Shown here one piece after another: positions 1 through 32,103 of a DNA stretch of 32,103 nucleotides. The stretch comes from Bigelowiella natans CCMP2755 (Eukaryota; Protista; Cercozoa): NCBI GenBank assembly GCA_000320545.1, contig ADNK01002335.1, positions 1 to 32,103 of the forward strand, written 5' to 3'. The position numbers were made by a program, and so were the translations under genes. Every line of letters starts with the position of its first letter. Position 1 is the first letter of the stretch. Under the pieces are notes generated by a model. That model was not told where the DNA came from. It saw only the letters and a program-made list of their open reading frames with translations, and did no database searches.

Positions 1-200
1 CAATGCAACGCGTACACATTTAAGAAAACATCAATTGCAGAAGAGAGAGCCCCTCATCACCCCCCTCCCCCCCCCTCCCTTCTCATCCTCATTCTTATAC
101 CTCTCAGATTTACGACACGCAGCGATTTGAACTTCCGTAGATCCTAGGAAGTGTTGGAGCATATGTTAGAGCATTGAGCACAGACTAGGGGGGTGGGGAG

Positions 201-238
<38 letters not shown>

Positions 239-1227
239 TTGGTTTACCTGAAACACGCCCATTGACGAAATCTCGTTCTCACCAAGGGACAGGATTTGCA
301 GCTTTTTCAGATTATCGAGACCTTCAACCTTCGTAATCTTATTCCTGGAGATAAGGAGCAGGAAGTCCACATATATAATATAAATGCGCGCGTGGCAAGA
401 GCACGATTTGCTAGTGTTCGTCTAAGAATGCTCTTTCATGTTCATGCAACACCAGCTATGATGCATATGTCCTCTAGGAATATCCTGTATGGAGCCACTC
501 ACTTGTGGAGGGAGAGATCTTTGAGGTTGACCAAGTTATCTAGCCCTTCGATCTTGGAGATGCGGTTGAACGACAGGTCGAGCCATTCCAGATTCACCTA
601 TCAACATCATCAGTATTGTCATTGGCGGCTCGGCCATCGTCGTCGTCGTCGTTCTGGGTATGATCGAGCATCATGCGTGCCATCTTTCCGCAACATGCAA
701 TGAAACGTCGGCTAGAATACCAGATGATCCAGGCCTTCGATTTTCTCGATGATGTTGCTGTTTAGCACTAGCTTGCGGAGGTTGAATCCTGAGAACACCG
801 GCGTCGGAAGTTACATACGAGCAGTATAATTGGCCGTGCAGAATGATTACCATCGAGGTTCGATATGCTGAAAATCTTCTTGTGTGTGAGCGATAGCGAA
901 TCGATTTTATCCAGATTCTGAAAGCGTTTCGTTGAGGTGGGAAGGTTGAGCTCCTTGTCAAACGATGGTGTACATATGTCATTTCTTACCACATCCTCCT
1001 CTACTTTTAAGTCAGGAATGGTCTCGTCGAGATTGTACTTTCGCTCTTCGAGGACCGCTTGGATAATCAAGTCCTCGTCAATCACCTGTAGAGTAGGGAG
1101 GTGGATGGGAACGTCTTCTGCTGCGCTGCTTGTCATTCCTATACAAATAGGTAGGCGCGTTGGCAGGGACATATACAAGACTTACCGTCCTCTCCTCATT
1201 GATCATCTCCCGTTTCTTCGCTTCCAT
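1..1227 (-). CDS. DRC3: Dynein regulatory complex subunit 3 (LRRC48), leucine-rich-repeat N-terminal part; 3' end lies outside the window
   Basis: Spliced exons read MEAKKREMINEERT (1227-1186) | VIDEDLIIQAVLEE...KIFSISNLD | GFNLRKLVLNSNIIEKIEGLDHL | VNLEWLDLSFNRISKIEGLDNLVNLKDLSLH | KNKITKVEGLDNLKKLQILSLGENEISSMGVFQ | DLRKFKSLRVVNLRG (143-101). All junctions are GT-AG and in phase. The sequence matches the DRC3 pattern (VMDDDMLKLAV...LRKLQLDNNIIEKIEGL...WLDLSFN...LQVLSLGNN...YLRRFKCLRTL). Confidence 0.85.
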
Positions 1228-1937
1228 GATTGTGTATGGAGGACGCCTGGAAGCGGTTAGGAGGGGCTCAGGAAGTTTTTTGACGTTTCGAATTTGTTTT
1301 CCTCAGATAGAAATTAATGGTATTGAATGGGGTATTCTGGCGAAGGATTCTCAGTGCTGTGGCTGAAAACCACGAACTGTTTTTCAGACTTTTTAGAATC
1401 TATAACTGCATCAATCACCCAAGACTATGCGTCTCTGGATTGCCTGTTTCAGCTGTCTCGGTCACCCTGTTCGAACCGTTTCAGGACGTTTCCGCGACGG
1501 TTTCAGACTCATCTTTCGAATAAATCGGGAATTTGGATACCGTTAATTTTTGTGAAATAGAGATAATATTTCATGACGCATTATTTTATTCGCCTTTATT
1601 CACATAATTCATAGTGAAAATGTCATTTGGAGTTTTTCGGAGACTTCCCAAAAGGCTATCTTCGCTCAGAGAATATCGGGGTATGCTGCTCCGATCTTCC
1701 CAGCGGCGCAAAATCAGGACAGGAGGAGGACGAAGCATTATTAAATAGGTAGTTTTATCGATGATTTTTTTCCAGGATTAGACCTTTTTCCGTCAATGTC
1801 GCTTCAGTCCAATCTTCCATTGAAGCGAATTCCAGTCGAATACGACAAATTCGTATCGGCAATTTATCGACCGAGTGAACAGTGATCTGGGCAATTCATC
1901 CCCACCTGCCTCAAACCCAGGCCACGTCGACGACGAG
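1228..1937. promoter_or_regulatory. Divergent intergenic region DRC3 / PDCD2L (putative bidirectional promoter)
   Basis: About 700 bp between head-to-head starts; microsatellite-free, with A/T tracts and CGAA/TTCG words. Confidence 0.55.
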
Positions 1938-3622
1938 ATGGAGGCGGCACAATGGCATCGCAACTGCGATGACGACGACGACGAGGAGGAGGACGGGGAC
2001 GAGGATGTGAAAGTCTGCAGCTCGTCACTTCCGGTAGGGCCACAGCAGCCACCATCATTATCACCATCATCATCATCATCATCACCACCACCACCACCAT
2101 TATCATTACATCCCAATAAGCCTTCAAGCTGACTGTGTTTGCCAGGTCCAAATAGGCGTTCCGGGGGAATACATTCGGTCTAGATCCCACGAAACTAAGA
2201 CTACAAGCAAGATTGGGGGAGCACCGGTAGTCGCTCGCTGCTACTGCTACTGCTGCTGCTGCTGCTGCTGCTGTACATATTCTCTTCCGCTCATCATTTC
2301 ATTTGCCAGGTGTGGCTAAGCACAAGCCCACCTCCCCGGGAGTTACTACAGTGCAGCGGATGTAAAAACTATAGAATGAAGCTATTAGCGCAGGTCCTTC
2401 TACCATTGTAGTAGCATCGGCAGAGTTTTGCGATGATGATTGATCTACGCGCGGTTCAGGTCCATGCTCCCGCAACGGAGGGCTGCGAACGGTGTGTGTA
2501 CGTTGTCACATGCCTCAACAAGTCTTGTAAGGTGTGTGCACACATACGCACGCGCGCGCGCTGTGGTATCTTGTGGTGAGAATTGCCATCGTTCTTCTTG
2601 GAACCTTCCTTTTTCCTTCATTAGTCCCCTGGGTTTCATGCCTTCAGCATTGAATGCACTCGTGAGGGAGTAATGAAGGCGGCAGGAACAGGGGGGGGAA
2701 GCAACGATAGTGGGGCGGAGAGCGTAGCTGGTGGAGATAAAGAGACGAAAGGGGGAGGAGGACAGGCCACGATGACAAGGCAGCCACCTGTCGCTAAAGA
2801 GCACGACGACGGTGAGAAGAAAAAGAGGAAGGAGGAGACGGAAAGGGAGATGATGAAAAGGACCAGTGGAACTGACCGCGGTGGCGACGTCAGTAAGAAG
2901 GAAGGGGGTGGGGGGACTGGAGAGAGCGCTTTCGAAGGTGACGACCGAGCAGCAAGCACGCATGAACTATCACCTGTATTGACACGTTGTGCGTGTGCAG
3001 GTGAGGGAGACTGGGGTGTCGATGCAGAAGCCATGGACTGGGGGGGGGGGGGCGGCGATGAGGCAAAATCGGGAGATAGAGACGGCGCTATTGCTCCTCC
3101 CGCTGGCGGTGAAAGCTGTACGAAAGGAGAGGGGCGAAGGAACGAAGGAACAACGCGAGCAACAAGCTGCGAGGACGACGAATGGGGTGTGAGTAGCGAT
3201 TGGGGGGGCGGAGAGTTTGGAACGGAGGGAGTGGAAGGGGAGGAGGACAACGCAGAGAAAGAGCTGGAAGAGCTGCTCGACAGTAGGGAGCGTAAGAAGA
3301 CGACGGAATCGAAGAAAGATTTGGCCAAAGCAGAGACGCAAAAGACGAGAACGACAACAACAACAACACCGGGAACGACTGCTTCATCAACAGCCTCATC
3401 TAATTTCACTTCCAAGGCGGTGGGATCGGGGAAGGATAATAAAACAACCCGGGACTTAGAAAAAAGCAGTAACAACGATAGTAATGGGGGAGAGGGGAGG
3501 GGCGATTACAAGAAGAAGAAGGATTGGGGGGGGTTCAGGCCGTTTTACCTCTGTTTCGAGGAAGAAAGACCGAAAGCGAAGGTGGTGGCTATGATATGAA
3601 TTATGAACGGGTGATAAGGATA

Positions 3623-3656
<34 letters not shown>

Positions 3657-4135
3657 GGTGGGTGATGATGGTGCGGAGCGAACGATTGTCTTGGTGGTGG
3701 TTGGTGACGATGATGATTACAATGGCGGCCAATAACAAATAACACGACAGCGCAAGATTACCGAGAGGGAGAAAAAGATCATCGAGGACATGCAGGTTCC
3801 TGCCTAATCCACACGCGGCTCATTTGTGAAAGACAAACGTTTTGATGTTCGCTCGATAATGAGAGAGGTTTCCCTGCATTAATTGCCAGAAGGAGATGGA
3901 TAAGCGTGCTGGTGGCGACAAGAAGGAAGAGGGGGGATGGGACGGTGAGAAGTACGAAGATATACCGCAGGTGATAGTGATGTGTGTGTGTGTGTGTGTG
4001 TGTGCGTGTGTGCGTGCCAGACATTTGTAATTAGCTGTTATCCATGCGACAGCGGCCATAATAATGATTGACAATTACTGCAGCAAACACATGCTCACAC
4101 GCACGGATGAGGCACACTTTTCTATATGTACAGAT

Positions 4136-4174
<39 letters not shown>

Positions 4175-4348
4175 CTTACATTCCCAGGCGGACAAGTCGT
4201 TCGTTCGCTTCGCAAGGAGAGTGGAGCTTCATCCGGAACAGGCAACGATCCTGCGCCATAATAAGACGAAAGACCAGCGCGCTCGTTTCCGCACGCCCGC
4301 CTTCTTTTGTTCGTTCGTTCGTTCTTCACCTCACCATCTGAACACTCC

Positions 4349-4389
<41 letters not shown>

Positions 4390-5419
4390 CCCCATCGTCG
4401 GGCACACCGATTAGGTCTTGCGGTACGACTTTGGTGGCCGGCCTCTCAGGATGTCGAATGTGATGAGCTTGGACTTTAGCATACTACGACTCACACAGAT
4501 ATACGGAGAGAGAGAGAGAGGGAGAGAGGGAGAGGGGGGGGGGGGAGGGCGGAAATGTGGACGTGTATGTTTTATTTTAGATCTAGCATCTATATACTCA
4601 CATTATGCTTCACTTGGCCCATATATATAGTCCCAGCCACAATCGTGTAGATAGGATGGCGAAGAATGCAAAGTATCTGTGTTTATTGTTGGATATATTA
4701 TGTTTGCTGCAGGCTCCCACCAGCCCCGTGCCTATCTGCCCGCGCTGCTCACGGAAACGAGTCTTCGAGATGCAGCTCATGCCGGCCTTGATCTCGGTAT
4801 GGAGATATGCGGAAAGCACATGAAAAAGATGAAGAAACCCACTTACTTAGCAATACAAACGCTTGCACACAACGCGTTTTATTTCTCTATTTTATTCATC
4901 TCGTGGCAAAATAAATGCTTCTCTGGATGATGTTCGGGCCGCATTTCACGTTCGCTTTGCCATGACAGGTGTTAGAGCCCAATCTTCGCACCGAATGGGG
5001 TAAGTATCTTCCTCTCCCCCCCCCCCCCCCCCTTTCTCCATATTGATGATTTTTACCATTATAGAAGGCACAGATTAGTAGTTGCCACTTTCGTGTGTTT
5101 CAGTGAATTGTGTGCACACATCAGCTACATTGAGCGTCTTCACTTGTCCGGCGCCGTGCTCCAAAGGTACCGGGGGGAAATGCCGTGTAGATTTTTTTGG
5201 TCCACAGACGCACGCTTACGCTACACACACACACACATACAAAGACATGTGTACATGTGCAGAACACGCATATTCACAATTACTCACAGAACAATAAAAC
5301 AGACGTCAGAACTGAGGTGCAACCTCTATTACGTAGCAAAAACAAAATGTAAGAGTATGTTTTGTGTGTACATAGGTGTATACATACAGGAGTGTGTACA
5401 AATCGAAGCAGCGATATGA
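1938..5419 (+). CDS. PDCD2L: PDCD2-like / Tsr4-type uS5 chaperone with PDCD2_C domain, multi-exon; start codon tentative
   Basis: Exons: MEAAQW...CSSSLP | VQIGVPG...SKIGGAP | VWL...LLQCSGCKNYRMKLLAQ | VHAP...RCVYVVTCLNKSCK | long acidic exon with DWG motifs and FRPFYLCFEEE | ...WDGEKYEDIPQ | ADKSFVRFARRVELHPEQ | VLRYDFGGRPL | VPICPRCSRKRVFEMQLMPALIS | VLEPNLRTEW | TLSVFTCPAPC | ECVQIEAAI*. SKIGG.P, EQVLRY..GG.PL, C..C...R.FE.QLMP and W.T..VFTC are PDCD2-family hallmarks. No MYND finger was seen, which favours PDCD2L. Confidence 0.88.
4140..4171. repeat. (TA)n microsatellite, intronic; representative of many (about 15471-15513, 22332-22371, 24507-24553, 25447-25475, 25678-25708; also an intergenic copy at about 6433-6463)
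   Basis: Direct reading of the sequence. Confidence 0.95.
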
Positions 5420-6427
5420 TACAGACTAACAATTGCAAAATAGTGTGTAGAGGCTGTGCCAGATGCTCGTTACAGTGCACGTGCGTCACACTTTGCTCTT
5501 ATTATGAAGCAAGATTGACAACAGATAAAATGTGATAGCATATAGCATACCTTTGCAATAGACGCTGCTACTACAAGTTGCCAGGCTACATAGTATATGC
5601 TACATATCAGATATCTGGAGCTTCATATTGCATATAATCTGGCCATGCTAGCATGTTCATATGCAGCTAGCTAGCTAGAGAACTTTGTGAGAGAACTCTG
5701 CTTCTACACGATACTGCTGTGTTTTCATTTCAGAAAGGTGAGTGATTGCAGCACGCGTTTCAGCTGCTGCTGTGCATGCGAAGCTGATTCTGCCCATCAT
5801 CGGCTCTGTCTGGCATTTGTGCAACGTGTCAAAGTCAACATATGTTGCGCGGGGTCACATGGCAGAGGGAGTGCATGTCTGTGAGCCGCCGGCACATCGC
5901 TCTAGGACAAAATTTGCCGGACTCCGAGACATCCCATTCTGCTACGTACACGAGAGTAGTAGCACAGCGGTAGTAACGCTGTAATGAGCTACTACACGCG
6001 CACGAAGATGGATGTAAGGCATCTCGTAATGTAACTCTCTACTTTCTCATCATTATTATTATTTTCTGAACATTGAACTTGGCTTGGCTTCAGAGCGAGC
6101 CGAGACCAAAGAATGCACACATGAAGGTGTACGAATTTTCTTGCTATTCTGAGCAACCCAGCACCCTCGAATGCTTCGTTCTCACAAGCTGGTCTCTGGT
6201 CTCTTCTCCGTGTCGTCATATTTACATGGAAGGGATGAATTGTACTACTTTTACACGACACACAACTGGCCTTCTATACAACAGTTCGGAATCACTAGAT
6301 GTGTTTGGAGGGGGGGGCGTCCTACACATATTTCTAAAATTAGCTATGATACAGTTTACTATTATCTACACGTTTGGAGAGGAGTGATAGAGGACCTTTT
6401 ACTTTTATAATTACATAAATAAATATC

Positions 6428-6466
<39 letters not shown>

Positions 6467-6482
6467 GTTTATGTATCAGCTG

Positions 6483-8587
6483 TCATTTCCCCGCCGGCGA
6501 TAACTTTCTCAGCTTCTCCAGGATGCTTAACACTTTCGAGGCCGACAGTTTGTCGCCCTTGCCGTTCTGGGAGTAATATCTATAAAGCTCCACTAAGCGG
6601 CCTGTGGTATGTAGCATGCGTAGTAGCGCAGCATAGGAGGAGTAGGAGGCACAAAAACAGAATGAATGCCAACTTAGCTCGGAATAACGTGAATTTGAGG
6701 AGATAATACAGTAACGCAGTAAGAATCATCACACAATTCTGCATCGCTTGCATCATATTTATGCTCTCTCTCCTCTCTCTCTCTCTTTCTTTCTTTCTCT
6801 CCTCTCAACCGGATATCTCGAGGACTTCGTCAACCTCCGGACCGCCTTCTCCAGATATTCTCACTTGCTGAAGGAAACTTTACAGGAGGGGGAGGGGGGG
6901 GGCGAAAACAGTTTGTGACTGGACGTGCGCACATACTTTGATGGCAATCTTCACATTGGAGTCTCAGCGAGAGGAAGAGACGTAGGAGAGGCAGAGGCGA
7001 AGAAACGAAAAGTCAAAGTACCTGTCCCTGGCCTTTTGATCGTAGTCGTTGAGAACCATACTGCTCAAAAACCGTAGTAGCAAACCATGAATATATCGTA
7101 CATCAAGGGCCGACCGAAGAAGAAAAGACGGGGAAATGGTGAAGAAATACGAGCGATATAGCGACGAGAAGAAGTCCGTTAAATTGATTCTGCTCTCTGT
7201 TCTCACCTGAGATAGATCACTGCAACAGCTATCTTAGCCGGAGCGTGCTCGAGACACAGATCCGTGCGGTAAGAGTCATTTGCGATGGACCACGCCATCT
7301 GCAGCAGCCGCTTCTCCCCCATCCCCTCTGACGACATCAGCATACACAGACGACACCATGATGCGGTAGGTTAGAGGATGATGGTTTATTGTAAGAACGA
7401 TGATTTGGAGGGGATGTGGGGCTCTCATCTGCACTGCATGATGAGAAACCTACTACAAATACTTGTGCTGGTGGTGCTGCTGCTGCTGCGCTACCTAGGA
7501 TTCTTGTAATTGGACGATAGGGATGGAAGACGATCAGGTTGAAGTTCAGAGCCTCCATGATCTGAAACTCGAACTGCATAGTTACACAGTATATACATGC
7601 CTTTTAGCAAAGCAACCTCTAATGCGAGAAGGAAGTATAGGCGTTTTGTATATTTATAAACATATTGCGCTTCGTTGTAGTTCTCATCAGTCAGCCATGC
7701 ATGCATAGAAGATCGTAAAGATATCATCGTGGCTGACCCTGAGAAGAGTCTCCGTTTCGATGTTCAGAGATTTGTAGAGAGGTCGTAACAGGTCATCCTC
7801 CTAATACGAGTGAAGATAATTTCTCTCAGTAATCCGAATCAGAGTATATGTGTGCTACTACGTGAATACACTCGTACATGTTTCTACGATATAATCCAAA
7901 ACTGTCTGCGCAGCTAGCACGTCTTTTTTGTGGCACATTTTTCGGTTTTCCCTCAGAAGACAGTAGAATAAAAGACTGGAAGAGCTACACCAACAACAGG
8001 CTCTGCATCCACACCTTCACTGACTTCACGAAGAACTTCGCGTTGAGGTAAGTCTCTTCAACCTATGGCATAATGATTATACAAAAGTAGCAAAGTCCAC
8101 AAATCACATACTAAATCGGAAATTCTAATCAGCACATCCGAATCGTGCGAAAAAACAAAAGCATGATCTCTGTGTTTTTTGTGTTTACGGCAGCGGCTCA
8201 GCCTACCTTCGCGGCCAGAAAGAGGAGCGTGATCGCAATGATGCGAGGATCATATTCACCAAAGCTACGTTTCAGATAAAATCGTTTGAAGAAAACTACA
8301 GCAGATGAAATGACCCTCTGTCTTAATTTTAGCCTGAATAGTGTATGAGAGGTTCAAAAATAGAGCAGGTAAAAATGGAGCGATCGATCGATCGAGATAA
8401 AGTGAAGGTTTTTGTTATGTACTCACTCTTTCCCCATATGATGCATCATCTCCACGAAGTAAAGCCTCAACTTAAGAATCTCATCCCGAGACGTAGCGAC
8501 TATGTCCGAAGCGTTGGATTTGAGAACTTCTTTCTTGGGCAAGAGCCAGCACTTGGAATGCGAAGAATTCTTAAAAGACGCCGCCAT
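6483..8587 (-). CDS. CCNC: Cyclin C (Mediator kinase-module cyclin), multi-exon, complete
   Basis: Exons: [18 protein letters not shown]...MHHMGKE | [42 protein letters not shown] | VEETYLNAK.. | ..ETLLR | [22 protein letters not shown] | [30 protein letters not shown] | ... | GRLVELY...SPAGK*. LKLRQ.V..TA...F.RFY, L..KVEE, IV.HPYRP and AW...ND.YRTDLCL are diagnostic cyclin C motifs. Confidence 0.93.
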
Positions 8588-9186
8588 TTTCAATTTCTAT
8601 ATCGGATAATGCCCGGATTTCGTATCTTGCCCAAGCCCGTCTTTGATTTACCAGCAGGATTTTCAACGAAATCCCTTCTACAAAGCACAACACCAAGTAA
8701 GAAGCGCATCGATCCCAATTTCCTTTGCATACGAACACAAAGTGGGTTCTGCAGAAATGTTAGCGTTGGCAAAGCCAATTTGCCACCTATCTTCTTTTCC
8801 TCCGACCATCAGAGTGACGCATTCGAACAAAAGACGAAAGACAAGAAAGATAGTAAGGAGAAGACCGGGGTGCTTACTTTGGGCGGGGAGCTGCGTTGCC
8901 AGCTTTGACTGTGACAAAGGCCAATTTCGTCAGTCGCGACAAGAAAACAACTCTCCGAAATCCTTGTCTCTTAGAAAGAATTCCCAATACGGTTTCGAAC
9001 AGACCGCTGCGAAATCCTTGTCGTTTGGAAGGAATTCCATAACGATTTCGAGCCGGCCGGACGTCGAGAGCATCAGGATACGACAGCTCTCTTTCCTTGT
9101 CGCACTTTAAGAATTAACACAATTTATTTTTGTCACTCCTCAGTATTTCCCTGCGAGTCGGTGGGCTCTATTTTGCCCCCCCTCGA
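8588..9186. promoter_or_regulatory. Divergent intergenic region cyclin C / DUF3405-like A
   Basis: About 600 bp between head-to-head ATGs; contains recurring CGAAATC words. Confidence 0.55.
8956..9051. repeat. Imperfect tandem duplication, period 54 bp
   Basis: cgaaatccttgtctcttagaaagaattcccaatacggtttcga (8956) vs cgaaatccttgtcgtttggaaggaattccataacgatttcga (9010). Confidence 0.8.
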
Positions 9187-10199
9187 ATGTTGAGAGCTTC
9201 GGTTCGGCTCGCCCTCCTGTCGTTCTCATTGGCTGTCTGGGAGGGCCCGCAGCCGGGCCTATCGTCGGAAGACGGACAAGTTCCGTCCCCACCCGTTTAT
9301 GGTAGGTTAATTAGGTCCTCAGTTGTTGTTTGACTTGACAGTTTACTTCAGGCGCATGCAGCAATTCCTCTGGTTACTCCGTGTTGATGAGGGTTAAATA
9401 CCGATGGACCCCAGCCCAAGTCGAACGTATGGGAAGGCTAATCGAGGAAAATCCGGATATGGACGTCATCATAGCAGTGAATCAGGCAACGCCAGCACTC
9501 GCGAGCATATCCCAAGAAGAAGCCAACGCTGTAGAAGAGCTCCGCCAAAAATTTCACGGACATGTCATTACATATGACGACAACGACCTGATCGCTGAGT
9601 TCCCGACTATTGTAAATGCGAAGCCCGGGTTCGGCAAAATTACTGCGTCCCGATGGGCCCGCAACTACCATGACGAATGCAACTTCGTTGTGCTAAAAAA
9701 ATATCAGGAGATGGTAGGGAGACAGTGGAAGGGATGCGGGGTATGGGTCGTGGAGCAAGACGTAGAGTATACAGGAAAGTTCAGCGAGTTTTTCTATAAG
9801 TACACGGGCCGGGCTGATATGATCGGGTATCGTCACTTCACGCATAACTTCAGTGACATGATCCACGGTGTGCGCTGCTCCACGCTGGCGTTCCGCTCAA
9901 AGTTCGTGATCGAAAATCGAGCACACGGCTACGAGGAGCACCTGTCATATTTCTCCAGAGCGCTTCTGAAAACCTTTTCCTCCGAGATGCACGAAGGGCG
10001 GCATTGCCACAGCGAGATTGGGTCGCCCACGATGGCCCTAGTCAACGGCTTCTCGTACCAAAATTTCGATCGCGTCGACGTGGATGTCGAGAACTATAGC
10101 TATAAGGCAAAGCTTGGAGATTGGAGACAGATGAAGAATCATGTAAAAGCTCTGCGCTCAAGCGGAAGGAAGTTATTGGTTCATCCTTGCAAATACTAA
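9187..10199 (+). CDS. DUF3405-like secreted/Golgi-lumenal protein (putative glycosyltransferase-like), paralog A; one intron at 9302-9351
   Basis: Signal-peptide-like MLRASVRLALLSFSLAVW (exon 9187-9301), then a 50-nt GT-AG intron in phase with ORF 9381..10199. Motifs GVWVVEQDVEYTGKFSEFF and terminal LLVHPCKY resemble DUF3405 (W..E.DV.YTG.W..FF ... L.HP.K). A clear paralog lies at 29129-30166. Confidence 0.7.
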
Positions 10200-10399
10200 T
10201 CCATCGGCCTCGCTGGTCACGTAACGATGAGCTTGACTATATTCATCGTCGCGCCCGCTCACCAGTCATCATGATAATATGAATGAGATTCAGCAGGCAC
10301 AATCTATTATGAATTTGTCGTTAATGTAACACTGGCATATACCTGCACAAAGACATAACCCTATACCTACACATGGTATGCTTCAATGGCTCACCAGCA

Positions 10400-10562
10400 T
10401 ACCAATGCGCTACATCGCATTATAGCGCACACTGCGTCCACATACAGCATGAGTGCTAGAGTGTGTAAACCGCAGTATAGAAGTCTAGAAGTGCACAGCT
10501 ACCTAGTAGCTACCAATGCGCTACATCGCATTATAGCAGACACTGCGTCCACATACAGCATG
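10400..10562. repeat. 52-bp direct repeat, two copies 111 bp apart
   Basis: taccaatgcgctacatcgcattatagc(gc/ag)acactgcgtccacatacagcatg at 10400-10451 and 10511-10562, differing at two adjacent positions. Confidence 0.92.
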
Positions 10563-11092
10563 CTAGCATGAGTGATCGTATACGGACAGTGCGATCGATG
10601 GATGTACGTGTTGCGAACAGATGCTATGTGGCGTCTGAAGTAGAGGAGCACCAATGCGTCGTGCTGCGTTGTTACGTACGACGTGCTGCTATATGCACAC
10701 ACGCCGCGTGTGCTAGCGTGCTGCATGCGATCGATGTGCATGATGTCCAATTTTGGAACATTCTAGCATTTGCACGTAGGCACGGCAATGAGGATGAGAA
10801 GTAAGGAAGGTTTCTGCGTTCACGATGCATGTTTGTGCGCATGCTCCACGCACTGCTAGACTGCACCTGCCATGCAAAACAGCATACAAGTTGCAGCGCT
10901 ACGGGACAACGCAATGCTCAGTCCACTAGCTAAGCTGTGAAGGTGAGCGGTGAAGAGCTTCGCGAAGTGCACACTCACTTGTGGTTCAAATTGATGTCGT
11001 GTCCTGGTCATTCGGTACATTGTTGACATTCACCAATCTAGCAATGGGTGTTCGATTTCTTGGAACAACGCAACACAGGCATCACCACGTGT

Positions 11093-11422
11093 CTAGGCAT
11101 GCTTGGAGGAATCGATGGCATGCTGGTCGAATTCTGCAAAGATGGGCTCCATCTTTTTGTTTTCGACGGCGGATACGATGTGAACGGCAACCTTCCTCGG
11201 ATGGGACGCGATGCTGGCGCACTTGCGCATGAACTTGTCCTGAATGTACTTCAAGCAATGATCGTACGAGTTTGCGGACTTCTCTTCGACATCCGGAAAG
11301 CACACACTGAGCGGCACGACTCTACGCGCGGATGGAGACAAACAAAGAGAGGCGAACAACGTCAATTTCACGGAGGTACAAACACGCCAAAAAAATCGGT
11401 TCTCTTGCTCTGTAATCCAGTC

Positions 11423-11461
<39 letters not shown>

Positions 11462-12961
11462 TTCTCTTTTTTTTGGCGCTGTCATCATGTCATCCTCACC
11501 TGATTTTCTCCTTGAAGAGATCGTCTTTATTGAACAGCACCGAGATCGGGATGCCGTGCAGCACGGGGTCCCGGCACACCTTCTCGAAGTTCTGCAGCTG
11601 CATGCAGAGGGCGTTGTTGGTGTGCTTGTCGTCCACCTGTCAAGGAGGAGAAGAAGAAGAAGAAGAAGATGATGATGATGATGACGAAGAAGAAGACGAA
11701 GAAGAGATGTATAAATGGTAGCGACGAGGTAACCAAGTAAAGGAAACAGCGAATAACCAAAATCTAACATGGAATGGGAAAATAGTGAGTGGGTAGGTCC
11801 GGTGTTGGTGAAGACAGATGCCCTGCTCATCAGTACTTTTCGCTGATGACCCTTACTGTTGGATGGACGTTGGGCGCATGAGAATGAATGACTACCTGAT
11901 CGTACGTGCTGAGGTCCACGACGAAGAATATTCTCGTGTGCTTCGAGAGATACTTGACCCAGCTGATGTAGAAATGATAGATGTATTCATCAGTGTGTGT
12001 ATGTGTGTGTGTACGCGTGTGTGTGCGTTGGTCGTCGATATATCAGATAGTAGGCAACGATATCCTCGTTGTTTGACTCGTAGCGTTGTATCTATTCGCG
12101 CGCTGCGTGCTTGCGTGAATGCGCACCCGCGATTCTCGATCGTGTCATTTTCGCCAGAGAGGTCCACCAACTTAATTTCCAGCTGTCGACCAAAACAACA
12201 CCACAACGCACTTTAAGATAAGCGGAACTCGGAGGTGGAAACTATCTTAGAAAGGAAATTGTCTAATTTATATGCAAGAAAGAGGATCTTTTTTCTCTGT
12301 CGTAGCTCGCGTCGTTAACGGTTACTTTCTTCTGGTTGATCTCGAAGCCGAAGGAGACAACCCGCAGCGCTCCCTTGGCGTTCTGCTCCGGCCAGCGAAT
12401 GATGTCTTCATCGCTCGGTAAGTACCCGTCGGACTGTGCGGCCGCCAGTAATAAATAAAGAACGAACGAATCAATACGGCGATCAAAATCGCATTGTCAT
12501 CGGTGGCGCAGAGACGCAACATTAGCAACGAAAATGACGATGATGACACGACGATGATGGCGGCATGCTCACGCCCCGTCACTACTAGGAGCACGATATC
12601 AGCTTCGGAATAGCGTCCAGACGGTTTGCACAACTACCTTGGGATTATGTTTGCCGCTGCTGTCGCTGCTCCTCTTAGAATCGGCTATAGATCCTTTTGT
12701 GCTCTCCTCCGCAATCGTCTCGGTGCGTTCGAAGAAGTAAGCTGCAGAGTCACCCACGCTGTACCTGAGGCGTTCATGCACAAAGAACCTCTCAAATGCG
12801 CGAAATCGCAATTGCCTTCACCCCAAGAAACAGATTCTCGCCTCGGTCGGTGGAAATCGCGGGAGGGAAGATTTTAAATGTCGTGCTCCTCGTCTATGAA
12901 GCCCGTGATTAGAGATGTTCTTCACGCTCATATGTACACATGGGTACATCCAATCTTTACT

Positions 12962-13004
<43 letters not shown>

Positions 13005-13542
13005 TCATACGTTCCGAAATGATATCTGAGCGCATAGGCCTTCTTGATGCTCTCCTGAGCCCACAGTTGTGCGATGGCCTTGCCAAGCTTGGCCGAGAAC
13101 TGCAAGCTCTCCTACGATTTGGGGGGGGGGAGGGAGGGGGGATGAGAAACATGTGTTGATATTCACATATGATGAGCGAAGGCACTTAGCATAGACCATC
13201 CCCCCCCCCTCTCCTCTTTGCCCCTCTCTTTTCCCAGGCAACAGTCTTGGTATTGAGTGATCCTCACCGTTCTATGTAGCTCCTTCCAGGCGTCCTCAAT
13301 TGTCTATCAGTGCGGGTGCGCGAGATGCGTTTGTGAGTGATGTTAAATTTTTACGTGTAGATATACGAATAAACTAATTTCATTGTTTCGTTTTTTTGTG
13401 GGAAGCATAGTTGGGATCTGAATCGGGGATGCCACTCGAGATGATGTTGTTTGCGTTTGCGAGCACGATGATTATGGCGTGCCTCACCTCAATCGCTTCT
13501 TGGCATTTGTCTCCGAGATCGAATTGCTTGAAGAACCTTTAA

Positions 13543-13583
<41 letters not shown>

Positions 13584-13678
13584 GGAGAGAGAGGGAGGTG
13601 ATATTAAACCATCGATAAGGTGTCGGTGGAGGCTGTGTATGTGGTACCCCATCACCCCCTCCCCCTCTCCACCCCCAA

Positions 13679-13709
<31 letters not shown>

Positions 13710-14364
13710 ACCATCATCACCACCACCACCATTGGCAGCATCATCATAATCTTCGTCTCGTGCTCCACAAACGCGCTAGCCCACGCACTCATTCTTCCAA
13801 TCTTCGAGCTGCTTCGGGTTGATGAGGCTCTTTTGCTTGGCCTTGAGCTCCTCCGCAATGGCAACAATCGCGGGAACCTTGTCCAGATCGTTCTGCGCCT
13901 CGATCAGCAGCTGTCGGTAGCGGTGGAACATGTCGCCACACCTGGAGGAGAGGAGGGAGGGAGGGGGCGGGAAGCAGGGGAAGTTAGGTGGGTGATTTGT
14001 GGTTGGGGGTATCGAGCGAAGATAATAATGTTTTCCCAAAAAATCGTGATCTCGAGTCGTTGTTGCGCCTTACTCTGCCTTAGAGCTAAGATGCCTCTCC
14101 AAGAGCTGCAGAGACTCCTTGCGGTTGCTCGTCTTCAACATCCCTTTTATCTGCCCTATCAGGCCCGATTCACTCATACCGTGCGACTGTATTGGTCAGG
14201 AAGGGGGGGTGGGGGGGGGGGGGGGATGGTGAGAATACACGCTGCTATTCGTTTTCAGGTGAGTGCTGGGGAGGGCACGGTGAAGATGCGATCGGGTTCA
14301 GAAAGACCTTCTGGCGAAGGCGATTGCAATGATAGATCATCCGTCTCATTGCCACTATGACCCT

Positions 14365-14406
<42 letters not shown>

Positions 14407-14952
14407 TCCATGTCCCCCCCTTAAAAGCTTTCAAAAAATTGGGGGGGATGTCTGAACAATAACCCAAACCCCCCCCCCCCCACACACACACACAAACACA
14501 CAAGCATACGATGCAATAGCCACATGTAGCTGTCGCACACTCTCTTCGTCGCAACAAAAAAAGGAACCAGCGACAGCAGCAGCAGTAGCGACAACAACTG
14601 GTGAAAAACAACGACGACAACTACCAACCCTTTGTAAATCAATTCTCTACACTTGACACGGTGCTCATCCAAGTTGCGCTTGCAGTGACGCATCAGCTGA
14701 AGACACATAGCATTATCGTATTAGCTGTAGCAACACACAACTCTCTCTCTGCTCTCTCTCTCTCTCTCTTTCTATGTACACTCACATGTGTATGGGAGAG
14801 GGGGGAGAAAGGCGAAACTGCTGTCAGCATTTAAGTATATCAGCATCGCGGCCCTCCATCACCTGCTTCCTCACTGTCGACTTTCCTGACCCCAAATGAC
14901 CGACAAGAAGAATCTGCAACGACACACACACACACACACAGGAGGGGAAGAA

Positions 14953-14983
<31 letters not shown>

Positions 14984-15145
14984 TTTAAATATGGAACAAA
15001 TCGAAATAGTTTAAAAAAAAAAAAAAAATGAATAAAAGCGGTCGTTGCAGCAGGCCAAGGTTCCAACAAAGTGCGTGTAAACACCTCAATCTCGAGGTTA
15101 TGCATCTTCTTCTCGATCTCCTTCTTGTCAATGATCTTCTCATAC
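11093..15145 (-). other. G-alpha domain portion of the giant gene
   Basis: G1 ILLVGHLGSGKSTVRKQ (14913-14863). Helical domain IAQLWAQESIKKAYALR and GDSAAYFFERTETI. YLPSDEDIIR (12433-12326). G3 KLVDLSGE (12182-12127). IFFVVDLSTYDQ (11962-11896). G4 VLFNKDDLFKEKI (11636-11500). PLSVCFPD...LKYIQDKF...G5 HIVSAVE. The motif order is that of heterotrimeric G-alpha. Confidence 0.92.
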
Positions 15146-15466
15146 CTAGCAAGAAGAAAACTGTACATGAGTGGGGGGGGAAGAGTTGGCAACAAATATT
15201 CCTAGCCAGGTGGGAGGCACGTAGTTATCCTTGCTTCACGCACCCTCACGATCTATTCCTCTCGCCTCTTCTCCTCTCCCTCTATATGGGATGATGATAT
15301 GCACGTGTCTGTGTGCGTGCTCTCGATGATTGGGGCCTTACTGTCTGAAGACTCTCCTTCGGCACTTGCTGTCTTTCGTCGTCGCGAAGTTCTGCATCAG
15401 ACTCCAGACATCCCTCTCCTCAAGCAATCTGACATTTTAAGGAAAATTCACAGAGATTGTAATGTC

Positions 15467-15518
<52 letters not shown>

Positions 15519-18500
15519 TCAGAGAGGCGGAGCACCAATGCATGCATTGCTGGCCCTTTTTCACACTGACGACACCTGTGCTTCTCCTGTAGCAACGACA
15601 TGAAGGCGGTGGTTTCTCCCAGAAGAGGGATCTCCTTGAGGAGCAGCTCAACGCTCGACTTGATCTTCTTCGAGAGGGCGTTCTTCTCCACACCGAGGTG
15701 GTCCATCGCCGAGAGGCGCAGCTGCTGCAGAAAGAGCAGTGCTTTCTTAAGGAGGGCGACCTCGACGTGGATGTTCTTGAGCCACACACTCCCCACGGAC
15801 CGCAGCGTCATGGGCGCCACCGTGCGCGGAGTTGCCGGGGCGCTCTTCGACCGAATCCGCGAGGATCTGGGGCTTCCTGTCCCTCCTTCCCCTGGGCCGT
15901 CCTCCAGAATCTTCTCCCTACGCTGTCTGAGGGCGCTCTCGAGTGCTCGCTGGTCCAGCACGAACCCAGCTGAGTCCGCACCCCCCTCGCCGCCGTGGAG
16001 GTCGCTGTCCTCGCGCACCTGCAGCGCGTGGATGCAGAGCCGCTTGGAGTTGATGAGGTGCTCGTCGTCAAGGCCACGCATCTCGCGGCGGAACATGTAT
16101 TCCTTGGCGGTCGGGTCCGGGATGAACAGCTTCTTCGACGGCGTCTGCAGCACCAAGCACTCGGCCAGCTTCACAAGGTGCGCCGTGTTGTTCCAGAGGC
16201 AGTTCAGGTGCGGGGTCAGCTCGGAGGAGAACTCGGCGATGTGGTACTGCGCCGTGGTGATGATCGAAAGAAGGATCTGGTGCATGAGCTTGATGCTGGT
16301 GGAGTGGCACGGGGCCATGACCGCCAGGATTGTGGATCGGATGACGCTTGCGAACCCGGAGAGGTTGCGGTTTGACAGCGCCTGCCAATGCAGGGTGTTG
16401 ATGATGGTGATCAGATATGCCTGGCACCTGCTGGCTAAAGAGCTGCGGATGGATGGGATGTCAAAGAGCAGGGGTAGCAGGCTTGTCTGCCACTTGGAGC
16501 ACCCCATCAGTGTCTCGCAGTTGACTGTGTTCTTCACCAGGATGTAGAGGATGTCTTTCACGCTGTTATTCGAACGGGGGGGGGGGAGATGGGGGGAGAA
16601 GATAAAGAAGATCAGGTCCCAGTAAATTAATGCTGTGCACCCGTTGTGCGTGTAAGTATGAATGATGCAGAACGCGGAAGAAAAAATGGACCGAAAATTC
16701 ACCAAAATCATCCTTATTTTGTGTTGTGGGCTCAAGCGCTTATTTCACTGAATCATTGATTTTTGAGATGTTGCAGTTTGAAAGAAATCATCATCATTAT
16801 CTTTTTCTTCTTTTTCATATCCTCGTCATCATCATCATCATCATCATCATCGTCGTCGTCGTCGTCGTCGTCGTCATCGTCATTATCATCATTATCACAA
16901 ATCCACAAAGCAAGCAATGACTAACCCTTGGAGCCTCGGGTAGATGTGGCTACCATTGAGGTTCGCAAAGACGGCGAGCCAGACGCTCGGGTTCTGCACG
17001 TGCCGGTCACTCTGCCTGAAGGTCCGCCCGATGTCGCTGTTCAGCTTTTCGATGGGCGTCGTGAGGATGCCGAGAAGGGCCTTGTGGATCTGCAAGATCT
17101 TGTCGATCGAGACCGAGGACGTGATGGTGGCTATGTAGCGAGCAAACTTGACGCCCAGCGTCTCCGGATTGACGGCGCAGGCCAGGCGCTGCTTCGTGAC
17201 CAGGAGCAGCCAAAGGACTCGCAGTCCGAGCGACTCCCCCTTCTCCCCCATGACATGGTTTTGGATGGCCTCGATGAGCGTCTCGACGACCTCGGACCGC
17301 GTGTCGATCAGGTAGCGAAACACCATGAGCTGCTCGTCGATATCCAGCATGGAGGTCATGTCCTTGGTGATGCGCGTGTTCTTGAAGCTCAGTGCGGTGG
17401 TGTGGTCGCCCTGAGCCCAGGAGATGATCTTGCGGTGCCTCCCCTTCGGCGTTTCAGCCGTCGCCTTCGCATCTGGCTGCTCGGTAGCTTTGAAGTTCCC
17501 CAGGTTGCTGAAGCTGTCCATGAGCTTCGCAGAAGAAGGAGCGCCCGTGGGCTTGAGAGAGCCCCTCTTCCGACTCATCTGGCTGTTGAGGATGGCCATC
17601 CGGACCTTTGAGCGTTCTATAGATTTTGGCGGCGGCGGCGGCGGAAATTTCTTTAGATTCGGGGAGCTGACGGACGTTGCAGAGCGCTTGTGCTTCTTAT
17701 TATGCTGCCGCCGCTCTGTCTTCTGCGGGTTCACAGCAAGATGCTTCATCTTGGGTGGCGGGGGTGGGGGAGGGCGGCGCGGCGAGCGCGAGCCTTTGCG
17801 TCTCGAAGGCGAAACAGAACCGCGGCGCATCCTTGAGGGGGGAACTCGCGAGGAGACTGCCGTTGTCGCCGGTGACGCGAGTCGCCTGGAAGAGGGTCCT
17901 ATAGCTCCTCCCCCCCCTCCTCCAACTTCCCCAATCGTCCTTCTAGATGTGGACAAATCCATTGGCTTCCCTCCTTCCGTCCCGTGGAGAGTAGAGCCAC
18001 TGACAGGGAGGTTGACGCTGGAGTACCTGATGATGATGAGTGAGGATGAGGGTGATGAAGATGAAGATGAAAGTGATTCAGGTTGCTTATAATCATTGGT
18101 GTGAGAGGGCGATTTGCGTTGTTGCCTCCACGTCTCCTTCCTCCCCTTGATGTTCAAAGTGCCTCTCCTCGTTACTACCCTTATTGGCCTAGATACCCCC
18201 TCCCCCCTCCTCCCCCTCGTGCACATTATGTAGTAGTAAGGAGTGGTAGTAGTAGTTGCAGTACTCAGTAGCGTCGATTTGGTTGTGCGAGCTCGTCGGT
18301 CCATAGCCGCCTTGCCGCAGGGCCTTTTTGATATCGGCATCTGAGCGGATGCTGCTCGGGTTCTCGCTGTTGCGGCGGCTGGGGTTTCGGAGGTTCACGC
18401 GCCGCCGCCCGGATGGATCTAACCGCGGCGTGACGGAGCCCCATTTGCTGACGTTCACTTGGGGGTCTGCAAAGACGAGTAGAGAGAAGGAGCGGGAAAG

Positions 18501-18769
18501 AGCGGGGGGGAGAAAGGATCAGGGAGTCAAAAGGAGGGTTCGTTCGAAGATGGTCGTGTTATTTTAGTGCTTGACCAACTCCATGCCCTATCCCTGCTGC
18601 ATCCCCCCACGGGAACACCATTACTAGGCCCCTGTCCTATGCTACTTACCGCCCGCTTGGCTTTCGGCTCGGGGAGGAGAAATCAGCAGGTGAATGAATA
18701 ACCGCAGGATGGTCTCGTTGTTTGTGAAATGAGTCAGTAGCTTCTTCAACAGGCCCTGGCAATGTAGTA

Positions 18770-18805
<36 letters not shown>

Positions 18806-20426
18806 TGGTGTGCATGTGAATCATGAATACCTAGCGCTGTACATCAGGGTGGCAAATGTACGCTATTAATATTCTCCAATAGTGATAATAAGGAAGGAGC
18901 ACAACCGCAGGAATCTATGTCCTCTCCCCCCCCCCCCCCCTCCCCTCCTCCTCCTCCTTCACTTCCCTTCTCTATTCTACTATCATTTACCTGGTTACCG
19001 AGACCTAGCTTATAGAGCTCAGAACCGAACACGTTCTCCTCATCCGTCACCGTGCTGCGACAAAGCATCGCTTTAGGCAAGAGCAAGCGTGGAATGTACT
19101 CCAAGATACTTTCTTAACCTATCTGCCCCTCTCCCTCTCCCTCTCTCTCTTTCTCTATCTCTCCCAGTCACCCTCAGGGTGGAGCAAATACAAACCTCTC
19201 TCCAAGATGATTAGGCTGGTTTTGTTTTCCCTCCTGGTGCCAGAATGTCTTCAGCCATGTCGGAGCTTGCGTGCGGTCTGATGGTTGATATTTGTGGACG
19301 CGTCGTACGTGATATTTAAGGGAGCGTGATGATGTGGATAGCTAATAGGCTGCGAATATGCACAAATATGAGTATTAAAACCTTTCGAGGCCCTCTTCCG
19401 ATCTCCGCCTCGTCGCACGTGCGATATAAGCTCACCAATCATCTGCCGAAGGGATATACATCAGAAAAGACAACGAAAATGGGATACATCGGCAGTTGCT
19501 TTCGGTGTGAAATTAACCTTCGACCATTGCAGAGCACCCTCCGGTGTCGTATCCATAAGCTTTAATACCCTGAAGACAATAACACGGTCATATATACAAA
19601 TTGATAAATAAATAAATATTTTACATATGTAACGGGACCTATCGTCAGTGATGATGTCAAACCGACGCCCTGCTTTCTTAGGCAAGAGGTTCACACTCAA
19701 AATATCCGCCACTGACACAAACCCTGAGAATTACGAGGATGTCAGATGAAATAACGATCCATTCAGAATAATCACAGAAGCCGCACCCAATGGGAAGTTT
19801 TCGCCAGGATTCTTGTACCACGTCAGAGAATTGCTGCCGATAACGAAGTACCTGCCGGTCAACACACCATTGTCACCTAGAGGCTCTGAATTCCAGATGA
19901 GACATGGTATCTAAGGGTGCAATGGTACCGTTTCTCCCATCCAACGAAGTTTGCGTTCTTCTTCATCAAGAACCCCGCTTTAAGCGTCGTCGAAATCCCT
20001 TCCGATTCTACGTTTCATTTTGTTTTCAAACATGGGTGTCATACGTAGGAACTGGGCAATGGTCTGATCATACCCCAGATATAAAGATTACCTGCATTGG
20101 AGTGGCAGTGGCCAACACTTCGAATGGCCTCGAGGATTTTCTTCTTCTGCTTCTCCAACCCGCTTTTATCTAGCAAAGCAATTCCCTTGCCGAAGTTGAT
20201 GAAAGACTTCTTTTTTCTATGCCGCCTCGAAATCATATTCTTCCCTTATAGCTTACTTCCTTATACGTGTGTCGTAGCGATCATCGATATCACTTCTGCG
20301 GCATAAATTATGAGCACTTGCATAAGAACATTTATCAACACCCAAGACGTTACGACTGGGCAGAGCAAAACGTGATACCCCGTGCTTCACGTCAAAAAGG
20401 TATTTCTCATCATAGATTATTTCCAT
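11093..20426 (-). CDS. Extra-large multi-domain G-protein alpha-like protein (PH - Pro/Ser-rich linker - neurobeachin/BDCP alpha-solenoid - G-alpha); more than 20 exons; 5' end uncertain (about 20430-20610)
   Basis: A phase-compatible GT-AG exon chain can be followed from the PH exons through two long exons (18024-16926, 16561-15575) into RLLEERD...RRVFRQ | YEKIIDKKEIEKKMHNLEIE | ILLVGHLGSGKSTVRKQ and on to the stop at 11093. No intervening stop or intergenic-type sequence was found. Confidence 0.78.
13548..13706. repeat. (GA)n and (CT)n microsatellites facing each other within one intron
   Basis: (AG)n at about 13548-13591 and (CT)n at about 13679-13706. Confidence 0.9.
15575..17350 (-). 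other. Neurobeachin/LRBA (BDCP, DUF4704-like) alpha-solenoid region of the giant gene
   Basis: GLRVLWLLL...HKALLGILT...VQNPSVWLAVFANL...RLQGVKDILYILVKNTVNCETLMGCSKWQTSLLPLL parallels, from memory, neurobeachin/LRBA ALKAMGYFL...YNVLFEIL...IQNPQILKVIATLL...RRAFLSDMIKLFNNSRENRRSLLQCSVWQEWMLSL. Confidence 0.68.
16824..16895. repeat. Compound (CAT)n(CGT)n trinucleotide microsatellite, intronic; similar trinucleotide tracts at about 2055-2100, 2240-2273, 3622-3655, 11648-11705, 18765-18803, 21923-21953 and 28027-28132
   Basis: Direct reading of the sequence. Confidence 0.9.
19515..20007 (-). other. PH domain (four exons) near the N-terminus of the giant gene
   Basis: LKAGFLMKKNANFVGWEKR | YFVIGSNSLTWYKNPGENFPLG | FVSVADILSVNLLPKKAGRRFDIITDDR | VLKLMDTTPEGALQWSK fits the canonical K.G.L.K...W..RYF.L....L.YYK...P.G.I...F.I.T..R...W PH pattern. 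Confidence 0.9.
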
Positions 20427-20619
20427 ATTCTGGCGTGCGTGATTGGACACTTCTTCCCAAACCTCCCCCCCCCCATTCCCCTTGCGGAGCACAGTCGCAT
20501 CATTCACCCCGAGGGAAGTCAGTTTCTTTTCAGGCTAAGGAGAACCCCACTGCAGATGTCGCACCATCAATATGAAGGACATTCCAAACGGTATTTCCTC
20601 AAGGTGCGCATGAGTTGTC

Positions 20620-21135
20620 GTATGATAATAATGTCAATCTTTTCTACTTATGCGACTTAGATATTCGCAAGCTTTTACAGCTGCAGCGCAGGGCCGAAAA
20701 GTATTTTCCAGCTAAGTAACCGATATCCTTTGAAGTCAGTGAAACTGTTCCGCCGGAATTAATTCTCCTAGAAACAAAGGCTGTTTATTTTCTTTCCGAC
20801 TAGCTCCCCCCGAAACCTGCGAAAAATCGTATTAAAAAAACGGGGGAGAAAATCACCCTGAAAACAACCAAAACTAGGTGGAGGAAGAATGAAAAACCCC
20901 GAGTCAGCGTTTGGTCCGGGCGATATTGTTCTTTGGAATGTTCCGAATATTTTAGTCAAATCTCAGTATAAAATCTGACTAAATTCGCAGTGTAAAAGGC
21001 CAATCATACCCCAGGCGAAGTGATCCCATCGAAGTATCAATTGATTTCGTGCCTCAAGAGGTAGCGAGCAAGGGGAGAGCTTGGAAGAAAGGACATTGCT
21101 GCTTCCTCTGCCGCTTTGCAAGAGGAGGAGGGACC
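20620..21135. promoter_or_regulatory. Divergent intergenic region giant G-alpha / TH1-TH1-DH RhoGEF
   Basis: About 500-700 bp between head-to-head genes; TATAAA at 20967-20972 lies inside an inverted repeat. Confidence 0.55.
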
Positions 21136-21921
21136 ATGTCAACGAAGGTTTACAAGAAAACGACGTATGTGGCCTCCCAGCTCACCGAGGCTCAGAGGAT
21201 GGAGATCATGAAGAAGATAATGACAGGTTTGTTCATTTGGGGATGGGGTCTTCACTTTCGGTGTCGTGACGCACTTGAACTCCTTTGAAAACGGAAGGAA
21301 AAGTAAATATGGTGAGATAACCACCCCGGAAATCCTTTTTATCTCAGGCGCAATGACACAAGAGGAAGCTTACGCAGCTGTGGTCAAAGATGCGCAGGTC
21401 ACGCCTCCCCCACTTCACTAGTGACCTGCTTCGAAAGAGGCATTATCAGATGATGTGAATTCACACTAATGACTATTGTTTTGAATAACCTCAGAAATCA
21501 GCCGATGTCAAGCCCACAGGTCATTATATTGGGGGCCCTTGTTTGAATTATTTAAAAAAAAGAAAAATGGAAGCATCCCCCCCCCCAATAAAAGTAAATA
21601 TCGTACTCCTCCTCTCTGTAGATCGCCTGCAAGTCTCGAAGGAAAAGAACTGGCTGGCATACATCAAGAAAGAGAAGCTATTCGAGGTGCGTTTGCGTTT
21701 CAGATCACTTCCCTATGTTTGGAATCGGCACGCTGTTGGGGGGGGGGGGAGCGCGACAGCTTCTATTTAAAAAAAAATCTGGATCCTTCATGAATCTCTT
21801 CCAACATAAATTACAGAAAGTAATATTCTCGGACTATGTGATGAAGATCAACGCCCAAGGACGCAAGCAACAGCGCATCATCGTCATCACAAATATAGCC
21901 CTGGTATGGTAAAATGCGTGT

Positions 21922-21956
<35 letters not shown>

Positions 21957-22328
21957 CGAAAGTGAATAAGACAACACAGCGCGACAAGAGGGAGTTTAGC
22001 ACTTCAGTAGAGCTGTGAGGGAAATTATGGAAGATAAAGGACTCTTGAAAGCCATAATACCAATCATACACATACACACACGCACATACACACACGCACA
22101 TACACACACACACACACAGACGACAACACACATATACAGACATAAACACACATGAACATACGTACACCGAAGCCCGCGAGAACGCGCGCACACACGCACA
22201 TACCTTCCAGTACAATATGAGCGAGAAGTACCAAGTCAAGCGGCGGGTGCTGCTGAACGATATTGCGACTGTTACCGACTCAGAACGCTCGGAAGGCCTC
22301 ATCCTGGTCGATATGAATATACTTCACA

Positions 22329-22377
<49 letters not shown>

Positions 22378-23357
22378 GTTATCATCATTTTATATTAAAT
22401 CTACCGTCCACACTTATTCGCGATCATCAGCATGTACCGAAGGAGTACGACTACTGGTTCGAAAGCAAGCACAAGACGCCGCTGCTGAATGCGATTAAGC
22501 AGAATTCAAAGGTGAGATGTCTGGGCTGTGGATTGTGCTGATGAGTGCTAGATGGACGACGACTACGGGCGAAGAGACATTCCTCACAGTGGAGGATAAA
22601 TTGATGTCGCGAAGCAGCATATACCTTTGCTAATATCCTTGTATGATAAAATAATAACCTCTTCTTCCTCCCCTCCCGCTCATTCACCCTAACCTCAGGT
22701 GGAAATCGTCGAGACTGGGGAGGTAGATCTGAAAGACCGAGTGCGCACCAAGTCACAGAGCCGGGGACCTTTTCCTACACTCGCAGTAAAAAAGGCTCGC
22801 GCGGGCGAAGCTCTTCGGCGCCGCCCCAAGATCGGCGGAGATCAATGTCGTACGATTTTGAATGGGGGGGGGGGGGGGGATGGTCTGCCTCCTCGCTTTC
22901 TCCCTCCGTCAGATATGCATAATTTAAATCTCACACAAGTCTCTTCCCCCTCCTCCCAGATTCTCAAGGGCGCCTATGCTGACTCCCTCCTCCTCCAACG
23001 AGGCTGGAACTGCGCAGGGAGAACCGTTGGTAGAGTGCCTCCCGTCGTCGCCAGCATATATAAATTATGTAAATATATATATATATATATATATATATCC
23101 ATTATGTGTTTGTGCGTGTGTGTGTGTGTGTGTGTGTGTAGCCTCATTTGACGTGAAAATTGTTATCAACCCTGTCGTCAGAGCTGGAAGCACGCCCTCC
23201 AAGGAAATTACAAGTGGAGAATGTCCGTGTGAAAGAAGAGGAAGGAGTTGTTTGAGGGGGGAGGAGGGATAGACATACCCACGCACACAGAGAGGGGGGG
23301 GGGGGGGGAGGTAAGTGCGACTTTGTGAAAATCTGGAAGCAGAGAAGAAAAGAAATG

Positions 23358-23392
<35 letters not shown>

Positions 23393-24247
23393 TCTATATA
23401 TATAACTATATATACACACAACACATAAAAATATTAATATGCTGATATCTCTATGCACGTGACAGGTACTTAGCAGAGAACGGAATGGAGGGCGAGGAGG
23501 TCCAATTCGCTGAGAAGATCACGAAGATCAACTCCTGGGGACGGCGTCAAACCAGACTCGTGGCTATCACTAACAAAGCTATGGTGTCTAATGATGCAGT
23601 GGCACCACAGCAGCAGCAGCGCCTGATTGCATTCTATTTTGTATTCGACGTGTACACGACACACACGCGCGCAGGATATCGTGATAAAATATACACACGT
23701 GTTTTATAGTAATCATGTTGGTGTTCGTATCTATCGTAGTATAACCTCTCGGATAGAGCCGAGGTGAAGAGACGGGTCTCTCTAGAAAGGTAAGCAGCAA
23801 GACGATACTTACCTCTCATTCTCCCACCCCTGCGTCGAGTCACCTATCGACGCCATCGTCGGAAAAGACGAAGAGGACGTTGACGATGGTTTTCGCACTG
23901 CTACTGCTGCTGCTACATGGTGATTACGTGCAGGATTCGAGGGATGACTATCAGCACAGGCTCAAACGAATTCGTCGTGGTAGTAGTAGCAGCAGCAGCG
24001 CCTAACATCTGATCATCACCATCATCATCGTTGAGGACGGTGCAATGTACTAAACAACAACCCAACTTTCCGCGCAACTACTTCGCGCGCTGCTAGCACG
24101 TGCCCTCAGAGTACGACTACTGGTTCGAAACCCCGCTCCGTGGTGCGGTGATCTCTGTCTTCAAAAGCCACACTGCACACGGCCTCACGGTATGCTTAGA
24201 TGCCTGTGTTGTTTGTAAGGTTTTATGGGAAATATTCATACGAAATG

Positions 24248-24293
<46 letters not shown>

Positions 24294-24484
24294 TTCTCTC
24301 TTGTGTATGTGTGTGTGTGTGTGTGCGTGTGCGTGTGTGTTTGCCCATGCCGGGTGGCAGATAACGGAAGTAGGAACCGCGAAGCTCAAGGAGTATGTGC
24401 AGGGCAAAACCAAGATCGAGTAGGAGCAGCGGCAGCAGCGCAAAAAGACACAACATCGCCACCCACACACAAGCACACGAATAA

Positions 24485-24522
<38 letters not shown>

Positions 24523-24523
24523 T

Positions 24524-24560
<37 letters not shown>

Positions 24561-25440
24561 TTTATTAAATTAAACCCCTTTTCACCCTCACTGAAGTCGT
24601 CTCCTCCTCCTCCTCCTCGTCGTACATCGTTTTTTGCGGATAACAACTCGTAGGCACGATTCGAAGACGGCAGTCGAGCTCCCGCAGCTGCCAAGCCTAA
24701 AGCACGTGTGCAGGTTTCCAAGTCTTAAAGGTACCATTTCGGCGGTGCTGTGGTCCATCGTTCTCCTCATCGATCCAATATCCATGCTCGATCCTCTTTC
24801 AAGTTCGCGCAATGGCATAGTGTCTATTGGGAGACATTCATACGCGCGCGCGCGCGAAAACTAGTCGTATGTGTGGTATAGAATTTGATTCATATTATCG
24901 TGTCAATATTAGACAAGCGCGACCATATACGTGCGGAGCTTGTGACAACAGAGCAGAGCTACTGCAAATCGTTGGTGCAGGTATTTTAACTCTTCCAAAG
25001 CATCGCTGCCTCCTCTCACCATCGTCTATCACTGCATCGTCATCATCACCATCATCATTATCGCTATTGCCGTGGCTTCTCTTGCATGCTCTCGTCGATC
25101 TTGTAGCTTTTATACTCGACATACATCTGAACGAATTTCTCCAGCGAGTGACTAGTTATCATACGGGGTTGATATCACGATCCTCCCACGCCGCCCCCGC
25201 CCCCCCTTTTTTTTATGCCCACTCTGTCTTTTTCTCAAAGGGGCTTGTTTCTCACATTTAATAGGTCATTTTGTTGTGGAGGCCTTCCGATCTTTTTTTT
25301 ACGAAGTTTTATGTTCTTCATCATGCTGCTGCTTTGTTCAGTTCCTGGCCTCCTTCGCATACCCGCTCGACGTGGAAAGGAACCGTTCCAGCTTGATGCA
25401 TGTGGGTTGCAAGGGCGTGAATGCGCTTTAATATTTGTGT

Positions 25441-25479
<39 letters not shown>

Positions 25480-25674
25480 CCATATATACATATGCATATT
25501 CTGTCATGCGCGCAGGTGACGCTTTACTTGTGTTGTGTTTTCTTTCTGCTGTATAGAACCGCAACAAATGGGTGGATCTCTTCGATAACTTCGAGAACAT
25601 CGTGCGGTAATCACAGCATGGAGGCGGCGTCCTAAGCAATATTGCCGAGCCCCTTCTCTCATTGTGCATAGATT

Positions 25675-25711
<37 letters not shown>

Positions 25712-27111
25712 GTATCTTATCAGTGCCTTCGTTTGTTGTGATTAGGTTTCATTGCGATTTCTTCTGCCCAGATCTCCAGAATTGCGTGCTCGAGGACGCC
25801 ATCACACATCCTGTTAGTGCTTTGTAGATGATGATGCCGAAGCTTTTCCTTCCGCCTGTCTCTGGCCTCTCCCCCCCGCCCTTCCACAATATCATGAATC
25901 TTCTCATCAGTGCCCTCCTATTCCTCCTGACTGTCAAATTATCGTCTTCTTCTTCTTCTTCTTCTTGCTTACTCCGTCCACCCCCCCCCCCCCCCCAGGT
26001 GAGCAACCCATACGTTTGGGCGACTGGGAAGAAGTCCCCTACTACCCAGGTGATCGGAGCACCATCACATCGTAGTTGCCACACGCCGCTTAGATATATC
26101 CTCGGCACAAGGCCAAAGCAAGAGATGCAGATGAGTTGATTCTATGCACGCATATACTGAGCGAGAGTGCCTCTTCATCGTCGGGGCACAACCTTCATTC
26201 TTCTGCCTCCCCCCCCTTCCCCCGCGCACAAACAAGCAGGTCCAATCCGCCCCATCGAGTCGCATGAGCTCCGGGCTGGAAATAACGCTGAACGGCAGCT
26301 CTGTCTGCACGCCCACGATGCAAGTGATCTCCGAGAGGCAAAGCGAAGCCAAGGGGAGGGGGGGGGAGGGGCTGGCGGGATCTGGAAGAGCCGCCTCCTG
26401 CCCGACCTCTCCATCTCTCACCACGGAAAGGGTGGGGCGCTCGTCCAAAACAACCGACATCGGCGCCGCCTTCAACAAGGTGTTTTCAACTCCGTGACGA
26501 TGTCGATGAGTGGTGAGGATGGTGGCGAGAACATAGATAATATGTACATTGAAAAAATTAGATATATATATATATATATATATAATGTATATATATATAT
26601 ACACATCTGACATGTCGGAATAGTACAATATGACGATACCTTTACAACCGTGCAGCGCGTCTCTTTGCTGAAGACGGTTTATGAGCCATATCTGGCCGGC
26701 TGGACAAAGCTGCAAGAGGTCTGTGAGAGAGGGGGAAAGGGGGGGGGGACCACCACCATACATACGCAATGTTTTGGCCGATAGTAAGATTAATAACACA
26801 GGCCGTGCAGCGCCTGAAGGAAAAGAGCAAATACTCGAAGTTTTTCAACAAACAACAGCAACTTACGGGATTAGGTGCGATACGTCTCTCGACGTCTCTC
26901 TGAGTATAAAAATATTTTTTAAAAAAAGTAGCGACTTTCCGGGTTTAGAAAAAGCAGCCCCGCGCACTCTCATTCATTAGTACACGATACACTCGGCACC
27001 GCAGCAAAGTAGTGTCGGTTGATGCTGTCACTTTCATTTGTTGTTGTTGTTGTTGTTGTTGTTGTTCTCCTTTGCACGAGGAAGCCATGTCACATCGGAA
27101 ATATGTCGTGC

Positions 27112-27155
<44 letters not shown>

Positions 27156-28018
27156 CTCTCTTAGGCATATCTTCGTACCTCATCATGCCGATACAGGTGG
27201 TCATGATAGTTATCGTCGTCGTCGTCGTCGTCCTCGTCAGTAGCTCTCCTTCGCACTTTTCCTGTGGAAGATATGCGTGTATACATGCGCACACTTATTA
27301 TCATATATTTATGTGCATATCCGAGTAAACGGCCATCGTGTGCAGCGAGCGAGCGGGCAATCACTAAGAGTTGTTGAGTTTGGTTGAAAGAAACATGAAA
27401 ATATACGCAGAGACGGGCCTATTCTCTCTTCTCCATTCTCCATTTTCAACTTGCTGTGACATTTCTCTTCCTTTTGCTGTGTTGGCGTGTGTGTTTGTGC
27501 GTGTATTGTTTTGCTTCTCTTGTCGCAGCGTGTGCCGCGCTACGTGCTGCTCATTCGAGAGCTGGTAATTCAGTGAAGTATAGAAACATCAACATTGCTA
27601 ATGATGGTGAAAGGGGGAGGGGGGAAGAAAGAACCTTTGAAAGTATTTTCCATAGATCATCTCAATGGATGGTTTTCGCGTTAATCTCCCCCCCCCCCCC
27701 CCCTCCCAATCGAGCAGGTGAATCTCTCTCTCTTTTTCTCTCATCAGGTACGAGTCGCTGCAGAAGGCGCTCAAATCGATCCAAAAAATCGCCAAGGTCG
27801 TAGATTGTGGCGGGAAACAGCAAATTAGATGCGCGTGTGGGTGGGGGGGGTACAGGGGATGAGATACTGCGATATCTTACAAAAAATAACCTCGTTGACA
27901 CTTGCCACGCGCAAGGTGTAGCAGAACGAATGAAGAATGCAAGTCCCAACAGCAGCTCTCTTTCCCCTCTCCTCTCTTTCTCTGTGCCTTCTAGGTGTGT
28001 GACTCGCATATCAAGTAG
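21136..28018 (+). CDS. RhoGEF with N-terminal SHOCT-like hairpin, two myosin-I tail homology 1 (TH1) domains and a C-terminal Dbl-homology domain; no motor, no post-DH PH
   Basis: TH1-1: KVIFSDYVMKINAQGRKQQRIIVITNIAL | YNMSEKYQVKRRVLLNDIATVTDS..GLIL | HVPKEYDYWFES. TH1-2: EVQFAEKITKINSWGRRQTRLVAITNKAM | YNL..VKRRVSLE | ..MTISTGSNEFVV | HVPSEYDYWFET. These link in phase through exons 24654-24730 and 24913-24980 to DH: KRDHIRAELVTTEQSYCKSL | FLASFAYPL | LFDNFENIVRFH | IGAAFNK | LLKTVYEPY | ISSYLIMPIQ | RVPRYVLLIREL | YESLQKALKSIQKIAK | VCDSHIK*. Exons at 22790-23230 and 27655-27717 are uncertain. Confidence 0.82.
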
Positions 28019-29128
28019 CAGGACTAGGAGGAGGAGGAGGAGGAGGAGGAGGAGGAGCAATGGAGTCGTAGTTGTAGTAGTAGTAGTAGTAGTGGTAGAA
28101 GTAATTGCGAGTGCGCAGCAGCAGCAGCAGCAGATATTATAGCACGTGCGCTTCGCTGTAGTAGAGTGCAGCAAGCAACGCTAGAACGTGCGAGCCGTGA
28201 TATCCGTCAACTTTCTGCCATCCTAGCATCGCTGACAGCTAAGAGAGGAGACTTGCTTAGTGCTAATAACACTCATCGTATTTGCATGAAGTGCTTGCTT
28301 GTATAGATTCGATGATTTGATGCTAACATGTCGGCTGCTGTGCTGGTTAGAAGCACGTACGTCACGCACAATCGTAGATTGTGAAACGCTATGCATGTTG
28401 AGACTACATGCTCTTACGTGTTGTACCGACCGCCTTATGCATAGCACATAGGACGACTGACTGCGCATTTTTCAACGGCGCTACTAAATACGCATTGTTG
28501 GAATGATGCATCAGAAAAGCTAGCTAGTATAGCTAGCTAGCTAGTGTAAAGTAGTTAGCAAGGCTGGCGGCATTATTCACTAGTTCGCCTGCAAGCCTGT
28601 TCGCCTGATGACACAACCGTTGAACCAAGTATAGTGTGTCCAGATATTTCTAGATCACATTTACATGTTTAGATGTGTGATGTACACTGATAATGACGTA
28701 CGTATGTCATAACCACTATCCTTTCTAGCTTTCTATTTTGGGAACTAGAGATGACAACATATCTAGATATCTGACTTCAGTCGTCGCCATTTTAGCTATC
28801 ATGCACATATAGTGTATTAAGCTTCGGAGTGTACACTACTGTATCTATATTGTAGTATACTTGCACTTCTATACTTCTTTCTTTTTGCAAGCCAGAGTGC
28901 GTAAATAAGTTGCCGTGGCAACGCTAGAACGGCTAGACAACTGTCCGCTCGTGTGCGGTGCTGCAAAAGCTTGTGCAACTTCAAAGACGGGCGGATTGTA
29001 GCCCATGCGATGTCTACGATGTATCGTATCAACACGAACTATACCGCGCGTATCATAATTATTCGTAAATACGATGCTGCATGTGATATATGATAAGGCT
29101 GCTAAAATACTTACATTCTCACATAAGG

Positions 29129-30166
29129 CTAATATTTGCATGGATGAATCAGAACGGCCTTGCCCTGCTTTCGCATCTGCTCGACGTGAGCTTTCATCTC
29201 CTCTTGCGAATGTAAATGTCTTGTAGTAACGAACCAGCCATTACGGGGAGTTCTATCATCCATGTCATCAAGATCCACATTCCTTTGCTTGAACCCTTTT
29301 ACAGCGCAGAAAGTCGCAGTGCCAAACTCGCTATGCGCGTGTACGCCTCTCTTCATGGCGTTCCCCCAGGCATCGAGAAAGCGCCTACTCTGGTAAGTAA
29401 GGTGCTCTCGATGACGGTGCACTTTGTTATCAACGACGTATTCATCTCTGAACTTCTGAGAAGACCAGCGCAGTCGATGTTCCTTTTCCTTGGGTAGAGG
29501 ATGAGCCTGCTCTGATATAAGATCCGCTGTCCCGCTGTACTTATCGAAAAGCTGCTTGAAGTTTCCGGTGTATTCGAGATCGTCTTCCCAAACCCACAGG
29601 CCGCAGCCATTCCACTTCTCTCCCGTCACCCGTTCGTACTCTCTCATTGCAGTGTAAATGTACTCGTCGTGATATCCGCGCGCCCACGTCTGGATTCCAA
29701 ATTCGGTGCCGTCCGCTCTCTTCATAAGAGTGAAATAAGAGGGGAGGTTCCTCATATCTGGAAAATTTTTGAGCATCATATCGTCACTCGTCACGACGAC
29801 TCTTTGCTTCCCAAACCTCTTGTAGAGATCATCCAGGAAGACGGGCTTCTCCTCGATTATCTCGGTGGAATTGTGGCGAAGACCCTCGCTTACGCTGAGG
29901 AGGTTGGCCTCCTTGGGATCCTTGAGAGTTCCGTAAGAGATGATGACCTGCCTCTCGGGCTCTATCTCTTCGATTATCCTTTGAAAGCGCTTGACCATCG
30001 CCTCTGTCGGAAGATACGTCCGAATCATCACTGCCTCGCCTTTGCAGCTTCCAGCTTCCGCCTCCAACGCGCCCTGCGAGCGTGCGGTGAAGGTGGCAGC
30101 CCCGCGGCACGCCAGAGTGAGCAACAGGGACAGGAGCACCCGACGCGATCCACGACCCATTAGCAT
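29129..30166 (-). CDS. DUF3405-like secreted/Golgi-lumenal protein, paralog B; intronless
   Basis: Single ORF with signal peptide RRVLLSLLLTLACRGAA. It shares WARGYHDE, GEKWNGCGLWVWEDDLEYTGNFKQLFDKYSGTADLI, EHLTYQSRRFL, HAHSEFG and LIHPCKY with paralog A. Confidence 0.75.
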   Translation of the reverse strand: MLMGRGSRRVLLSLLLTLACRGAATFTARSQGALEAEAGSCKGEAVMIRTYLPTEAMVKRFQRIIEEIEPERQVIISYGTLKDPKEANLLSVSEGLRHNSTEIIEEKPVFLDDLYKRFGKQRVVVTSDDMMLKNFPDMRNLPSYFTLMKRADGTEFGIQTWARGYHDEYIYTAMREYERVTGEKWNGCGLWVWEDDLEYTGNFKQLFDKYSGTADLISEQAHPLPKEKEHRLRWSSQKFRDEYVVDNKVHRHREHLTYQSRRFLDAWGNAMKRGVHAHSEFGTATFCAVKGFKQRNVDLDDMDDRTPRNGWFVTTRHLHSQEEMKAHVEQMRKQGKAVLIHPCKY

Positions 30167-30552
30167 TGAGGGGCCACTCAGGGAATACCAGTTCTGGATG
30201 CACCGGCAATAACTTTTTGCTGTCTGGAAGCAAGCAACAAACGAGGGTTTTGTGGCAACGATTGATATTCCCTGGGCCTCCCCGGTTTTCTTTAGAATAG
30301 TCAAAATCCGTTAGAATTCTTGCCTTGCGACATCCAAAAATCACAGAATCCCGGTGTTTCAGCCTCCTCGGCTGTCGCTGTTAGCTTGTGGCTTTTCGCC
30401 TCTTGTCGCACAACGAAAATCCAGGCAGTTCCACTAACCGAAAATAACGTCGAAAACTCTGTACTCCCGCCGTCGGCCGAGGACGGACCGCCGCGCCGCC
30501 ATTCTACAGGGGAGGCCAACGAGAATATATTGGATAAACAGAAGCGCGAAGC
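30167..30552. promoter_or_regulatory. Divergent intergenic region DUF3405-like B / PDE12
   Basis: About 390 bp between head-to-head ATGs, with the same composition as the other divergent gaps. Confidence 0.5.
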
Positions 30553-32103
30553 ATGCAGAAGGTAGTTTGTAATATATTCTTTGACGAGAGGAGGGAGGGA
30601 GAGAGAAAGGCGAGCCTGTCGGACGGGTGTGAGCAATGAGTTTCCCTACTATGCGATCACCACGATCTGTTTCTGGACCAATAGGCGAAGAAAGAGAAAC
30701 GAAGAAAGAAGGCAGCGCCCCCGGTGGAGGTGAACTCCAATTTAGAAATAACTATAGTGTTTCCACACGTTTGATGCTCTTTCGAATCGCAGGCGATTGA
30801 AAGCGGCGATGTAATGGTCTGGATGGCAGGTGGCGGCGCCAACGAAACCAGTATCAGTCTTCGCGTGCTTGTTCGACGTAAGGCGCAAACGAAAGTCATC
30901 GTGAATAATCCGAAGCCAAAGGTGCTGCTGGGTCTCCCCGCCATTGCGTTCTGCCGTAAAAACGGGGGGGGGGGGGCTGTGCGAGGAGCGAGCATGACAA
31001 GGATAACGTGCACGCTCACTTCCGACTCTTTTCCCCCACGCTCCTTGTGCGCTCACCCCCATTTAGAATGAACTAAAGGCCACGCTGGACCGAATCTCGA
31101 CCAAGATCAGAGCCAGCTCCTGCGATTTGGTAATCACGCACACAGCAGCAGCACACGAAATTTGCATGGCGTCGCAGTGTTTGCGTGTGCTTCGCCACCG
31201 AATAAGCATGTCCCTTTCCTGAATGAGCAGATCGGAAGAGACGGGAAACAATTGGACGCCTCGCTGACCAACGCGGAGGGCTGGGCAATGGCCGCCTACC
31301 TCTTAGTCACAACCGCGATCCGGGACGGTCAAAACGATGCGAAGAAGGAGGATGCGGAAGGAGACAGCAGCGAAAGAAAGACGGCAATTGCGACAACCCG
31401 TCACCGCTTTGCTATTACTCGAAATCCGCCGCGTATTGCCGATGTGTGGGTAAGTTTCGTCCGATGGAAGAGTAGATTTTCTTCCTCTTCCTCCTCCGCC
31501 TCATCGTGCTTCTTCTCCTCTCCCTCTCTCTTTTCTCTCCTCATGTTTGTTGTGAATGTTTTCCGTAAATAGGTAAGTGAGTGCCCGATTGAAGGCTGCC
31601 GCCTTGTTCCTATCGTCAAGTTCATGGACAATGGCGACGGTGCGGTGCAGAAATCTACCACTTTTGAATGGCTGCGCATTAAGCCGCAGCCCCCCTCCTC
31701 CTCCTTCTCCTCCTCCCGCCCCCCCCCCAATACCACTGCGCCATCGGTATCACGGCCACCACCTGCACGGACGGGCGTGTCCTGTTCCCTGCAGGTTGGA
31801 AACCCATCTTACACTCCATCTAAGGAAGACATTGGCTGCCATCTTCTCCTGCCTATCTCCCCAATGCGCGCAGGGAAAGAAGAAGAAGAGGAGGAGGGGG
31901 GGGGGGGCTGCGGGTGCAGGCGCCGCCAAGTAGTAGTTGTTTGTTTCGCCGCGGCGCCGTCGTTGTTGATCATGAAGATGAGGAGAAGGAGGAGGCGGCA
32001 GCTTGGGATCGGGCTCCCTCTTTCTTGGTGGAGGAAAACATTCACCACGATGATGAGGAGAGAGAAGGGAGAGGGGGAGGAGAAGAAGCACTCTTGTTGC
32101 TGG
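30553..32103 (+). CDS. PDE12: 2',5'-phosphodiesterase 12 (CCR4/nocturnin family)-like, N-terminal part; catalytic EEP domain outside the window
   Basis: Exons 30553-30561, 30685-30729, 30793-30921, 31067-31129, 31231-31449 and 31573 onward give ELKATLDRISTKI...LDASLTNAEGWAMAAYLLV...FAITRNPPRIADVW | VSECPIEGCRLVPIVKF...STTFEWLR...SYTPSKEDIGCHLLL. This parallels PDE12 EPLGRVLSRIATN...EDVLNVDAWQDGAVLQI...YKVERNPP...IMAGFPVCPKL...SLFRWY...YTPSNADIGLRLKL. Confidence 0.75.

What the first reader, a model, noticed from the sequence alone, without database searches (positions are those of the whole stretch)
11093..20426. Giant PH - neurobeachin-solenoid - G-alpha fusion: a candidate new class of extra-large G protein
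Seen: one in-phase exon chain joins a PH domain, a Pro/Ser/Arg-rich linker, a helical region resembling the neurobeachin/LRBA alpha-solenoid and a complete C-terminal G-alpha fold (roughly 1,500 aa by manual estimate). Established: normal G-alpha subunits are about 350-400 aa and are anchored by N-terminal lipidation. Plant XLGs have a Cys-rich N-terminal extension, not PH/BEACH-type domains. In BEACH proteins the solenoid is followed by PH-BEACH-WD40. Inference: here the BEACH-WD40 end is replaced by G-alpha and PH may replace lipidation, giving a membrane-trafficking scaffold with a built-in nucleotide switch. I do not recognise this architecture from any described protein.
Basis: partly seen in the sequence, partly recalled or inferred. 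Interest (0 to 1): 0.88.

Follow-up and report, generated by a model that had tools for sequence, protein, structure and literature searches.

The report
Giant enzymatically degenerate G-alpha fusion protein
This marine alga makes one 1,500-residue protein that joins a membrane-binding PH domain and a helical scaffold to a G-protein alpha subunit that has lost the residues needed to cut GTP; it belongs to an apparently undescribed family of giant G proteins, separate from the plant ones.

Summary
The fusion is real. It is Bigelowiella natans gene Bigna1|79189: 28 exons on the minus strand, start 20236 (not 20426), stop 11093, 1,508 aa. One spliced RNA contig runs from the PH exons into G-alpha. 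Pfam: PH (E 4e-07), weak DUF4704 solenoid (6.5e-04; 13 of 15 relatives match), G-alpha (1.3e-50). The layout recurs in Amorphochlora, Gymnochlora, Chlorarachnion and unnamed marine transcriptomes; B. natans has about six paralogs.

Correction: this copy is probably not a working switch. The Gly42, Arg178, Thr181 and Gln204 positions of G-alpha-i1 are Leu, Pro, Asn and Glu, and three orthologs are similarly degenerate. Sister paralogs keep all five G boxes, one adds RGS + GYF, and others end at the first G-alpha strand. 'BEACH end replaced by G-alpha' overstates it: only an internal solenoid piece is shared, without ConA, PH-BEACH or WD40, so a trafficking role is unsupported.

Best reading: a PH-anchored pseudo-G-alpha scaffold or decoy, convergent with plant XLGs. 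No paper found. The scan earlier noted what appears to be the RGS-bearing paralog on another contig (s1-707992).

The parts
11093..20236 (-). Whole gene (B. natans Bigna1|79189; P0001), 28 exons, 1,508 aa. Exons high-low: 20236-20092, 20007-19929, 19851-19787, 19723-19639, 19569-19518, 19442-19382, 19277-19196, 19054-18991, 18755-18650, 18466-18265, 18026-16926, 16562-15576, 15428-15342, 15145-15085, 14913-14863, 14696-14629, 14362-14308, 14186-14074, 13941-13789, 13536-13488, 13303-13268, 13111-13011, 12764-12638, 12433-12326, 12182-12127, 11962-11896, 11636-11500, 11321-11093
20092..20236 (-). Basic N-terminus (12 K/R in residues 1-35; Ile at position 2, first Cys at 44, so no lipidation motif), conserved in the degenerate-type orthologs
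19427..19981 (-). Classical PH domain, aa 58-148 (PF00169, E 4e-07, above cut-off); 81% identical to the Amorphochlora ortholog
18656..19391 (-). Conserved segment after PH, aa about 160-245 (probably helical), present in all full-length chlorarachniophyte members, absent from the Cercozoa M6MM protein
17410..18458 (-). Low-complexity Ser/Pro/Arg linker, aa about 250-520, poorly conserved. In paralog C2963 this slot holds RGS + GYF_2; no RGS or GYF remnant is detectable here
16117..17335 (-). Alpha-solenoid core, aa 545-830, distantly related to the C-terminal part of DUF4704 (neurobeachin/BDCP); confident all-helical AF2 model (pLDDT 87, pTM 0.86)
15373..15802 (-). Solenoid end, aa about 935-1029 (57-68% identical in orthologs), after a disordered insert; leads into the family-wide D-x2-3-RRK/R-x-F junction motif
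15085..15373 (-). Junction helix equivalent to G-alpha alphaN (aa about 1030-1058), shorter than in the canonical paralogs
14877..14901 (-). G1/P-loop, aa 1064-1072, GHLGSGKST: Lys and Ser kept, Gly42-equivalent is Leu1066
12640..14669 (-). Enlarged G-alpha helical domain (G1-to-switch-I span 241 aa against 120-132 in single B. natans G-alpha)
12376..12406 (-). G2/switch I, aa 1320-1330: catalytic Arg178-equivalent is Pro1325, Thr181-equivalent is Asn1328
12149..12164 (-). G3/switch II, aa 1353-1358: DxxG kept, catalytic Gln204-equivalent is Glu1357; Trp211-equivalent (Trp1366) kept just downstream
11520..11531 (-). G4 NKxD intact (aa 1423-1426). G5 in the last exon keeps the Ala only (S-A-V for C-A-T)

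Best explanation
SHOWN: one expressed gene for a 1,508-aa PH - solenoid - G-alpha protein. It belongs to a chlorarachniophyte family that is split into canonical-G-alpha, RGS-bearing, degenerate (this gene) and G-alpha-truncated branches. INFERRED FROM ESTABLISHED G-ALPHA CHEMISTRY: this copy cannot hydrolyse GTP normally and does not cycle as a switch (Gly42>Leu, Arg178>Pro, Thr181>Asn, Gln204>Glu). INFERRED, UNTESTED: the basic N-terminus and PH domain hold it on acidic membrane lipid in place of myristoyl/palmitoyl anchors. The dead G-alpha module acts as a fixed-shape binding surface that holds or sequesters partners of the cell's many G-alpha and RGS proteins (G-beta-gamma, RGS, or partners of its active paralogs). 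The solenoid provides a further protein-binding platform. It would thus work like a plant XLG decoy, reached independently.
For: RNA contig continuity. Pfam domains. G-box comparison with G-alpha-o/i. The same loss of switch I/II motifs in three orthologs that form a 100/100 clade on a long branch, while G4 and the fold are kept. Solenoid and PH are more conserved (50-81%) than the G-alpha part (27-59%) among orthologs, as expected if the scaffold is the constrained part. A sister branch has lost the GTPase domain altogether but keeps the junction helix and first strand in several species. No Gly2/Cys lipidation site in any full-length member seen. Precedent: XLG2 lacks the same catalytic residues, binds GTP poorly, yet binds G-beta-gamma and RGS (10.1101/795088; PMC8584482). 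B. natans has an expanded G-alpha set and 39 RGS proteins (PMC3971589).
Against: No biochemical data. The B. natans copy keeps P-loop Lys/Ser, DxxG and NKxD, so it may still bind nucleotide. The alphaN-equivalent helix is shortened and capped by the solenoid, and switch II keeps only the Trp of the G-beta contact patch, so G-beta-gamma binding is uncertain. G-gamma was not detected in the genome (an uninformative search). The PH domain has Glu where the K-Xn-(K/R)-X-R phosphoinositide motif (from my own knowledge) wants a basic residue. Domain packing in the AF2 model is unreliable (pTM 0.47).
Confidence: 0.55

Rival explanations
1. Locked-on form: the module still loads GTP but cannot hydrolyse it, so it keeps the attached solenoid or an effector permanently in the active state.
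For: Lys1070, Ser1071, Asp1353, Gly1356, NKxD and the G5 Ala are kept in the B. natans protein; Gly42, Arg178 and Gln204 changes block hydrolysis in G-alpha-i1.
Against: The Mg-binding Thr is lost. The three orthologs have Arg for the P-loop Lys and have lost DxxG, so nucleotide binding is not a conserved property of the clade.
Confidence: 0.22
2. One reading: a BEACH-derived membrane-trafficking coat or scaffold with a working nucleotide switch.
For: DUF4704-like solenoid; BDCPs are trafficking adaptors (PMC11554844). The canonical paralogs (P0007, P0011, P0018, P0006, contig C2963) keep all five G boxes, so the switch half may hold for them. The GYF_2 seen in some paralogs occurs, from my own knowledge, in endosomal RME-8.
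Against: Four catalytic or switch residues are lost in this copy. ConA, PH-BEACH and WD40 are absent, and cargo binding maps to PH-BEACH. The solenoid fold matches only generic HEAT/ARM repeats. The genome retains ordinary BEACH genes on at least six contigs.
Confidence: 0.12
3. The G-alpha module of this copy is a decaying relic on the way to loss, as in the truncated paralogs, and only PH + solenoid matter.
For: Long branch (1.71 changes per column); truncated paralogs exist; G-alpha is the least conserved folded part.
Against: The whole 450-aa module, with NKxD and the hydrophobic core, is kept in frame in four orthologs from at least two genera, at 27-59% identity.
Confidence: 0.1
4. Artefact: two or more adjacent genes joined by the model.
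For: None remaining.
Against: Single spliced contigs in three studies, and the same order in transcript-derived and genomic proteins of other genera.
Confidence: 0.01

Closest known systems
Plant extra-large G proteins (XLG1-3)
   Same: C-terminal G-alpha domain with a long N-terminal extension; Gly42, Arg178 and Gln204 equivalents substituted (XLG2); plausible nucleotide-independent decoy role.
   Different: The extension is PH + solenoid (about 1,030 aa), not a Cys-rich/NLS region. Rhizarian, with close paralogs that keep a canonical G-alpha. P-loop Lys kept here, lost in XLG2. Helical domain about 100-120 aa larger than in single G-alpha.
Canonical heterotrimeric G-alpha (Gi/o-like; PF00503)
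   Same: Ras-like plus helical-domain fold (Foldseek E about 1e-10, TM by target up to 0.75); G1 pattern, DxxG, NKxD.
   Different: Four times longer, no lipidation site, catalytic Arg/Gln and switch-I Thr lost, enlarged helical domain.
BEACH-domain proteins (neurobeachin/LRBA/NBEAL)
   Same: Distant sequence similarity to the C-terminal part of DUF4704, including a WQxWL-type motif shared with the B. natans BEACH protein on contig C2762.
   Different: No ConA, PH_BEACH, BEACH or WD40; classical PH at the N-terminus; only a segment of about 60-170 aa aligns.
B. natans paralog on contig C2963 (PH-RGS-GYF_2-solenoid-G-alpha)
   Same: Same PH, post-PH segment, solenoid, junction motif and enlarged helical domain.
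   Different: It carries RGS (E 1e-09) and GYF_2 in the linker slot, and all five G boxes are canonical.

Membership tests
G-alpha (PF00503) | Profile match above cut-off over nearly the full domain | tested here: met
   172.8 bits vs 48.8, profile 8-329/333
G-alpha (PF00503) | Ras-like domain with inserted helical domain | tested here: met
   AF2 model and Foldseek hits to Gi/Gq/Gt
G-alpha (PF00503) | G1 GxxxxGKS/T with Gly42 | tested here: inconclusive
   Pattern met, Gly42 is Leu; orthologs have Arg for Lys
G-alpha (PF00503) | Switch I catalytic Arg and Mg-binding Thr | tested here: not met
   Pro1325 and Asn1328
G-alpha (PF00503) | Switch II DxxGQ catalytic Gln | tested here: not met
   DxxG kept, Gln is Glu1357
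G-alpha (PF00503) | G4 NKxD | tested here: met
   aa 1423-1426
G-alpha (PF00503) | N-terminal myristoylation or palmitoylation site | tested here: not met
   Ile2, first Cys at 44
G-alpha (PF00503) | GTP binding/hydrolysis and G-beta-gamma binding | not testable with these tools
   needs biochemistry
Plant XLG | Cys-rich N-terminal region with NLS | tested here: not met
   N-terminal part is PH + linker + solenoid; XLG definition
Plant XLG | Descent from plant GPA1 | not tested
   No plant sequences in my trees; organism is a rhizarian
Plant XLG | Degenerate catalytic motifs in a C-terminal G-alpha | tested here: met
   it works like an XLG in this respect without being one
BEACH-domain proteins | BEACH domain with PH_BEACH and WD40 | tested here: not met
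   No such Pfam hit in any family member; no BEACH match on the window's contig
BEACH-domain proteins | ConA-like domain before DUF4704 | tested here: not met
   Absent; present in the organism's own BDCP
BEACH-domain proteins | DUF4704 alpha-solenoid | tested here: inconclusive
   Weak but consistent: 13 of 15 members match, best E 5.4e-10, window protein at or just under the cut-off; Atlas top hit 0.94-0.95; hhalign E 8.7e-4 but only 23% probability; structure searches generic
Classical PH (PF00169) | Profile match above cut-off | tested here: met
   31 bits vs 25.1
Classical PH (PF00169) | Phosphoinositide binding | not testable with these tools
   Basic motif only partly present (own knowledge of the motif)

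The most novel reading that the evidence does not exclude
The family is a new class of one-chain G-protein machine: the BDCP-derived solenoid is an effector or regulator wired in cis to its own G-alpha (with an optional built-in RGS). The window's gene is a hard-wired, nucleotide-independent version that tunes its active paralogs, and the G-alpha-less paralogs are the end of the same series.
Probability: 0.25. Interest if true: 0.85.

Novelty: new variant of a known kind. Interest (0 to 1): 0.63.

Why it matters
The reviews I could read treat extra-large G-alpha proteins as plant-specific. This family looks like an independent second origin, with a different extension (PH + BDCP-like solenoid). 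In one genome it offers a natural series: canonical G-alpha, G-alpha with its own RGS, pseudo-G-alpha, and G-alpha lost except for the junction helix. That series makes it directly testable how a G-alpha switch turns into a nucleotide-independent scaffold, which is the debated point for XLGs. It also gives a first handle on a DUF4704-like solenoid outside BEACH proteins.

Tried and rejected
Searches used single exons by reference, or P0001, the full-length protein that a tool returned. The joined model served only inside scripts for phase, length, residue numbering and one pairwise comparison with P0001. The raw-read run X22 gave only 11 reads and was uninformative. Three word-index homolog searches added no new members, so the taxonomic range is a lower bound. 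The solenoid has no clear relative among solved structures by sequence or fold. A GYF_2 or RGS remnant in the window protein's linker was tested and not found. ATG 20426 with a 40-nt intron is in frame but lacks RNA depth, and two runs read through that intron. The G-gamma search was blank and uninformative. The trees neither prove nor reject one origin of the fused G-alpha (79/70 support; AU p 0.54). Anantharaman et al. 2011 could not be read, nor the supplements of PMC3971589. Ten paper searches found no description of the architecture; subscription papers are not covered.
Full report
Identity and gene model. The window is contig C1402 of a 91.4-Mb, 3,736-contig assembly. The protein is Bigelowiella natans jgi|Bigna1|79189 (P0001, 1,509 aa). 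From splice sites listed by coordinate I built a 28-exon minus-strand model with GT-AG at every intron and one open frame of 1,508 aa, from ATG 20236 to the stop at 11093. It equals P0001 except that JGI skips exon 13303-13268 and extends exon 11962-11896 by 13 codons. Orthologs have residues matching the skipped exon and lack the extension. Following the operators' rule, the joined model was not searched: searches used single exons by reference or the tool-returned P0001.

Expression as one transcript. Assembled contigs of three runs from three studies show 13 spliced GT-AG joints between 14696 and 20092. One 4,684-nt contig starts at 20260 and passes PH, linker and solenoid. It reaches 15339 at record position 3,143, exactly as the model predicts (3,140 at 15342 plus the 3-base ambiguity). 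Its remaining length fits the G-alpha exons plus a 133-nt 3' UTR. A loose end at 14628 reads into exon 14362.

Domains. Pfam on P0001: PH 58-148 (E 4e-07), DUF4704 651-747 (E 6.5e-04, 19.1 bits against a 22.9 cut-off), G-alpha 1041-1498 (E 1.3e-50). The solenoid link is weak for any one protein but consistent. Thirteen of 15 family members match DUF4704 (best E 5.4e-10). The language-model search puts DUF4704 first for two members (0.94 and 0.95). The family profile aligns with the DUF4704 tail of the organism's own BEACH protein (E 8.7e-4, probability 23%), against E 0.32 for a control region. AF2 gives a confident all-helical solenoid (pLDDT 87, pTM 0.86) whose structural matches are only generic HEAT/ARM repeats. 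The solenoid-plus-G-alpha model (pLDDT 72.6, pTM 0.47) matches Gi/Gq/Gt structures at E about 1e-10.

It is not a BEACH protein with a swapped tail. Only the C-terminal part of DUF4704 aligns, and ConA, PH_BEACH, BEACH and WD40 are absent. In the B. natans BDCP on C2762 about 970 aa lie between DUF4704 and PH_BEACH, against about 290 aa before G-alpha here. Ordinary BEACH genes remain on at least six contigs. In human BDCPs cargo tails bind the PH-BEACH part (PMC11554844), so a trafficking role cannot be carried over.

The G-alpha of this copy is degenerate. Aligned to G-alpha-o/i: Gly42 is Leu1066, Arg178 is Pro1325, Thr181 is Asn1328 and Gln204 is Glu1357. Lys46, Ser47, Asp200, Gly203, Trp211, NKxD and the G5 Ala are kept. 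Three orthologs (P0002, P0003/P0015 from Amorphochlora, P0004) have lost the same residues, and also carry Arg for the P-loop Lys and lack DxxG. They form a 100/100 clade on a long branch. Gly42, Arg178 and Gln204 are the positions whose loss blocks hydrolysis in G-alpha-i1 and marks plant XLG2 as a decoy (10.1101/795088).

Family. A full HMMER search with one exon found 12 proteins. PH, solenoid and G-alpha occur in this order in Gymnochlora (P0007), Chlorarachnion (P0011), Amorphochlora (two types: P0015 and P0018), unnamed marine transcriptome contigs (P0002 with L046, P0005) and a marine metagenome contig (P0006, with N-terminal matches upstream). P0006, P0007, P0011 and P0018 keep all five G boxes. 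B. natans has about six members: this gene; C2963 (PH-RGS-GYF_2-solenoid-canonical G-alpha); C2112; C969; and C484 and C2461, which carry GYF_2 and a degenerate RGS and stop at a remnant of G-alpha strand beta1, as do P0009 and Lotharella P0010 at their C-termini. The fused G-alpha domains measured, except C969, share a helical domain of 225-298 aa against 120-132 in single G-alpha. With the shared solenoid, this favours one fusion event; the trees allow it but do not show it (79/70; AU p 0.54). A G-alpha-less PH-solenoid protein in Cercozoa sp. M6MM leaves the ancestral state open. Word-index searches added nothing.

Mechanism. Shown: the architecture, its expression and conservation, and the loss of catalytic motifs. 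Inferred from known G-alpha chemistry: no normal GTP cycle in this copy. Inferred and untested: the basic N-terminus and PH replace lipid anchors (no Gly2 or early Cys), and the dead G-alpha plus solenoid act as a fixed binding platform or decoy within a G-protein network that is expanded in this organism (PMC3971589). The main rival is a GTP-loaded, locked-on form.

Novelty. Ten literature searches found no description of the architecture. De Mendoza et al. note the B. natans G-alpha expansion, but the passages I read mention no such fusion. Their supplements and Anantharaman 2011 were not available. The domain combination is already visible in automatic Pfam annotation of public proteins. 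The scan noted the RGS-bearing paralog earlier (s1-707992); I had found it independently before looking. That note says relatives keep the RGS layout; in my data the canonical relatives P0007, P0008 and P0011 have no RGS hit. Verdict: a real, conserved, apparently undescribed extra-large G-alpha family convergent with plant XLGs. The window's gene is its pseudo-GTPase branch. New variant of a known kind, interest 0.63.

Noticed in passing
window 21137 onward (+), exons 21817-21903 and 23467-23583: Head-to-head neighbour about 900 bp from the start codon, with at least two repeated Myosin_TH1-like segments (E 1.8e-4 and 7.3e-3); looks like a tandem TH1-repeat protein, and no motor domain was seen in the part read.
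   Followed up: partly
   Followed up: partly
G000:C484:33500-38200 (+) and C2461:61340-64970 (-); P0009; P0010 (Lotharella globosa): G-alpha-less branch: (PH)-degenerate RGS-GYF_2-solenoid proteins that stop right after the alphaN-like helix and a remnant of G-alpha strand beta1; seen in genome and transcript-derived proteins. P0010 is a fragment that shows only the solenoid and this end.
   Followed up: partly
G000:C969:22280-24400 (+) (L041): Paralog with only the solenoid end recognisable, followed by a canonical-type G-alpha with a normal-size helical domain (136 aa span); it groups with the canonical fused clade.
   Followed up: partly
G000:C2112:43000-51200 (+) (L042, L043): Intron-rich paralog with PH, solenoid and G-alpha exons resembling the canonical type.
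   Followed up: partly
L035:8001-12148 (P0012, Cercozoa sp. M6MM): PH-solenoid protein with the RRKxF junction motif but no G-alpha, in an unclassified cercozoan; leaves the ancestral state open.
   Followed up: partly
window 9381-10199 (+): Intronless ORF of about 270 codons with a weak DUF3405 hit (E 0.0035), in an otherwise intron-rich region.
   Followed up: no
window 20216-20257: Possible 40-nt intron or alternative 5' exon: runs X2 and X7 read through it, while an X1 contig joins 30 unplaced letters at 20217.
   Followed up: partly
window about 10400-10960: Degenerate repeated non-coding sequence just downstream of the 3' end (for example, a motif near 10405 recurs near 10515).
   Followed up: no
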